In this document: one piece after another, positions 1-64,000 of the stretch
Layout: every line of letters begins with the position of its first letter
Position numbering within the stretch: the stretch's first letter is position 1
NCBI GenBank assembly: GCA_965205975.1
Contig: OZ242195.1
Location: 2,336,001 to 2,400,000 of the forward strand
DNA: 64,000 nucleotides
Direction: 5' to 3'
Source of the DNA: Candidatus Latescibacterota bacterium
GTDB lineage: Bacteria; Latescibacterota; UBA2968
The notes under the pieces: model-generated
The model's database searches: none
Told to the model about the DNA's origin: nothing
The model's input: only the letters and a program-made list of their open reading frames with translations
Position numbers and translations under genes: made by a program

Positions 1-14
1 AAACCGATCGCCTC

Positions 15-530
15 ATGTCCCAAATCAATGAAAAAGCGGAACTCACTGGATCTGAAGTCGAGGTACGGGGCAAGCTATCCAATGAAATCGCCCATCACCA
101 ACGCACCCGCACAGAACTTGCCGCTACACGCGAACAATTGCGCCTCACACAAAGCGACTTAAATCGGGAAACCCGCGCACACCGCGCCTATATGGACAGC
201 CTCAACACCGAAAAATCGCTTCACGCATCAACCCAAAACCAGCTCAAGCGCGAGGAAGCACAACACGCCAAAAACCGCGAGACATTGCGGAACACCCGGC
301 AAAAGCTCGACCACGCCAACGAACGACTAAACGTGCAAAATCGCCAGATTACAGAACTGAGAAGCGACCTCAAAAGCGCGCAGGACAACGCCAATAGCGC
401 ACGCCAGATGGCCAGCCAACTCTTACAACAATCCGACGACCATCAGCGGGCACTCATAACCCTTCAAGCCACCGTCGATTCTCTCTTTCTAAAAGAATTT
501 AAACGCCCCCGAGTTCCCTCAGACAAATAG
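15..530 (+). CDS. Coiled-coil hypothetical protein (may start upstream of the window)
   Basis: 171-aa ORF, helical and Q/E/R-rich, with His recurring at 14-residue spacing; ends 19 nt before the RND MFP gene. Confidence 0.65.
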   Translation: MSQINEKAELTGSEVEVRGKLSNEIAHHQRTRTELAATREQLRLTQSDLNRETRAHRAYMDSLNTEKSLHASTQNQLKREEAQHAKNRETLRNTRQKLDHANERLNVQNRQITELRSDLKSAQDNANSARQMASQLLQQSDDHQRALITLQATVDSLFLKEFKRPRVPSDK

Positions 531-549
531 ACGAGGAGAAAAATACATC

Positions 550-1713
550 GTGAAACTCAAAATCTACCTTCCAATCATTGTCCTGATCATCGGCGTACTG
601 GGTGCTTATGCACTTGTCAAAAGCCGGGAAGTCGTCCAGCCCAAACCAACGGAAGTGCCCCCACCGCTCGTACGCGTTCAATCTGTTTATCCCACAGACT
701 TTCAACTCGTTATTCCAGCGCAAGGCACAGTTGCCCCGCGCACGCAAACCACACTCGTTTCACAAGTGGCAGGCCAGATCATTGATGTATCGCCCGCATT
801 TGCCAACGGGGGATTTTTTGAAAAAGGCGATGTCCTGCTCACCATTGATCCGCGCGATTACGCAGTCGCTGTCGCACAGTCACAGGTTCAGGTTGCACAG
901 GCCAGATTGCGATTGACACGCGAAGAAGAAGAATCCGCAATTGCCCGTGACGAATGGAAACGCTTAGGCAATGGAGAGCCAACCGACCTGGTTCTGCGCA
1001 AGCCACAAATTGACGAAGTCCGTGCGACCATTGCTGCTGCCGAAAGCGCATTGATGCGCGCCAACCTCAATCTCGAACGCACACAAATTAGAGCACCATA
1101 TCCCGGACGTGTTCGCACCAAAAATGCCGATGTCGGACAATTCGTCAACCCCGGTTCTCCGCTCGGCCAAATTTACGCCATCGACTATGCCGAAGTGCGA
1201 CTGCCCGTGTCCGATGATCAACTCGCTTATCTGGACCTGCCGCTCTCCTTTCGCAATAATCCCCATCATAATTCAGGCCCCGATGTGCGCTTTCACGCCA
1301 CATTTGCCGGACGGGAACACACCTATATGGGACGCATTGTGCGCGTTGAAGGTGAAATTGATGCGCGCTCTGGCATGATCGCGCTCGTCGGGCGCGTAGA
1401 TAATCCATACCACCGGCGCGATAGCAACACGCCGCCATTAGCTGTGGGCATGTTTGTCACAGCAGAAATCCTGGGCCATCACGCGGAAAACGTCGTGGTC
1501 ATCCCGCGCGCTGCACTGCGAGGTAAAAATCGCGTTCTCTTAGTTACAGACAATCGCCTCTACTATCGAACCATCGACATCTTGCGCGCCGATGCAGAAA
1601 AAGTCGTTGTCAGAAACGGACTAAAATCGGGTGATCAACTCTGCGTATCGCCAATCGATACCGTCGTTGATGGCATGCGCGTACGCACCGTGCGCACTGG
1701 AGGTATGAAATGA
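550..1713 (+). CDS. RND efflux transporter periplasmic adaptor (MFP) subunit
   Basis: N-terminal membrane anchor; lipoyl-like motifs (GQIIDVS...FEKGDVLLTID; IRAPYPGRV...GQFVNPG); GAGGAG RBS before GTG. Confidence 0.93.
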   Translation: MKLKIYLPIIVLIIGVLGAYALVKSREVVQPKPTEVPPPLVRVQSVYPTDFQLVIPAQGTVAPRTQTTLVSQVAGQIIDVSPAFANGGFFEKGDVLLTIDPRDYAVAVAQSQVQVAQARLRLTREEEESAIARDEWKRLGNGEPTDLVLRKPQIDEVRATIAAAESALMRANLNLERTQIRAPYPGRVRTKNADVGQFVNPGSPLGQIYAIDYAEVRLPVSDDQLAYLDLPLSFRNNPHHNSGPDVRFHATFAGREHTYMGRIVRVEGEIDARSGMIALVGRVDNPYHRRDSNTPPLAVGMFVTAEILGHHAENVVVIPRAALRGKNRVLLVTDNRLYYRTIDILRADAEKVVVRNGLKSGDQLCVSPIDTVVDGMRVRTVRTGGMK

Positions 1714-4700
1714 AAAATGCCATTGAATGGTTTGCCCGAAACAGCGTGGCAGCCAATCTGTTGATGGTATTGATCCTGGGAGGTGGTATTCTTCTCGTAT
1801 CCCGCATTCGCATGGAAGTATTCCCAGAGTTTTCGAGTGACATGATTAATATCTCCATGATCTATCTGGGCGCTGCTCCCGAAGAAGTCGAAGAATCCAT
1901 CTGCATACGCATCGAAGAAGCTGTGCTGGGTCTCGACGGCATTGAGCGCATCACCTCCACGGCATCGGAGAACAGCGGTATTGTCAACATCGAACTCGAG
2001 TCGGGTGCTGATATGCGCAAATTGCTCGACGATGTCAAAGCCCGCGTAGATGCCATCACCACGTTTCCAGTGGAGACGGAAAAACCCATCATTCGAGAAA
2101 TCACCAACCGCCGCCAGGTCATCAACGTTGCTATCTCGGGACCGACAGATGAAAAAACTCTCAAAACAATTGGCGAGCAAGTTAGAGACGACATTGCAAC
2201 CATTCCCGGCATCACACAAGTAGATCTCGTAAGCACACGTCCTTACGAAATCGCTATCGAAGTCTCAGAAAATGACCTGAGGCGTTACGACCTCACCTTT
2301 GGCGAAATTGCCATGGCCATAAGGCGCTTCTCTATTGATCTGCCCGGCGGTGCCATTCGCACAAAGGGCGGCGAAATCCTATTGCGCACCAAAGGGCAGG
2401 CATATCGTGGCAAAGAATTTGAATCGCTCGTCTTGCGCTCCCGTCCCGATGGCACGCATCTTCGCCTGGGCGATGTCGCCACAGTTATCGACGGGTTTGC
2501 CGAAACAGACCAATCTGCCCAATTTGATGCAGAACCCACCGTGACGGTCAAGGTTTATCGCGTGGGCGATCAAAATGCTCTGGATATCACCCAAAAAGTC
2601 AAAGCCTATATCAATGAAACGCAACAACGCATGCCCGATGGCATCAAACTCACCGTCTGGGCAGACTTTTCTCGCATCTTAAACGACCGCCTGGAACTCA
2701 TGCTGCACAATGGCCAACTGGGCTTTATCCTCGTCTTTATCGCGCTGACGATGTTTCTCCGTTTGCGACTCGCCTTCTGGGTTGCTCTGGGCATTCCCAT
2801 CTCATTTCTCGGCGCAATCGGCCTGATGCCCTTCTTCGATATCTCCATCAACATGATCTCCCTTTTTGCATTTATCGTGGTACTCGGCATTGTCGTAGAT
2901 GATGCGGTCATCGTAGGGGAAAACATCTATCGCCATTACCAAATGGGCAAACGCGGTTTGCGCGCAGCCATTGATGGCGCGCAAGAAGTATATGTTCCCG
3001 TCATTTTTGCTATCCTCACATCTATTGCTGCCTTCTCTCCCCTGCTCACCGTTGAAGGCAGCATGGGAAAAATCATGAGACTCATTCCCATGATTGTCAT
3101 CCTCACCCTCATATTTTCACTCATCGAATCGCTCTTTATTTTACCAGCACACCTCGCGCACGCCAAAATAGATTCAAAAAAAGACAGCGATCCCCCGCGC
3201 AAACGCGCCATTGCCACTCTGTGGCAACGCGTTCAAAATGGCGTGGCCGATGGTTTGCTCATCGCTGTTGACCGCTATTATCGCCCCTTTCTCGAATGGG
3301 CACTTCAATGGCGGTATCTGACCCTCGCAGGGGGTGTTGCCACGCTCTTTCTCACCGTGGGCCTCGTTGGCGGCGGGTGGATCAAGTTCGTCTTTTTTCC
3401 CAACGTCGAAGCCGATAATATCGCAGCTATGCTCACCATGCCCCAGGGCACACCTGCCGAGGTGACAGAAACCGCAGTGCGTCGCCTGGAGGAGTCAGCC
3501 CGCCAACTTCAACGCGAAATCGAAAGCGAGAATTCGGGTTCGGTATTTCGCCATGTTTTCGCATCTGTGGGCGAACAACCCTATCGCGCGGCACAAGGTC
3601 CGCCCACCGGGAATACCGCCTCATTTTCATCGGCACATCTGGGCGAAGTCTATATTGAACTCGTGCCTTCGGAAAATCGCAACATCGGCAGTGAGGAAAT
3701 TGCCAACCGCTGGCGCGAACTCACCGGCGCTATTCCCGACGCGGTCGAACTGACCTACTCATCCTCGCTATTTTCAAGTGGCGAAGCCATCAATATCCAG
3801 TTCTCAGGCCCCGACTACGGCGAATTGCGCGAAGTCGCCGAAAAATTCAAAAACGCGTTGGATGACTATCCCGGTGTCTTTGACATCGCCGATTCATTTC
3901 GCCCGGGGAAAGAGGAAGTGAAACTCTCCCTCACCCGACAGGCCGAAACCCTGGGCATCACATTGGCCGACCTCGCGCGCCAGGTCAGACAGGCATTTTA
4001 CGGCGAAGAAGCACAGCGCATTCAGCGCGGACGCGACGACATCCGCGTGATGGTGCGCTATCCCGAATCAGAGCGACGCTCCCTTGGCAATCTCGAAGAC
4101 ATGCGCATTCGCACGGAAGGTGGCGAAGTGCCCTTTTCAATAGCCGCGAGTGCCGAACTCGGTCGGGGCTACGCATCCATCCGCCGCACCGACCGCCAGA
4201 GAGTTATCAACGTCACTTCCGATGTCGATATAAGCATCGCCAATGCAAACGAAATCATTGCCGATTTCACCCGCACTGTCTTGCCTCAAATACTGGCAGA
4301 CCACCCCCGCGTGCGCTACGATTTTGAAGGCCAGCAAAGAGAACAGGCTGAAATGCTACAGGGACTGGCCCAAAGCTTTGTTATCGCCTTGCTCATCATT
4401 TATATTTTGCTCGCCATTCCCTTCAAATCCTATGTCCAACCCCTCATTGTGATGGGGGCCATCCCATTTGGAATCGTCGGCGCGGTCTGGGGGCATGTCG
4501 CTCTTGGATTTAATCTCTCTATTCTCTCCGTATTTGGCATCGTTGCACTTACAGGTATCGTCGTCAATGACAGCTTGGTCATGGTCGATTTTATCAACAA
4601 ACAACGCGAAAAAGGCCACCCACTTTCCGATGCACTCCGCGAAGCCGGTGCCGTGCGTTTCCGCCCCATACTCCTGACCTCAGTCACGACATTTCTCGGC

Positions 4701-4916
4701 CTCACGCCCCTGCTATTGGAAAAAAGCCTTCAGGCACAATTCCTGGTGCCAATGGCCATATCCCTCGGTTTTGGCGTTCTCTTTGCAACCGTCATCACCC
4801 TCTTGCTCGTCCCCATCAGCTACAATATTCTCGAAGACATCATCAACGTCTTCTACCGCCTCATCGGGCGCGAACGCCGCGCATTTCGCGCAGATTTGAA
4901 TCGCGCAGCAGATTAA
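1710..4916 (+). CDS. RND efflux permease subunit (AcrB/AcrD/AcrF family)
   Basis: 1068 aa; GIVVDDAVIVGEN, GIVVNDSLV and RFRPILLTS motifs; ATGA overlap with the MFP gene. Confidence 0.95.
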   Translation: MKNAIEWFARNSVAANLLMVLILGGGILLVSRIRMEVFPEFSSDMINISMIYLGAAPEEVEESICIRIEEAVLGLDGIERITSTASENSGIVNIELESGADMRKLLDDVKARVDAITTFPVETEKPIIREITNRRQVINVAISGPTDEKTLKTIGEQVRDDIATIPGITQVDLVSTRPYEIAIEVSENDLRRYDLTFGEIAMAIRRFSIDLPGGAIRTKGGEILLRTKGQAYRGKEFESLVLRSRPDGTHLRLGDVATVIDGFAETDQSAQFDAEPTVTVKVYRVGDQNALDITQKVKAYINETQQRMPDGIKLTVWADFSRILNDRLELMLHNGQLGFILVFIALTMFLRLRLAFWVALGIPISFLGAIGLMPFFDISINMISLFAFIVVLGIVVDDAVIVGENIYRHYQMGKRGLRAAIDGAQEVYVPVIFAILTSIAAFSPLLTVEGSMGKIMRLIPMIVILTLIFSLIESLFILPAHLAHAKIDSKKDSDPPRKRAIATLWQRVQNGVADGLLIAVDRYYRPFLEWALQWRYLTLAGGVATLFLTVGLVGGGWIKFVFFPNVEADNIAAMLTMPQGTPAEVTETAVRRLEESARQLQREIESENSGSVFRHVFASVGEQPYRAAQGPPTGNTASFSSAHLGEVYIELVPSENRNIGSEEIANRWRELTGAIPDAVELTYSSSLFSSGEAINIQFSGPDYGELREVAEKFKNALDDYPGVFDIADSFRPGKEEVKLSLTRQAETLGITLADLARQVRQAFYGEEAQRIQRGRDDIRVMVRYPESERRSLGNLEDMRIRTEGGEVPFSIAASAELGRGYASIRRTDRQRVINVTSDVDISIANANEIIADFTRTVLPQILADHPRVRYDFEGQQREQAEMLQGLAQSFVIALLIIYILLAIPFKSYVQPLIVMGAIPFGIVGAVWGHVALGFNLSILSVFGIVALTGIVVNDSLVMVDFINKQREKGHPLSDALREAGAVRFRPILLTSVTTFLGLTPLLLEKSLQAQFLVPMAISLGFGVLFATVITLLLVPISYNILEDIINVFYRLIGRERRAFRADLNRAAD

Positions 4917-4941
4917 TCGCACGTAGCTTTCTCGCAATTAC

Positions 4942-4974
4942 AAAGGCCGATTGCTTTTGCAACCGGCCTTTTTT
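4942..4974 (+). terminator. Intrinsic terminator after the RND operon
   Basis: AAAGGCCGATTGC-TTTT-GCAACCGGCCTTT stem followed by a T-run. Confidence 0.75.
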
Positions 4975-4982
4975 GCTCACTA

Positions 4983-5011
4983 TTGACAAGCTTGGTCGAT
5001 GCGTGTACATT
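4983..5011 (+). promoter_or_regulatory. Sigma70-like promoter for the sulfatase
   Basis: TTGACA-N17-TACATT. Confidence 0.55.
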
Positions 5012-5064
5012 GCGCTCTCGGTATATAAAGCTCCTGTATAGCTCAAAATTGAAAGGAATAACCA

Positions 5065-6438
5065 ATGGCTCCCAACATCATCTTTATCCTCACCGATGAT
5101 CAAGGACCCTGGGCTGCCGGATGTTATGGCAATCCAGAAATTCGCACTCCCAATCTCGACCGCATTGCCGCCACGGGTATTCGCTTCGACAATTTCTTTG
5201 TCACCATCCCCGTGTGCTCGCCCAGCCGCGCCTCTTTTCTCACCGGTCGCATACCCTCACAACACGGCGTACACGACTGGATCCGCGAAGGCAACACGGG
5301 TCCCGATGCGGCTTCTTATCTCCAGGACGAAATCTGCTATACCGACATCCTATCCGAACACGGCTGGACGTGTGGGCTATCGGGCAAATGGCACCTGGGC
5401 AATAGCACCTTGCCGCAGCACGGTTTCTCTCACTGGTTTGCCCACGAAAAAGGCGGTGGTCCCTACAACGACGCCACACTGGTACGCAATGGCGAACTCG
5501 TCACAGTACCGGGTTATGTGACCACCGCCATCACAGACGACGCCCTCGCATTTATCGACAATCACGTCAATAACGACAATCCCTTTTACCTCAGCGTTCA
5601 CTACACAGCGCCCCACAGCCCCTGGACTGGGCATCCCCAGGATATTGTCGATTCCTACGACGATTGCCCATTTGAATCCTGCCCACAAGAAGATCCACAT
5701 CCCTGGGCGGGTGGCTTGAGCAATAATTTGGGCAACCGCGAGAGTCTCAAAGGTTATTTTGCCGCTGTCACCGCAATGGATTATGACATAGGGCGCATTC
5801 TCGATAAAATTGAGGACAAAGGAATTCGCGACAACACCCTCGTTGTCTTCACCTCCGACAATGGTTTTTCCTGTGGTCATCACGGCTTTTGGGGCAAGGG
5901 CAATGGCACGCGCCCCTTAAATATGTATGAAAACTCCATCAAAGTGCCCTTCTTGGCCAGCCATCCTGGCGTCATCCCCGAAGGCAGCGTGCAGCCTGCA
6001 ATGGCTTCGGGATACGATTTTATGCCCACCCTCCTCGACTATCTCAACTTGCCCCTACCCGAAGACCGCAACTACCCCGGCCGATCCTTCCTCGCCGCGC
6101 TGAAAGGCGAAGAAGATCCCGGACGCGACAATGTCGTTATATACGACGAATACGGCACGACGCGCATGATCCGCACGGCAGAATGGAAATACGTACACCG
6201 CTATCCCGATGGCCCCAACGAACTCTACGACCTGCAAAACGATCCCGACGAGCGCAACAACCTCGTTGACGACAACGCACAAACCAGCCGCATCAAAACG
6301 ATGAAAACGCAGATGGAAGCGTGGTTTGCAACCTACAGCGTTCCCGACAAAGACGGGCGCGATTACACTGTCAGCGGCGCCGGACAACTCCGCCCCGTCG
6401 GACGAAAATGGGAAGACGACCGCAAACCCTTTGCGTAA
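5065..6438 (+). CDS. Cys-type sulfatase (arylsulfatase/choline-sulfatase-like)
   Basis: NIIFILTDD, CSPSR (CxPxR formylglycine motif), GKWHLG, SDNG. Confidence 0.93.
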   Translation: MAPNIIFILTDDQGPWAAGCYGNPEIRTPNLDRIAATGIRFDNFFVTIPVCSPSRASFLTGRIPSQHGVHDWIREGNTGPDAASYLQDEICYTDILSEHGWTCGLSGKWHLGNSTLPQHGFSHWFAHEKGGGPYNDATLVRNGELVTVPGYVTTAITDDALAFIDNHVNNDNPFYLSVHYTAPHSPWTGHPQDIVDSYDDCPFESCPQEDPHPWAGGLSNNLGNRESLKGYFAAVTAMDYDIGRILDKIEDKGIRDNTLVVFTSDNGFSCGHHGFWGKGNGTRPLNMYENSIKVPFLASHPGVIPEGSVQPAMASGYDFMPTLLDYLNLPLPEDRNYPGRSFLAALKGEEDPGRDNVVIYDEYGTTRMIRTAEWKYVHRYPDGPNELYDLQNDPDERNNLVDDNAQTSRIKTMKTQMEAWFATYSVPDKDGRDYTVSGAGQLRPVGRKWEDDRKPFA

Positions 6439-6515
6439 GAGACCCGTGAGAGAGGCGTCCCTATCTCGGCTATTGCACTCGGTACTTGTCTTTAACCCAC
6501 GGGATGACCAGAAGG

Positions 6516-6976
6516 ATGTTCAAAAGCTATCTAAAAACGGCGATTCGCAACCTCGCCAGACATCGCGTGTACTCGGCGATCAACATCATCGGCGTTGTTC
6601 GCGATTTCCATACGCGACGGGGTTTGCCATCTTCATCGCAGGACTCGGTGCGTTTGGACTGGCTACACTAATTGTTGCACGACGCACCAAAGAAATCGGC
6701 ATTCGCAAAGTATTGGGCGCATCCCAGGCGCAAATTTTGTCTCTACTCTCGCGGGAATTTGTCCTCTACATCGCCCTTGCAAGCCTTTTTGCGTTTCCAA
6801 TCGCCTATTACTCGATAAATCAATGGTTGCAAACATTCCCCTACCGCATTGAGCTGGGTTTGGTTACATTTCTACTCGGTAGTTTTGTTATGTTTATAGT
6901 GGTTGTTACAACGGTTGCCACTCAGGCCCTCAAAGCGATACGCGCAAACCCGGTCGAAGCTTTGCGATATGAATAG
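6516..6976 (+). pseudogene. Internally deleted and frameshifted MacB/FtsX-type ABC permease
   Basis: N-terminus MFKSYLKTAIRNLARHRVYSAINIIG runs directly into VVRDFH; a different frame encodes the C-terminal FtsX segment GLGAFGL...RRTKEIGIRKVLGAS...ANPVEALRYE. Confidence 0.85.
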
Positions 6977-6983
6977 AGGATCG

Positions 6984-7232
6984 ATGAATTGGCCAATGTG
7001 GTGGGATTGGGAACTGGAAATAACACCGCATGTTGAAACGCGAATGGAAGAAAGAGATTTCACTGAAATCGATCTGAGAACCATGCTGGATCGCGCTGAT
7101 GCTTTTGAACCAGATGAAATTGAAGGACGGTATATGATTCAAACGCGACATCGTCGAGACGATTGGATAATTATTGTTGAGCCAGATGAAGACGATCACT
7201 TATTGGTGGTTATAACCGCTTTTCGCACATAA
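6984..7232 (+). CDS. DUF4258-like putative toxin (RelE-like fold)
   Basis: TPHVETRMEER...IIVEPD...LVVITAF pattern; paired with a downstream DUF2283-like gene. Confidence 0.7.
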   Translation: MNWPMWWDWELEITPHVETRMEERDFTEIDLRTMLDRADAFEPDEIEGRYMIQTRHRRDDWIIIVEPDEDDHLLVVITAFRT

Positions 7233-7240
7233 GGTACCCG

Positions 7241-7510
7241 ATGAAAACTCGATATTTAGAAGTGACATTTCGAAAAGGTAAACCACTCGTAGCCTATTTG
7301 TATTTGCCGAGAGAACCTGGTGCTAAGAGTGCCAGAACAGAACTTATGGGGTCTGGCTTGCTGGTGGATTATCAGGCCGATGGTCGTCCGATTGGCTTAG
7401 AGATCACAGCACCTGACAAAGTCACACTGGATCAGATCAACAGTATTCTCAAGCGGTTGAATTTACCCTTACTGGACCCCCAAGAATTGGCCCCCTTACA
7501 AGCGGCATAA
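7241..7510 (+). CDS. DUF2283-like putative antitoxin
   Basis: AYLYL...LLVDYQADGRPIGLEI signature. Confidence 0.75.
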   Translation: MKTRYLEVTFRKGKPLVAYLYLPREPGAKSARTELMGSGLLVDYQADGRPIGLEITAPDKVTLDQINSILKRLNLPLLDPQELAPLQAA

Positions 7511-7527
7511 GGCATCGGAGACGGAAT

Positions 7528-8754
7528 ATGGACGAAAAATTAGCTCTTTATGGCGGGCAAAAAACGCGCACATCCCCCTTCCCTTCGCGCGAGCCATTTG
7601 GAAAAAAAGAAGAGGAATTGTTGTTGGACGCCGTGCGCAGTCAAAATTTATTTGGCAAGAGCGGCACCTATGTCAAAGATTTTGAAAAACAATTTGCCGA
7701 ATTTTACGGAATGGAATACGCACAAAGTTCAACGAGCGGCACGGCGGCCATTCACCTGGCAGTGGGCGTTGTCGATCCCGAACCGGGGGACGAAATCATC
7801 ACCGCGCCCATTACCGATCCGGGCAGCGTAATGCCCATTTTAATTCAAAATGCCGTGCCCATATTTGCCGATGTCGATCCCCTGACAATGAACATGACAC
7901 CCGAATCGATTGAAGAAAATATTACAGACCGAACGCGCGCAATCATCCTCGTACACTTGTTTGGGCGCCCCTGCAATGTCGAAGAAGTGATAAAAATTGC
8001 AGAAAAATACCACATTGCGCTAATTGAAGATTGTAGCCAATGTCACGCCACCAAATACAAAGGTCGCTATGTGGGAACTTTTGGACATATGGGTTGTTTT
8101 AGCTTGCAGCAGTCCAAACACATGACCACCGGCGATGGCGGGATGACAGTCACACAAGACCGAGAAACCTATATTCGCCTCAAGCTATTTTCCGATAAAG
8201 GATGGGATTATCAATATATGGCCGATCGCGATCACGCTTTTGTCGCACCCAACTATCGCATGACCGAGATGCAGGGCGCGGTTGGCCTCGCACAGTTGGA
8301 AAAGGTGCGCGGCGTAGTCGAAAGACGTCACGAATTAGGCGCATTGCTGTGTGAACTGATTGCCGATGCGCCGGGAATAACGCCCGTTCCATACGAGGGA
8401 GACCGCGAAGTTTCATGGTGGAATTTTGTTTTTCACGTCACGGGCCACGATCCCGATGAATTTTGCAAAGCCGTACGCGCCGAAGGCGTATCCATGGGGG
8501 CGCATTATATTAAAGATCCAATTTTTATGCGCGGGAATTATCTGACCGAAAAACGCACCTATGGAAACAGCGGATTCCCCTTTCACCACGGCGTGACAAG
8601 CCGCGAATATAACTATGGCCCAGAACTTGTTCCCGGCGCAGTACAGGCATTGAGTACAGTCGTTGTATGGGGCTTGCACGAGCACCTCGACGAAAAAGAC
8701 ATCCGCGACACCGCCGCCGCCATCAACAAAGTCGCAAACGGCCTGAGTAAATAG
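7528..8754 (+). CDS. DegT/DnrJ/EryC1/StrS family PLP-dependent aminotransferase
   Basis: SGTAAIH, IEDCSQ, FSLQQSKHMTTGDGG, NYRMTE motifs. Confidence 0.93.
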   Translation: MDEKLALYGGQKTRTSPFPSREPFGKKEEELLLDAVRSQNLFGKSGTYVKDFEKQFAEFYGMEYAQSSTSGTAAIHLAVGVVDPEPGDEIITAPITDPGSVMPILIQNAVPIFADVDPLTMNMTPESIEENITDRTRAIILVHLFGRPCNVEEVIKIAEKYHIALIEDCSQCHATKYKGRYVGTFGHMGCFSLQQSKHMTTGDGGMTVTQDRETYIRLKLFSDKGWDYQYMADRDHAFVAPNYRMTEMQGAVGLAQLEKVRGVVERRHELGALLCELIADAPGITPVPYEGDREVSWWNFVFHVTGHDPDEFCKAVRAEGVSMGAHYIKDPIFMRGNYLTEKRTYGNSGFPFHHGVTSREYNYGPELVPGAVQALSTVVVWGLHEHLDEKDIRDTAAAINKVANGLSK

Positions 8755-8773
8755 ATAAAATAAAGGAATCAAA

Positions 8774-9796
8774 ATGCACCAGTCTCGTACACGGTGGTAT
8801 TACATCAGAGGCATTTTTGCACTCTGTATTTTTGCTCTTTCTGCTTGTGGAAACACACCATCGGACATCACGGGACCGGGAGAACCCGACGCAGATGCAA
8901 TACCGGGTGGCCCTGGACAGATCGCATATATAAAACAGAACCTGCAAACGGGCAGTTTTCATCTTCATATTGTAGATCCCGATGGGAAAAATCCGATCAA
9001 TCTTAATCCCATGGACGACCTGGCTGAATATTCCGGGCAATCGTGGTCGCCAGATGGCACACAACTCGCCTTTGCCTCAAACCGCAGTGGCAATGCCAAT
9101 TTCAACATTTTTGTCATGAATACCGACGGCAGCAATATCCGCAGTGTGGTTGAAGATTCGGGGGGCGATTTTGCATCATCCTGGTCGCCAGATGGACAAA
9201 AAATTCTCTTTCAAGCATGGCGCAGCGATGAGACAGTTTGGGATATTTATATCGTCAATATTGACGGCTCTGACGAAAAGGTGCTGATCAATACAGATAT
9301 GGAAGAGCAACTGCCCGTCTGGTCGCCAGATGGCACCAAATTTGCCTATCAGGCTGGACACCGCGGTCAGGGAATCGATATCTATGTCGCCAATGTCGAT
9401 GGTACAGGCGCAATGCGTTTGACAGATGGCAATGGCACTTTACACGCATCACCTGCATGGTCGCCAGATGGTACACAGATTGCGTTCGAATCCAATCGCC
9501 ATCAACCCCCTTCAACAGGCACGAGAACGCCCCTGGCACAGTACGAGATTTACGTGATGAATCGGGATGGTTCAAATATGCGCCGTCTCACGTCTTCCCA
9601 ACCTCTCGAAGCATTACGCAATCCAACCTGGTCGCCAGATGGGAAGCAAATTGCATTTGAATTTCACAGTTATGCAACAGATCTAATCTCGGGATTTTCG
9701 ACCATTAAGGTCATGAATGTAGATGGGGCCAATGCTTTTTCTATTCCCAATATCCCCCTTGGTGCGCGCTTTCCGCGCTGGTCGCCCGTGCCGTAA
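8774..9796 (+). CDS. TolB-like PD40 beta-propeller lipoprotein
   Basis: Lipobox LSAC; five WSPDG repeats plus a terminal WSP. Confidence 0.9.
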   Translation: MHQSRTRWYYIRGIFALCIFALSACGNTPSDITGPGEPDADAIPGGPGQIAYIKQNLQTGSFHLHIVDPDGKNPINLNPMDDLAEYSGQSWSPDGTQLAFASNRSGNANFNIFVMNTDGSNIRSVVEDSGGDFASSWSPDGQKILFQAWRSDETVWDIYIVNIDGSDEKVLINTDMEEQLPVWSPDGTKFAYQAGHRGQGIDIYVANVDGTGAMRLTDGNGTLHASPAWSPDGTQIAFESNRHQPPSTGTRTPLAQYEIYVMNRDGSNMRRLTSSQPLEALRNPTWSPDGKQIAFEFHSYATDLISGFSTIKVMNVDGANAFSIPNIPLGARFPRWSPVP

Positions 9797-9823
9797 ACAC
9801 ACATCCATTCCGTTGATTCGCCC

Positions 9824-9852
9824 AAGTCTCGGATTTTATCCGAGGCTTTTTT
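9824..9852 (+). terminator. Intrinsic terminator
   Basis: AAGTCTCGGAT-TTT-ATCCGAGGCTT followed by T-run. Confidence 0.65.
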
Positions 9853-9931
9853 GTTTGACTTCACCGCCTTTGTCCAATTAATTGTTCGCGGCGTGTATAT
9901 GGTATCGCGGAACACTTGTCAGGAGATGCGT

Positions 9932-10651
9932 ATGAGACGGCCAACAGATGCTGAACGGCAGGAATGGGAAGACAACGGGGTGTTGTTTTTAGAAAATGCA
10001 ATTATGGGAGAAGACCTCGCGCGGTTACAGGCGTCATTTGACCGATGTGCCGCCGAGGCCAGGCGCGAGTGGCTGGAGGGAATTGCGAAAGGCACGCGTC
10101 CGGCTGCCCATTTTGATATTCCAAAGCCATTGGAAAAGGACGACGTATTTATCGACCTGATCGATTATCCGGGCTGGTACGGGTTCTTGATGGATTTCGC
10201 CGATGAAGATCTGATCTTGCTCGCGCCGCAAGTGCGAACCCTGCCGGTCTCACCCATCAGTTATGTGGGCTGGCATCCTGATGTACCGCATACGACACCG
10301 CTCCACATGAAGGTACAGATTTATATCGAGGATGTTCCGGCCGACGGCGGTGCATTTGGATATGTGCCGGGCAGCCATAAACCCGACGCTGGGCTGTGTC
10401 CCGTGGTTCGCCCACTCGATTCAATGCCGGGGCACAAAGTGTATCCCGGCAAAGCGGGCGATGTGGTATTATTCAATTCTTATGGATGGCACACCGCAAT
10501 GGTCAACCGCACGTTAAAGCCGCGCAAGTCGATTATCATCATTTACGAAAAGTGGAGTAAGGATCGTATATCGACCAAACATTTTGCAGCCATTGCAGAT
10601 AAATGCATAACGCCAGACCGCAGGCGGTTGTTCAGCCTGGATGAAAGATGA
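9932..10651 (+). CDS. Phytanoyl-CoA dioxygenase (PhyH) family Fe(II)/2OG oxygenase
   Basis: WHPD...VPGSH...AGDVVLF...WH facial triad; start chosen from the AGGAG RBS at 9921. Confidence 0.88.
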   Translation: MRRPTDAERQEWEDNGVLFLENAIMGEDLARLQASFDRCAAEARREWLEGIAKGTRPAAHFDIPKPLEKDDVFIDLIDYPGWYGFLMDFADEDLILLAPQVRTLPVSPISYVGWHPDVPHTTPLHMKVQIYIEDVPADGGAFGYVPGSHKPDAGLCPVVRPLDSMPGHKVYPGKAGDVVLFNSYGWHTAMVNRTLKPRKSIIIIYEKWSKDRISTKHFAAIADKCITPDRRRLFSLDER

Positions 10652-10655
10652 TAGT

Positions 10656-11558
10656 ATGCCTATTATTGATTCGCACCTGCATGTATTTGAAAAACTATCG
10701 GACGAATTTCCCCGCGAGGTGAATGATCAGTGTCCAGCAGACAGGGCAGAGACAGCGGAAAAATTGCTGGAGGTCATGGCGACCAATGGGGTCAATCAGG
10801 CAGTATTGACGCAGATTGGCGGTGAACAATTGCCGCACCACCAGTATTTGCAGCATTGTTTGAAGACCTATCCCAATCGCTTCCGGGGAATTGGCTTGAT
10901 TCCTCGGGACAAATGGGACGCGCCAGAAGACCACATGGACCAGTTGGCTGAAAATGGGGATATTATCGGCTTCAGGATTAACGAAATTGGCGGTCCTGCC
11001 GATCCCCTATCCCAAATGGATGTACGAACATTTACGTCGTATCGCATCTGGAGACACGCGGCTGAAAAAAACTACGTGATGTGGCTGTATATTCGGGCAA
11101 AAGACGCGCATCAAGTCGCCTTTATGGTTCGGGCATTTCCCGAAATTCGCGCTGTATTTAACCACCTGATGGTCTGTCCGGGCGAGGGAATGTTTTCCTG
11201 GGACAACGAAGGTCGGCCGCACATCAATACCCCCATACCGCCGCTGACGCGCTACTCAATGCTGGGCTTGCACGAATACCCAAATATCTGCGTACATCTA
11301 TCGGGACAATATGCATTTAGCCAGGAGGCATGGCCCTATCGCGACCTGCAGAGCTGGCACAAAACACTGCTTTCCAAGTTCGGCGCAGACAAATTGATGT
11401 GGGCGACGGATTTTCCCTGGATTCTGGAAGATCCGGGATATGATAAGCTCGTGCAGGTAATTGATGAATTGCTACCGGATTTGAACGCGCAGCAAAAAGC
11501 AGAAATTATGGGGGGAACGGCAAAACGGGTTTTGGGCTTTCCCGACGTGGCGGATTGA
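10656..11558 (+). CDS. Amidohydrolase_2 family protein (sugar lactonase-like)
   Basis: IIDSHLH and LMWATDFPW motifs. Confidence 0.88.
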   Translation: MPIIDSHLHVFEKLSDEFPREVNDQCPADRAETAEKLLEVMATNGVNQAVLTQIGGEQLPHHQYLQHCLKTYPNRFRGIGLIPRDKWDAPEDHMDQLAENGDIIGFRINEIGGPADPLSQMDVRTFTSYRIWRHAAEKNYVMWLYIRAKDAHQVAFMVRAFPEIRAVFNHLMVCPGEGMFSWDNEGRPHINTPIPPLTRYSMLGLHEYPNICVHLSGQYAFSQEAWPYRDLQSWHKTLLSKFGADKLMWATDFPWILEDPGYDKLVQVIDELLPDLNAQQKAEIMGGTAKRVLGFPDVAD

Positions 11559-13590
11559 CCCCTTTGAAATTGACCTTGTATTGTTCGAGGGCCCCGAGCG
11601 CCTTATTATCGGGATGGGGATATATGTCGCGGGATTTCCCAAAAGACGCGACAGCTTCTACCCTCTGGCCCTGTTTTTGCAGCAGACTTCCTTTCAAGTA
11701 GTACAGCCGCGCCAGGGTTTGCTTTTTCAATGCCTCGTGTTTGAGGGTCTCCGCCCTGTCTAACCACGCCGAGACCTGTTCCCAGTGCGAGCTATTCCCA
11801 TGCTCTATAAGTGTGGCAGCCATCCCGATGAGGCAGGCGTAACTTCTCTCTGAGAGGCGAAACAATTCCTGCATTGAACTGAGGAGCCCCGGATCGCCTG
11901 AAAAATAAATCAAACCCAAATATCGCCCGTACTGGAACAACAATCCGTTTCGCCGCACGCGCTCCCAGCGATCAATGGGTTGCAAATGCATCAGATAGGT
12001 GAAATATTCCTCTCCACGCGGATGGCGTTTTATTTCTATGGTACCCGGCTTGCCATCTTTAACCACCTCCATGAGAAAACCATAGATCCGTCCCCGGCGG
12101 TCGGGAAAAATGTCGTAATCCATAGGAAAAAAGAGGGTGCGTTCTGTCGAATCGGTGAATTGTTCCAAAACCTCCTGCTTTTTCTTTTTGGGCAGGAATG
12201 GATCGTAGAGACGTTTGCCATATACGAGTCCCTGAAGATTGTACAACGCCACATCTGGACGGCGGTTCTCGATGTATTGATAATAGCCCATCGGCCCGGT
12301 TGCATCGCCGAATACAAACAGGACCGCGTCCTCCGGCAAAATATCCAATTGCATGTCTGCATAGTGCTCGGCAAAGTCGCTATCGGATCGGTCATTGACC
12401 CGCCAGTGTTCGTGCACCGACCACGCAACCATCGCCGCGCCCACCAGCACTACCATAGCAAGTCCGAGTCCTGGTCCACGGGCAAATTTGGAAGGCAACC
12501 GTTCTGCCAACCAGTCGAGAACAACCTGCAATCCAACGCCCAACCACAGAGCCGCTATGCCGTAACACAACAGAGAATAGGGACGAAAAATCGCGCCCCA
12601 AAAAAAATCAAAATCGAAACCCAGCAGGGCGATCAGTACAATGCTACTGCCCAAAAACACCAGCAACCCCGAACCTGCTTTTGCGATCTGCCGCCGCTGA
12701 AACAGAACGATCAGTCCGAACACAGCGAGTGCAAATCCCGGCAGCGTCAATTGCCACAAAAACTCATTGCCCAGCCATTGCATGAACCCGAATCGGTCCT
12801 GCCATCCCGCGCTGGGGCTGGCATCTATATGGGCATAGCCCTGCCGACTGAAATAATGCCAGAATTCTTTCAACGTATCGATAGAGCCGTAAAAATTGAT
12901 CAGAGGATCTTGATGCGACCGCCAGACCATCCAGGCATAAGGCAATGCCGCACACGGCAGGGAAACTCCAAAAAGTAGCGGCAGTTTCCGATACAAGGTG
13001 CGCCAAATGGGAAAAACCAATATCATTAAACCCGGCGTTGAAAGCACCATCAGCGGCCAGTGGTTGGTCAGGCTCAATCCATAAGCGCCAGCCGCAGCAA
13101 TCCAGATCCCGGTGCGCTGTGGCTGGCGGACGCCGTACAAAAGCAGCGCATAAAGGCCAAAAAAGAACAGTGCATTGAGCGTATAAACTTCGGCGATAAT
13201 AGCCTGCGCCCAGAAATGCTCAGAAGCGGCAAACAGCCAGGCGGCGGTCCGGGCCGGAATTGGCGATGCGCCCAACAGGCGGACACACACATAAACGCAG
13301 CCACAGGTGAGCGCGCCCAATACCGCGCTGGACAAATGGCCGAGGAAAGCAACACTGCCAAAAGGCAATTGCGTAAATAGATAGACAATAAGGGTATAGA
13401 GCGGATAGCCCGGTGGATGGGCCACACCGAGGTGCGCGCCGGCCATGAGAAACAAGCCGTCATCTTCCAAAACAACAGTGCGCGGCATAGTAAGCACATA
13501 AAGCACAAACGGGGCGACAACTGATGCGGTCAGTGCGATCCCATCGCGCAAGGGCTTAAATGCTTCAATTTGGGCATCCACGCGATTCAT
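11506..13590 (-). CDS. DUF2723 / TMEM260-like GT-C membrane glycosyltransferase with C-terminal TPR
   Basis: LEDDGLF...GVAHPPGYPLY, FWAQAIIAEVYTLN, NH motif, many TM helices, TPR-like C-terminus. Confidence 0.85.
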   Translation of the reverse strand: MNRVDAQIEAFKPLRDGIALTASVVAPFVLYVLTMPRTVVLEDDGLFLMAGAHLGVAHPPGYPLYTLIVYLFTQLPFGSVAFLGHLSSAVLGALTCGCVYVCVRLLGASPIPARTAAWLFAASEHFWAQAIIAEVYTLNALFFFGLYALLLYGVRQPQRTGIWIAAAGAYGLSLTNHWPLMVLSTPGLMILVFPIWRTLYRKLPLLFGVSLPCAALPYAWMVWRSHQDPLINFYGSIDTLKEFWHYFSRQGYAHIDASPSAGWQDRFGFMQWLGNEFLWQLTLPGFALAVFGLIVLFQRRQIAKAGSGLLVFLGSSIVLIALLGFDFDFFWGAIFRPYSLLCYGIAALWLGVGLQVVLDWLAERLPSKFARGPGLGLAMVVLVGAAMVAWSVHEHWRVNDRSDSDFAEHYADMQLDILPEDAVLFVFGDATGPMGYYQYIENRRPDVALYNLQGLVYGKRLYDPFLPKKKKQEVLEQFTDSTERTLFFPMDYDIFPDRRGRIYGFLMEVVKDGKPGTIEIKRHPRGEEYFTYLMHLQPIDRWERVRRNGLLFQYGRYLGLIYFSGDPGLLSSMQELFRLSERSYACLIGMAATLIEHGNSSHWEQVSAWLDRAETLKHEALKKQTLARLYYLKGSLLQKQGQRVEAVASFGKSRDIYPHPDNKALGALEQYKVNFKGVNPPRRESPKPVLPFPP

Positions 13591-14009
13591 TGCTTACCGT
13601 CCTCCTTATCTTCTGCTCGCTCGTCTGTCACCTCGCGAAATGTCCAGCGGGAATTGATAAAATAGTTAAACAATGTGGCTGGGGCAATCGCACACCCCTG
13701 CAAAATGACCGCTGGCACTGCTGGCAAAAGAAAGGAAAGCGAGACAAACGTGCCATAACTCAGCACGAGAGTCACTAGTGAAACGAGGTTAAACTTCAAA
13801 CCTCGAATGCGTTTTCTCCCCGCCAGTGCGCGATCGCGGAAAGTCCAGTAGTTATTGAGCAGAAAATTTGAGATTATCGACAGCTCAATAGCAACTGGCG
13901 ATGCCAGCAGCTTATTCACACCGAGATTGAGCAGGAACTGGAACGAACCGAGATTGACAAATACCCCCGATAAACCCGTAAGGGCAAATTTGATAAATGT
14001 TCGGGACAT
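13587..14009 (-). CDS. GtrA family protein (putative lipid-linked sugar flippase)
   Basis: FIKFALTGLSGVFVN...NFLLNNYWTF...NYFINSRWTF, four TM helices. Confidence 0.88.
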   Translation of the reverse strand: MSRTFIKFALTGLSGVFVNLGSFQFLLNLGVNKLLASPVAIELSIISNFLLNNYWTFRDRALAGRKRIRGLKFNLVSLVTLVLSYGTFVSLSFLLPAVPAVILQGCAIAPATLFNYFINSRWTFREVTDERAEDKEDGKQ

Positions 14010-14120
14010 AAATTTTCCGATAAATTGGATTTTCAACTGATCAAAGTAACAACGCACCTTCGAGAAATCAAGCGCGAAACTATTCAGAATACACAGACGG
14101 TTTGATACGGTTCTCCTATA

Positions 14121-15005
14121 GTGAAACGAATCGCTAAAATTTTGCTCCTCTCTATATTGTTGTTCACTGCACTGTGTGTTGTGCTATCCATTTGGAGGAA
14201 ACCGATGCCCGATCATCCTTTCATCAAAAAAAACGCGGGTGTTGAAGTGATTGCACACCGGGGGGGATGGCGATTGTGGCCCGAAAATACGCTATATACT
14301 TTTCAACACGCGGTAGATCTCGGCGTGGATATGCTGGAAATGGATATCCGCAGTACAAAAGACGGTCATATCGTGGTCTTTCACGACGAGACCGTAACGC
14401 GCACAACCAATGGCAACGCGCGTGTGAATGATTTGACCCTTGCAGAATTGAAACAGTTAGATGCGGGATACAAATGGTCGGCTGACAAGGGCGCGACTTT
14501 TCCCTATCGCGGAAAAGGAATTGTACCACCAACGCTGGACGAAGTCTTTGCGTCTTTTCCGCACATGCGAATGACCATTGAAATCAAACAGAAAGAGCCG
14601 GATATTGTCACGGCATTTGGCAACCTGATTCGCCACCATGCGATGCAACACCGCGTGCTGGTCGCGTGTTTTGACACCGGGACATTGAAGCGTTTTCGCA
14701 AGCAGTTTCCCGAAGTAGCAACATCGCCAGGAATGACGGAAGGAATGATTTTTTACGCCCTGTGCTGGCTGCATTTGAGCGCGGTTTATCAGCCCAATGT
14801 CGAAGTATTGCAGTTCCCACTAAAAATGGGACCGATAAATGGCAGCCATCCACGTCTTTTATCTGGGGCGCGCAAAAACAATATGCAAGTACAAATATGG
14901 ACTGTAGATGACGAAACGAAAATGCGAATGCTGATTGAAAACGGGGTAGATGGCATCATCACCCGCCGGCCAGATCGCCTGTTAAAAATACTGGGGCGAG
15001 AATAG
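14121..15005 (+). CDS. Glycerophosphodiester phosphodiesterase
   Basis: IAHRGG, PENT, EMDI, VFHD, WTVD, GVDGIIT motifs; N-terminal anchor. Confidence 0.93.
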   Translation: MKRIAKILLLSILLFTALCVVLSIWRKPMPDHPFIKKNAGVEVIAHRGGWRLWPENTLYTFQHAVDLGVDMLEMDIRSTKDGHIVVFHDETVTRTTNGNARVNDLTLAELKQLDAGYKWSADKGATFPYRGKGIVPPTLDEVFASFPHMRMTIEIKQKEPDIVTAFGNLIRHHAMQHRVLVACFDTGTLKRFRKQFPEVATSPGMTEGMIFYALCWLHLSAVYQPNVEVLQFPLKMGPINGSHPRLLSGARKNNMQVQIWTVDDETKMRMLIENGVDGIITRRPDRLLKILGRE

Positions 15006-15030
15006 GTCTTTCACAAACGGAATAAATACC

Positions 15031-16503
15031 ATGTCTGAACAAATCAACTTGCTTTTTATCTTAACAGACGATCAGGGATATTGGGCGATGGGATGTGCGG
15101 GTAATTCGGAAATTCGCACGCCCAATCTGGATCGACTGGCTGCAACGGGATTGCGCTTTGAGAATTTCTTTTGTGCATCGCCGGTCTGCTCGCCGGCTCG
15201 GGCTTCCATCTTAACGGGCCGCATTCCATCGCAACACGGTGTACAGGATTTTTTGCGGGCAGGCAATTCAAATATCTACGGCGCAGATGATCGAGCTATC
15301 GAATATCTATCGGGACAAACCGCATATACAGATATCCTGTCTGAACGGGGTTATACGTGCGGTTTAAGTGGCAAATGGCATCTGGGCTATTCGGAAAAAC
15401 CGCAGAAAAGTTTTGCGTTTTGGGATGTTCACGCAAGTGGCGCGGGACCGTATTACAATCCCCCGATGATTCGCGATGGCAAAGCGTATCAAACATCGGA
15501 TTATGTGAGCGATCTGATTACAAATAATGCACTGGACTTTTTGGAAAATGCAAATCAACCGTTCTGTTTGAACGTTCACTACACAGCGCCTCATGCACCC
15601 TGGGGACGCGAACACCATCCGCCTGAGTTATTCGAAGATTATTATCAAAACTGTCCTTTTGAATCAACCCCCGATGAACCCATGCATCCGCAGCAGTTGT
15701 CAAAGACGGGATCATCGGGTTCTTTGGGATTTACGGAAGAAGAACGCAGTGAAACACTCAGCGGTTATTTTGCCGCAATGACCGCGATGGACGCCAACGT
15801 GGGCAGATTGCTGGATTGGCTGGAAGCCAATGGACTGCGAGAAAACACACTCATCGCATTTACAAGCGACAACGGGATGAACATGGGACATCACGGGATT
15901 TACGGCAAAGGCAATGGAACATTCCCGCCAAACATGTTCGACACCTCGGTGAAAGTCCCCATGCTCTTTTCGCGTCCAGGTCGCGTTCCCGAAGGCAAAG
16001 TTATTTCCTCACTGCACAGCCATTACGACATCATGCCGACCTTGCTGGACTATCTCAACGTAGAAAACCCCGACTCCAATTCCCTTCCCGGGCGCAGCTT
16101 TTCTGCGTTATTAGAAGGGCGAGAAATAGGTGGCGACGACCGGGTGGTTGTATTTGACGAATACGGTCCCACGCGAATGATCCGCACCGCCGAATGGAAG
16201 TACATCCATCGCTACCCTTATGGTCCTCATGAACTCTACGACCTGGTAAACGACCCAGACGAGCGACAAAACCTGATCGCAGAACAAAAACACCAGCCCA
16301 TTCGAGAATCGCTACAGGCCGATCTGGATGCGTGGTTTGTACGCTATGCCGATCCCGAGCGGGATGGCTCGCGAGAAGCCGTGATGGGCAGAGGACAGTT
16401 GGACATCGTTGGTCCTGCAGCAAAGGGGCGGAAGCGGTTTGGCGATGATGTCGTTTATGAGCGCGATAAAAACGGAGATCTTGACAATGGCAGATCTACT
16501 TGA
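15031..16503 (+). CDS. Cys-type sulfatase, close paralog of 5065-6438
   Basis: CSPAR; shares blocks such as EIRTPNLDR, TGRIPSQHGV, GKGNGT, DEYGxTRMIRTAEWKY. Confidence 0.93.
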   Translation: MSEQINLLFILTDDQGYWAMGCAGNSEIRTPNLDRLAATGLRFENFFCASPVCSPARASILTGRIPSQHGVQDFLRAGNSNIYGADDRAIEYLSGQTAYTDILSERGYTCGLSGKWHLGYSEKPQKSFAFWDVHASGAGPYYNPPMIRDGKAYQTSDYVSDLITNNALDFLENANQPFCLNVHYTAPHAPWGREHHPPELFEDYYQNCPFESTPDEPMHPQQLSKTGSSGSLGFTEEERSETLSGYFAAMTAMDANVGRLLDWLEANGLRENTLIAFTSDNGMNMGHHGIYGKGNGTFPPNMFDTSVKVPMLFSRPGRVPEGKVISSLHSHYDIMPTLLDYLNVENPDSNSLPGRSFSALLEGREIGGDDRVVVFDEYGPTRMIRTAEWKYIHRYPYGPHELYDLVNDPDERQNLIAEQKHQPIRESLQADLDAWFVRYADPERDGSREAVMGRGQLDIVGPAAKGRKRFGDDVVYERDKNGDLDNGRST

Positions 16504-16537
16504 TGAAGACATTCTAAAAAAATAAAATGAGGATAAC

Positions 16538-17641
16538 ATGGCAAATAACACACTCGTAGTAGCTGCCCCCCAGGACGCTGGCATATCATCCGACCAACTC
16601 GAACGGGCCTTTGGCCTGCTCACAACCGCTACAGAAACCGGGCAAATTGGTGCGGCCTCGCTGACAGTTGCGCGGCACGGCAAGGAAGTCTTCGCCCGGG
16701 GATGCGGGCAACAGCACCCTCGCACACGCCAGCCAGTCGATGCGGACTCGATATTTCTCCTCGCCTCAATCACCAAACCCGTTACAGCCTGCGCGCTGAT
16801 GATCCTCGTAGATCGGGGTCTGATCTCACTCAACGACCCGGCCATCGATTATCTACCCGAATACACCGGCGGCGACCGTCCCGCCGTCAAAGTGCGCCAC
16901 TTGCTCTCGCACATATCCGGCATGCCCGACATGCTACCCGAAAACACCAGCTTGCGACAGGCGCATACACCCGTAGCTGGCTTCGTCGAACGGGCACTCC
17001 AGACCCCCTTGCTCTACAAGCCGGGAACCGATTTTTGCTACCAGAGCATGGGCATCCTGCTCGCAGCAGAAATAGTCGAACGAGTCAGCGGGCAGCGATT
17101 GCGCGACTTCGAGCGCGAGGAAATTTTCGCGCCGCTGGGAATGGCGCGAAGCGCATTGGGCATGGGTAATTGGACACTTGAAGACCTGGTATGGTGCGGA
17201 ACGGACGCCGAAGAGGACGAAGAGCAACAGAGTTGGGGGTGGAATTCCCCGTATTGGCGCGACTTTGGGGCACCGTGGGGCGGCATGCACAGCACCGGAC
17301 GCGATCTGGCGATCCTCTTGCAAACCATGCTCAACGGCGGTACTTATGGCGATCGGCGCATCTTCAGCCGCGCCGCAGTCGCGACAATGACGCAAGATCA
17401 AAACGGGGCACTCAATGCACCCTGGGGAATCGGTTGGGGCGTATCCGGAGCGCGGGTATGGGGCTTTTGGGGCGACCTGGTATCGCGGCGAACCTTCGGA
17501 CATACCGGAGCGACCGGCACAGTAGCCTGGGCAGACGCCGAACGTCAGCTCAGTTGCGTCGTACTCACCAATCAGATGGTCGCTGGAGGTAGCCTCCTGC
17601 GACGGGTTTCCAACGCAGTCGCAGCAGCAGTGGAAGAATAG
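16538..17641 (+). CDS. Serine hydrolase, beta-lactamase class C/esterase family
   Basis: SITK (SxxK), LLSHISG, YQS, FGHTG motifs. Confidence 0.9.
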   Translation: MANNTLVVAAPQDAGISSDQLERAFGLLTTATETGQIGAASLTVARHGKEVFARGCGQQHPRTRQPVDADSIFLLASITKPVTACALMILVDRGLISLNDPAIDYLPEYTGGDRPAVKVRHLLSHISGMPDMLPENTSLRQAHTPVAGFVERALQTPLLYKPGTDFCYQSMGILLAAEIVERVSGQRLRDFEREEIFAPLGMARSALGMGNWTLEDLVWCGTDAEEDEEQQSWGWNSPYWRDFGAPWGGMHSTGRDLAILLQTMLNGGTYGDRRIFSRAAVATMTQDQNGALNAPWGIGWGVSGARVWGFWGDLVSRRTFGHTGATGTVAWADAERQLSCVVLTNQMVAGGSLLRRVSNAVAAAVEE

Positions 17642-17668
17642 TTTTCAGCCATACACTAAGGAGACATT

Positions 17669-19390
17669 ATGAATACCGCAGCAAAAACGCGACAGACCAA
17701 ACGCGACCGCGAGCGCATTGCATGGTGGGAAGAAGCGCGGTTTGGCATGTTCATTCACTGGGGCGTGTATGCGATTCCCGCGGGCAAATGGAAAGGCAAA
17801 GCCATAGAGGGCATTGGGGAATGGATTATGCGCCGTGCGGAAATTCCCGCCGCGGAATACGAACAACTCGCCTCACAATTCAATCCAATAAAATTCGACG
17901 CCGATGCGGTTGCCAAACTCGCACGAGATGCGGGTATGAAATACCTCGTAATCACCGCCAAACACCACGACGGCTTTGCCATGTATGACTCCCCGTGCAG
18001 CGACTACGACATCGTCGATGCCACGCCTTATGGCAAAGACATTATGGCAGACCTGTCCAAAGCCTGCCAAAAATACGGCATTCGCCTCTGCTTCTACTAT
18101 TCTCAAGATCAGGACTGGCACGATCCCAACGCCTCTGGAAACAACTGGGATTTTGATCCCGCGACCAAAGATTTCGCCTATTATCTCGAAAACAAAGCCA
18201 AACCCCAGGTGCGCGAGTTGCTCACGCAATACGGACCCATTGGCCTGATATGGTTCGACACTCCCGTCTCCATTTCCCTGGAACAGAGCCAATCCCTCTC
18301 CCGTCTTGTCCACGGTTTGCAACCCGACTGTCTCGTAAGCGGTCGCGTGGGCAATGGCGTGGGGGACTACGGTAGCCTGGGCGACAACCAGATCCCCACC
18401 GGTCGTCTCGAAGGCTATTGGGAGACACCCGCCACCCTCAACGATACCTGGGGCTATAAAACCGATGACCACAACTGGAAAAGCGTAAAAACACTGCTCC
18501 ATCTTCTCGTGGAACTCACCAGCAAAGGCGTCAACTACCTGCTCAACATCGGGCCGCGCGCCGACGGCAGTGTGCCCCAGCCCAGTATCAATCGCCTTCG
18601 CGCCATTGGCGAATGGATGAAAACCAACGGCGAAGCGATCTACGGCACCAAAGCCACGCCATATCCCTATGAATTTCCCTGGGGCGGTATCACGCAAAAA
18701 GACAACCGTCTCTACTTGCTCTTTACCACATGGCCCAGCGAGAATTTCACCCTTCTCGGCCTGCGCAACCGCGTTACAAAAGCGACCTTACTCGCCGACA
18801 AAAGCGCGCACATCGACATCTCTCAAACCCGCGACAGCGATTGTGATATCTTAACATTGCGCCTGCCCGAATGCCCCGATCCAAACGTCTCGGTCGTCGC
18901 CCTCGAACTCGATGGCGCACCCGATGTCGATCAAACCGCCCTCCAGCAAACCGACGGCTCTATCACCATGATCGCCAGCATGGCGAACTTGCACACGCCC
19001 GAATCGGGAACGCAAATTCGCATTGGCGAAAGCGGCGTTATCGAAGACTGGTTTGACACATCCAACTGGATCGATTGCGACTTCAAAGTTTCTGAACCCG
19101 GCACGTTTGAAGTCCGCGTTCACACCAGCGCACTTCGCCGCGCTCGCGAATGGACAGGCGGCCATGAAGTGCGCGTTGATATTGCGGGCAAAACATTCCG
19201 CAAAACCATCACACCCGACGCCTGGAGCGACAGCCCCAAAGCGCAGTATTTTCCCGAAGCCGCAACCATTATCGGCCCGATCCAGCTCGACGAACCCGGC
19301 CTTTACACCATCGAAGTCCGCGCTGAATCTATCAACGAAAAATCTCAGGCTGGATTGTCTATCTCAGCCATTTCCCTGATGTGCGAATAG
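17669..19390 (+). CDS. Alpha-L-fucosidase (GH29) with C-terminal CBM-like domain
   Basis: RFGMFIHWG, TAKHHDGF, IWFD, LLNIGP motifs. Confidence 0.93.
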   Translation: MNTAAKTRQTKRDRERIAWWEEARFGMFIHWGVYAIPAGKWKGKAIEGIGEWIMRRAEIPAAEYEQLASQFNPIKFDADAVAKLARDAGMKYLVITAKHHDGFAMYDSPCSDYDIVDATPYGKDIMADLSKACQKYGIRLCFYYSQDQDWHDPNASGNNWDFDPATKDFAYYLENKAKPQVRELLTQYGPIGLIWFDTPVSISLEQSQSLSRLVHGLQPDCLVSGRVGNGVGDYGSLGDNQIPTGRLEGYWETPATLNDTWGYKTDDHNWKSVKTLLHLLVELTSKGVNYLLNIGPRADGSVPQPSINRLRAIGEWMKTNGEAIYGTKATPYPYEFPWGGITQKDNRLYLLFTTWPSENFTLLGLRNRVTKATLLADKSAHIDISQTRDSDCDILTLRLPECPDPNVSVVALELDGAPDVDQTALQQTDGSITMIASMANLHTPESGTQIRIGESGVIEDWFDTSNWIDCDFKVSEPGTFEVRVHTSALRRAREWTGGHEVRVDIAGKTFRKTITPDAWSDSPKAQYFPEAATIIGPIQLDEPGLYTIEVRAESINEKSQAGLSISAISLMCE

Positions 19391-19466
19391 ACGAATAGAC
19401 GAACCCCGCCCAACCACCCAAAGTTGTTACAAACTCCGTCGCTGATTCGTCGATTCGCTGATTCGT

Positions 19467-19500
19467 TGATGAACTGCTGACGCAGTTGTACACCGCTCCG
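19467..19500. repeat. Dispersed hairpin element, copy 1 (TGATGAACTG-loop-CAGTTGTACACCGCT)
   Basis: Same arms and same orientation as the copy at 22504-22546. Confidence 0.7.
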
Positions 19501-19524
19501 TTGATTTTTTAACAGGAGGATCCC

Positions 19525-20541
19525 ATGCCACTGGAAGTATGTGCCCTATCGCCCGAAAAGATGGAACTGCGGGAATACGAGGTACCAAAAGTTGGAAAAG
19601 GACAGATGAAAGTGCAGAGCCTGTACGCTGCTGCCAAGCACGGAACCGAGCTATCGGGCATAAAAGGTGACAGCGCAAAACGCGGACCTTATGATCCGGA
19701 ACTCCAGGTATTTCCAAACACGGGCAAAGGGCGGTCGTCCCGGACGGGCAATATGTTTATAGGCACTGTAATCAGCGAGGGCGTAGATGGGTTCTCAGAA
19801 GGCGACGTAGTGCTGAGCTACGGACCATTTCGAGAAGTTCATGTCATCTCGACAGAACGGTGCTGGAAAGTACCAGAGGGGTTTTCGTGGAAATCCGCAG
19901 TCTGTTTGGACCCGGCGGATTTTGCCATGTGTGCGATCAGAGATGGACAGGTAAGAGTCGGAGACGCAGTCGCCGTATTTGGAATGGGAGCCATTGGCCT
20001 GATGGTCGTACAAATCGCCAAACTATCCGGGGCATATCCAATCATCGCGGTCGATCCATTGGAAAACCGCAAAAAAGTAGCCCAAATCTGCGGTGCCGAT
20101 CTGATCCTTGACCCCACAACCTGTGATGCAGGCGTGGAAATCAAAAAAGCAACCGGGAACCGGGGAGTAGATGTAGCAATTGACTACAGCGCCAATGTAC
20201 ACGCTCTACAAGCTGCCATACGCGGCGTGGCATTTGGGGGCAATGTAGTGGCCGGCGCTGCGCCAGCACCTTATGGCCCCGGACTGGATCTCGGCGCAGA
20301 AGCGCATTACAACCGCCCCAATCTCATATTTTCGCGGTCCTGCAGCGACCCCAACCGGGAATATCCCCGATGGGACGAAAAACGCGTTTACGCCACCTGC
20401 TGGCGGCTACTCACCGAGGGAAAGCTGACAGGCGAACCCATTGTAACGCCCGTAGTCGCTTTTGAAGACATCGTCACAGAATATCCAAAAATTACCAGCA
20501 ATCCCGAGCAGAATATCAAATTAGGAGCTTATTTTAAATAG
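19525..20541 (+). CDS. MDR/zinc-binding dehydrogenase family protein (YcjQ-like)
   Basis: KHGTE, VAVFGMGAIG Rossmann motif, GVDVAID. Confidence 0.85.
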   Translation: MPLEVCALSPEKMELREYEVPKVGKGQMKVQSLYAAAKHGTELSGIKGDSAKRGPYDPELQVFPNTGKGRSSRTGNMFIGTVISEGVDGFSEGDVVLSYGPFREVHVISTERCWKVPEGFSWKSAVCLDPADFAMCAIRDGQVRVGDAVAVFGMGAIGLMVVQIAKLSGAYPIIAVDPLENRKKVAQICGADLILDPTTCDAGVEIKKATGNRGVDVAIDYSANVHALQAAIRGVAFGGNVVAGAAPAPYGPGLDLGAEAHYNRPNLIFSRSCSDPNREYPRWDEKRVYATCWRLLTEGKLTGEPIVTPVVAFEDIVTEYPKITSNPEQNIKLGAYFK

Positions 20542-20634
20542 CTCCCAAGCTTTTTTGCCATCTCGTAAGCAGACTTAGAGCAGATATGCTACGCGCTGTT
20601 CGAGGATTTGACCCGCCAAGACAGAACCCAACAC

Positions 20635-20665
20635 AAAACAGCCATCCAATGTGGATGGCTGTTTT
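20635..20665. terminator. Bidirectional intrinsic terminator
   Basis: AAAACAGCCATCCA-ATG-TGGATGGCTGTTTT between convergent genes. Confidence 0.8.
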
Positions 20666-20730
20666 CTTTATACGTATTTGTGAATTGAACCACTATTCGT
20701 CAGCATGCCCTGTCGCCCACTGTCCGCGTC

Positions 20731-21663
20731 TCATTCTTCGTAATAACGTTGCGTGACCGCCTTTGCGGCTTCGTCAAGACCGGGGGAAAGACTCTCGCGG
20801 GTGATGTTTAGAAGGCTTAGATCGTTCATAATGTCCCGCTTGTTCGCATCCTGCACCGTCAACATGTAATGGTCGTAAACTGTAAACTCTGCGTTCCAGT
20901 TCAGGATTTCATCGCGCTCGAATCGCTCGTGAAATGCCGAAATGAGAAAGGCACCAGATTGTGCCCTGATGCGCTCAAAAGACTGCTGCGGCTCAACGAT
21001 AAAAACGCGAAATATATCTCTGAGAGCAATTTCCTCCAGAAAATACGGTTTCTCGTGTCGAATAAAATGGTAGAGACGCCTCATAATTTCGGAGTGTTCG
21101 CCTTCGAAACTCAAGCTGTTGCCCTCACCAGTATCTTCCTCTGTTATGCCCAATAACCGGTTTTGCTCGCCATAACGGAGTTTTGCGAAATTGGCGATGA
21201 CGCTGATCGTGTCGCTGTTGAACGGCTTGATCATATCCTTCGGCACTGCGAAGATATGCAGACGACCATCCTTGCTGTTAGCGTCGTATTTCTCGCAAGC
21301 ATTGAACAGAGCGACGAGTGGGTTTCGAGTTATATCGAGGAGGCGTGTTTTAAGCCCGTGATGCTGCGCGAGCACCCATTGCTCAATCGCCGAGTTCAAA
21401 CCCCTAAACGCCTCCGGCTGACGTGCCATAAGATCAAGTAGCATCTCGCCCTCCGAGGCACGAAGTGTAGATTTATCCTCTGTTGTATTCCGCATTATAG
21501 AGGGTCGAAGTTCCCAAGAGTCGCAACATTCTCCCCGAAAATAAAGCTGATCATCATGATGTTTGTTTTGCAGATCGCGACACGTTTTCAACAAATTCTC
21601 AATGCTTTTGATCTTCGTGTCATCATTCCCCTGATCTATTCCAGTGTTTGGGGATTCACCCAT
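20731..21663 (-). CDS. FRG domain protein (probably the C-terminal part of a frameshifted pentapeptide-FRG fusion)
   Basis: YFRGE, LRPSIMR, AQHHGLKTRLLDITRNPLVALFNAC, ERIRAQSGAF. Confidence 0.88.
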   Translation of the reverse strand: MGESPNTGIDQGNDDTKIKSIENLLKTCRDLQNKHHDDQLYFRGECCDSWELRPSIMRNTTEDKSTLRASEGEMLLDLMARQPEAFRGLNSAIEQWVLAQHHGLKTRLLDITRNPLVALFNACEKYDANSKDGRLHIFAVPKDMIKPFNSDTISVIANFAKLRYGEQNRLLGITEEDTGEGNSLSFEGEHSEIMRRLYHFIRHEKPYFLEEIALRDIFRVFIVEPQQSFERIRAQSGAFLISAFHERFERDEILNWNAEFTVYDHYMLTVQDANKRDIMNDLSLLNITRESLSPGLDEAAKAVTQRYYEE

Positions 21664-22249
21664 ACAGTCTCGCTTTCCATGGCTGTGATCGCGTGAAATT
21701 TGTGCCTATGAGGTTGGCTGTGCGAAGGTCGGCATTGGAAAGATCCGCATTGGAAAGATCCGCATTGGAAAGATCCGCATTGGAAAGATCCGCATTGGAA
21801 AGATCCACGCCCGTCAGGCAGGCATTGGAAAGATCTACACCTGTTAGGCAGGCATTGGAAAGGTCGGTGCTGGAGAGGTTGGCACTGGAAAGAGCGGCAC
21901 CAGAGAGGTCGGCACCAGAGAGGTCGGCGTTGCCAAGATAGGCACCAGTCAAGCTGGGCGTCTCCCAGGGCCGCGCTCGGAAGATTTTGCCTCCGGTGAA
22001 ACTGGCCCTACTGGGATAGACATCAGACAAATCGGCACTGATCGGGTCGGCTTTAGAAGGGTCGGCACAGGAACTGAGATTGATCCCAGAGAGAGGAATT
22101 TGCCCATTGCTGTCGAGCTTTCCCGCCTCCTGAAATTTTTTGTAGAGATTCACGCCCGCAAGATTTGGCACAAAATCTTCGCGCTCGCGTCTTTTGTTCC
22201 AAGCCTCAACGCCTTCGAGAAGCCATTGAATGTGTTGTGTATTCGCCAT
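21656..22249 (-). CDS. Pentapeptide-repeat protein (N-terminal part of the putative fusion)
   Basis: MANTQHIQWLLEGVEAWN N-terminus followed by A(D/N)LSx repeats; purine-rich RBS upstream. Confidence 0.85.
   Translation of the reverse strand: MANTQHIQWLLEGVEAWNKRREREDFVPNLAGVNLYKKFQEAGKLDSNGQIPLSGINLSSCADPSKADPISADLSDVYPSRASFTGGKIFRARPWETPSLTGAYLGNADLSGADLSGAALSSANLSSTDLSNACLTGVDLSNACLTGVDLSNADLSNADLSNADLSNADLSNADLRTANLIGTNFTRSQPWKARLYG
21732..21806. repeat. Perfect 15-bp tandem repeat x5 (GCATTGGAAAGATCC), encodes (ADLSN)n
   Basis: Five identical units, followed by diverged 15/30-bp units to about 21930. Confidence 0.92.
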
Positions 22250-22503
22250 ATCTCTTTCTCCTCTATATCCCAAAATTCATCCGTTTAATCGTTTCAGATC
22301 AATATAGCCAACATCATATCATCGTGCAAGGTCGCCGCTTTATTTCGGACGGATTTGAGATCATTGTTCGGAGCAAAGTCAAACAAATCAAAAGGGCCAG
22401 AGTCGTTTGACTACTGACCGCTCGCTACCCATTTCTTATGCGCCTATGCTACGGCATCTGACCTGCGGGTTTTATCCTGATCATCCTTTCATCCTGTAAA
22501 TCC

Positions 22504-22546
22504 TGATGAACTGGTCTGAAAATCGACCAGTTGTACACCGCTTCCG
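22504..22546. repeat. Dispersed hairpin element, copy 2
   Basis: TGATGAACTGGTC-TGAAAATC-GACCAGTTGTACACCGCTTCCG. Confidence 0.7.
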
Positions 22547-22556
22547 ACCATGTTTC

Positions 22557-24452
22557 TCACCCCAACACCCGCACATCCCCTTGCCGGATGGTTATACCCC
22601 GGGTATCAAAATAATTCAACAGCGGCACGGCAAATTTGCGCGTGGTGCCGATCAGACTGCGAAAAGTCGATACATCGATCTCTTCATTTTCTTTTAAATA
22701 ATCGACCAATTGCCGCATCACATCTTCCAGCACCTCGGGGTGAAAGAGCAACGTATCTTCCAGGCGCACCAGACCGCCCATTGCCTGCATCGCCGACACC
22801 ACATCGTGCACAGATCTCGCGTTGAACTGGATAGCATCGGGCAACGTCTTCAAGTCCTCAGGCATCGTCCCCCCATCTTTTAGCACCCGCGCAACAGCAT
22901 CGCGAATCTTCTCTTGTTCGGGCGTCAACGCAATTTTGTAATCGCGCAACCCAATCAGCGCGCTTTCGCTCCTTAAAACACCTTCACGGACGAGATGTTC
23001 AACACCCTGCACAAACAAATCGTCCGAAGGTGCTCCCTTCACCAATGCGCGAAGCTCCTCGCGTCGCGCACCTATCCGAAGGGGATGCGCCTCGTGAAAA
23101 ACCTGCACTGCATCGCCAATCCCGTCCAGCAATTCAAGCCAGCACATCGCATGGACATACATCGTTTTACCCGCCTGTACATAAGAAACCACATCGCTCG
23201 AATCTACAAGCGCCATTAACTGGCTCTCGATCTCGCTCACAGACACCGCCATTTCAGATGCGAGTTGAAGCGCGGTTCGCGGTTGCAATCGCGCGGCCTT
23301 TAAGCGCGTCAACAAAACCCGTGTGGGATCATCCTGCTCCAATTCTCGCAGTGCGTCATTGACATCGTCCCGAAACCGCCTATGCTTCACAGGTTGCGGA
23401 TCCAGCACCACACCACCGCCCAGCGTTTGCACCGGTGAATACCGCCGAATCACAAACCGATCGCCCCGCGCGGCAACACCCGGTTCCTCCAGACGCAACT
23501 GCACCAGTTGCGACTCCCCCGGCAACAATGTCTCACCTTCGAGCAACACCACACGGGCCAAAACCTCTCGCGGTCCCATCAGCAAATGCACGCGCGTGCG
23601 ATTTGTCACATGCGCGGGTACATCGGGTAACATGTGCAATCGCGCATCGATCATATACGTCGTCTCAAAATACCCCGGTTGTGCCAGAAGATCGCCCCTC
23701 GACACCTCATCTACTTCGACCCCGCTTATATTAATAGCCGCACGCGCGCCCACCTGTGCCACATCTACATCCCGCCCATGCGTTTGCACGCCGCGCACGC
23801 GAACCCCTTTGCCCGACGGCAACAGCGACAATGCGTCTCGCACGCGCACATCACCCGAAATCACAGTGCCAGTCACCACAGTCCCAAACCCCTGCACAGA
23901 AAAAGCGCGATCAACGGGCAAGCGAAAAATACCCTGATCTGGCCGCGCCTCAACCCTTGCGACCTCCGCCTCAACCGCCGAACGCAACGCATCAATCCCC
24001 TCACCCGTAATCGACGATACGGGCACAATCGACGCATCCTCCAAAAATGTCTCGGCAAACACCTCCTGTAATTCCTCTTCAACCAACTCCAGCCACTCTT
24101 CTTCTACCAGATCGACTTTAGTCAACACCACAATGCCGCGGGGCACACCTAAAAGATTCAAAATACCCAGATGCTCGCGCGTCTGCGGCATCACCCCATC
24201 GTCGGCAGCCACCACAAAAAGTGCCAGATCAACCGTACACACACCCGTCACCATATTCTTGACAAAGCGCTCGTGCCCGGGCACATCGATAATGGTCACA
24301 TTATCTTTCCAATACGCAAAGCCAATATCAATCGTCACGCCGCGATCGCGCTCCTCGGGCAAAGTATCGGTCTCAATACCCGTCAATGCCTTGACCAGCG
24401 CCGTCTTGCCGTGATCGATATGCCCGGCCGTTCCAATAATTACATGCGCCAT
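22557..24452 (-). CDS. selB: Selenocysteine-specific translation elongation factor
   Basis: GTAGHIDHGKT, DVPGHERF, C-terminal winged helix with TRKFAVPLL; coupled to selA. Confidence 0.97.
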   Translation of the reverse strand: MAHVIIGTAGHIDHGKTALVKALTGIETDTLPEERDRGVTIDIGFAYWKDNVTIIDVPGHERFVKNMVTGVCTVDLALFVVAADDGVMPQTREHLGILNLLGVPRGIVVLTKVDLVEEEWLELVEEELQEVFAETFLEDASIVPVSSITGEGIDALRSAVEAEVARVEARPDQGIFRLPVDRAFSVQGFGTVVTGTVISGDVRVRDALSLLPSGKGVRVRGVQTHGRDVDVAQVGARAAINISGVEVDEVSRGDLLAQPGYFETTYMIDARLHMLPDVPAHVTNRTRVHLLMGPREVLARVVLLEGETLLPGESQLVQLRLEEPGVAARGDRFVIRRYSPVQTLGGGVVLDPQPVKHRRFRDDVNDALRELEQDDPTRVLLTRLKAARLQPRTALQLASEMAVSVSEIESQLMALVDSSDVVSYVQAGKTMYVHAMCWLELLDGIGDAVQVFHEAHPLRIGARREELRALVKGAPSDDLFVQGVEHLVREGVLRSESALIGLRDYKIALTPEQEKIRDAVARVLKDGGTMPEDLKTLPDAIQFNARSVHDVVSAMQAMGGLVRLEDTLLFHPEVLEDVMRQLVDYLKENEEIDVSTFRSLIGTTRKFAVPLLNYFDTRGITIRQGDVRVLG

Positions 24453-25858
24453 CAGCCCCGCACTCCTTTTTTCACCGCATCGCCCACAACACTCACCTCG
24501 TCATCTCTTATCGTGCGCAAATCCAAAAATAACTGCTCCTCACGCACATAGCCAATAACGGGCGGATCATAGCGGCGCAACTTATTAGACAAAGATAAAA
24601 TATCGCCACCAGAAATTGTGACCGCAACACTCGGAATATTTTCCAAAGGCAGCGCACCACTGCCAGTTTGTGCCTGAGAATCGACCAGTTCACACGTAAA
24701 ACCCTCAAGTTCACCAACCATCCGCAACAACCTCTGACCGCGTCGCTCAAGCATTCCCACAGGCTCTGTCAACATGCGGAGTGTGGGATGTTCGCGCGCT
24801 AATGCCTCTGGATTTAAGAACAACTTCAACGTCGCCTCCAGCGCAGCATAAGTCAGCTTCCCACAACGCAACGCGCGCATCAAGGGATTTTTGCGAATTT
24901 GTTCTACGACACTTTGTTTGCCCACAATAATCCCACACTGCGGCCCACCGAGCACCTTGTCACCGCTAAACATCACCACATCTGCCCCTGCGGAAATACT
25001 ATCGGATACCAGGGGTTCATAAGGCAGCCCGTAATCTCGCAAATTGACCAGCACGCCGCCGCCCAAATCGTGCGCCACAGGCACGCCGCGTTGTCGTCCC
25101 AATGCCACCATATCTTTCAGTGCAACTTCGGCGGTAAATCCCATCACCTTGTAATTGCTCGGATGGACCGCCAGCATCACCCCCGTATTTTCCGTCAAAG
25201 CGTTTTCGTAATCGCTCAAATGGGTGCGATTGGTCGTACCTACCTCGACGAGTTGCGCCCCACTGCGCGACATAATATCGGGAATGCGGAACGACCCTCC
25301 AATTTCGACCAGTTGCCCACGCGACACAATCGCCTCTTTCCCACCAGCCAGTGTATTTAACGTCAGCAAAACAGCCGCTGCATTATTATTGGCAATCGCA
25401 GCGGCTTCGGCACCGGTCAACTCACACAGCAATTCTTCCACAAGCGTCGTACGCGACCCGCGCTGTCCAGTCTCCAGGTCCAACTCCAAATTGCTATACG
25501 AACCAGCAATATCAGCAATATGTTTCACCGCAACATCGGGCAGTGGTGCGCGTCCCAAATTGGTATGCAGAATAACCCCGGTCGCATTCACAACACGCCT
25601 GAGATTTGGCGCAAACTGTTCTGCTAATTCCCTCTGCACATCCCCGACAATCCATTTAATCAACGCCTCACGCGACGCACCCACCGCCTCGCCATCGCGC
25701 ATCATTCCCCGCACGCGGTCTATCGCCTGCCGAATCATGTCGGTCAAAACAGATGTCCCACACCGCTTTGACAGCACCTGTATCGCACGTTCATTGAGCA
25801 CCCGATCTACACCGGGAATAGTTGAATAATCTATATTCTTTTTTGAATCACCATTCAT
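24452..25858 (-). CDS. selA: L-seryl-tRNA(Sec) selenium transferase
   Basis: VVNATGVILHTNLGRA, VEIGGSFRIP, EVGTTNRT, SGDKVLGGPQ. Confidence 0.97.
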   Translation of the reverse strand: MNGDSKKNIDYSTIPGVDRVLNERAIQVLSKRCGTSVLTDMIRQAIDRVRGMMRDGEAVGASREALIKWIVGDVQRELAEQFAPNLRRVVNATGVILHTNLGRAPLPDVAVKHIADIAGSYSNLELDLETGQRGSRTTLVEELLCELTGAEAAAIANNNAAAVLLTLNTLAGGKEAIVSRGQLVEIGGSFRIPDIMSRSGAQLVEVGTTNRTHLSDYENALTENTGVMLAVHPSNYKVMGFTAEVALKDMVALGRQRGVPVAHDLGGGVLVNLRDYGLPYEPLVSDSISAGADVVMFSGDKVLGGPQCGIIVGKQSVVEQIRKNPLMRALRCGKLTYAALEATLKLFLNPEALAREHPTLRMLTEPVGMLERRGQRLLRMVGELEGFTCELVDSQAQTGSGALPLENIPSVAVTISGGDILSLSNKLRRYDPPVIGYVREEQLFLDLRTIRDDEVSVVGDAVKKGVRG

Positions 25859-25869
25859 CGTTCACTACC

Positions 25870-27486
25870 CTACGGCACAATTTTAAACACAATCTCTTGC
25901 TTCACATCGCGATCCGCCAGCAAATCCGTCACTTTGACGCGGACTTCTTGACCGCCCGGCTCGGCATCTTTCAAGTCCAATTCGACATACGCCATATCCT
26001 CTGTGGTATCACCCGATTGCTCATAAGAAATCACCACTTCCCGGCGCTTCTCTTGCAAGCGCAACATGCGGCCCAATCCGCGCAGCGCGCGAATCGGCGC
26101 AAGCCCTTTTTCCTGAGCTCGAAAAGAATAATCCACGCGATACTTCGTCCGTCCAAATTCATTGCGTTTCAAATTGTACACTTCAAAATAGACAAATGCA
26201 TTTTGATCTGGGCGAAACGCCTTTGATGCCATTGGAATAATTTTTAATCCGCGTTTTTGAAACGGACCTTGCTCGTCACTCGGACCAACATAAAATGCAA
26301 GGGCAATATCGCTCATCAGAAGATCATCGCGCCGCGAAAAATCTGCTACAGCCAGTGATTGCTGATACACCTGCGATTTTCCCGACACCACATCGCGAAT
26401 CTGAAAAGAAAGATAGTGCAGCCCAGATTCAACCTCAAACGCGAGCACACCCGGAATAAACGCCCCATCCAACACTTGCTGGTCTGAAGGTGCCTGAAAT
26501 GTCAATTGATCCTGCACGCGATAGACCTCCGTCCACAGGCTATCAAACATCGCAAGACCGCGGTCCAGCATCACCCGATCGGTTTTGTCATCAATGGGCA
26601 ACCGCGCCATTTCCGTAGCTGGCAACCCATAATAGATCTCCAGCCGCGTTGCGCCATCTTCACCGCGAAATCCAGCGGGAAAATAATAAAAATCAACGGG
26701 AAGCTCGGCAATATCTGCATCGTAAACAGAGGGCTGATGCGCTGCCACTTGCCGCAAAACCACCTCGCTTTGATACGCCAGCAAATCCGTTGTTAGTGAT
26801 AGACTCAAACCATCGGGCATCGGTGCAAAATCATACCTGTTCCCCTTGCCGCGGCGCACAAAATCGAACTCTGTACCCCCCTCCAAATCCGCATATACCC
26901 AATACTCCCACCACGACATCGCTGGCACGGGAAAAATGGGTTGCCCTGGCCTGATCCTCAGGGCAATACGTCTGCGATTTACGTAATTTTGTCGCGCATC
27001 CTGTATCTCTCGATCCATCTCATTTTGAATATCGCCCGACTTGCTCGTGTGATCGGGTTTGCCAAACCGCACATAAACCTCGCCCCGATCATCCCACGGG
27101 AACTGTCCCTCACCGTAATATCGGCGCGCATACGCCACGCGCCGATAATGCTCAATGAGCCGCTCATTAGCCTTTGTCAACGGCGAAGGATCCAGACGTC
27201 GCCAAAAGCGGTCGGTCAACTCGGCGCGCTTTTCCGTATTCGCATCCCGGTAAATTTCCAGATCATCGGGTAATGCCACCTGCGCCAAATCGCGATAGAG
27301 CACCTGTTCTTCTTCTGACAATTCTTTGATATATTCTTCAAACAACGCCTGCGCCTTCGCATAGTCTCGAACGGACTGCGCCTGTACCGCCTGTACCAAC
27401 AGCGGCTCGTCAAAACCGCCCTCCTGCGCCCAAAGCGTTGTGCCCAACGCACACACCATCAGAAACCCCTTCAATATCGCATGCAT
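25870..27486 (-). CDS. GWxTD domain-containing secreted protein
   Basis: Signal peptide; FWRRLDPSP...NE...EHYRRVAYA...PWDDRGEVYVRFGKPD. Confidence 0.85.
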   Translation of the reverse strand: MHAILKGFLMVCALGTTLWAQEGGFDEPLLVQAVQAQSVRDYAKAQALFEEYIKELSEEEQVLYRDLAQVALPDDLEIYRDANTEKRAELTDRFWRRLDPSPLTKANERLIEHYRRVAYARRYYGEGQFPWDDRGEVYVRFGKPDHTSKSGDIQNEMDREIQDARQNYVNRRRIALRIRPGQPIFPVPAMSWWEYWVYADLEGGTEFDFVRRGKGNRYDFAPMPDGLSLSLTTDLLAYQSEVVLRQVAAHQPSVYDADIAELPVDFYYFPAGFRGEDGATRLEIYYGLPATEMARLPIDDKTDRVMLDRGLAMFDSLWTEVYRVQDQLTFQAPSDQQVLDGAFIPGVLAFEVESGLHYLSFQIRDVVSGKSQVYQQSLAVADFSRRDDLLMSDIALAFYVGPSDEQGPFQKRGLKIIPMASKAFRPDQNAFVYFEVYNLKRNEFGRTKYRVDYSFRAQEKGLAPIRALRGLGRMLRLQEKRREVVISYEQSGDTTEDMAYVELDLKDAEPGGQEVRVKVTDLLADRDVKQEIVFKIVP

Positions 27487-27572
27487 AACAACCACCTTGT
27501 GAAATATAGATATGCCGTATATCAAATCTACCCGATAATCCCCCGACCCGCAAAGAAAATCTCCCACATTTA

Positions 27573-27601
27573 TTGACAAGCAACACGCCTGCATGTATCT
27601 T
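27573..27601 (+). promoter_or_regulatory. Sigma70-like promoter for fbaB
   Basis: TTGACA-N17-TATCTT. Confidence 0.55.
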
Positions 27602-27706
27602 TTTCTCCTATTTTTGGAAAAATCAGCGCGCGCTCGCAAAACTTTTACAATCCCAGTAACCTCACCGGACCTGGCCCCAATTTAATTTCTTTAGAAGGAG
27701 TTCTCC

Positions 27707-28780
27707 ATGGCAGTTGCTGTTCAAAGTGGCATTGACAAAATCGCAGACTACCTCGGCAATGACGCCGACGACTTACTCGATTACGAAGCACTGGTAAATA
27801 AAAACTTTCTCACACTACCCGGTCCCGACTTTATCGACCGGGTCTTTGCAGACTCTGACCGCACCATTCCCGTACTCAACAACCTGCAACGCCTCTACAG
27901 TGCGGGGCGGCTCTCGGGCACGGGGTACATTTCCATTCTACCCATCGATCAGGGCATAGAACACTCCGGCGGCGCATCCTTTGCTCCCAACCCCATCTAC
28001 TTTGACCCCGAAAACATCGTCAAACTCGCCATTGAAGGGGGCTGTAATGCCGTGGCAACCACGCTGGGCGTACTCGGGATGGTCGCCCGCCAATACGCCC
28101 ATAAAATTCCCTTCATCCTCAAATTCAACCACAATCAACTACTCACGTACCCATCCCAATACGACCAGGTCATATTTGGACAAGTCGAACAAGCCCGGGA
28201 AATGGGATGTGCAGGCGTAGGAGCCACAATTTATTTTGGCTCGCCCGAATCCAACCGACAAATTGTCGAAATCAGCGAAGCATTTGCCCGCGCACACGAA
28301 CTGGGGCTATTTACCGTACTGTGGTGCTATTTGCGCAACTCGGCATTTGCGACCGACGACATCGACTATCACGAAGCCGCAGACCTCACGGGACAGGCTA
28401 ACCACCTCGGTGTCACCATCGGCGCAGACATCATCAAACAAAAATTGCCGACCAACAACAACGGTTACACAGCCCTGAATTTTGGACGCACCCACGACAA
28501 AGTCTATACCGAACTCTCATCTGATCACCCCATTGACCTGTGTCGCTATCAGGTCGTCAATTGTTACATGGGCAAAGCCGGACTGATCAATTCCGGGGGC
28601 GCATCCTCAGGCGCCAGTGATTACGCCGAAGCCGTGCGAACCGCTGTAATCAACAAACGCGCCGGAGGCACGGGCCTCATCTCTGGGCGCAAGGCATTTC
28701 AACGCCCCATGCACGAAGGCATCCAACTCCTCAACAACATTCAAGATGTCTATCTCTGCCCCGATGTGACCATCGCCTGA
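27707..28780 (+). CDS. fbaB: Class I fructose-bisphosphate aldolase (DhnA type)
   Basis: [24 protein letters not shown] Schiff-base Lys, [10 protein letters not shown]. Confidence 0.96.
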
Positions 28781-28789
28781 TTTACACAC

Positions 28790-28837
28790 AAAAAAAGCGG
28801 AGCTTTCGATCTATCGAAGGCTCCGTCTTTTGTTTTT
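28790..28837. terminator. Bidirectional intrinsic terminator
   Basis: A-run, CGGAGCTTTCGAT-CT-ATCGAAGGCTCCG, T-rich tail between convergent genes. Confidence 0.75.
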
Positions 28838-28869
28838 AAGATGGATGTACGGGAACTGTCCGCTACTAT

Positions 28870-29304
28870 TCAAACCAGCTTTTCACCGTCGAAAATCATT
28901 TTGTCCTTTTCGTAAATCGCGCCCGTTTCTTCATCCAACTCGTACTTCATCAACTGCCCCATAGACATATGGTTAAACACCTCTTTGGGATCGCCGTATT
29001 TTTCCAGCAACTTTTCAATCGGACCTTCAAACTCATAGGTTCGGCGTTTGGGCCGTTCGCGTGCTCGGCGCTCGGATTCTTCCTTGCTCAAAATGGGCAA
29101 TCGCTCGGCAGCGGGTCCCAATCGACTCGCGTATTCCTGACGCCTGCGGTACTGATCGTGCCGCTTTTCAACCTCATCTTTGGCCTCTTCTCGCTCCTTA
29201 GCACTGAGCAGATCTCCTGCCCGTTCTGACCACTTTTCCTGTTCGCGCTCGCGCACATCATCGCGGCCCACTTTTCGCATAATATCTCGCAGTGAATCAC
29301 TCAT
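28870..29304 (-). CDS. Hypothetical highly charged protein
   Basis: 144-aa ORF with GGAGG RBS; no family recognised. Confidence 0.7.
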   Translation of the reverse strand: MSDSLRDIMRKVGRDDVREREQEKWSERAGDLLSAKEREEAKDEVEKRHDQYRRRQEYASRLGPAAERLPILSKEESERRARERPKRRTYEFEGPIEKLLEKYGDPKEVFNHMSMGQLMKYELDEETGAIYEKDKMIFDGEKLV

Positions 29305-29473
29305 CTTTCAAACCCTCCAAAGCCAGATAAATTTAAGACTACCGGATGACCCAAAAATAACGCACCACATCCCGCTTGTCAAAAGGAAATTCTCATTTTT
29401 AAAAATATCAGGGTTGACGCTGGTCGCCTTTACAACCATATTGCAGTCATGCACACCATGCGAAAGGAAATAT

Positions 29474-30259
29474 ATGTCCAATATGAAACGACTTATCAAC
29501 ATCATGGCGCGCTTGAGAGGGCCTTCGGGCTGCCCGTGGGACAAAGAGCAAACGCACCAGAGTCTAAAACCCTATCTCATTGAAGAAGCCTATGAACTCC
29601 TCGAAGCGATTGACGACAATGACAATGACGAAATCAAAGAAGAACTGGGAGATCTTTTGCTACAAGTCGTCTTTCACGCGCAAATCGCCAGTGAAGAAAA
29701 CCGATTTACCATAGACGACGTAGCCGAAGCCATCGCCGACAAACTCATCCGCCGTCATCCGCATGTTTTTGGCGACACGCAAGCCGACACACCCGACGAA
29801 GTAATCAAAAATTGGGAAGCCATCAAAGCCGAAGAAAAACCCAACAAAAAAGCCTCCCTGCTCGACGGCGTACCGCAATATCTGCCAGCATTATTGAAGG
29901 CCCGCAGACTTCAGGAAAAAGCCGCGCGAGTGGGGTTTGAATGGGAACACATTGCGGATGTAGCTCGAAAAGTGCGGGAAGAAACAGAAGAATTAATGCA
30001 CGCACGAGAAACCGGCGCAATGGAAAAGATCCAGGAAGAATTTGGGGACTTGCTATTTGCCCTGGTCAATCTCGCTCGATTTCTCCAAATATGCCCCGAA
30101 GAAGCACTCATACAAATCAACAGAAAATTTCAATCGCGCTTCCAGTACATCGAAACCGAACTGAGCAAACAGGACAAAACACCTGATGACGCTACACTTG
30201 AAGAAATGGACGCGCTGTGGGAAGCCGCAAAAAAAGAGAATCAGCCCCAAAAATCGTAG
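29474..30259 (+). CDS. mazG: Nucleoside triphosphate pyrophosphohydrolase
   Basis: GCPWDKEQTH, EEAYE, EELGDLLLQVVFH, RRHPHVF, second EEFGDLLF repeat; AAGGA RBS. Confidence 0.95.
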   Translation: MSNMKRLINIMARLRGPSGCPWDKEQTHQSLKPYLIEEAYELLEAIDDNDNDEIKEELGDLLLQVVFHAQIASEENRFTIDDVAEAIADKLIRRHPHVFGDTQADTPDEVIKNWEAIKAEEKPNKKASLLDGVPQYLPALLKARRLQEKAARVGFEWEHIADVARKVREETEELMHARETGAMEKIQEEFGDLLFALVNLARFLQICPEEALIQINRKFQSRFQYIETELSKQDKTPDDATLEEMDALWEAAKKENQPQKS

Positions 30260-30753
30260 TGTGCAGACAATTCTAAAACGGGAATAGGAGCAGATTCCCA
30301 ATCGTCAATCCAACAAATAATGCTATCACAGGCCATATAATCGAGATTTTCGCGCTCGAAATCACTGCTGCGCAACACAGCGTGCGCTCGAACCGGCAAT
30401 TCATTACTCGACAGAATATAATTGGGAAACGCCTCCTGGGATTTGAGCACCTCAAACCCCAACTTGTCGTAAACCCGAATAAACAACTCGCGGACATTGG
30501 TCGCATTTCGCACAGCCGGATATGTCAAAAGTGGTTCTCGACTGACAGGCGCTAATTGTTTTTCAATAACATCAAGCGTACTCTGGGGAACCGTAATAGA
30601 TTTCGCATTTTTGCGCTCCAATTCAGCTTCGACCCGCTTGAGAGCCAACTCCGCAACCTCTTTGGAATCGCTAATCGACTTCCGCACGCGCTTGCCCTCT
30701 TCATCGTAATACCCGATCCACCACTTCTTTCCCCGCTGATAAAGCCACGCCAT
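30241..30753 (-). CDS. Integrase arm-binding-like domain fused to a degenerate PD-(D/E)XK-like domain
   Basis: N-term LYQRGKKWWIGYYDEEGKRVRKS...KEVAELAL; C-term LGFEV...FPN...SSDF...CDSIICWIDDW...PVLELS; GGGAG RBS. Confidence 0.7.
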   Translation of the reverse strand: MAWLYQRGKKWWIGYYDEEGKRVRKSISDSKEVAELALKRVEAELERKNAKSITVPQSTLDVIEKQLAPVSREPLLTYPAVRNATNVRELFIRVYDKLGFEVLKSQEAFPNYILSSNELPVRAHAVLRSSDFERENLDYMACDSIICWIDDWESAPIPVLELSAHYDFWG

Positions 30754-30790
30754 AGTTGTGCTCCCACCGCAAAACGTCAGTGTGTCTTAT

Positions 30791-30933
30791 ATTAGCCACA
30801 AAAAAAGAGAAAAACAATTTACTTCTGATATTATACAATATATTGTATATCGCTCTCAAAACAAAGCACAATATATAAAACAAAATGTGGCTAATAGCCA
30901 CAAAATGTCCATCAAATAATAATCTAAGCCACA
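30791..30933. promoter_or_regulatory. AT-rich control region with TAGCCACA repeats, an 18-bp palindrome and a minus-strand sigma70-like promoter
   Basis: TAGCCACA at 30793(+), 30886(-), 30895(+), AAGCCACA at 30926(+); TATACAATATATTGTATA at 30832-30849; TTGAGA-N18-TATAAT on minus (30859-30830). Confidence 0.7.
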
Positions 30934-30951
30934 CTTTTATGCAACTCTAAT

Positions 30952-31896
30952 TTACCGAATTTTTTCCCAAACAGTCGCCGCGGCGTGGACATCTTGAATC
31001 GCCAGACCGCTCGAATACGCAATACATCCCTGTCCGCGCAAGTGTTCCAAAAGTCCCAGTGCCGCATGCCCGATATTCAGCACCTCATCCTCGCCTTTCA
31101 CCCAGCGGGGCGTCTCATCTCTCTGGTACAACGCGAGAAACTCGCCCGAATTCAGCACCTGCTCACCGTGATCGGGCACCACAAATCGCCGCATCAACAA
31201 TCCCGGATCCAATTGCGTAGAACGCCCATCGCCCCCAATCACCGAAATATGCACATGGCTTTCCACATCGAATAGAATAGGCTCAGGCGTCGGCACAGAA
31301 GTAAAAATAGCATCTGCCCCATCAATACAAGTCTCAATATCCGCAACCACCTCCAGATCACAGGAAATATCTCCTCCAACATCTGCTTGATATGCCGCGC
31401 GCCTCTCGGCTGTCCTGCTCGTTACGCGTATGGTCTCTGGCACCAGAGCCACATCAATACATCTGCCCATTGCCTGTGCAATGCGTCCCGTCCCCAGAAT
31501 CGCCGCCGTGCGTACAGGCGTCTTCGCCAAATATTTAGCACCCAACGCACCCGCCGCGCCCGTACGCATATTGGTAATATACTCGGCATCAAACGAAATA
31601 CGGTCGCCCCTCCGCACATCTTCCAACTCGATCACAGCGGTTCTCGAACCCAACCGCCCCACCTTGACATCCGAACGCTCTTCGATAACCTTTTGTCCCG
31701 TAAATCTCCCCTTCCACCAGCCCGGCATCACCAGACGAAAAAGGTCCATTTCTCCCTCGCGCGAAACCTCCTCTTTGCGCAGCGGATTGACCATTTTTCC
31801 AAGACCATAAAGCCGAAACGCCTCATCGCAACTCTCGACAAAATCCCGCGTTGTCATCACCGAAGCGATTTGCTCATCTGAAATATACTGTCTCAT
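30952..31896 (-). CDS. Ornithine cyclodeaminase / mu-crystallin family protein
   Basis: ITNMRTGAAG, AAILGTG, SSGLAIQD motifs. Confidence 0.88.
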   Translation of the reverse strand: MRQYISDEQIASVMTTRDFVESCDEAFRLYGLGKMVNPLRKEEVSREGEMDLFRLVMPGWWKGRFTGQKVIEERSDVKVGRLGSRTAVIELEDVRRGDRISFDAEYITNMRTGAAGALGAKYLAKTPVRTAAILGTGRIAQAMGRCIDVALVPETIRVTSRTAERRAAYQADVGGDISCDLEVVADIETCIDGADAIFTSVPTPEPILFDVESHVHISVIGGDGRSTQLDPGLLMRRFVVPDHGEQVLNSGEFLALYQRDETPRWVKGEDEVLNIGHAALGLLEHLRGQGCIAYSSGLAIQDVHAAATVWEKIR

Positions 31897-31934
31897 GTAT
31901 TACCTCACGTAAGAATGGGCGAACCTCACCCAAC

Positions 31935-31961
31935 GGGCGGGCACGGGGGCACCGCCCCTAC
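31935..31961 (-). repeat. GTAG-type REP-like palindrome
   Basis: Minus strand reads GTAGGGGCGGTGCCCCCGTGCCCGCCC: GTAG followed by an imperfect GC hairpin. Confidence 0.7.
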
Positions 31962-32086
31962 ATTGATTGAATTACCATACTGACGTTGTGCTACGCGTGC
32001 GCCTGATCATTGACATTTGTTTTTGGGCGATCTATTTTAGGACTATAGGGATACAATATAATCAACTGAACCGGACGAGGTGACGA

Positions 32087-32848
32087 GTGAGATTACTTGC
32101 ACTCAAAACAGCCTCTCTAATCTTACTGCTCGGGGAGATTTTCATGGCACAATCAACTCATGCCGATCGCCCAATGTACACCATTTATCGCGCAGGCACG
32201 CCAATTGTAATTGACGGACGCCTAAATGAACCCGCATGGGTCGCAGCCCCAGACGTGGGAGCCTTTGTATTTCCGTGGTACGAATCGGGCAAAAAAGAAC
32301 AAACCATAGCCAAAATACTATGGGACGACAATAATTTATACGTCTCATACATCTGTGAAGATGCACATATTTGGGCAGAACACACCACGCGCGACTCCGA
32401 CGTATGGAAAGACGACACCGTCGAAGTATTCACAGCGCCCAATCCCAATCGGCCCCAGGCTTATTTTAATATTGAAATGAACGTACTCGGCATCTTTCTC
32501 GACCAGTTTCATCCACAAGGTCCCGACGCGCCCGTACCCGGCGAGTGGAACGGCGAAGGTATTCAAATAAAAACACAAATCGTCGGCACATTAAACGACG
32601 ATAGCGACGAAGACGAATACTGGATATTGGAAGCAGCCATACCCTTTGCAAATTTTGCACATGTCGCCGTGCATACCCCCCCAAAAACCGGTGACATCTG
32701 GCACCTAAATCTAAATCGTCTGGGCGGAAAAACCAATGAGCAATTCAGCCAGTGGTCGGGCAGCCGCACGCCGGAACCGCAATTTCATTCACCAGATGAT
32801 TTTGGGCGGGTAGTATTCTCAGATAAGACGAGTCCATTCTGGAGATAA
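32087..32848 (+). CDS. Carbohydrate-binding family 9-like (CBM9/DOMON-like) protein
   Basis: IDGRLNEPAW, KILWDDNNLY, DTVEVF, EAAIPF, WHLNLNR, FHSPDDFG; signal-like N-terminus. Confidence 0.85.
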   Translation: MRLLALKTASLILLLGEIFMAQSTHADRPMYTIYRAGTPIVIDGRLNEPAWVAAPDVGAFVFPWYESGKKEQTIAKILWDDNNLYVSYICEDAHIWAEHTTRDSDVWKDDTVEVFTAPNPNRPQAYFNIEMNVLGIFLDQFHPQGPDAPVPGEWNGEGIQIKTQIVGTLNDDSDEDEYWILEAAIPFANFAHVAVHTPPKTGDIWHLNLNRLGGKTNEQFSQWSGSRTPEPQFHSPDDFGRVVFSDKTSPFWR

Positions 32849-32866
32849 TCTCAAAAGGAGAAAAAC

Positions 32867-33943
32867 ATGTCACAGACATTGCCATTGCTCGAAGTCAGTG
32901 GTTCGCCAACAGAGCGAGGTCAGGCGCATGGTGAGACATTTAAGGAACTGATCCGGGACCTTGTCACCGTCAATTTTGAGGATATGGTCCAGGGAACACA
33001 GGGCTATCTGACAAAAGAGCGCGTGTATGAAATTGTATCCACTTACGCGGGACCCAACCGCGACTATGCACCCCACCTCTTTGAAGAGATGGAAGGGATC
33101 GCCGAGGCAGCGGATGTACCCGTAGAAGACCTGCTCGCATTAAACGGCTTTTTGGAATTACACGATTATTATTCCGATGCATTTATGGTATCGGGTTGCA
33201 CATCGTTCATGGTTCCGGGAGACACATCGGGCGAAGGCGCGTTAATCGCGCAAAATTACGACCTCTCGTCAATCTATGCAGCGGCAGCAATCTTGATCAA
33301 GGTCAAAAACGAACACGCACCCGACGCGCTCTTTTACACATCTGCCGGGATGCTGGGCTGCGCAGGCGTGAACGATGCGGGCATTGGCGTGGTCATCAAC
33401 AACCTCGTGCCATCAGATGCGAGCGGCGGCGTACTGTATCCCTTCATCATTCGGCGTATCCTGGAATCCGTGCGAATTGGAGACGCCATAGATGCAGTGA
33501 TAGCAAAACCGAGAGCATCGGGTATGAATTACGTAATATGCGATGAAAATGGCGAAATATACGACCTCGAAACCACGGCGAAAGAATACGAAGTCATCTG
33601 CCCCTTTGATGGCCCCATGGCCCATTCAAATCACTACCTGACGGATCGGCTCAAGCCCTTTGAGCGCCGTCAATGGGATCAGCGCGGCCAGAGCATCTTG
33701 CGCTGGGGTCGCGCCACCAGATTGTTAAAGTCCTGCGACAAACGCAATGCAGACGCCCTGAAAAATATGCTATCAGATCGCGTAAATACCCCCGTGGGAA
33801 TATGCCGCCACAACGAAATTCACAATGGCGAAGCCTGCGGTCAAACCATTGCTGGCATCGTACTCGATCCCCCGGGACGAAAAGCGTGGTTCACCAGAGG
33901 ACCGACCGGTGAAAACGAGTGGGGTGAATATCGTCTAAACTAA
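32867..33943 (+). CDS. C45 family Ntn-hydrolase (acyl-CoA:6-APA acyltransferase-like)
   Basis: G/CTS autoprocessing site, AQNYD, GVNDAG, HSNHY. Confidence 0.88.
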   Translation: MSQTLPLLEVSGSPTERGQAHGETFKELIRDLVTVNFEDMVQGTQGYLTKERVYEIVSTYAGPNRDYAPHLFEEMEGIAEAADVPVEDLLALNGFLELHDYYSDAFMVSGCTSFMVPGDTSGEGALIAQNYDLSSIYAAAAILIKVKNEHAPDALFYTSAGMLGCAGVNDAGIGVVINNLVPSDASGGVLYPFIIRRILESVRIGDAIDAVIAKPRASGMNYVICDENGEIYDLETTAKEYEVICPFDGPMAHSNHYLTDRLKPFERRQWDQRGQSILRWGRATRLLKSCDKRNADALKNMLSDRVNTPVGICRHNEIHNGEACGQTIAGIVLDPPGRKAWFTRGPTGENEWGEYRLN

Positions 33944-33961
33944 AAAATCCGCATTCCCGTT

Positions 33962-34003
33962 GAGACCGTTGCGAGAGGTGATCCTTCTGCAACGGTCTTT
34001 TTT
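33962..34003 (+). terminator. Intrinsic terminator
   Basis: AGACCGTTGC...GCAACGGTCT stem followed by T-run. Confidence 0.75.
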
Positions 34004-34004
34004 C

Positions 34005-34033
34005 TTGAATAATATACAAATGTGCAGTATATT
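34005..34033 (+). promoter_or_regulatory. Sigma70-like promoter with an embedded inverted repeat
   Basis: TTGAAT-N17-TATATT; AATATAC-N9-GTATATT fills the spacer and -10. Confidence 0.6.
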
Positions 34034-34068
34034 TTTTAGAATATTGAAGCGAACGGGAGGCGGAAGAC

Positions 34069-34842
34069 ATGCCATCATTGCACATTGACGAGACCAATGT
34101 ACGGACAGTACTCGTGCCCCAAAATCCACCCGGTGAACCCATAACGGAATACACGCTCAACCCCTATTCTGGCTGTGGCATGGGATGTGCCTATTGCTAT
34201 GTGATGAAATTTCCATTCGCCTACGAATATCCCAAAGCATGGGGTGAGTGGGTACAGCCAAAAATGAACGCGCCTTTTTTGTTAGGCAAGGCGCGTGCCA
34301 AAATTTATGGGCGCAAAATTTTCATGGGATCAGCGACCGATCCCTATCAATACATCGAGCGAAAATATCGATTGAGCCGACGCTGTTTAAAAGTGCTGGT
34401 GGATTGCAATTTGAAGGCTCTAACCGTTCATACGCGCAGCCATCTGATTTTGGACGACCTGGATTTGTTGACACAATTTAGCAGTCGATTGCGAGTGGGA
34501 TTTTCCGTGCCGACAAATGATGATCGGGTTCGCAAACGCACAGAGCCGAAAGCGCCAAAAATCGGCGTGCGTCTCAAAGCGATGAAGCAATTGCGTGAAG
34601 CCGGCATTCACGTCACCGCATCGCTCGCGCCAGTACTGTATTGTCAACCGCGCCAATTTGCCGAACAAATAGCCGAAGCAGCCGACGGGGTATATTTTGG
34701 CAAGATGGATTATACGGACAGGACTGGAATAGCGTCCATGCCAAGAGCGCGACGCTATTTTAACAGTCTGACATATCGAGAATTGATTGCAGAACTCAAA
34801 GCGGAATTAATCAATGTGGGAATGTTGAAAAACGAAAAATGA
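34069..34842 (+). CDS. Radical SAM protein, spore-photoproduct-lyase-like (Rv2578c-type)
   Basis: LNPYSGCGMGCAYCY (CxxxCxxC), SATDPYQ, TRS motifs. Confidence 0.88.
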   Translation: MPSLHIDETNVRTVLVPQNPPGEPITEYTLNPYSGCGMGCAYCYVMKFPFAYEYPKAWGEWVQPKMNAPFLLGKARAKIYGRKIFMGSATDPYQYIERKYRLSRRCLKVLVDCNLKALTVHTRSHLILDDLDLLTQFSSRLRVGFSVPTNDDRVRKRTEPKAPKIGVRLKAMKQLREAGIHVTASLAPVLYCQPRQFAEQIAEAADGVYFGKMDYTDRTGIASMPRARRYFNSLTYRELIAELKAELINVGMLKNEK

Positions 34843-34849
34843 TTTACCC

Positions 34850-36259
34850 TCATCCCCCATCACTCGCCGCCGTAATAAATCGCCTCTCTCTTTGACTTTT
34901 GAGCACCTGTTGTTCAATCCCTTCTGGATCGCCCCAAATTTCCAATAGCCGCTCGCGCATGACATCGCGTATTTCTCGGTGTTGTGCCGACTCTGACAGG
35001 TCGTTAAACTCGCCGGGATCTTCTGCAATATTGAACAACTCAAGCGGATCTCCTGGGCTCATATTGAGTTTGTAATCGCCCTTTCTGAGCATACCCACGG
35101 GCCGAATAACACCGTGTGCGAGGTATTCACAAAAGGCTTCGTCCTTCCAGGCTACAGCCTCACCATTGATCAGTGGCAAGAGGCTATCGCCGTCAAGAGG
35201 CGCAATATCCATCGAAGCACCAGTGGCATCAATGATGGTAGCGACGAGATCCACGAGTGAAACATTTTGCGCGACGCGCAATCCACCTGAAATATGCCCG
35301 GGCCAAACAATCTGAAGAGGCACTCGGGAGGATGCCTCATACATATTTGATTTGCGCCACATACCGTGTTCGCCATTCATTTCCCCGTGATCTGAGGTAT
35401 GCACGATAATCGTATTCTCAAGCTGGCCGGTTTCTTCGAGCGCATCGATGAGCCGGCCTATTTTTTCGTCCAAATACGTAATAAGCCCGTAATAACCCGA
35501 GCGCCCCCTCCGCACGAGTTCTTCAGGAAAGTCGGTCATACCAAACATCAGGCGCAGGCGTTTGTAAACCGGGTGCATATTTTCCAGATGGCCTTCGGGG
35601 ATATCGGGCATATCAATCTGATCGCGCGGATACATGTCCCAGAACCGCCGCGGAACCACAAGCGGAAAATGGGGTGCGATAAACCCCACATTGATACACC
35701 AGGGCTGTTCTTTGCGAGCGGGATCTTTGATATACGCGAGAGCAGCCTCTTCAACCTGATCATCAACCTGTATCTCTGTCGTTGTACCCGGTCCTGCCTG
35801 TGCAATACCCCCCCACGGCTTTTTTGCCTCAACAACCCCCGCATCCCAATTGCCCTCGCCGCGCGGGACACCGTTTTTTGTCCACGATTCCGCATGCAAA
35901 TCGCGCGCGAGTTGTGTGCGAAAACCGTGCAATTGATCGAGACCACAAAAGTGCTGCTTGCCCGAAATCACAACATCGTAACCGACATTTCGCAAGCGAT
36001 GCGCCCACGTAACCGTATCCGACGCCATGGGAAAACCATTGTCATAAGTACCGATGCGATTGATATAACGCCCCGTCATAAACGACATCCGCGACGGACC
36101 GCAAATCGGCGAATTACAATAGGCATTATCAAACGTAACCCCCATCTCAGCCAAACGCTCCATATTCGGCGATTGAACCAGTGAATGCCCGTGAATACTG
36201 CTGTATTGAGGGGCGTGCTCATCAGACATAATAATCAGAATATTGGGCTTATCAGACAT
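34850..36259 (-). CDS. Cys-type sulfatase (choline-sulfatase-like)
   Basis: NILIIMSDEH, CGPSR, GKQHF, SDHGEM. Confidence 0.93.
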   Translation of the reverse strand: MSDKPNILIIMSDEHAPQYSSIHGHSLVQSPNMERLAEMGVTFDNAYCNSPICGPSRMSFMTGRYINRIGTYDNGFPMASDTVTWAHRLRNVGYDVVISGKQHFCGLDQLHGFRTQLARDLHAESWTKNGVPRGEGNWDAGVVEAKKPWGGIAQAGPGTTTEIQVDDQVEEAALAYIKDPARKEQPWCINVGFIAPHFPLVVPRRFWDMYPRDQIDMPDIPEGHLENMHPVYKRLRLMFGMTDFPEELVRRGRSGYYGLITYLDEKIGRLIDALEETGQLENTIIVHTSDHGEMNGEHGMWRKSNMYEASSRVPLQIVWPGHISGGLRVAQNVSLVDLVATIIDATGASMDIAPLDGDSLLPLINGEAVAWKDEAFCEYLAHGVIRPVGMLRKGDYKLNMSPGDPLELFNIAEDPGEFNDLSESAQHREIRDVMRERLLEIWGDPEGIEQQVLKSQRERRFITAASDGG

Positions 36260-36274
36260 AGAAACTCCTGTTCT

Positions 36275-37312
36275 TCACGCCGAAATCACATCCACAGGTT
36301 CACCGGCTTGATCGGCGAGTGCGGTATCAAAGATGTTTTCAAGTGTACACTGCGGTTCATATCCTATCAGTGTGCGCGCCTTGCTATTATCAGACCAATA
36401 GATCCACTGCATGGGAACCTCAACCTCAAAAAGAGGAACACCCGTTATCTTAGCGAGATACTCTGCTACCTCTGGAAAAGCGAGCGGGCGGTAAATCGGC
36501 GCATTGAACGCCTCACCCACTGCAGCGGGATGATCGAGCGCGCAAATACACGCCCGCGCAGTATCGCGTGCATCAGAAGGCGACCACATCCACGGACGGC
36601 CCTCGTGATCGGTAACAGCACAGGGCTGATCGGGACGCTCGGCGCGGTCGAGCATATCCCGTGCAATAGCCGCGCCATCGGGATGGTAAATACCACTTTC
36701 CGGATTATTCGCGGCATCGCGGATGCGCCCTGCCACAAACTGAACATTCCAACGCCCGAGCACTTCACTACCTGCAAACATGCCAGACGGGCGAATAATG
36801 GACAACTGAAGATCGTGTCCATTCATATACCCTTCGGCCATCGCTTCGTTGATATATTTCAGCGTGCCATAAAGTCCACGCGGACGCTTGGGATGGATTT
36901 CATTCACCGGCTGATAACAAGGCGGAATATGCTGATTGCCCATGGGATAAACCGCGTCGGTGCTGACATGGACAAACCGGTAGAGACGATCTGCCAACGG
37001 TGCTGCCGCTTCAAAAAGATTGAACGTACCCGTAACATTAATCTCGTAAAACGTCTGATTATCCATATCGCGCGGTGGACCCAGAATATTTGCCGTATGA
37101 ACAACCGCATCTACCCCATCCACAATACTGCGACACAACGCCGCATCTCTGAGGTCGCCTTCGATCTTTTCAATATCAAAAGGATCGAGCTTGAATTTCT
37201 TGGGATCATCGGGAAGAATCAGCGCGCGAACATCATCTCCACGCTCAACCAACTGCTTGACCACATTCGCACCCAAACGCCCCGTTGCACCCGTAACGAG
37301 GATTTTGCTCAT
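36275..37312 (-). CDS. NAD-dependent epimerase/dehydratase (extended SDR)
   Basis: ILVTGATGRLG, YGTLK (YxxxK). Confidence 0.9.
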   Translation of the reverse strand: MSKILVTGATGRLGANVVKQLVERGDDVRALILPDDPKKFKLDPFDIEKIEGDLRDAALCRSIVDGVDAVVHTANILGPPRDMDNQTFYEINVTGTFNLFEAAAPLADRLYRFVHVSTDAVYPMGNQHIPPCYQPVNEIHPKRPRGLYGTLKYINEAMAEGYMNGHDLQLSIIRPSGMFAGSEVLGRWNVQFVAGRIRDAANNPESGIYHPDGAAIARDMLDRAERPDQPCAVTDHEGRPWMWSPSDARDTARACICALDHPAAVGEAFNAPIYRPLAFPEVAEYLAKITGVPLFEVEVPMQWIYWSDNSKARTLIGYEPQCTLENIFDTALADQAGEPVDVISA

Positions 37313-37369
37313 AGTTGCCTCTGATGAATTTTCTATCTGTGTTCACCTTTTTTTGCGTTCATCTGCGGA

Positions 37370-38227
37370 TCACACCTCACACTTCTCCCCCGACTCCTGC
37401 GACTTCTCGAGCGCCTCGAGCACAGCAACGGGCGTGAGAATTGAACCATCTGTTTCATCTGTCTTCCCCGTACTGAACATATGGCAAAAATCGAGAACTC
37501 CCGTAAGATACGTATTCGCATCGTACGAGATCACATGATCAGTGCGCCCCTTTTCCCCAATCACAGAAACGTGGAAACCCACACGACCTTCGCCAATGAG
37601 ATTCATCGTTGAAATCGCGCCACTTGCAGAATAAAGCGTCGCCGTGTGATTTTGTTGCCCGCGATTGAGTTGTACATGCGTAATATCCCAATCGAGCAAG
37701 CGCACGACCATATCGACCTGATGAATCCCATAAAAAAAGACACCGCCATATTCAGAATCAATATCGCAAGGCCCCGTCGAAACAACTGAAATAATGCGCC
37801 CGAGTTCTCGAACATCCTCTTGCAACTGCGCGAAAGACGCCTGCTTGGGCAAAACCGAAAAAGAACACACAGGCACATCGAGCTCACGCGCTCGAGCCAG
37901 AAACTCTTTGCCTTCATCGAGACGATAACAAAACGGCTTATCGACAAAAAGTGGAATTTTGGCCTCCAGCAACGGACGCACGGCAGGCAGGTGATATTTC
38001 GGGTGGCGATGATCCACAATAGCCGCGTCAACCTCTCCGATCAGATCTTCGGGATCTTGCACAATATTGGGAATCAGCCCCCGCTCCTGTGCATCTTTCG
38101 CATCATCCGGCGTCTCTCCCCAAACATGTGTAACACTAAAACCGGACACCAGTCTATCAATATTAATCGTCTTTGCAATCGCCACAGTATGGCTATTCTC
38201 CGCCCCAATAATACCAATATTAGGCAT
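37370..38227 (-). CDS. Gfo/Idh/MocA family oxidoreductase
   Basis: IGIIGAENSH, FVDKP, YGIH. Confidence 0.88.
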   Translation of the reverse strand: MPNIGIIGAENSHTVAIAKTINIDRLVSGFSVTHVWGETPDDAKDAQERGLIPNIVQDPEDLIGEVDAAIVDHRHPKYHLPAVRPLLEAKIPLFVDKPFCYRLDEGKEFLARARELDVPVCSFSVLPKQASFAQLQEDVRELGRIISVVSTGPCDIDSEYGGVFFYGIHQVDMVVRLLDWDITHVQLNRGQQNHTATLYSASGAISTMNLIGEGRVGFHVSVIGEKGRTDHVISYDANTYLTGVLDFCHMFSTGKTDETDGSILTPVAVLEALEKSQESGEKCEV

Positions 38228-38270
38228 AGTATCGCTCCTTTCGGTTGTCAGTTATCAGCCTGTTTTTTTC

Positions 38271-39512
38271 TCAACTCCACAGCCTGTCATTCACCTGTTC
38301 ATCATTCCACGCATCTGTCGGTTCAAAATAGCCCGGCAAATTGGGATTGATGTGCTCTTTAATCTCTTCCTCATTCAAATCAACGCCGAGTCCGGGCGCG
38401 TCAGGCACCTGAATATAACCATTTTGAACAATGGGATTGGGCGAGCCAGTAACGAGTGTATTCCACGGTGGATAATCAACGGCGTGGCATTCCAGAACCA
38501 GAAAATTATTTGTCGCAGCCGCGCAATGCACACTCGCCATCGTCGCAACCGGCGTCGCCGCCATGTGCAGAGCCATCGCAATACCGTGTTCCTCCGCGTA
38601 ATCCCCAATCCGCTTAGTTTCGAGAATCCCCCCCGACGTAGCGAGATCCGGGTGAATAATCGAAACGGCTTTGTTATCAATCAGCGGCTTAAAATGTTCC
38701 AAAAGATAAATATCTTCACCCGTACAAACCGGAGTCGCCGTTGCGTTCTTGAGGCGCACCCATTGATCGGTCAGTTGCCACGGAATCATATCTTCCAACC
38801 ATGCGAGATTAAACCGCTCGAGTGCGCGCGCAAGGCGAATACACGACTCCACATTGATATGCCCAAAGTGATCCGCAGCCAGAGGAATCTCATACCCCAC
38901 AATATCGCGCACGACTTCCACATACTGAACGAGAACATCGATCCCCTTATCGGTAAACTGAATACCCGTAAAAGGATGCATAACCTGCGTAGTTTCCAGC
39001 ATGCCCGCGGGGGAAGACACCGTACCCGGAATATCTTTGAGCAAACGCACACCAATATCCATCTTCAAAAAAGTAAAACCACTTTCCATACGCGCCTTTA
39101 AGCGATTGCCCATCTCTTCGGGATCCGGCGTTGTGGGCGTATCGCAATAAATTCGGATCTGATCGCGAAATTTCCCACCTGCGAGCTGATAACAGGGCAC
39201 GCCATAAGCCTTACCCGCCAGATCCATCAAAGCCATCTCCACGCCACACACGCCGCCACTCTGTCGCGCATGCCACCCGAACTGTTTGATCTTGCGAAAC
39301 AGCTTATCCACATTGCAGGGATTTTCACCCAAAAGCTGGCGCTTCAGTTGCAAAGCGTAAATATGACTGGCCCCATCGCGCACCTCTCCCAAACCGTAGA
39401 TACCCTGATTGGTATCCAGGCGAATGAGCGTAGAGCGCATAGGCGCGCCGGAAATATTGACAACGCGCATATCGGTAATTCTGAGATCTGATGGGGATGA
39501 ATGAGTATTCAT
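38271..39512 (-). CDS. Mandelate racemase/muconate lactonizing enzyme family dehydratase
   Basis: ALMDLAGK, KMD, DH, WLED, TGED motifs; AGGAG RBS. Confidence 0.9.
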   Translation of the reverse strand: MNTHSSPSDLRITDMRVVNISGAPMRSTLIRLDTNQGIYGLGEVRDGASHIYALQLKRQLLGENPCNVDKLFRKIKQFGWHARQSGGVCGVEMALMDLAGKAYGVPCYQLAGGKFRDQIRIYCDTPTTPDPEEMGNRLKARMESGFTFLKMDIGVRLLKDIPGTVSSPAGMLETTQVMHPFTGIQFTDKGIDVLVQYVEVVRDIVGYEIPLAADHFGHINVESCIRLARALERFNLAWLEDMIPWQLTDQWVRLKNATATPVCTGEDIYLLEHFKPLIDNKAVSIIHPDLATSGGILETKRIGDYAEEHGIAMALHMAATPVATMASVHCAAATNNFLVLECHAVDYPPWNTLVTGSPNPIVQNGYIQVPDAPGLGVDLNEEEIKEHINPNLPGYFEPTDAWNDEQVNDRLWS

Positions 39513-39532
39513 AAAATTCTCCTGTGTCTTCA

Positions 39533-40738
39533 TCACGGCCGCATGGGCGACCCATCTGGAGCCCGCGTTTGCGTCCACTGAATAATCTCATCTTCGGGAG
39601 GATATTTTGCAGCGAGATCTTCGTCGATATCAATGCCCAGACCGGGATTGTCATTGGGATACATATAGCCCTCGCGCACCTCGGGCAAACCGGGGAACAT
39701 ATCATAGACGAGATCATTGAAACGGCACCACTCCTGAATACCGAAATTGGGTGCCCACAGGTCCAGATGCAAATTGGCTGCGTGACCAACAGGCGATGTA
39801 TCGCCAGGACCGTGCCACGCTGTGCGCACATTGTACATATTGGCATAAGCAGCGACATTCCGTGCGGGAGTAATACCACCCATCTGGCTGACGTGCATGC
39901 GAATAAAATCAATGAGCCGATCCTGGATAAGGGGCATCCACTCGTGCGGATGATTAAACAGTTCGCCCATCGCCAGGGGCGTGGCGCACTGCGCGCGCAT
40001 GTGGTGAAAATACGCATTGTCTTCTGGCGCGAGAGCATCTTCCAAAAAGAAAAGTTTAAAAGGCTCCACATCTTTGGCAAACTGGATGGCGTCAATCGGG
40101 CGCAAACGCTCGTGAATATCGTGCAAAAGCTCAATTTCAGGCCCGATCTCTGCACGCACATGCTCAATCATATCGCACATGCGACGGCAATACTCTCGCG
40201 GATGATAATAAGCACCATCGGGCGCACCATCGGGTTTTTGAATACTCTCCGACTGCCCTCCATATCCCCCCATCTGCACGCGGATATGGCGATAGCCCTG
40301 TGCCATATAATGACGCACGCTATCCACCACTTCGTATTTGTCGCGCCCACTGGCATGAGCATACGTATCTGCCGCCTCTCGACACTTCCCACCCAGAAGT
40401 TGATACACAGGCATACCCGCGCGTTTGCCCTTAATATCCCACAACGCCTGATCCACCCCCGATATGGCATTATTGAGCACAGGACCATTGCGCCAGTACC
40501 CATTGACCATGCTCATCTGCCAGATTTCCTCAATGCGATCCACATCGCGTCCAATAACAAAAGGCTTGAGATGTTTTTCAATCGCCGTACGCACCGCGTG
40601 AAATCGCTGCGTAAATGTCGCGCACCCCAACCCGTAAAGACCTGGTTCCGACGTGATAACCTTGACAATAACGAGCCGCGAACCCGAGGGCTGCGTCACA
40701 ATGGTTTTGATGTCTTCGATTGTTACAATTTTTGGCAT
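39533..40738 (-). CDS. Enolase-superfamily sugar-acid dehydratase (RspA/ManD-like)
   Basis: YWRNGPV, ALWDIKGK, LHDIHER, FFLED, MGE, WHGP. Confidence 0.9.
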   Translation of the reverse strand: MPKIVTIEDIKTIVTQPSGSRLVIVKVITSEPGLYGLGCATFTQRFHAVRTAIEKHLKPFVIGRDVDRIEEIWQMSMVNGYWRNGPVLNNAISGVDQALWDIKGKRAGMPVYQLLGGKCREAADTYAHASGRDKYEVVDSVRHYMAQGYRHIRVQMGGYGGQSESIQKPDGAPDGAYYHPREYCRRMCDMIEHVRAEIGPEIELLHDIHERLRPIDAIQFAKDVEPFKLFFLEDALAPEDNAYFHHMRAQCATPLAMGELFNHPHEWMPLIQDRLIDFIRMHVSQMGGITPARNVAAYANMYNVRTAWHGPGDTSPVGHAANLHLDLWAPNFGIQEWCRFNDLVYDMFPGLPEVREGYMYPNDNPGLGIDIDEDLAAKYPPEDEIIQWTQTRAPDGSPMRP

Positions 40739-40776
40739 ATCTACTCCGTTTAGACAACTCTATCTTAGAGTAATTG

Positions 40777-40811
40777 AAAAAATAAAAGGCTGTGATTTAA
40801 ACCACAGCCTT
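40777..40811 (-). terminator. Intrinsic terminator of the DUF4258/DUF2283 pair
   Basis: AAGGCTGTG/CACAGCCTT stem with T-rich tail on the minus strand, overlapping the stop codon. Confidence 0.65.
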
Positions 40812-41036
40812 CTGTGTATTTGAGAATCCCCCAACCTCAACAGATACGGCATCAAACCGCTCATCGCCTGGGCGGTAAGATAGCAATTCCATGCCAATGG
40901 GCTGCCCGCTCGTTTCATCTTTAATGATGATAATGCCATCGCCAATTTCCGTACACAGTTGATTTTTGCGAGGTGACTGCCAGTAAATCGTCAGCAATTC
41001 GGCCTCAGCCTCATAGAATACTTTAACCTGGGCCAT
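40797..41036 (-). CDS. DUF2283-like putative antitoxin
   Basis: MAQVKVFYEAEAELLTIYW...IIIKD...GQPIGME; GGAGG RBS. Confidence 0.75.
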   Translation of the reverse strand: MAQVKVFYEAEAELLTIYWQSPRKNQLCTEIGDGIIIIKDETSGQPIGMELLSYRPGDERFDAVSVEVGGFSNTQKAVV

Positions 41037-41334
41037 ACACGCGCCTCCCTTCTTTGATTGCATCCGTTCTGTAAGCCGTAATGATAAAGCCTTCTCCATT
41101 TAGACGACGTACAACAACAACCGTCCAATACTTTTCTTTTTTGCCATAAAATAGCAAAATGTTTTCATCTCTACTGCTTGTGCGTACTTCAATCGGGGTT
41201 CTCAATGTACTTTTTATCTTATCAAGCCTGTCCGCAATATCGGGATGTTTTGAGACAATTTTTTGCCAATATCCGCGATTTGTGCGAACTGTAAATCCCA
41301 GTGGTGTTAAAATATTAAGAAGCAGGTCATTCAT
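41023..41334 (-). CDS. DUF4258/RelE-like putative toxin
   Basis: WQKIVSKHP...P.EVRTS...LLFY...GFIITAYRTD. Confidence 0.7.
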   Translation of the reverse strand: MNDLLLNILTPLGFTVRTNRGYWQKIVSKHPDIADRLDKIKSTLRTPIEVRTSSRDENILLFYGKKEKYWTVVVVRRLNGEGFIITAYRTDAIKEGRRVYGPG

Positions 41335-41430
41335 AAAATATAACGGGTTAGAGAAATAGTGTCAGCCGATAATGATGTTATAGCAACCGCTCTTTTTGAC
41401 GATAAACGATATGGTGTTCAATAGCTATCC

Positions 41431-42471
41431 CTAAAGCCCCTCAGGCAACGCGAGATCAAAGCGCTGCGCGGCTTCGCGGAGTTTTTCCGCCGTACCCGCC
41501 GGAATGGGAATACCATCGACAGAGCGTTGGGCAAGCGTGCGATTTTCGGGCTCGCCAGGCATGAGAACATCGTCAAAGCCATCTGCTCTGGGCAGTGCTT
41601 TGAGTTCATCGATCAAATTATCGACGTGATTTTTATAATCATCCAGATCAACAAAAAAGGAAATATCAATCGCAGCGACAATGCCGTTTTGCTTTTTCAA
41701 ACTCTCGCCCCCGCGCAATACGGGAACGAGCAGAGGATTATCGACCATCAAACTGGACAAACACTGAAAAATAAGGGCAAGACCCGATCCCTTGGGGCCA
41801 CCTGCCGGACGCAAGATAACCCCCTTACGCGCGTCTATCGTCGGATTGCCCTCGGCATCGAGTGCCCAGTCTTCGCCCAGCGGCACACCCTTATCCTGCG
41901 CGAGCTGAAGTTTGCCCCCCGCTGCCACACTTGTCGCCATATCGAGACTAATGGGATCGCGTTTATTCGCCGGAACCGCAACGGCTATCGGACTATTGTG
42001 TACGCCCGCTGCCTTCGCGCCAAAAGGGGTCATATTGGGCGGACTACAAACAATGGCAATCCCGGCAAAGCCCTCCTGTGCCGCCATCAAAGAATAATAA
42101 GCCATCGCACCCTGATGCGTGACATCGCTGAGCAACACCCATCCGATACCCACATTTTTGGCCTTCTCAATGGCTTTTTTCATCGCTGGCACGGTCACCA
42201 CAGGCCCAAGAGCGCGGTCGCACGCGATATGGGCAACCGCTGGCGACTCTTTCACGACGCGAATATTGGGCCGAGGATTCATCGCGCCCGTCTTAATACT
42301 GTTGAGATAGGAAATAATGCGCAAAACCCCGTGAGAATCGACCCCACGCAGATTTGCCCAAATGAGCACTTCTGCTTCTATGGCGGCATCTTCGGGCGGC
42401 ATACCCGCGTGTTCAAAAACGGATTGGATAAACGGTTCGAGGTGTTCTGCGCGAACGCGAATGTCCGACAT
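41431..42471 (-). CDS. Ldh_2 family (malate/L-lactate/sulfolactate/ureidoglycolate-type) dehydrogenase
   Basis: ANLRGVDSHG, LDMATS, GPKGSGL, MPGE. Confidence 0.92.
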   Translation of the reverse strand: MSDIRVRAEHLEPFIQSVFEHAGMPPEDAAIEAEVLIWANLRGVDSHGVLRIISYLNSIKTGAMNPRPNIRVVKESPAVAHIACDRALGPVVTVPAMKKAIEKAKNVGIGWVLLSDVTHQGAMAYYSLMAAQEGFAGIAIVCSPPNMTPFGAKAAGVHNSPIAVAVPANKRDPISLDMATSVAAGGKLQLAQDKGVPLGEDWALDAEGNPTIDARKGVILRPAGGPKGSGLALIFQCLSSLMVDNPLLVPVLRGGESLKKQNGIVAAIDISFFVDLDDYKNHVDNLIDELKALPRADGFDDVLMPGEPENRTLAQRSVDGIPIPAGTAEKLREAAQRFDLALPEGL

Positions 42472-42502
42472 GGCAATCCTTTCTAATAGGCTTCAAGAGA
42501 CC

Positions 42503-42531
42503 TTGACTTTGAATTTTTTTTCCGCTATGCT
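42503..42531 (+). promoter_or_regulatory. Sigma70-like promoter for the 42615-50382 gene run
   Basis: TTGACT-N17-TATGCT. Confidence 0.55.
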
Positions 42532-42614
42532 GTCTGACAAATTAGTTTCGCGTTTTCGAAGCGTCAAGATAATAAATTCCAACGGCCAAAAAGAAAACAA
42601 CTTCTGGAGGGCTT

Positions 42615-44174
42615 ATGAAACAGAGCTTTGAACATTATCGAACATTGCGAAAAGAGATGGATGCGTGGTTAGATCAGAGCCGCAGTATGGACCCGCCGAG
42701 CAGACATGGCGGAGGCGAAGATGAAGCGAACTATTCGCTGGCTTGGTTCCCCCACTATCTCATCACGGGAAATGACAGGGTGAGAGAGCACTTTGAACAC
42801 CTGCGCGATATGCTCGCCGGATGGGTGGAACGGGATTGCCTGCACGGTTATGAACCCGAAGCCGAAGCCCATCACGGAACCGAACCCTTTCTGCTCTTTT
42901 TGCCGCGTTACCTGGGACTATTTCCCGAAGACGAAAAAGCAAACGCACTCCTGCAAGACGCAGCAGAACACATCGGCAACTGGGTTGAAGGCATTCCCGA
43001 ATGGTTTGACTGGGAGCGCAACCGGTTTTACGGATATTATATTGGCACGCGCACAGTCGGGCGAGACGACGGCTATGACGCCGAAATTGCCGAGCATTTC
43101 CGCTTTGTCCACATTGCCCTTGCCGCACACAGAATGACGGGACAAGACCGGTATCTGGACTGGGCTTTGCAATACGGCAAGCGTCGGGCAGAAATGATCG
43201 TCGCCATACCAGATGGTCCCTTGCCCATTGCCTGGGATGCAAACGGACAACCGAGATTTGGCAAGCAAGCAACTGGACAACAAAAAAAGGCGGCACAAGC
43301 CGGGCATCACGTCCCTGGCGATCCGCTCATCGGAGTCGAAGTACTGCTGGCTTCCGGCGTCATATACGCGCTGGGCGATCTATTCGAAGCATCGGGAGAC
43401 GCTGTATTTCACCAGGCGGCGCAACGAATTGCAGAACCGATGGTCAACGAACTGCTGGACCCGTATTCGGATCCCGGCGCAGCGGCGATTTCCCATTTTC
43501 GACGACAATTCTCCGATTCCTCTCTGGATGACGCAATTCGGGCGCAGATCGCGCGTTTTCTCGACATGCAAGAAGGCGAATTGGCCATGGTCTTTCCGCA
43601 GGCGCGCCGCCGCGATTGGCCCGGCGTGGGCAAGCGCGCCGATATGACCTATTGGGGAATATGGAATCGCGATGGCTCCGTAACACCCACAACAGAACCG
43701 AGCACTGCGGCACTAACGCTGGCATATCAGGTGACGGGCGATGAGCACTATGCCGAGCGCGCATTAAAACAAGCAGCAGACAAGCTGACGATGGCGCGTC
43801 GGGTGCTGCGCGGAGGTCGGGAACACGCCGATATGGGTGGCGCAATCTGTTCGACAGCGGCCGGACACGGACGCAACTGGGGCATTGGATCCGTGACCGG
43901 ATGTTACGGCCCATTGCTTTTGGGCACGCGAGAAGTAAAAAGCAAAGTAACGCCAACAATCGAAGTAAAACACGCCAATGGCGAGCGCGGTGTCCCCAAT
44001 CAAATCCTTCCACTCGTGATCCATTCCGGAACAGATGTGGATGGCGTGATGTTTTACAATGGCGGCGATTCAGACATCTCATTCTCGTGGCGATTTGAAG
44101 ACAACGGATGGCAGATTCTCACAGTAGAAGCCGACGAAGTTGTCAATGTGGAGTTGACAGGAGTCATGGCATGA
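42615..44174 (+). CDS. Hypothetical protein, probably alpha/alpha-toroid (glycosidase/epimerase-like)
   Basis: Recurrent helix-hairpin motifs (HYLITGNDR, HRMTGQDRYLDWA, FEASGDAVFHQAA, YQVTGDEHYAERA); GGAGG RBS. Confidence 0.65.
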   Translation: MKQSFEHYRTLRKEMDAWLDQSRSMDPPSRHGGGEDEANYSLAWFPHYLITGNDRVREHFEHLRDMLAGWVERDCLHGYEPEAEAHHGTEPFLLFLPRYLGLFPEDEKANALLQDAAEHIGNWVEGIPEWFDWERNRFYGYYIGTRTVGRDDGYDAEIAEHFRFVHIALAAHRMTGQDRYLDWALQYGKRRAEMIVAIPDGPLPIAWDANGQPRFGKQATGQQKKAAQAGHHVPGDPLIGVEVLLASGVIYALGDLFEASGDAVFHQAAQRIAEPMVNELLDPYSDPGAAAISHFRRQFSDSSLDDAIRAQIARFLDMQEGELAMVFPQARRRDWPGVGKRADMTYWGIWNRDGSVTPTTEPSTAALTLAYQVTGDEHYAERALKQAADKLTMARRVLRGGREHADMGGAICSTAAGHGRNWGIGSVTGCYGPLLLGTREVKSKVTPTIEVKHANGERGVPNQILPLVIHSGTDVDGVMFYNGGDSDISFSWRFEDNGWQILTVEADEVVNVELTGVMA

Positions 44175-45148
44175 AATATCGCACACTGGGAGAGACCGGC
44201 CTCGAAGTGTCGGAAATCGGATTGGGCGCCTTTCCCATCTCGGGAAGACAACAGCGAGCAGATGGAAGCATTGAAGTCTGGTCGGGCACAAGCGATGCGG
44301 AATCCATCGCGCTGATCCATCGGTGTGAAGAACTCGGTGTAAATCTAATCGATTCTGCGGAAGGCTATGGCGACGGACACAGCGAAGAACTCGTCGGACA
44401 AGCCTTACAGGGACGGCGAGACAAATGGATCATTGCGACCAAAGTGCAGCCAAACCGGGACATCGACCAGAACGATGAAAAATCGGTACACAACCGGATT
44501 GTAGAAGCATGCGAAAATAGCTTAAAACGCATGCAAACGGATTTTATCGACATTTATCAACTGCACGCGATCCCGCACGAATGGGCCATGCCCGCCGTCA
44601 TGAAAACCCTCGAAAAATTGCAACGAGAAGGCAAAATCAGGTGGTACGGTATCTCGACCAACAACCGGGAAGCCATCGACAAACTGCGGGCATTGGGCCC
44701 CATCCACATCTTGCAGATCGGATACAATTTGTTAGAACGCAGTGCCGACGAATTACTGCACTGGTCAAAAGAGCAAAAAATAGGCACACTCATCCGCGTA
44801 CCCCTTGCAAAGGGCCAATTGACCGGAAAATACTTTGGACAGAATGCCGAGCAAATACCGCAAAACGATTTGCGATACGAGCGGTTTCAGCGTCCCGAAG
44901 TACAAGAGGGATTAAAAAAATTGCCCGAACTTTTGTTTTTGCAAACAGCGCAGCGAACCATGGCACAGGCGGCTCTGCGATTTGTCTTAGATCACCCCGG
45001 CGTATCCTGCGTCATTGCCGGCGCAAAAAATCGACAACAAGCTGAAGACAACACAGCAGTGTCAGACATGCCACCGCTCACACACGAAGAACTATCTCGC
45101 GCCCTTCCCATCGCAGATGTGATTGGCACAGCGGGATGGATTGGGTGA
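44171..45148 (+). CDS. Aldo/keto reductase
   Basis: MKYRTLGETGLEVSEIGLG, IDSAEGYG, IATK, SLKRMQTDFIDIYQLH. Confidence 0.93.
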   Translation: MKYRTLGETGLEVSEIGLGAFPISGRQQRADGSIEVWSGTSDAESIALIHRCEELGVNLIDSAEGYGDGHSEELVGQALQGRRDKWIIATKVQPNRDIDQNDEKSVHNRIVEACENSLKRMQTDFIDIYQLHAIPHEWAMPAVMKTLEKLQREGKIRWYGISTNNREAIDKLRALGPIHILQIGYNLLERSADELLHWSKEQKIGTLIRVPLAKGQLTGKYFGQNAEQIPQNDLRYERFQRPEVQEGLKKLPELLFLQTAQRTMAQAALRFVLDHPGVSCVIAGAKNRQQAEDNTAVSDMPPLTHEELSRALPIADVIGTAGWIG

Positions 45149-45163
45149 ATCAGGAGGATTATC

Positions 45164-46303
45164 ATGAAAATCACCGCATTAAAAACATTCGTCGTTCCCA
45201 AAACGGGAAATTTTTTCGTCAAAGTCGAAACAGACGAAGGCATTTACGGCCTAGGAGAAGCGGGCTTAAAGCGTCGCGGAACCGCGATTGCCGAAGTAAT
45301 CCGCTCGTTTTCCCCAGACGTCATCGGACAAGACCCCTTTCGGATTGAACACCTGTGGCAAGTCATGTTTCGCGGCGGATTTTTCCCGGGCGGCGTGGTA
45401 CAGTCATCGGCAGTGAGTGCTGTTGACATTGCGCTCTGGGATATCAAAGGCAAAGCCCTGGGCGTACCCGTCTATGAACTCCTGGGCGGCAGAACCCGCG
45501 ACAAAGTGGCGTGTTATCCGCATATTGGCGAACGGGACAATATCGACCGCCTGGTCGCAAATTGTGTGCAACGACAGGAAGAAGGCTGGAAATTTGCCCG
45601 ATGGGGCATGAGCGATCCCACAGACCCCAATGTATTTGAACCTTCGCGCGCCGTGCGTTATGGCATTGAACAGGTAAAAGCCGTGCGCGAAGCATGTGGC
45701 GATGAATTCGAAATCTGCGTCGATGTACACACGCGACTGGACCCCGCCTGGGTCATCGCATATTGCAAAGGCGTGGAACCCTATCGCCCATTTTTTATCG
45801 AAGACCCATTGCGAAGTGAAAGCACACAGAGCCTGCGCCTCGTGCGACAAAACACGCATCTGCCCTTAGCCATTGGCGAACAATTCGATAGCAAGTGGAA
45901 ATTTCAGCAGGTAATCGAAGAAGATCTAATGGACTATTGCCGCGTTGACCTCTGCATTGCAGGCGGTTTGACCGAAGCCAAAAAAATCGCGGGCTGGTGC
46001 GAGACACATTATATTCACCTGGCCCCCCACAATCCACTGGGACCCGTATCAACAGCAGCCTGCTTGCACCTGTGTTTATCCTCTTCTCTCGTCGGCGTAC
46101 AGGAATTGCCCAGACCTCCCATGACCACCTTGACAGACGTATTCCCCAAACAAATGCCCTACGCCAACGGCCATCTGCTCGTCCCCGAAGGACCGGGATT
46201 GGGCATTGAATTTAACGAAGACGCGATTGCAGACGCATCTCCTCCTGAACCATCTACAGGCTCGGGGTTCCGCCGTGAAGACGGATCGTACACAAATTGG
46301 TAA
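45164..46303 (+). CDS. Galactonate dehydratase-like enolase-superfamily enzyme
   Basis: ALWDIKGK, DVHTR, FIEDP, IGE, APHNPLGP. Confidence 0.88.
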   Translation: MKITALKTFVVPKTGNFFVKVETDEGIYGLGEAGLKRRGTAIAEVIRSFSPDVIGQDPFRIEHLWQVMFRGGFFPGGVVQSSAVSAVDIALWDIKGKALGVPVYELLGGRTRDKVACYPHIGERDNIDRLVANCVQRQEEGWKFARWGMSDPTDPNVFEPSRAVRYGIEQVKAVREACGDEFEICVDVHTRLDPAWVIAYCKGVEPYRPFFIEDPLRSESTQSLRLVRQNTHLPLAIGEQFDSKWKFQQVIEEDLMDYCRVDLCIAGGLTEAKKIAGWCETHYIHLAPHNPLGPVSTAACLHLCLSSSLVGVQELPRPPMTTLTDVFPKQMPYANGHLLVPEGPGLGIEFNEDAIADASPPEPSTGSGFRREDGSYTNW

Positions 46304-46317
46304 AAGGAGCATTACAG

Positions 46318-47100
46318 ATGCGGAAACAACAACACCCCGGCCTGCTCGCACTGATCGCTTGCATCCTCCTGCTGCCAGCCGAGGGAATCGCCCAAACCTC
46401 ATTCCAATTTCAATATGGCAAACTCACAAACCCGTTTTCCGGGGCCTCGGAATACACCACGATCCTCACCGTACAACAGGCAGCGCAGTGGCGATATGGA
46501 GACAGTTTCTTTTTCATTGATTTTCTGGACGATGGCCTTCAGGACGGCTTCAACGACAAAAGTATCTACGGAGAATGGTATCCAACCCTCAGCATTGGCA
46601 AACTGACGGACACAGAATTCAACCTCGGTCCCATCAGAGATATTTCCATAATCGCAGGATTCAATGTCGATTCCGATGCCAATGTCCTCAAATACCTGCC
46701 CGGCGTCCGGGCATCGTGGAACATACCGGGCTTCTTCTTTGTCAACACCGACCTGACCGCCCTGATCGACGCCAGCAGTGGCACAGCGCACGGCGGTGCG
46801 CCCACAACGAGCAACAGCTTTTTATTCGACATCAATTGGGGGGCTGCCTTTGGAACCGGCGGTCAGTCCTTCGGATTCTTCGGTCACGCGGAATACGTCG
46901 GCTCCCAGACCAACGAATTTGGCAGCGAAGTCAAAGGCTGGATCCTCGCGCAACCACAACTCACTTGGGACTTGAGCAAGGCAATAAACGGCGAGGGCAA
47001 CACGCTCTTTGTCGGCATCGAATACCAGTACTGGTGGAACAAACTCGGCACCACCGCCACCGACAACGTCGTGCAATTACTGGTCGTATGGCAACTCTGA
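46318..47100 (+). CDS. Tsx/DUF5020-like outer-membrane nucleoside channel
   Basis: Signal peptide; YGDSFFFID, IYGEWYP, QPQL, VGIEYQYWWNKLG. Confidence 0.8.
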   Translation: MRKQQHPGLLALIACILLLPAEGIAQTSFQFQYGKLTNPFSGASEYTTILTVQQAAQWRYGDSFFFIDFLDDGLQDGFNDKSIYGEWYPTLSIGKLTDTEFNLGPIRDISIIAGFNVDSDANVLKYLPGVRASWNIPGFFFVNTDLTALIDASSGTAHGGAPTTSNSFLFDINWGAAFGTGGQSFGFFGHAEYVGSQTNEFGSEVKGWILAQPQLTWDLSKAINGEGNTLFVGIEYQYWWNKLGTTATDNVVQLLVVWQL

Positions 47101-47125
47101 TTTCTTCAAAAAAAGGAATTTCACC

Positions 47126-48382
47126 ATGAAAGTACGGATCGGCATCATCGGGTGTGCGCGAATACTAAACGCCCATTTGCGCGGCTATAAAATTTTACAG
47201 GAAAACGGTTTTGGCGATCTCTTTCAGATCACAGCTTTGTGCGCACGCAAAGAAGAAGACGCCCACCGCTTCCGCAAGCGAGGCGAGGGCCCCGGTCCCC
47301 GCCCAGCACCTGTAGATGCGCCGGGCGATCCGCTCAATGCGCCGCATTCGTTTATCAGTGACCTGCATCCCGATAGCGACACCGAAGTGTACACCAATTA
47401 CAACGAAATGCTGGATAAAGGCAAAATCGACGCAGTGATCATCTTGACCGGACACGACAACCACCACAGCATCGCCATCGACGCCATGAGAGCAGGCAAA
47501 CACGTCTCGGTCGAAAAACCTATGGCGATCTCGGTCAAAGCAGCCCAGCGAATGTGCGAAGTCGCCGACGAAACCGGACAAATTTTGAGCATCGACGAAA
47601 ATGTGAATTTCAATCCCTCTACCTGGGCCAGCCAATGGGCCGTAGAAAAGGGTCTCATTGGCGATGTACAAATGCTCTATCGCGGCGTCATTGGATTTCG
47701 CAATTCGCGTCCAGACCTCGTGGCTGCGCGAACGCCCTGGCGTCAGAGCAAACTGGGCGCAGGTGGAGGCGTTGCCATCGATCTGGGCGTCCACCTTTTT
47801 AACGGCGTCCGCACAATTTGTGGACCCGTAAAATCGGTACAAGCCCTGTGGCGCACGCTCGAGCCTGTGCGCGTCTTAATGTCCGACGACGATCGCGCCG
47901 TAGTCGATCAAATCGAAAACCAGGTGGATGATGCTTTTTTTGCCAACTTTGAATTTGAAAACGGCGGCATCGGACACATGGCCGTCTCGAGAAGTGCGAG
48001 GGGAACACAGATCGGCGTACCGGGTGGCACGAATATTTGGGGCAGTAAAGGGGCAATTTCAGACGGACAACTATTTAGCGAAGACGGTACATCGGAAAAT
48101 GTGGAAGACCGATTTCAACGCGAAGCCGATCCATCGCGCATATCCGAAGTCATGCCGCGCGGAATCACCGACGCATTTGCGCTTGAAAACCTGAACTGGT
48201 TGCAAGCCATCGCAAACGGCAAACCCGTCCAGATGAGTGGTGAAGAAGGCACTATTGATCTGGCATTAAGCTATGCGATTCTCGAATCGGGTTTGCTCGG
48301 ACGCGCCGTCACCTTAGACGAAATGTTAAAAGGTGAAGTGGATGAGTATCAGAAAGAAATCAACGACTATTACGGATTATAA
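47126..48382 (+). CDS. Gfo/Idh/MocA family oxidoreductase
   Basis: IGIIGC, GKHVSVEKP, DLGVH. Confidence 0.9.
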   Translation: MKVRIGIIGCARILNAHLRGYKILQENGFGDLFQITALCARKEEDAHRFRKRGEGPGPRPAPVDAPGDPLNAPHSFISDLHPDSDTEVYTNYNEMLDKGKIDAVIILTGHDNHHSIAIDAMRAGKHVSVEKPMAISVKAAQRMCEVADETGQILSIDENVNFNPSTWASQWAVEKGLIGDVQMLYRGVIGFRNSRPDLVAARTPWRQSKLGAGGGVAIDLGVHLFNGVRTICGPVKSVQALWRTLEPVRVLMSDDDRAVVDQIENQVDDAFFANFEFENGGIGHMAVSRSARGTQIGVPGGTNIWGSKGAISDGQLFSEDGTSENVEDRFQREADPSRISEVMPRGITDAFALENLNWLQAIANGKPVQMSGEEGTIDLALSYAILESGLLGRAVTLDEMLKGEVDEYQKEINDYYGL

Positions 48383-48396
48383 TCCTGGAGCACGCG

Positions 48397-49158
48397 ATGG
48401 AAATCTCACCAGAACATCGACAACAATTAGACGAGCAGGGCTATGTGATCATCCCTGATGTACTCTCTGAATCCGAGATAACGCACTATCGGGCACTATT
48501 GTTGCGCCTCGCTGAACAAGAGCGCGGAGACGGCTCGGGACGGGTGCATACCAGTGGCAGAGGCCAGCATGTGCGGTGGCTGGTGAACAAGGGAAAGCCA
48601 TTTGAAAAGCTGGTGGCGCATCCCAAAGTCGTACCCTATTTTGAATATATGCTCGGCGAAGATTATACCCTCAGCACACTCACGTCAAACGTGATTTACC
48701 CGGGCGCCGAAGACAATGCATTTCACGTCGATAATGCGCTTGGCAAAATGCCAGAGCCGCTGCCCTCATTCCCCATGTTTGTCAACACCCTGTGGCTCCT
48801 GAACGATTTTACCCCACAAAACGGAGGCACGCGCTTTGTGCCCGGCAGCCATAGGTTCTTAAAAAAGCCCCCGCCAACAGACCATCCACACGTGCTTTGC
48901 CATCCCGACGAAATGCGGCTCTCAGCCCCAAAAGGCTCGGTATTCTTGTTCAACGGCGCAATATGGCACGCCACAGGATCCAACCGCACAGATGACGCCC
49001 GCGTGTGCTTGATCTGCTTCTGCTGCCGGTCATTTCTAAAGCCGATGTTCGATTTTGTACACCACCTCAAACCCGCAGTGGTGGGTCGAGCCACACCGGA
49101 AATGAAACGCATCTACGGATTTAATTCTCAACCCCAGCCGCCGGATGTACGCGATTAA
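48397..49158 (+). CDS. PhyH family Fe(II)/2OG dioxygenase
   Basis: FHVD, NGGTRFVPGSH, WH. Confidence 0.9.
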   Translation: MEISPEHRQQLDEQGYVIIPDVLSESEITHYRALLLRLAEQERGDGSGRVHTSGRGQHVRWLVNKGKPFEKLVAHPKVVPYFEYMLGEDYTLSTLTSNVIYPGAEDNAFHVDNALGKMPEPLPSFPMFVNTLWLLNDFTPQNGGTRFVPGSHRFLKKPPPTDHPHVLCHPDEMRLSAPKGSVFLFNGAIWHATGSNRTDDARVCLICFCCRSFLKPMFDFVHHLKPAVVGRATPEMKRIYGFNSQPQPPDVRD

Positions 49159-49242
49159 ACCGATCTCACAGGCATCAATCGCGCCCCCGATTCGCCATTG
49201 AATCGGGGATACTTTTAGATAATCCAACAAAAGAGGCAAGCC

Positions 49243-50382
49243 ATGAAAATCACCGATGTCAAAGCCACAACATTGAAGGGCTACAAAGATTGGAACTACG
49301 TAAAAGTAGAAACCGATGCTGGCATATCGGGCATAGGAGAAGCGCATCCGGGCGAAGGCATAACCGACGCGGTGACAAAGCGATTGCGCCCCATGCTCAT
49401 CGGGCAAAATCCCCTGAATGTCGAGCCACTCTACACCCGGATGCTCGACCGCTCCACCGGGCAATCTACCGCCGGGATACTCCTCGGCGCAATCGGCGGC
49501 GTGGAAACAGCACTCTGGGATGTCGCGGGCAAAGCCATTGGTGTGCCAATCTATCAATTACTCGGCGGAAAGTATCGAGACCGACTGCGGATGTACGCCG
49601 ATGTGGGCAGGGGACGAAATCGCACAAATACCCCAGAAACATGGGCCGAACGAGCCAAAGAGGGCGTGGCAGATGGGTTTCAGTCCATCAAATTCGACAT
49701 CGACGGATCGGCAAACGAATTGCAACACGACCCCGTAGATCGCGGGTTATCACTCGCCGAATTGGACAAAATGGAAGCCATGGTATCCGCAGTCCGCGAC
49801 GCCGTCGGATACGACATCGACCTGTGCATTGACTGCCACGGAAAATACAATGTGCGCGACGTGCTCTTACTCGCCCAGCGCCTGGAAAAATTCAACCTGA
49901 TGTTCCTCGAAGACCCCGTACCCCCGGAAAATATCGACGCCATGGGCAAAGTAACAGCTTCCACATCCATACCGATCTGCACGGGCGAATGGGTTCACCG
50001 CAGAGACGGATTTCGCAGGCTAATTGAGAATCAGGCATGCGACATGCTACACATCGATATCTCAGCGACCGGCGGCATGCTGGAAGGCAAAAAAATCGCA
50101 GACCTGGCAGACCTGTACTACATGCCCGCCGCATTCCACAACATCGTGTCACCATTGGGCATGGTGGCATCCGCACATGTGGGCGCAACCGTGCGGAATC
50201 TCCACACCCTGGAACTACCCTACCACGCAGACCAGATAGAATGGCGCTGGGATCTCGTGATCAGCGACGAGCCATTGATTCAGGATGGACAATTTGTCCT
50301 CCCGCAGAAACCGGGCCTCGGCGTCGAATTTAACGAGGACCTGGCACGCGCGCATGTGAAAGAGGGGTATGACTTCTTTTAG
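49243..50382 (+). CDS. Mandelate racemase/muconate lactonizing enzyme family dehydratase
   Basis: ALWDVAGK, KFD, DCH, LEDP, TGE, HN. Confidence 0.9.
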   Translation: MKITDVKATTLKGYKDWNYVKVETDAGISGIGEAHPGEGITDAVTKRLRPMLIGQNPLNVEPLYTRMLDRSTGQSTAGILLGAIGGVETALWDVAGKAIGVPIYQLLGGKYRDRLRMYADVGRGRNRTNTPETWAERAKEGVADGFQSIKFDIDGSANELQHDPVDRGLSLAELDKMEAMVSAVRDAVGYDIDLCIDCHGKYNVRDVLLLAQRLEKFNLMFLEDPVPPENIDAMGKVTASTSIPICTGEWVHRRDGFRRLIENQACDMLHIDISATGGMLEGKKIADLADLYYMPAAFHNIVSPLGMVASAHVGATVRNLHTLELPYHADQIEWRWDLVISDEPLIQDGQFVLPQKPGLGVEFNEDLARAHVKEGYDFF

Positions 50383-50407
50383 AAGATGTTATAGAAACCG
50401 TTTTCCC

Positions 50408-50436
50408 TTGCTTTATAGTATCGTTATTAGTATCAT
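50408..50436 (+). promoter_or_regulatory. Promoter/operator upstream of hicB
   Basis: TTGCTT-N17-TATCAT with a TAGTATC direct repeat (50416, 50428). Confidence 0.55.
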
Positions 50437-50472
50437 AAACGCATCAAAGCAATCGAAAGCGAAGGACATGCA

Positions 50473-50799
50473 ATGAGTGACCATTACACCTACCGCATCA
50501 CATGGTCTCCTGAAGATAACGCACATGTGGGTCTATGCGCTGAATTCCCATCGCTAAGCTGGCTGGCCCCTACCCCCGATGAGGCTTTGTACGGCATCCA
50601 GCGACTGGTACGCGAATGCCTCGCAGACATGCACGCAACCGGAGAAGAAATACCACAACCAATAGCTGACCGCACCTACAGCGGGAAGTTCATAGTGCGC
50701 CTGCCTCCAGAATCGCATCGTGCCCTCGCCATACAAGCGGCAGAGCAAGGCGTGAGCCTGAACCGCCTTGTGAGTGCGCGACTTGCAAACACCACCTGA
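50473..50799 (+). CDS. hicB: HicB family antitoxin (orphan)
   Basis: YTYRITWSPED...GLCAEFPSLSW...YSGKFIVRLPPESHRALAIQAAEQGVSLN (RHH C-terminus). Confidence 0.88.
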   Translation: MSDHYTYRITWSPEDNAHVGLCAEFPSLSWLAPTPDEALYGIQRLVRECLADMHATGEEIPQPIADRTYSGKFIVRLPPESHRALAIQAAEQGVSLNRLVSARLANTT

Positions 50800-50846
50800 T
50801 TGATATTGCCGCTTGATGAGTTCTTCTTGTGAAGAGGAGTTCCTCG

Positions 50847-51791
50847 ATGAAAGCCATTGAAAAATTAGGATTGGATTACAGATCAGAGATCATAGGACAA
50901 TCTCTGATTTTACAGGCAGATTGTTTTGAATGGTTCAGCCGGATACCCGAAAATAGCATCCATGCAGTTGTAACTGATCCGCCTTATGGCGTCAAAGAAT
51001 ACGATTTGCAACAACTTGAAAAACGGGAAAGTAATAATGGAGGGATCTGGCGTATCCCACCCTCATTTGACGGCCATAAACGCGCGCCCTTGCCAAGATT
51101 TACGGCGTTAAATCAGAAAGAGCGCGAGATTTTGAGGCAATTCTTTGTAGAATGGGCGCAACTGGTAGTCAATGCACTGCGACCAGGAGGTCATGTATTT
51201 ATTGCAACCAATGTGTTTCTCTCTCAGTTGGTTCTTTCGGCACTGGTGAAGGGCGGATTGGAGTTTCGAGGCCAGTTGATTCGGCTGGTACGAACACTTC
51301 GCGGTGGGGATCGCCCTAAGAATGCCGAAAAGGAATTTTCCGAGGTATCGTCTATGCCGAGAGGCTGTCACGAACCTTGGGGAATTCTGCGAAAGCCAAT
51401 GCTTCCAAAGATGAAGGTAAGTGACTGTTTGAGAGAATTCCAAACAGGAGGGTTGAGAAGGCGTCCTGATGGCACACCATTTGGCGACGTGATTATGAGT
51501 GAACGAACTCCGCGAAAAGAACGAGATATTGCGGATCATCCCAGCCTAAAGCCGCAATCATTCCTCCGTCAAATCGTATATGCAGCCCTTCCACTCGGAG
51601 AAGGTGTGGTTGTTGATTCATTTATGGGATCAGGATCCACAATTGCAGCAGCAGAGTCCGTGGGTATCTCATCTATTGGAATTGAAAGACATCAAGAGTA
51701 TTTTGAGATGAGCAGTGATGTGATTCCAAAGTTGGCAGTTTTAGAGACGCCCTGTGGTATTGGTTCGGATACACAACTTCAATTACTGTAA
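50847..51791 (+). CDS. Beta-class amino (N6-A/N4-C) DNA methyltransferase
   Basis: TDPPY precedes HPSLKP and DSFMGSGS (motif IV before motif I). Confidence 0.92.
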   Translation: MKAIEKLGLDYRSEIIGQSLILQADCFEWFSRIPENSIHAVVTDPPYGVKEYDLQQLEKRESNNGGIWRIPPSFDGHKRAPLPRFTALNQKEREILRQFFVEWAQLVVNALRPGGHVFIATNVFLSQLVLSALVKGGLEFRGQLIRLVRTLRGGDRPKNAEKEFSEVSSMPRGCHEPWGILRKPMLPKMKVSDCLREFQTGGLRRRPDGTPFGDVIMSERTPRKERDIADHPSLKPQSFLRQIVYAALPLGEGVVVDSFMGSGSTIAAAESVGISSIGIERHQEYFEMSSDVIPKLAVLETPCGIGSDTQLQLL

Positions 51792-52428
51792 GTCTGATGC
51801 TTTATAGATCCAGTTTTCCATCATTTTTTCGTAACCTGAATTGGCGACACTGGCAGTAATCGTTCGCCGGCTGGTACTACTTCGACCAGAGAACCGCCAA
51901 TCGTCTTTTGTCAGAGACGCTCCAAGAACCATAAGAATATCGAAAGGGTAGTGGGTCTATCCCTTTTGAAGCGTCAATTGGCCGATTGCTCTCAAATACA
52001 AATACCAAAAGCCAGCTATCCTCCGGGTTGTGGCCTTGCCATCCTCTCAAATAGCGCGATGCTTTGACTTCAATACCCTCATCGGCGTACTGGACAGCAT
52101 CTCCAGGAAAAATGCCAGCGGGGAGTAAGTCTGGATGTCCATTGTGATACAGATTTTTAACAAGTCCGGGACAATATTTAGGAATATTGGCATTCATGAA
52201 TTCACTTACCATGCTGCTGAAATTCGCTGGCATTAACATAGATTCAAGACGTGGTATTTCTTTTAAGTGGAGTTGCTCATTGACGAATCTCAAAAAGTCA
52301 ATAAACTCATTCATCGCAAGCTGGATGTGTTGCGTTTTGCATCCGTATGGCAATTGTGCAGCAGAATTAAAATTTTTGGTCTCAACAGGTTGCGGGCTAC
52401 ACGCTCTTACTTCAGCGTTTTGGTTCAT
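51783..52428 (-). pseudogene. Putative type II restriction endonuclease, frameshifted
   Basis: HPDL...GIEVK PD-(D/E)xK motif; frame changes near 51938-51940 and the other frame continues ILMVLGASLTKDDWRFSGRSSTSRRTITASV...WIYKASDLQ to TAA at 51783; convergent with the MTase. Confidence 0.75.
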
Positions 52429-52672
52429 GCTAAAATTTCCTCCTGGACTGTAATGCGTATCATATTGGTGCCAGATAATTAGATTAATCAAAGTTACGCC
52501 TGATATTTTCAATAAGTCAACATCTTTCTCTGCGAGATTTGAAAAGCCGACAGATAGGTGATGGGTCAAGCGCGCCCTTATTTGGTTTTAGTCGTTGACA
52601 AGGGATGGTAGATTTCTATATTGATGCGGCTTTTGAGAAAAATTTTAGATGTACATAAAAAAGGAGACATCT

Positions 52673-53830
52673 ATGGAACTCAACATCGGCATGATCGGAT
52701 ATTCATTCATGGGCAAAGCGCACAGCAATGGATTCCGCCAATTGCCTGCATTCTTTCCCGAACTCGGTGTAACACCCGTACTAAAAGTAATCTGTGGACG
52801 CAACCACGACGCCGTAAAAGACGCGGCTGAAACATATCAATGGGAAGAATACGAAACCGACTGGGAAAAAGTCGTCGATCGAGACGACATCGACGTCATC
52901 GACATCTGCACACCTGGCGACCAGCACCTGCCCATGGCACTCGCCGCATTAAAAGCTGGCAAACACGTCATCTGTGAAAAACCCCTCACAAACACCCTCG
53001 CAGAAGCCAGAGAATTATTGGCCGTGGCTGAAAACACCGACAAAAAAACCATGGTTGCATTCAACTACCGCCGCGTACCCGCTGTGGCATTGGCTCAGCA
53101 ATTGATCGCCGAAGGGCGAATTGGAGAAATTTATCACTGGCGCGCCGTGTACTTGCAAGACTGGATCATCGATCCCGACTTCCCACTCGTCTGGCGATTG
53201 GAAAAAGACAAAGCCGGTTCGGGACCGCACGGCGATTTGAACGCGCACATCATCGACCTCGCCCTGCATCTCGTAGGCGACATCGACAGCGTAGTCGGCG
53301 CAGATACCACCTTCATCAAAGAACGCCCGCTGCTCGAAGCCGTTGATGGGGGCCTGGGGGCGCAAGGTGGCGAACAAATGGGCCAGGTGACCGTTGACGA
53401 CGCCACCATGTTTTTGGCCCGGTTCCAAAACGGCGCACTCGGCACCTTTGAAGCCACGCGCTTTGCCGCCGGACGGCGCAACTACAACCATTTTGAAATC
53501 AACGGAAGCAAAGGCAGCATCGCATTCAACCTGCAAAAAATGAACGAATTGCAATTCTATTCGCGCGACGACGAAGATCACATCCAGGGCTTCCGCGAAA
53601 TTATCGTAGGTGAAGGCAGCCAACCCTTTATGGGCGCGTGGTGGCCTCCGGGACATATTATTGGCTGGGAACACACATTCACGCACGAATTCAGAGATTT
53701 CTTTGAAGCGATTGCACAGGATGGAACCTTTTCCCCCGACTTTGCCGAAGGCACCAAGGTACAGGCCGTCCTGGAAGCCGTAGTCGATTCGGCAGCGACA
53801 AGAACCTGGCAGGATGTGCCAAAAATTTGA
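52673..53830 (+). CDS. Gfo/Idh/MocA oxidoreductase (levoglucosan dehydrogenase-like)
   Basis: IGYSFMGKAHS, CEKP, VAFNYRRVPAV, YLQDW, GDLNAHIID; AAGGAG RBS. Confidence 0.9.
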   Translation: MELNIGMIGYSFMGKAHSNGFRQLPAFFPELGVTPVLKVICGRNHDAVKDAAETYQWEEYETDWEKVVDRDDIDVIDICTPGDQHLPMALAALKAGKHVICEKPLTNTLAEARELLAVAENTDKKTMVAFNYRRVPAVALAQQLIAEGRIGEIYHWRAVYLQDWIIDPDFPLVWRLEKDKAGSGPHGDLNAHIIDLALHLVGDIDSVVGADTTFIKERPLLEAVDGGLGAQGGEQMGQVTVDDATMFLARFQNGALGTFEATRFAAGRRNYNHFEINGSKGSIAFNLQKMNELQFYSRDDEDHIQGFREIIVGEGSQPFMGAWWPPGHIIGWEHTFTHEFRDFFEAIAQDGTFSPDFAEGTKVQAVLEAVVDSAATRTWQDVPKI

Positions 53831-53849
53831 GATAGAACAGGAGTGAAAA

Positions 53850-54848
53850 ATGGCAAGACCAGTTACGTTATTCACCGGACAGTGGGCGGACCTGACACTG
53901 GAAGTCATGTTGCAAAAAGCCAGAGATTTTGGCTATGACGGCGTGGAACTCGCCTGTTGGGGCGACCACATGGACGTGCGCGAAGCCGCATCGAACGACG
54001 GCTATGTACGCGAAAAACAGGAATTGCTCGAACAATACGGCATGCAGTGCTTCGCCATTAGCAATCATCTGGCAGGGCAGGCCGTATGCGACAATATCGA
54101 CGCGCGGCACGAGGCGATTTTGCCGCCCCATGTGTGGGACGATGGCGATCCCGAAGGCGTGCGACAACGCGCCGCCGAAGAGATGATAGCAACAGCCGAA
54201 GCCGCAAAAGCCATGGGCCTGACCGTGGTCAACGGCTTTACCGGATCCTCAATCTGGCATCTGTTGTATTCTTTCCCCCCGGTGTCACCCGATCAGATCG
54301 ACGCGGGATTTAGCGACTTTGCCGATCGCTGGAACCCGATTCTGGATGTCTTTCAAAAGAACGACGTGCGATTCGCACTCGAAGTGCATCCAACGGAAAT
54401 CGCATTTGATATTGCTTCATCTGCCCGGGCATTAGAAGCACTGGAAAACCGACCGGAGTTTGGCTTCAATTACGACCCCAGCCACCTGGTCTATCAAAAT
54501 GTGGATTATGTTGGCTTTATCCGCGAGTTCAGCGACCGGATCTATCACGTCCACATGAAAGATTCTTACCTGTCGCCCAATCCCAAACGAGCGGGTATAT
54601 TTGGCGGGCATACTAATTTCGGCGATCCAGATCGCAGTTGGGATTTCCGCTCGGTGGGTCGCGGCAGCGTGGATTTTGAAGAAATTATTCGCGCATTAAA
54701 CGACATAGGCTACGATGGACCGCTGTCCGTAGAGTGGGAAGATTCGGGTATGGACCGCGAACACGGCGCAACCGAATCCTGCGCCTTTGTCAATGAGATC
54801 GACTTTGAACCCTCAGACGTGGCATTTGACGCGGCGTTTGAAGAATAG
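53850..54848 (+). CDS. Sugar phosphate isomerase/epimerase (xylose-isomerase-like TIM barrel)
   Basis: [33 protein letters not shown]. Confidence 0.9.
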
Positions 54849-54941
54849 CTTTCAGCAATCAACTTTCAGCGGTCAGCCCTCCCATCCACCACCCCAACAG
54901 AGCGGAATAGTGAGGGCTGACATTTTTTTTGGGAATACACA

Positions 54942-56495
54942 ATGGCACGTTATCTATTTCTCGCAATATTGATGTTAATAACCGCTTGCGGACAACAGAC
55001 CGGGCGCACGGTTGTTTTTGGGCGCGGTGGCGATTCGGTCGGACTGGATCCCGCGCTGGAGACAGACGGCGAATCGTTTAAAGTATGCGATAATATTTAC
55101 GAAACACTCGTCGCATTTGTGCCCGAACGCACCGACCTCGCACCCGGATTAGCCACTTCATGGCAGGCATCAGAAGATGGTTTGACCTGGACATTTCAGT
55201 TGCGCGAAAACGTCGTCTTCCACGACGGCACGCCCTTTACCGCCGATGCCGTCGTCTTTTCACTCGCGCGTCAATTCAAACCCGATCACCCTTTCAACAA
55301 AGTAGAAGGCGCGTATCAATACTGGGCAGGCATGTCCATGAGCGATATTGTCAAAGACGTCCGCAAAATAGACGACCTGACTGTATCCATTGACCTGAAA
55401 CGCCCCAACGCACCCTTTCTCGCAAATCTGACGATGAATTTTTGCGCCATCGTCAGTCCTGTTGCCGTCGAAAAATGGGGAGCTGATTTTGCGCGGCATC
55501 CCGTGGGCACAGGGCCGTTTCGATTTGTCGAATGGATCAAAGACGACCGCGTGGTATTAGAACGGAACCCCGATTATTGGGGACCTGCCCCCAAAATTGA
55601 TCGCCTGATTTTTAGAAGCATTCCCGAAAACTCCGTCCGACTAATCGCCCTGACCCAGGGATCTATCGACGGCATGGACAACCTCGTGCCAGACTTCTTA
55701 CCGACAATTGAATCGGACGAAAATCTCGCATTGCTATCTCAACCGGGGATGAACGTGGGCTATCTGGCGATGAACATGGACAAAGAGCCATTCCAGAACC
55801 TCAATGTGCGGCGCGCCATAAACCATGCAATCAACAAACAGGCCCTGATCGACAACCTGTATCAGGGATTGGCCATTCCAGCGGTCAATCCCATTCCGCC
55901 GACGGTCTGGAGCTATCGGCAAGAAACACCCGGCTATGAATACGACCCGGAAAAAGCCCGAACACTCCTATCCGAAGCGGGATTCCCAAACGGATTCAAA
56001 ACCACCCTCTGGGCCATGCCCGTACCGCGTCCCTATATGCCACAACCCCAGAAAATCGCCCAGGCAATCCAGGCCGATCTACAAACAGTGGGCATCGAAG
56101 CTGAAATCGTCACTTATGAATGGGGAACATATCTGGATAAAGTCCAGCGCGGACAGCACGATATGGCATTGCTGGGCTGGACCGGAGACAACGGCGACCC
56201 CGACAACTTCCTCTATATTCTGCTGGACAAAAGCGCGACTCAAATGCCAGCCAATAACATCTCCTTTTACCGCAGCGACCCCTTGCACGACGTGTTGGTG
56301 GCCGCCCAAAAGGAATCCGACAAAGCAAAACGCACAGCCCTGTATCAAAAGGCACAAGAAATCGTCTTTCACGACGCCCCCTGGGTACCTCTCGTACACG
56401 CGACCCAAACAGCGGCATTCCGCACCCGCGTCAAAGGCTTTAAGCTACACCCCACCGGGAGCAAATGGTTTCACGATGTGATGATTGAAGAATAA
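54942..56495 (+). CDS. dppA: Dipeptide/oligopeptide ABC transporter substrate-binding lipoprotein
   Basis: Lipobox ITAC; family-5 signature LATSW...WTFQLRENVVFHDG; PVGTGPF; GWTGDNGDPDNF. Confidence 0.9.
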   Translation: MARYLFLAILMLITACGQQTGRTVVFGRGGDSVGLDPALETDGESFKVCDNIYETLVAFVPERTDLAPGLATSWQASEDGLTWTFQLRENVVFHDGTPFTADAVVFSLARQFKPDHPFNKVEGAYQYWAGMSMSDIVKDVRKIDDLTVSIDLKRPNAPFLANLTMNFCAIVSPVAVEKWGADFARHPVGTGPFRFVEWIKDDRVVLERNPDYWGPAPKIDRLIFRSIPENSVRLIALTQGSIDGMDNLVPDFLPTIESDENLALLSQPGMNVGYLAMNMDKEPFQNLNVRRAINHAINKQALIDNLYQGLAIPAVNPIPPTVWSYRQETPGYEYDPEKARTLLSEAGFPNGFKTTLWAMPVPRPYMPQPQKIAQAIQADLQTVGIEAEIVTYEWGTYLDKVQRGQHDMALLGWTGDNGDPDNFLYILLDKSATQMPANNISFYRSDPLHDVLVAAQKESDKAKRTALYQKAQEIVFHDAPWVPLVHATQTAAFRTRVKGFKLHPTGSKWFHDVMIEE

Positions 56496-56711
56496 GTGAT
56501 CAGTGTATCGTACATCATCCGAACCCATCCCGAAGAGAACGACACTCCCGCCGGTGAAAAGCTGACATGGCTAACCGACTATGCCGTAAGATATCGCTAT
56601 CACGGCATAGAGGTCTGCGTGGAAGATCGTTTCGAGTTGCTCGCTGCGGTAAAAGAAACCGTAGAGACCATCATCGCCCGCATTCGGACGCTGAGCAAAA
56701 TGACTGAATAA
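56496..56711 (+). pseudogene. C-terminal fragment of a HEPN-domain protein
   Basis: LTWLTDYAVRYRY resembles the HEPN C-terminal L..Y...RY motif; N-terminal half is absent and there is no RBS. Confidence 0.55.
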
Positions 56712-56742
56712 ACGACCACTTCGTATCCGAACAGTCGGTCAC

Positions 56743-56774
56743 CATAGAGCGACATGTTCCCAAGTCGTTCTATG
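56743..56774. repeat. REP-like hairpin
   Basis: CATAGAGCGAC-N10-GTCGTTCTATG. Confidence 0.55.
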
Positions 56775-56804
56775 CCAATGAAATATGGTACGCAATACGG
56801 TTTG

Positions 56805-56833
56805 TTGACACCCTTTTGGATTTGGGCTATATT
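56805..56833 (+). promoter_or_regulatory. Sigma70-like promoter for the HNH pair
   Basis: TTGACA-N17-TATATT. Confidence 0.6.
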
Positions 56834-56950
56834 GCTTGAAAGATCACTTTATTTTTTTAAAATGCGACCTTATAGCACGCGGACATAACAGATTCCACGG
56901 TTTGTAAAGGAAGAAATAATAATAATTTAAATCCAGACCGGAGTTTCACA

Positions 56951-57331
56951 ATGGCAACATTTACTGTTGATGAATTGGTCAAAGCTGCTGAGCAATTGCC
57001 TCAAACAGATTTGGAAAATCTGACAGCGCAGGTACTTACACTCAAGGCAAAACGCGCAGCACCAGAATTGTCGAAAAATGAAGCCGAGTTGCTCCGGAAT
57101 ATCAACCGGGGAATGCCCGATGCGTTACAGAATCGATATCGGGAACTTATTGCTATCAGACGATCAGAAACACTGACCGAATCCGAACATGCCGAATTAC
57201 TTCACCTGACAAATCAGGTTGAAAAACATGAGGCAAAACGGCTGAAATATCTTACCGAACTTGCACGTATTCGAAAAATTTCTCTGACAGAGCTTTTGGA
57301 TGAACTCGGCATTGAGCCAGCCTATACATAA
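56951..57331 (+). CDS. Small helical partner protein of the HNH nuclease (putative antitoxin)
   Basis: EAELLRNIN...RYRELI...LTESEHAELLHL...RLKYLTELA; 3-nt gap to the HNH gene. Confidence 0.7.
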   Translation: MATFTVDELVKAAEQLPQTDLENLTAQVLTLKAKRAAPELSKNEAELLRNINRGMPDALQNRYRELIAIRRSETLTESEHAELLHLTNQVEKHEAKRLKYLTELARIRKISLTELLDELGIEPAYT

Positions 57332-57334
57332 GCT

Positions 57335-57763
57335 GTGAACACGAGACTGAAACAAGCTGTTATTCATCGTGCTCAAGGATGTTGTGAATACTGTCAGAGC
57401 CAGGCTCGTTTTGCAACCCATCCATTCTCTATTGAGCATATTCATCCGCTTAGCCGAGGTGGCGAAGATACGCTCAATAACTTGGCCTTGGCTTGCCAGG
57501 GATGTAACAACTACAAATACACCAAAGTCGAGGCACCTGATCCCGTCACTGGTCAGCCCGTTCCACTCTTTCACCCAAGACAGCAACTTTGGATAGACCA
57601 TTTTAGATGGGCGGAGGACTTCACCCACATTGTCGGAATTACGCCAACAGGTCGCGCGACTGTAGAGGCTTTACAACTGAACCGTAGAAGTTTGGTAAAC
57701 TTGCGCCGAATCCTATTTGCCGCAGGTGTACACCCACCATCAAATTTTGATCAAAATAGATAA
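57335..57763 (+). CDS. HNH endonuclease
   Basis: CCEYC...EHIHP..GG...NLALACQGCNNYK, LFHPR..W..HF, TPTGRATV..LQLN. Confidence 0.9.
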   Translation: MNTRLKQAVIHRAQGCCEYCQSQARFATHPFSIEHIHPLSRGGEDTLNNLALACQGCNNYKYTKVEAPDPVTGQPVPLFHPRQQLWIDHFRWAEDFTHIVGITPTGRATVEALQLNRRSLVNLRRILFAAGVHPPSNFDQNR

Positions 57764-57806
57764 ATCTCCATAAACCTCCTTTAAAGATTGCTGCATCGGC
57801 AAACAC

Positions 57807-57844
57807 AAAAAGCCCAACGGCCTCCTCCAAACCGTTGGGCTTTT
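57807..57844 (+). terminator. Intrinsic terminator
   Basis: AAAAGCCCAACGG...CCGTTGGGCTTTT. Confidence 0.75.
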
Positions 57845-58027
57845 CCTATTAGAGCCTCAATGGAACGGGTCAAATAGACTTGTCTATCGCGCCTGAAATA
57901 TTAAGGTGTGCAGCGTAAAAATAAAACTACATATCAAAAAAATGGAAGGTGGGCGATAAAGGTCGCTTGAATAACTTTTGACACTTCGTTTTTCACACCA
58001 CCGAGAAATCACTTTGTGGTCAGAAAT

Positions 58028-58070
58028 AAAAACGGCAGTGGGCAATAACACCCACCGCCGTTTCTTTTTT
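58028..58070 (+). terminator. Terminator-like hairpin
   Basis: AAACGGCAGTGGG...CCCACCGCCGTTT followed by T-run. Confidence 0.6.
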
Positions 58071-58087
58071 TGCGTGCATGCCCAATT

Positions 58088-58145
58088 GAGTTTGTTGGAA
58101 GTCTTGCGCGAAGATTACTTACGCACCGCTTGGGTAAAAGCTTAT
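58088..58145 (+). pseudogene. Diverged fragment of a dppB-type permease gene (EAA loop)
   Basis: Encodes SLLEVLREDYLRTAWVKA; dppB at about 59596-59654 encodes SLLEVLREDYVRTAWAKG. Confidence 0.8.
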
Positions 58146-58161
58146 AAGAGCCAACTTTCTA

Positions 58162-58200
58162 TTGACATTTTATTTTTAAGTGCACACATTATATGTACAC
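58162..58200 (+). promoter_or_regulatory. vapBC promoter/operator
   Basis: TTGACA at 58162; imperfect palindrome GTGCACACATTATATGTACAC at 58180-58200. Confidence 0.55.
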
Positions 58201-58214
58201 TTTAAGGAGGAATT

Positions 58215-58460
58215 ATGAAAGCATCTATTCTCGACTTAAGACGACGCATGAAAGATGTCTTGCTCGCACTTGACCGCAACGAATCGGTCACCATTTTCTA
58301 TCGAGGCAAGGAAAAAGCCATCCTCGCTCCCAGCCGACAACGAACAAACAAATCTGTAAAAGATCATGAAGCCTTTGGAATGTGGCGAGACAGAAAAGAT
58401 ATAACAGATGTCGATGCTTACGTCCGCAATCTGAGAAAAGGCCGCTTGAATGATTTTTGA
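58215..58460 (+). CDS. Antitoxin (Phd/YefM-like)
   Basis: DLRRRMKDVL...ESVTIFYRGKEKAIL; overlaps the PIN toxin start; AAGGAGG RBS. Confidence 0.8.
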   Translation: MKASILDLRRRMKDVLLALDRNESVTIFYRGKEKAILAPSRQRTNKSVKDHEAFGMWRDRKDITDVDAYVRNLRKGRLNDF

Positions 58461-58827
58461 TACCGATGTTGTGATATGGGTTTTCAGAGGACATGAAGAG
58501 GCTGCAAAACTCGTTGAAAGTATCGATGATCGTCAGATATCGATTGTTACTTATATGGAATTTATCCAGGGTGCGAGAAATCGGCAGGAATTAAAAAAGA
58601 TCAAGAATTTTCTCACTGATCATGCCTTTCAGACTTTACCTCTCACTGAAAATATCGGACACAGAGCGTCTGTATATATGGAAGAATATACCCTTAAGAC
58701 AGCACTGTATATGGCAGATGCCCTGATTGCAGCAACCGCTATTGAACATCATTTAACACTTTGCACAGCCAATAGAAAACACTACCGCGTAATCAACGAA
58801 CTCAATCTAAAAATCTTTCGTCCTTGA
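58450..58827 (+). CDS. vapC: VapC family PIN-domain toxin
   Basis: IFDTDV, TYMEF, ADALIAATA, TANRKHY. Confidence 0.9.
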   Translation: MIFDTDVVIWVFRGHEEAAKLVESIDDRQISIVTYMEFIQGARNRQELKKIKNFLTDHAFQTLPLTENIGHRASVYMEEYTLKTALYMADALIAATAIEHHLTLCTANRKHYRVINELNLKIFRP

Positions 58828-58930
58828 CCTCTGGCGACCACCCTTAAACTGCTATCGCATTCATGCTCGTTTTCGGATATTACTTGTGCTTATCCATTGA
58901 GTTTTTACAACTTTTTTTGCATATCTACCC

Positions 58931-59941
58931 ATGCACATCTACATCCTCAAAAGATTACTGGCACTGATCCCTACCCTATTGGGCATCACAGTGCTGGTTT
59001 TTTTTATGGTACATCTCGTACCTGGAGACCCGGCACAGATCATGCTGGGCGAACGGGCAAGTGCCGAAAGTCTGGCAGCCTTGAGACGCGACCTGGGCCT
59101 GGACCAGCCATTGCATATACAATTTGGACGCTATCTATCCGACCTGCTACAAGGCGACCTGGGGCGGTCAATTAAATCGCACGAACGCGTATCCGTCGAA
59201 CTAATGGCGCGTTTCCCCGCCACCATGGAACTCACCTTTGCGAGCATGGTATTCGCCTGCATACTCGGCATTGGCGCAGGTATAGCATCCGCAGTCCGAC
59301 GCGGCACCTGGTGGGATTATATTGGCATGACAGCATCATTAGCAGGAGTCTCAGTGCCCATCTTCTGGTTGGGATTACTGCTCATCCTCGCCCTTGCAGT
59401 CTCCCTACCGCTGTTCCCCGTCTCTGGAAGGCTCAGCTCCCATGTATTTATACCCACACTAACGGGATTTTACCTCATAGACAGCCTGCTCACAGGTGAT
59501 CTTCCGAGTTTTGGGGATGCCCTCTGGCATTTAATCTTGCCGGGCATAACCCTGGGCACCGTGCCCGCCGCTGTTATCGCGCGCATGACCCGGTCGAGCT
59601 TGCTGGAAGTCCTGCGCGAAGATTATGTGCGCACGGCCTGGGCAAAAGGCTTATCTGAACGGGTCGTCATCTTGCGCCATGCACTGAAAAATGCCTTCAT
59701 CCCCGTCTTAACCGTAATCAGCTTGCAATTCGGCTATCTATTGGGCGGCGCTGTCTTGACCGAAAGTATCTTTGCCTGGCCCGGGGTCGGGCGCTGGTTG
59801 CTCCTCTCGGTTTACGCACGCGACTTTCGGGCAATACAAGGAGGCGTGCTAATCGTCGCCACCACCTTTGTGCTCATCAACCTGATCGCAGATCTGTTAT
59901 ACGCCTATCTGGACCCACGGATAAAATACGGTAAGGAATAG
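58931..59941 (+). CDS. dppB: Dipeptide ABC transporter permease
   Basis: PGDPA, FPATMEL, RMTRSSLLEVLREDYVRTAWAKGL, LDPRI. Confidence 0.92.
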   Translation: MHIYILKRLLALIPTLLGITVLVFFMVHLVPGDPAQIMLGERASAESLAALRRDLGLDQPLHIQFGRYLSDLLQGDLGRSIKSHERVSVELMARFPATMELTFASMVFACILGIGAGIASAVRRGTWWDYIGMTASLAGVSVPIFWLGLLLILALAVSLPLFPVSGRLSSHVFIPTLTGFYLIDSLLTGDLPSFGDALWHLILPGITLGTVPAAVIARMTRSSLLEVLREDYVRTAWAKGLSERVVILRHALKNAFIPVLTVISLQFGYLLGGAVLTESIFAWPGVGRWLLLSVYARDFRAIQGGVLIVATTFVLINLIADLLYAYLDPRIKYGKE

Positions 59942-59948
59942 ATGCGCA

Positions 59949-60818
59949 ATGTCACACATTCAAGACACCTTACAAACACCACCGCAAACCACTGCGCTAT
60001 TGATCTGGCAGCGCTTGCGAAAAAACCGTCTCTCCATTGTCGGAAGCGTATTGATCGGCGGCTTTCTACTCCTGGCTTTCGCAGCACCGTTAATAGCCCC
60101 TGCCGATCCCATGGCGCAGGCACTTTACAATCGACTATCGCCTCCAACACTCGAACATCCATTCGGCACAGATGACTTTGGTCGAGACATATTGAGCCGC
60201 GTCATCTATGGCGCGCGGATATCCCTGCGCGTCGGGGTATTCGCCGTACTGATCGCCCTTGTGCTGGGCACCTGTATCGGAGTGGTCGCGGGCTACTGGG
60301 GGGGGTGGATAGATCAAATATTGATGCGACTGATGGATCTACTACTCGCCTTTCCGAGCATATTGCTCGCAATCGGCATCGTAGCTATTTTGGGACCCGG
60401 CTTGGAAAACGCGATGTTGGCCGTCGGCATCGTGGCTATGCCGCAATATGCGCGCCTGATTCGCGCGTCCGTCTTAACCGTGCGAGAAACCGATTATGTC
60501 ATGGCCGCACGCGCCCTGGGGGCATCGGATTCGCGCATACTATGTGTGGCCGTCTTGCCCAATTGTCTCGCCCCATTGATCGTCCAGGCGACATTGGGAT
60601 TGGCAACCGCGATCCTCGACGCTGCAGGACTGAGCTTTCTCGGCCTGGGCGCACAACCCCCAACGCCCGAATGGGGGGCGATGCTGAGCCAGGGACGCGA
60701 ACTGATTGTGCGCGCACCCTGGGTACTCACCTTTCCCGGTGGGGCAATCTTTTTCACAGTACTGGCATTTAATCTGGTCGGCGATGGTCTGCGAGACGCG
60801 CTGGATCCAAAGGCTTAA
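59949..60818 (+). CDS. dppC: Dipeptide ABC transporter permease
   Basis: HPFGTDDFGRDILSRVIYGAR, LSFLGLG, GDGLRDALDP. Confidence 0.92.
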   Translation: MSHIQDTLQTPPQTTALLIWQRLRKNRLSIVGSVLIGGFLLLAFAAPLIAPADPMAQALYNRLSPPTLEHPFGTDDFGRDILSRVIYGARISLRVGVFAVLIALVLGTCIGVVAGYWGGWIDQILMRLMDLLLAFPSILLAIGIVAILGPGLENAMLAVGIVAMPQYARLIRASVLTVRETDYVMAARALGASDSRILCVAVLPNCLAPLIVQATLGLATAILDAAGLSFLGLGAQPPTPEWGAMLSQGRELIVRAPWVLTFPGGAIFFTVLAFNLVGDGLRDALDPKA

Positions 60819-62050
60819 TTCAACTCTGCCATCGGGCCGAGTGCGACAAGCGCGGGATCCGCATCGAGGGGATATTGATCGAGATAATCGGCAATGCGTT
60901 CTGGCGTAACAGCATCGATCTCCGCACGTTCTTCCTCGAGCGTTTTGAGCGGCGTATCAGTACTCAGACTACCCACAATTTGAGAAAAGCGAGAAAGACC
61001 GTTTTCCCCGCTGCAAACAATACCAGTAGCCTGTTTGGTCTTGGCGCGTTGGAGCGCATCACTATCAATACCGTTCTTTAAATCCGCCATTTCGCGCCGC
61101 ACAATATCGAGAACCTGAGACGCATTTTGCGGATCCACGGACAGATAAACATAAAAAAGCCCCGCATCGCTAAAATTGATATACTCTGCCGACGCTTCAT
61201 CAGCCAGACCCTCTTGAATAATAGACCAGTAGAGCCGGCTATTGGTCGATGCCCCCAAATAAGCAGAAAGTAGATCTGCAGTAGCGGCATGATCATCGGA
61301 AGATGGCGGCGCGGGAAGCGCGAGCGCGATATGTTCGCGCGCCACACCATCGCGTTGTACAACGCGGTTTGCAGCGTGAAAAGTCGGAATAGATTGCTTC
61401 CGACCATTATCTGACATCTGCCAGTCTCCGCAATGTGCGTCAACAGCGCGAATAATCTCATCGCGATCAAACGCACCTGTAATGGCAAACGTGAGGTTAT
61501 TGGGACCATAGCGTCGCTGATGATATTCTGCCATCAAATCGCGGGTAATAGACTTCACCGTATCCTCTGTACCCAGCACACTCTGTCCCAGGGGATGAGC
61601 ACCAAAAGCCTCTTGAATGAGATCGTCAATAATAAGCGCATCGGGCTGGTCGTGATACATCGCAATCTCTTCGAGAATAACCTTCTTTTCCATATCAAAC
61701 TCATCCGATGGCAAATTGGAGCGCATCATATCGCTGAGAATCTCGATAGAATCCGTTGCCCGATCACTTTGCACCCAGTGAAAATAGGCCGTGCCCTCCC
61801 ACCATGTGTAGGCATTCCACATAGCGCCCAGATCATCGACATCGAGCGAAAGTTGCCGCCAGTCGCGCCTGGGCGTCCCCTTGAAACACATGTGTTCGAG
61901 AAAATGTGAAATCCCCAAAAGGTCTGGCGCTTCATCGCGCGATCCCGTCTGCACAAAAAAACCCAGCGCGGACGAACGAATGCGCGGAATCGTTTCAAAA
62001 ACAAGCGAGAGACCATTATCGAGGGTATGCGTGGAAAACGGTGAAGACAT
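60815..62050 (-). CDS. M16 family zinc peptidase (catalytic subunit)
   Basis: GISHFLEHMCFKG (HxxEH), NAYT, EKKVILEEI. Confidence 0.93.
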   Translation of the reverse strand: MSSPFSTHTLDNGLSLVFETIPRIRSSALGFFVQTGSRDEAPDLLGISHFLEHMCFKGTPRRDWRQLSLDVDDLGAMWNAYTWWEGTAYFHWVQSDRATDSIEILSDMMRSNLPSDEFDMEKKVILEEIAMYHDQPDALIIDDLIQEAFGAHPLGQSVLGTEDTVKSITRDLMAEYHQRRYGPNNLTFAITGAFDRDEIIRAVDAHCGDWQMSDNGRKQSIPTFHAANRVVQRDGVAREHIALALPAPPSSDDHAATADLLSAYLGASTNSRLYWSIIQEGLADEASAEYINFSDAGLFYVYLSVDPQNASQVLDIVRREMADLKNGIDSDALQRAKTKQATGIVCSGENGLSRFSQIVGSLSTDTPLKTLEEERAEIDAVTPERIADYLDQYPLDADPALVALGPMAELN

Positions 62051-62094
62051 GGGTTGCTCCTGAAAAAAATAGTGAAACGTAAAACGCTGATAGC

Positions 62095-62958
62095 TTATAA
62101 ATTCTTCGCCATAGCAATAGCTTCATGTTCGGGCAAATAGGGCACATCCGTGCGATCCCAACTGCGTCTGCCGGCGACACAGTGAATGCCCATCAGTTGT
62201 CGCTTTTGGGGCGTATCGGCCCAATCGACAATGCTTTGCGGCGGTGGGCTCGCGATCCACTTTTTCACGAAAAAGGGCATATAACCATAAATAACGATGC
62301 GCCGATCCATCGCACTGGTATTGGCACACCCCGTATGCCAGCAGACCACGTTCCACAGCACGGCATCGCCAGCATTGAGAGCCATCTTCTCCATATTGGG
62401 CATGGTTTCCAGGGCATCTCTCGAATATTCGTCTTTGGGCGGATAATCCGGATTTGTGTGCGTACCAGGCACCAGTGAAAAGCATCCCATGTCTTCGGTC
62501 TGATCGTCGATAAAATAAAAAACTTTAATCTTGAGCGTATATTGCGGGTGCGTCCAGGGCGGCCAGTCTCGGTGCCAGTTCGTGTGTGCAGCAGTACCCG
62601 CATGGTGATTGTGATAGAGCATCTCCATCACCTGATAATCCGGGCCGACGATATTTTTGACATAGGGAATAACACTGGGATTATTGGCCAGATCGAGAAT
62701 GGTCCCATCTGTGTCAAAATCCGGACGGATAGTATGCGCGTAAGGTCCATTGCCATAGCCACTTCGGAACTTGCCGATCCGAAGCTCTTCTTCCCGTTCG
62801 GCAAGCATTTCTGCCTCGCGGCGTTCAAAAGCCCGTCGCACCCGGTCCAGACCAATGGGTTCAATAGCGTTTTTAATCACAATATACCCATTTTCAGCGT
62901 AAAAAGCGCGCTCCTCATCGGTTGGTGTCGAATATTCTATTGCATCAATCGTTGCCAT
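62095..62958 (-). CDS. PhyH family Fe(II)/2OG dioxygenase
   Basis: WHRD, LVPGTH, AGDAVLW...WH. Confidence 0.9.
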   Translation of the reverse strand: MATIDAIEYSTPTDEERAFYAENGYIVIKNAIEPIGLDRVRRAFERREAEMLAEREEELRIGKFRSGYGNGPYAHTIRPDFDTDGTILDLANNPSVIPYVKNIVGPDYQVMEMLYHNHHAGTAAHTNWHRDWPPWTHPQYTLKIKVFYFIDDQTEDMGCFSLVPGTHTNPDYPPKDEYSRDALETMPNMEKMALNAGDAVLWNVVCWHTGCANTSAMDRRIVIYGYMPFFVKKWIASPPPQSIVDWADTPQKRQLMGIHCVAGRRSWDRTDVPYLPEHEAIAMAKNL

Positions 62959-62996
62959 AAATTGCTCCTGTGAGAACTGAATGATCCTCTTACCTC

Positions 62997-64000
62997 TTAG
63001 CCCTTCAGCGGTCGAGGTCCTAAAACCAGCAATGTACCAGGTGTTGAGGGAAAAGTCTCAATATATTGCGGAATCTGATCGAGGGTAACGGCATCAATAC
63101 CAGCGGCGATTTCGTCAATCGTGCGTACGCGGCCCTCGAGAAATAAGTCTTCGATGATACCTCCAGCGCGGCCCTCGGGCAAATCGCCAATGGTAAAAAG
63201 GCGCCCCTTGAGCACTGTCTTAGCCCGAATGAGCTCTTCGGCAGTGACATCGCGGCGCAATCGCGCGAGCTCCGATTGGCAGACATCCAGAGTCTCCTGG
63301 GCGCGGTCGGCAGTTGTCCCTGCATAAACAGCCATCAGGCCCCCGCCGCGGTATGCCTGATAAAAAGCCGACACACTGTAGGCCAGACCGCGTTTTTCGC
63401 GGACCTCTGTAAATAATCGGCTCGATCCACCACCGGAAAGAATGGCGATGGCGAGTTGGCCCGCGTAATAGAGATCCTGGCCTCGTGGAACACCGCGAGA
63501 AAGCGCACAAATATGGGCTTGCTCTGATGGCTTTTCGTGATGTACACTGCGGTCGGCAACAGAAATGGGATGGACTTCCTCCCTGTCTGCTGATTCACCT
63601 GTCCACCCGCCAAAAACATCGCCAACAGTCTCGATCACACTCTCCGCATCCAGACCGCCTGCAACCCCAATGAGCAAATGGGCTGGCCTGCAATGTGCAT
63701 CCCAATGGCGGCGAACGCCTGCAGGTGTAATAGCCGATACTGTATCGGGTTCTCCAAGGGGAATCCTGCCCATCGGTGAGCCAAGCCCCGCCTTATAGGC
63801 CATATACATAGCCTGTTGTATGGGGTTATCTTCTATGCGTTTGAGTTCCTCAAGAGTGATGGTCTTGGCGATCTCGACCTGGTCACTGGGAAAAGACGCG
63901 CTGCGAAAAAGTTCGGCATAAAGTTCGAGTGCGGGTTTGAATTTGTCGGGCAGGACTTGCGCGAGAAAAGAGGTATGTTCGACAGAGGTCGAAGAACTGC
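62997..64000 (-). CDS. M16 family peptidase partner subunit (5' part outside the window)
   Basis: Frame stays open to the window edge (SVEHTSF...LELYAELFRSASFP); LSGGGSSRLFTEVREKRGLAYSV. Confidence 0.88.
   Translation of the reverse strand, partial: SSSTSVEHTSFLAQVLPDKFKPALELYAELFRSASFPSDQVEIAKTITLEELKRIEDNPIQQAMYMAYKAGLGSPMGRIPLGEPDTVSAITPAGVRRHWDAHCRPAHLLIGVAGGLDAESVIETVGDVFGGWTGESADREEVHPISVADRSVHHEKPSEQAHICALSRGVPRGQDLYYAGQLAIAILSGGGSSRLFTEVREKRGLAYSVSAFYQAYRGGGLMAVYAGTTADRAQETLDVCQSELARLRRDVTAEELIRAKTVLKGRLFTIGDLPEGRAGGIIEDLFLEGRVRTIDEIAAGIDAVTLDQIPQYIETFPSTPGTLLVLGPRPLKG

Follow-up and report, generated by a model that had tools for sequence, protein, structure and literature searches.

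The window considered here, a stretch of 64,000 nucleotides from a Candidatus Latescibacterota bacterium, harbours a gene for a 170-aa protein that is preceded by an array of TGTGG boxes, two promoter candidates, and a pair of boxes of the NrdR type (Table 1). The open reading frame (ORF) is intact, as the initial annotation had stated, and its ribosome-binding site can be read 7 nt 5' of the ATG. The neighbours of the gene are mazG and housekeeping genes in 27/27 loci, with mazG as the convergent neighbour in every one of them. The gene on the upstream side differs between loci, so that of the suggested synteny with mazG and an ornithine cyclodeaminase gene only the former part is general (27/27 loci), the latter being kept in part of the genus. 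A Pfam scan detected no recombinase in the window, and none of the six Phage_integrase matches of the genome falls within it, which agrees with the earlier statement that no integrase is present. A further ORF of 144 aa (28870-29304, minus strand), divergent from mazG and with no Pfam match, is kept beside mazG across three families.

Table 1. Features of the 170-aa gene, its upstream region, and its neighbours (positions within the window)
Feature	Position	Strand	Remark
mazG	29477..30259	+	convergent to the 170-aa ORF; 3' ends share 19 bp
170-aa ORF	30241..30753	-	arm-type domain and catalytically substituted PD-(D/E)XK-fold domain
Residues 76-165	30259..30528	-	PD-(D/E)XK-type fold; N111, H124, V126, E135, L137 for D, E, E, H, H
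Residues 1-47	30613..30753	-	three strands and a helix, like N-termini of tyrosine integrases of about 350 aa
Ribosome-binding site GGGAG	30761..30765	-	from sequence
Proximal half-site TGTGGCTA	30793..30800	-	about 45 bp 5' of the ATG
Promoter candidate P2, TTGAGA-18-TATAAT	30830..30859	-	11/12 consensus positions
NrdR-type box, proximal	30833..30848		perfect palindrome, inside promoter candidate P2
NrdR-type box, distal	30866..30881		17-bp linker; one of two conserved C/G positions missing
Inverted pair TGTGGCT-N3-AGCCACA	30886..30902		candidate operator, 13 bp below the P1 -10 hexamer
Degenerate tandem half-site GATGGAC	30907..30913	-	TGTGGAC in several relatives
Promoter candidate P1, TTGCAT-17-TATTAT	30916..30944	-	below promoter-scan threshold; conserved in relatives
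Distal half-site TGTGGCTT	30926..30933	-	within the P1 spacer
Ornithine cyclodeaminase-family gene	30952..31896	-	upstream neighbour, part of the genus only

Residues 1-47 of the protein are predicted to form three strands followed by one helix, and they show 35-43% identity to the N-termini of five Latescibacterota proteins of 345-368 aa. All five are Phage_integrase proteins by Pfam, one is above the PF12167 cut-off, and three adjoin tRNA genes. The 170-aa protein itself matches PF14657 at E 0.018, below the cut-off, and arm-domain clusters of the Atlas stand at 0.94-0.95 to its N-terminal domain. The integrase-like character of the N-terminus, first noticed from the sequence, is borne out by this identity and by the Atlas values. 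Since the full-length model was poor (pLDDT 57), the fold comparison was limited to residues 1-53, for which the lambda Int DBD scored Z 5.2, level with PH domains. No core-binding or catalytic domain follows, as had been claimed: the protein ends at 170 aa and its C-terminal part is a different fold. The likeness to tyrosine integrases (lambda Int 1-64, Tn916 Int; PF14657, PF12167, PF02920) lies in the N-terminal three strands and helix, whereas the 170-aa protein is devoid of the core-binding and catalytic domains, is encoded by a fixed chromosomal gene, and has its candidate sites in a promoter, an inverted pair among them. The six tyrosine-recombinase loci of the genome gave nothing better than E 4.9 against residues 1-50, and no arm-bearing integrase was found in the genome. 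Two near-identical 558-aa proteins (G000:C1:1573404-1575077 and 2793850-2795523) combine an N-terminal tyrosine-recombinase domain with an AAA-type ATPase.

The C-terminal domain gave a model of pLDDT 93, built from 111 sequences. Its best structural matches are AF1548 and a Pyrococcus repair endonuclease (2vld), both at Z 6.3, with XisH (Z 5.4) and MspJI (Z 5.3) among the further ones. The top match is of middling score (Z 6.3, rmsd 2.8, 86 aligned), and most of the 50 structural matches listed are restriction-type nucleases or resolvases by title. Foldseek returned E values of at least 0.07 for this domain. When 1.84 billion representatives were searched, 321 were retrieved at E <= 0.001, mostly across residues 80-165. 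Among 111 relatives scanned, none had a Pfam match for the C-terminal domain, and many carry HTH or HNH-associated repeats elsewhere in the protein. Moreover, searches of PHROGs, NCBIfam, PADLOC, and PDB sequences with the 170-aa protein gave nothing significant. The earlier assignment to a PD-(D/E)XK-like fold is upheld by the well-modelled domain at its middling Z score. Active relatives of the domain occur on viral contigs (13 loci). Two 515-aa proteins, P0048 and P0056, of which the latter is labelled Korarchaeota by its source, carry the nuclease domain twice in tandem, once dead and once live.

In 94 outside relatives, D111, E124, E126, H135, and H137 are present in 94, 94, 93, 92, and 93 sequences, respectively, and not one of the five is kept at its position in 39 orthologous sequences. 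Their conservation, together with the fold, suggests that these five residues are catalytic. The changes from FPD to FPN and from ExE to HAV, which had been proposed earlier, are real when compared with these relatives. To judge from the aligned sequences, the C-terminal domain has lost the presumed catalytic residues of its nuclease family. It shares sequence homology and the PD-(D/E)XK fold with the unnamed family of pattern FPD..ExE..HxH..CDxIxCW, but differs from it in the replacement of the five conserved catalytic-type residues and in being fused to an arm domain instead of HTH or HNH-associated repeats.

A different residue set is conserved in the protein. E89, H124, and D131 are invariant in 39/39 orthologous sequences, of which 30 have H and nine have N at position 111, and E89 is kept in 6/6 distant dead relatives as against 43/94 active ones. 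These residues (E89, H/N111, H124, D131) might form a rebuilt pocket, by which the protein would serve as a metal or nucleotide sensor or as an arm-targeted nuclease of non-canonical type. A precedent is described for mycoplasma WhiA, whose degenerate endonuclease domain has been proposed to be an ATP sensor (PMC11701221). Nevertheless, such a pocket appears rather improbable, as all five family-defining residues are lost, the domain is net acidic (15 D+E vs 8 K+R), and H124 is replaced by T in 2/6 distant dead relatives.

The 170-aa gene has a defined distribution. Out of 168 Latescibacterota genomes, 33 were matched, four of them through integrase N-termini only; the other 29 carry the gene, each in a single copy, and belong to three families. 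In named records, the close relatives of the protein come from Latescibacterota MAGs. The gene is missing, even by profile search, from at least five related genera (g5, g6, g7, g9, and g10), and its absence from G077 is explained by a contig that stops before mazG. The gene tree (14 rows) and the mazG tree (25 rows, deep branches unresolved) give the same genus-level groups. The gene is single-copy and vertically inherited in Latescibacterota. Furthermore, dN/dS pooled over 19 genomes of the genus is 0.11 for the whole gene; by region, residues 1-47 have 0.07, residues 76-170 have 0.08, and the linker has 0.26. This denotes purifying selection, not the strain-specific chimera with neutral dN/dS that the initial annotation had allowed for. 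One orthologue of the same genus (G079:C248, L170) has a TAG stop at codon 47 with the box array intact, and is either a broken allele or an assembly error. No second, live copy of the nuclease family was found in any of the 29 carriers, and longer fused forms with residues 1-52 were not found among 34 candidates, which is a weak test.

The upstream region is marked by short repeats with the half-site consensus TGTGG(A/C)(C/T). Exact copies of TAGCCACA start at 30793, 30886, and 30895 and are the only three in the window, while the fourth box, AAGCCACA at 30926, has one mismatch. The four 8-mers in both orientations and the palindrome described earlier are present accordingly, with this one imperfect copy. 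Four copies of any 7-mer with at least four G+C were met in 0/3000 dinucleotide shuffles of the 198-bp intergenic region and in 26/5616 genome tiles of the same size, so that clusters of this kind are rare, yet not unique in general. In the 5.56-Mb genome, the array is the sole cluster of four among 2940 TGTGG[AC][CT] sites. The inverted pair TGTGG-N7-CCACA is conserved in 28/32 loci, degenerate in one, and absent in three, the 32 loci comprising 27 genomes and five metagenome contigs that are not all independent; this answers in the affirmative the earlier question of whether the repeats are kept upstream of homologues. All 29 loci with the pair, strict or degenerate, have a TTG hexamer, 17 bp, and a -10-like hexamer, and in the relatives the pair lies 12-14 bp below the -10 hexamer. 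The TGTGG boxes occupy repressor positions in the promoter. This conserved promoter, of the sigma-70 type, goes beyond what the initial annotation had noticed, as do the NrdR-type box pair and the resemblance of the 8-mer to a DnaA box.

With a likeness of at least 85%, contigs from four RNA runs, which belong to three studies, match portions of the gene or of its leader, and they cover neighbours as well. In three of these runs (two studies) contigs end at 30927-30928 without loose letters. P1 predicts a start near 30909 and P2 one near 30823; the contig ends lie about 18 bp upstream of the former and fit neither promoter candidate. An IHF site was considered and dropped, as a perfect match to the consensus occurs in 4/32 loci and nowhere in the window. 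No LexA box with two or fewer mismatches was found at the promoter of the gene in 32 loci.

The association of the boxes with the gene is close. Neither pair nor cluster was seen in 23 mazG loci that lack the gene, each read for at least 597 bp past mazG (L076 and L077, which carry the gene, and L101, which has no flank, were excluded), and mazG abuts the next gene there. Any gene would be lost jointly with its promoter in this way, whatever the binder. Within the same genus, L017 and L019 keep the gene under selection and have lost the boxes, and L018 has two half-sites only. A genome-wide regulon was rejected: TGTGG-N7-CCACA occurs eight times against nine expected, and the copy at 30886-30902 is the only intergenic one. 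With no second operator in the genome, no regulon is evident. Among 132 genomes, six other matches to the inverted-pair pattern were inspected, of which five fall within long ORFs and the sixth lies where an ORF begins.

The palindrome could also act as RNA, in the form of a hairpin that terminates or attenuates transcription in the leader, instead of being a DNA site. It was flagged as terminator-like with a T run, and the T run is kept in L001-L015. However, outside L001-L019 the inner stem pairs are broken in 8/13 loci with no compensatory change, a T run is found in 1/13, and lone half-sites keep the same sequence. A hairpin is consequently a very unlikely explanation of the palindrome, and a DNA site is preferred.

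The boxes had been called arm-site-like, and the protein a possible decoy or directionality factor acting on integrative elements. Neither suggestion found support. There is no TGTGG array within 500 bp of the five related integrases, no recombinase is present in the window, and residues 1-50 found no counterpart beyond the E 4.9 mentioned above when compared with the six tyrosine-recombinase loci. In a broader form, a decoy against mobile elements would compete for arm sites, act as a directionality factor, or let its dead domain poison active phage-borne dimers. This form can draw on the N-terminus, closest to integrases of which three of five stand beside tRNA genes, on the active C-terminal-domain relatives on viral contigs, on the dead and live tandem copies of P0048 and P0056, and on dif-like sites that adjoin distant relatives. 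XisH, which is among the top fold matches, is described as a helper of fdxN excision (PMC4853749). On the other hand, the carrier's own genome has no arm-bearing integrase, 29/29 carriers are without a second copy of the nuclease family, the related integrases lack the array, and the low dN/dS and fixed locus would be unlike an arms-race gene. A decoy function is hence judged quite unlikely.

Resemblance of the boxes to DnaA sites deserves closer comparison. The 9-mer TTAGCCACA differs from TTATCCACA by one base, and a DnaA-type base occurs in 15/51 half-sites of 13 representative loci, several of these being perfect DnaA boxes. The boxes could be weak sites for DnaA, or for another host regulator, in which case the gene would be a replication-stress gene under DnaA and NrdR control and the protein would bind elsewhere. 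In some relatives the corresponding positions hold perfect DnaA boxes, which speaks for this, as does the placement of an NrdR pair beside DnaA boxes, the layout known from E. coli nrdAB. Additionally, the residue aligned by eye with P423 of E. coli DnaA, a DNA contact (PMC5043019), is K or E in the class, so that DnaA specificity could differ. The base at position 4 argues to the contrary. It is G in 108/132 CCACA sites at the locus, a count dominated by one genus, and in 36/51 half-sites of the 13 representative loci, as compared with G in 14/148 and T in 120/148 sites downstream of dnaA in 30 genomes (chance pentamers included). Neither TTAGCCACA nor ATAGCCACA was ever seen downstream of dnaA in these 30 genomes. 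The DnaA matrix of B. subtilis has G less often than any other base at this position, namely in 1/150 (PMC4447404 Table S3).

Geometry and location point in the same direction. The opposed 9-mers overlap by 1 bp, whereas boxes I and II of DARS are 5 bp apart (PMC6868365), and the locus lies 1.8 Mb from oriC. Weak DnaA sites are accordingly considered unlikely, and binding by the 170-aa protein itself remains the preferred reading of the boxes. The locus is 0.56-0.86 replichore from dnaA in 14/15 single-contig genomes and 0.17 in one. As for the element as a whole, an origin was rejected (skew minimum at 4.160 Mb, dnaA at 4.178 Mb, locus at 2.367 Mb), and so was a DARS- or datA-like element, as the geometry differs and the array is never seen without the gene. 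What the array has in common with DnaA-box clusters (oriC, DARS1/2) is 9-mers one base off TTATCCACA, in tandem and inverted, in an AT-rich spacer; what sets it apart is the G at position 4, the 1-bp overlap in place of the 5-bp spacing, the distance from oriC, and its constant company with the gene.

In L001-L015, two 16-bp NrdR-type boxes occupy the AT-rich spacer between the TGTGG boxes, 33 bp from start to start. The pair keeps a constant distance to the ATG, and the stretch above it is of variable length. Its occurrence is restricted to 15/19 loci of a single genus, and no other genus has it. The published NrdR pattern (C4, A6, T11, G13, 14-17 bp linker) is passed by 10/15 loci of the genus and by none of the other 17 loci; one position is missed by the window, L002, L003, L005, and L015. 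In shuffles of the spacer, a pair of this type arose 38 and 62 times of 20000. NrdR binds and represses at linkers of 15-17 bp (PMC12051234), and box positions C4 and G13 are described as critical (PMC13584703); the window's distal box is without one of these. The nrdR gene is present in the carrier's own genome and in 17/17 relatives. With a matrix made of eight boxes upstream of nrdR from four of the 17 relatives, the locus ranks 3rd genome-wide, a rank that changes to 6th when an AT-rich background is used, and the promoters of nrdR and of the reductase fall within the top four, the rank of the nrdR promoter being dependent on the training set. The proximal box sits inside promoter candidate P2, as at nrdR.

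The likeness to the NrdR regulon consists of two partly palindromic 16-bp boxes that overlap a promoter and whose linker falls in the tolerated range of 14-17 bp, while the putative target here differs in not being ribonucleotide reductase, in being restricted to some members of a single genus, and in the imperfect distal box of the present genome. Genome-wide, the NrdR-type pair of highest rank (G000:C1:4242274-4242320) coincides with a strong promoter that follows the reductase gene, some 200 bp ahead of the next ORF and over a leader with inverted repeats; it is a possible RNA or relic promoter. Another NrdR-like pair, at G000:C1:25733-25780, lies at the leader end of a CRISPR array and may equally be an IHF-type site.

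A wider group of proteins has the dead domain in common and a shorter N-terminal module. Four distinct loci of this group have upstream DNA (L056/57, L059, L060, L061/62; L058 has none), and the TGTGG array is absent from all four. TGAAC-N4-GTTCA with at most one mismatch lies just upstream in 3/4 of them. The same motif precedes lexA in the carrier's own genome, and from this we take it to be a LexA-type box. The uvrC gene adjoins three of the four distinct loci and lexA the fourth, and Lhr was identified by Pfam at one distant locus. Three distant loci have a site 190-550 bp upstream, presumably dif-like, whose right arm matches the site at the genome's skew maximum; in the window's own genome a dif-like site at G000:C1:1482493 is within 400 bp of the GC-skew maximum. 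Dif-like sites at L056 4700, L060 4698, and L061 724 stand within clusters of uvrC, Lhr, lexA, sigma-factor, and dead-domain genes, which are either terminus regions or Xer-integrated repair islands. Sigma genes also flank the distant dead-domain relative in L060. In the window's own genome, a sigma-70-like ORF (G000:C1:2334396-2335487), 1.6 kb before the window, is preceded by a perfect TGAAC-N4-GTTCA box as well as by an NrdR-like pair and is, by sequence, a candidate damage-inducible sigma factor.

Taken together, the 170-aa protein may be regarded as a domesticated DNA-binding protein that is built from two parts of mobile elements, represses its own gene, and has a link to DNA metabolism, a reading to which we give a probability of about 0.5. 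The arm-type domain would read TGTGG(A/C)(C/T) half-sites, and the acidic, non-cutting nuclease fold would pair two subunits. It is proposed that, by virtue of this pairing, a dimer sits on the inverted pair immediately below the -10 hexamer. Bound there and at the flanking half-sites, it would repress its own gene; such autoregulation is plausible from the arrangement of the promoter. Since L017 and L019 keep the gene without the boxes, the selected function would not be autoregulation alone. NrdR would provide a second input in the genus, repressing at high dATP. The NrdR and LexA contexts suggest a link to DNA metabolism, and any output beyond autoregulation would most likely lie in DNA replication or repair.

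One conceivable output is competition with DnaA at oriC when dNTPs are low, the protein being an NrdR-gated reader of DnaA-box-like DNA. Binding of oriC boxes, which lie near dnaA at genome positions 4,177,800-4,178,000, is conceivable since in relatives the promoter of the gene can have perfect DnaA boxes in place of the usual ones. This extension is very doubtful; if true, it would constitute a lineage-specific checkpoint, made of an integrase head and a dead nuclease, that couples nucleotide supply to the initiation of replication.

WhiA and XisH are also among the closest known systems. WhiA/DUF199, which the protein resembles in its logic, is described as a transcription factor composed of a degenerate invasive endonuclease domain and a separate DNA-reading domain (PMC3781837, PMC11701221). 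It consists, however, of LAGLIDADG and HTH parts, whereas the present protein has a PD-(D/E)XK fold and an arm domain, and no regulon was found for it. There is no Pfam or NCBIfam match to that family, and the fold differs; by analogy, the 170-aa protein may share WhiA's way of working although it does not belong to the family. XisH, which acts with XisI as a helper of XisF, resembles it as a small, recombination-linked protein of the PD-(D/E)XK fold (Z 5.4), but XisH is described as a likely endonuclease, and neither a partner gene nor a recombinase is near the 170-aa gene. A limited, word-matched search of the literature retrieved neither the protein nor its architecture.

If the proposed function is true, a regulator of the WhiA kind would have arisen a second time by an independent route, with the DNA-reading head of an integrase and a disabled restriction-type fold kept under selection in three families. 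With a candidate operator and promoter at hand, the proposed regulator lends itself to direct tests in E. coli. The NrdR regulon gains a member that is not a reductase, provided that the NrdR pair is real. Furthermore, two repressors of DNA metabolism appear, from their boxes, to control members of the family, NrdR here and a repressor of the LexA-type box in the distant relatives, and this two-repressor control points to a role in replication or repair.
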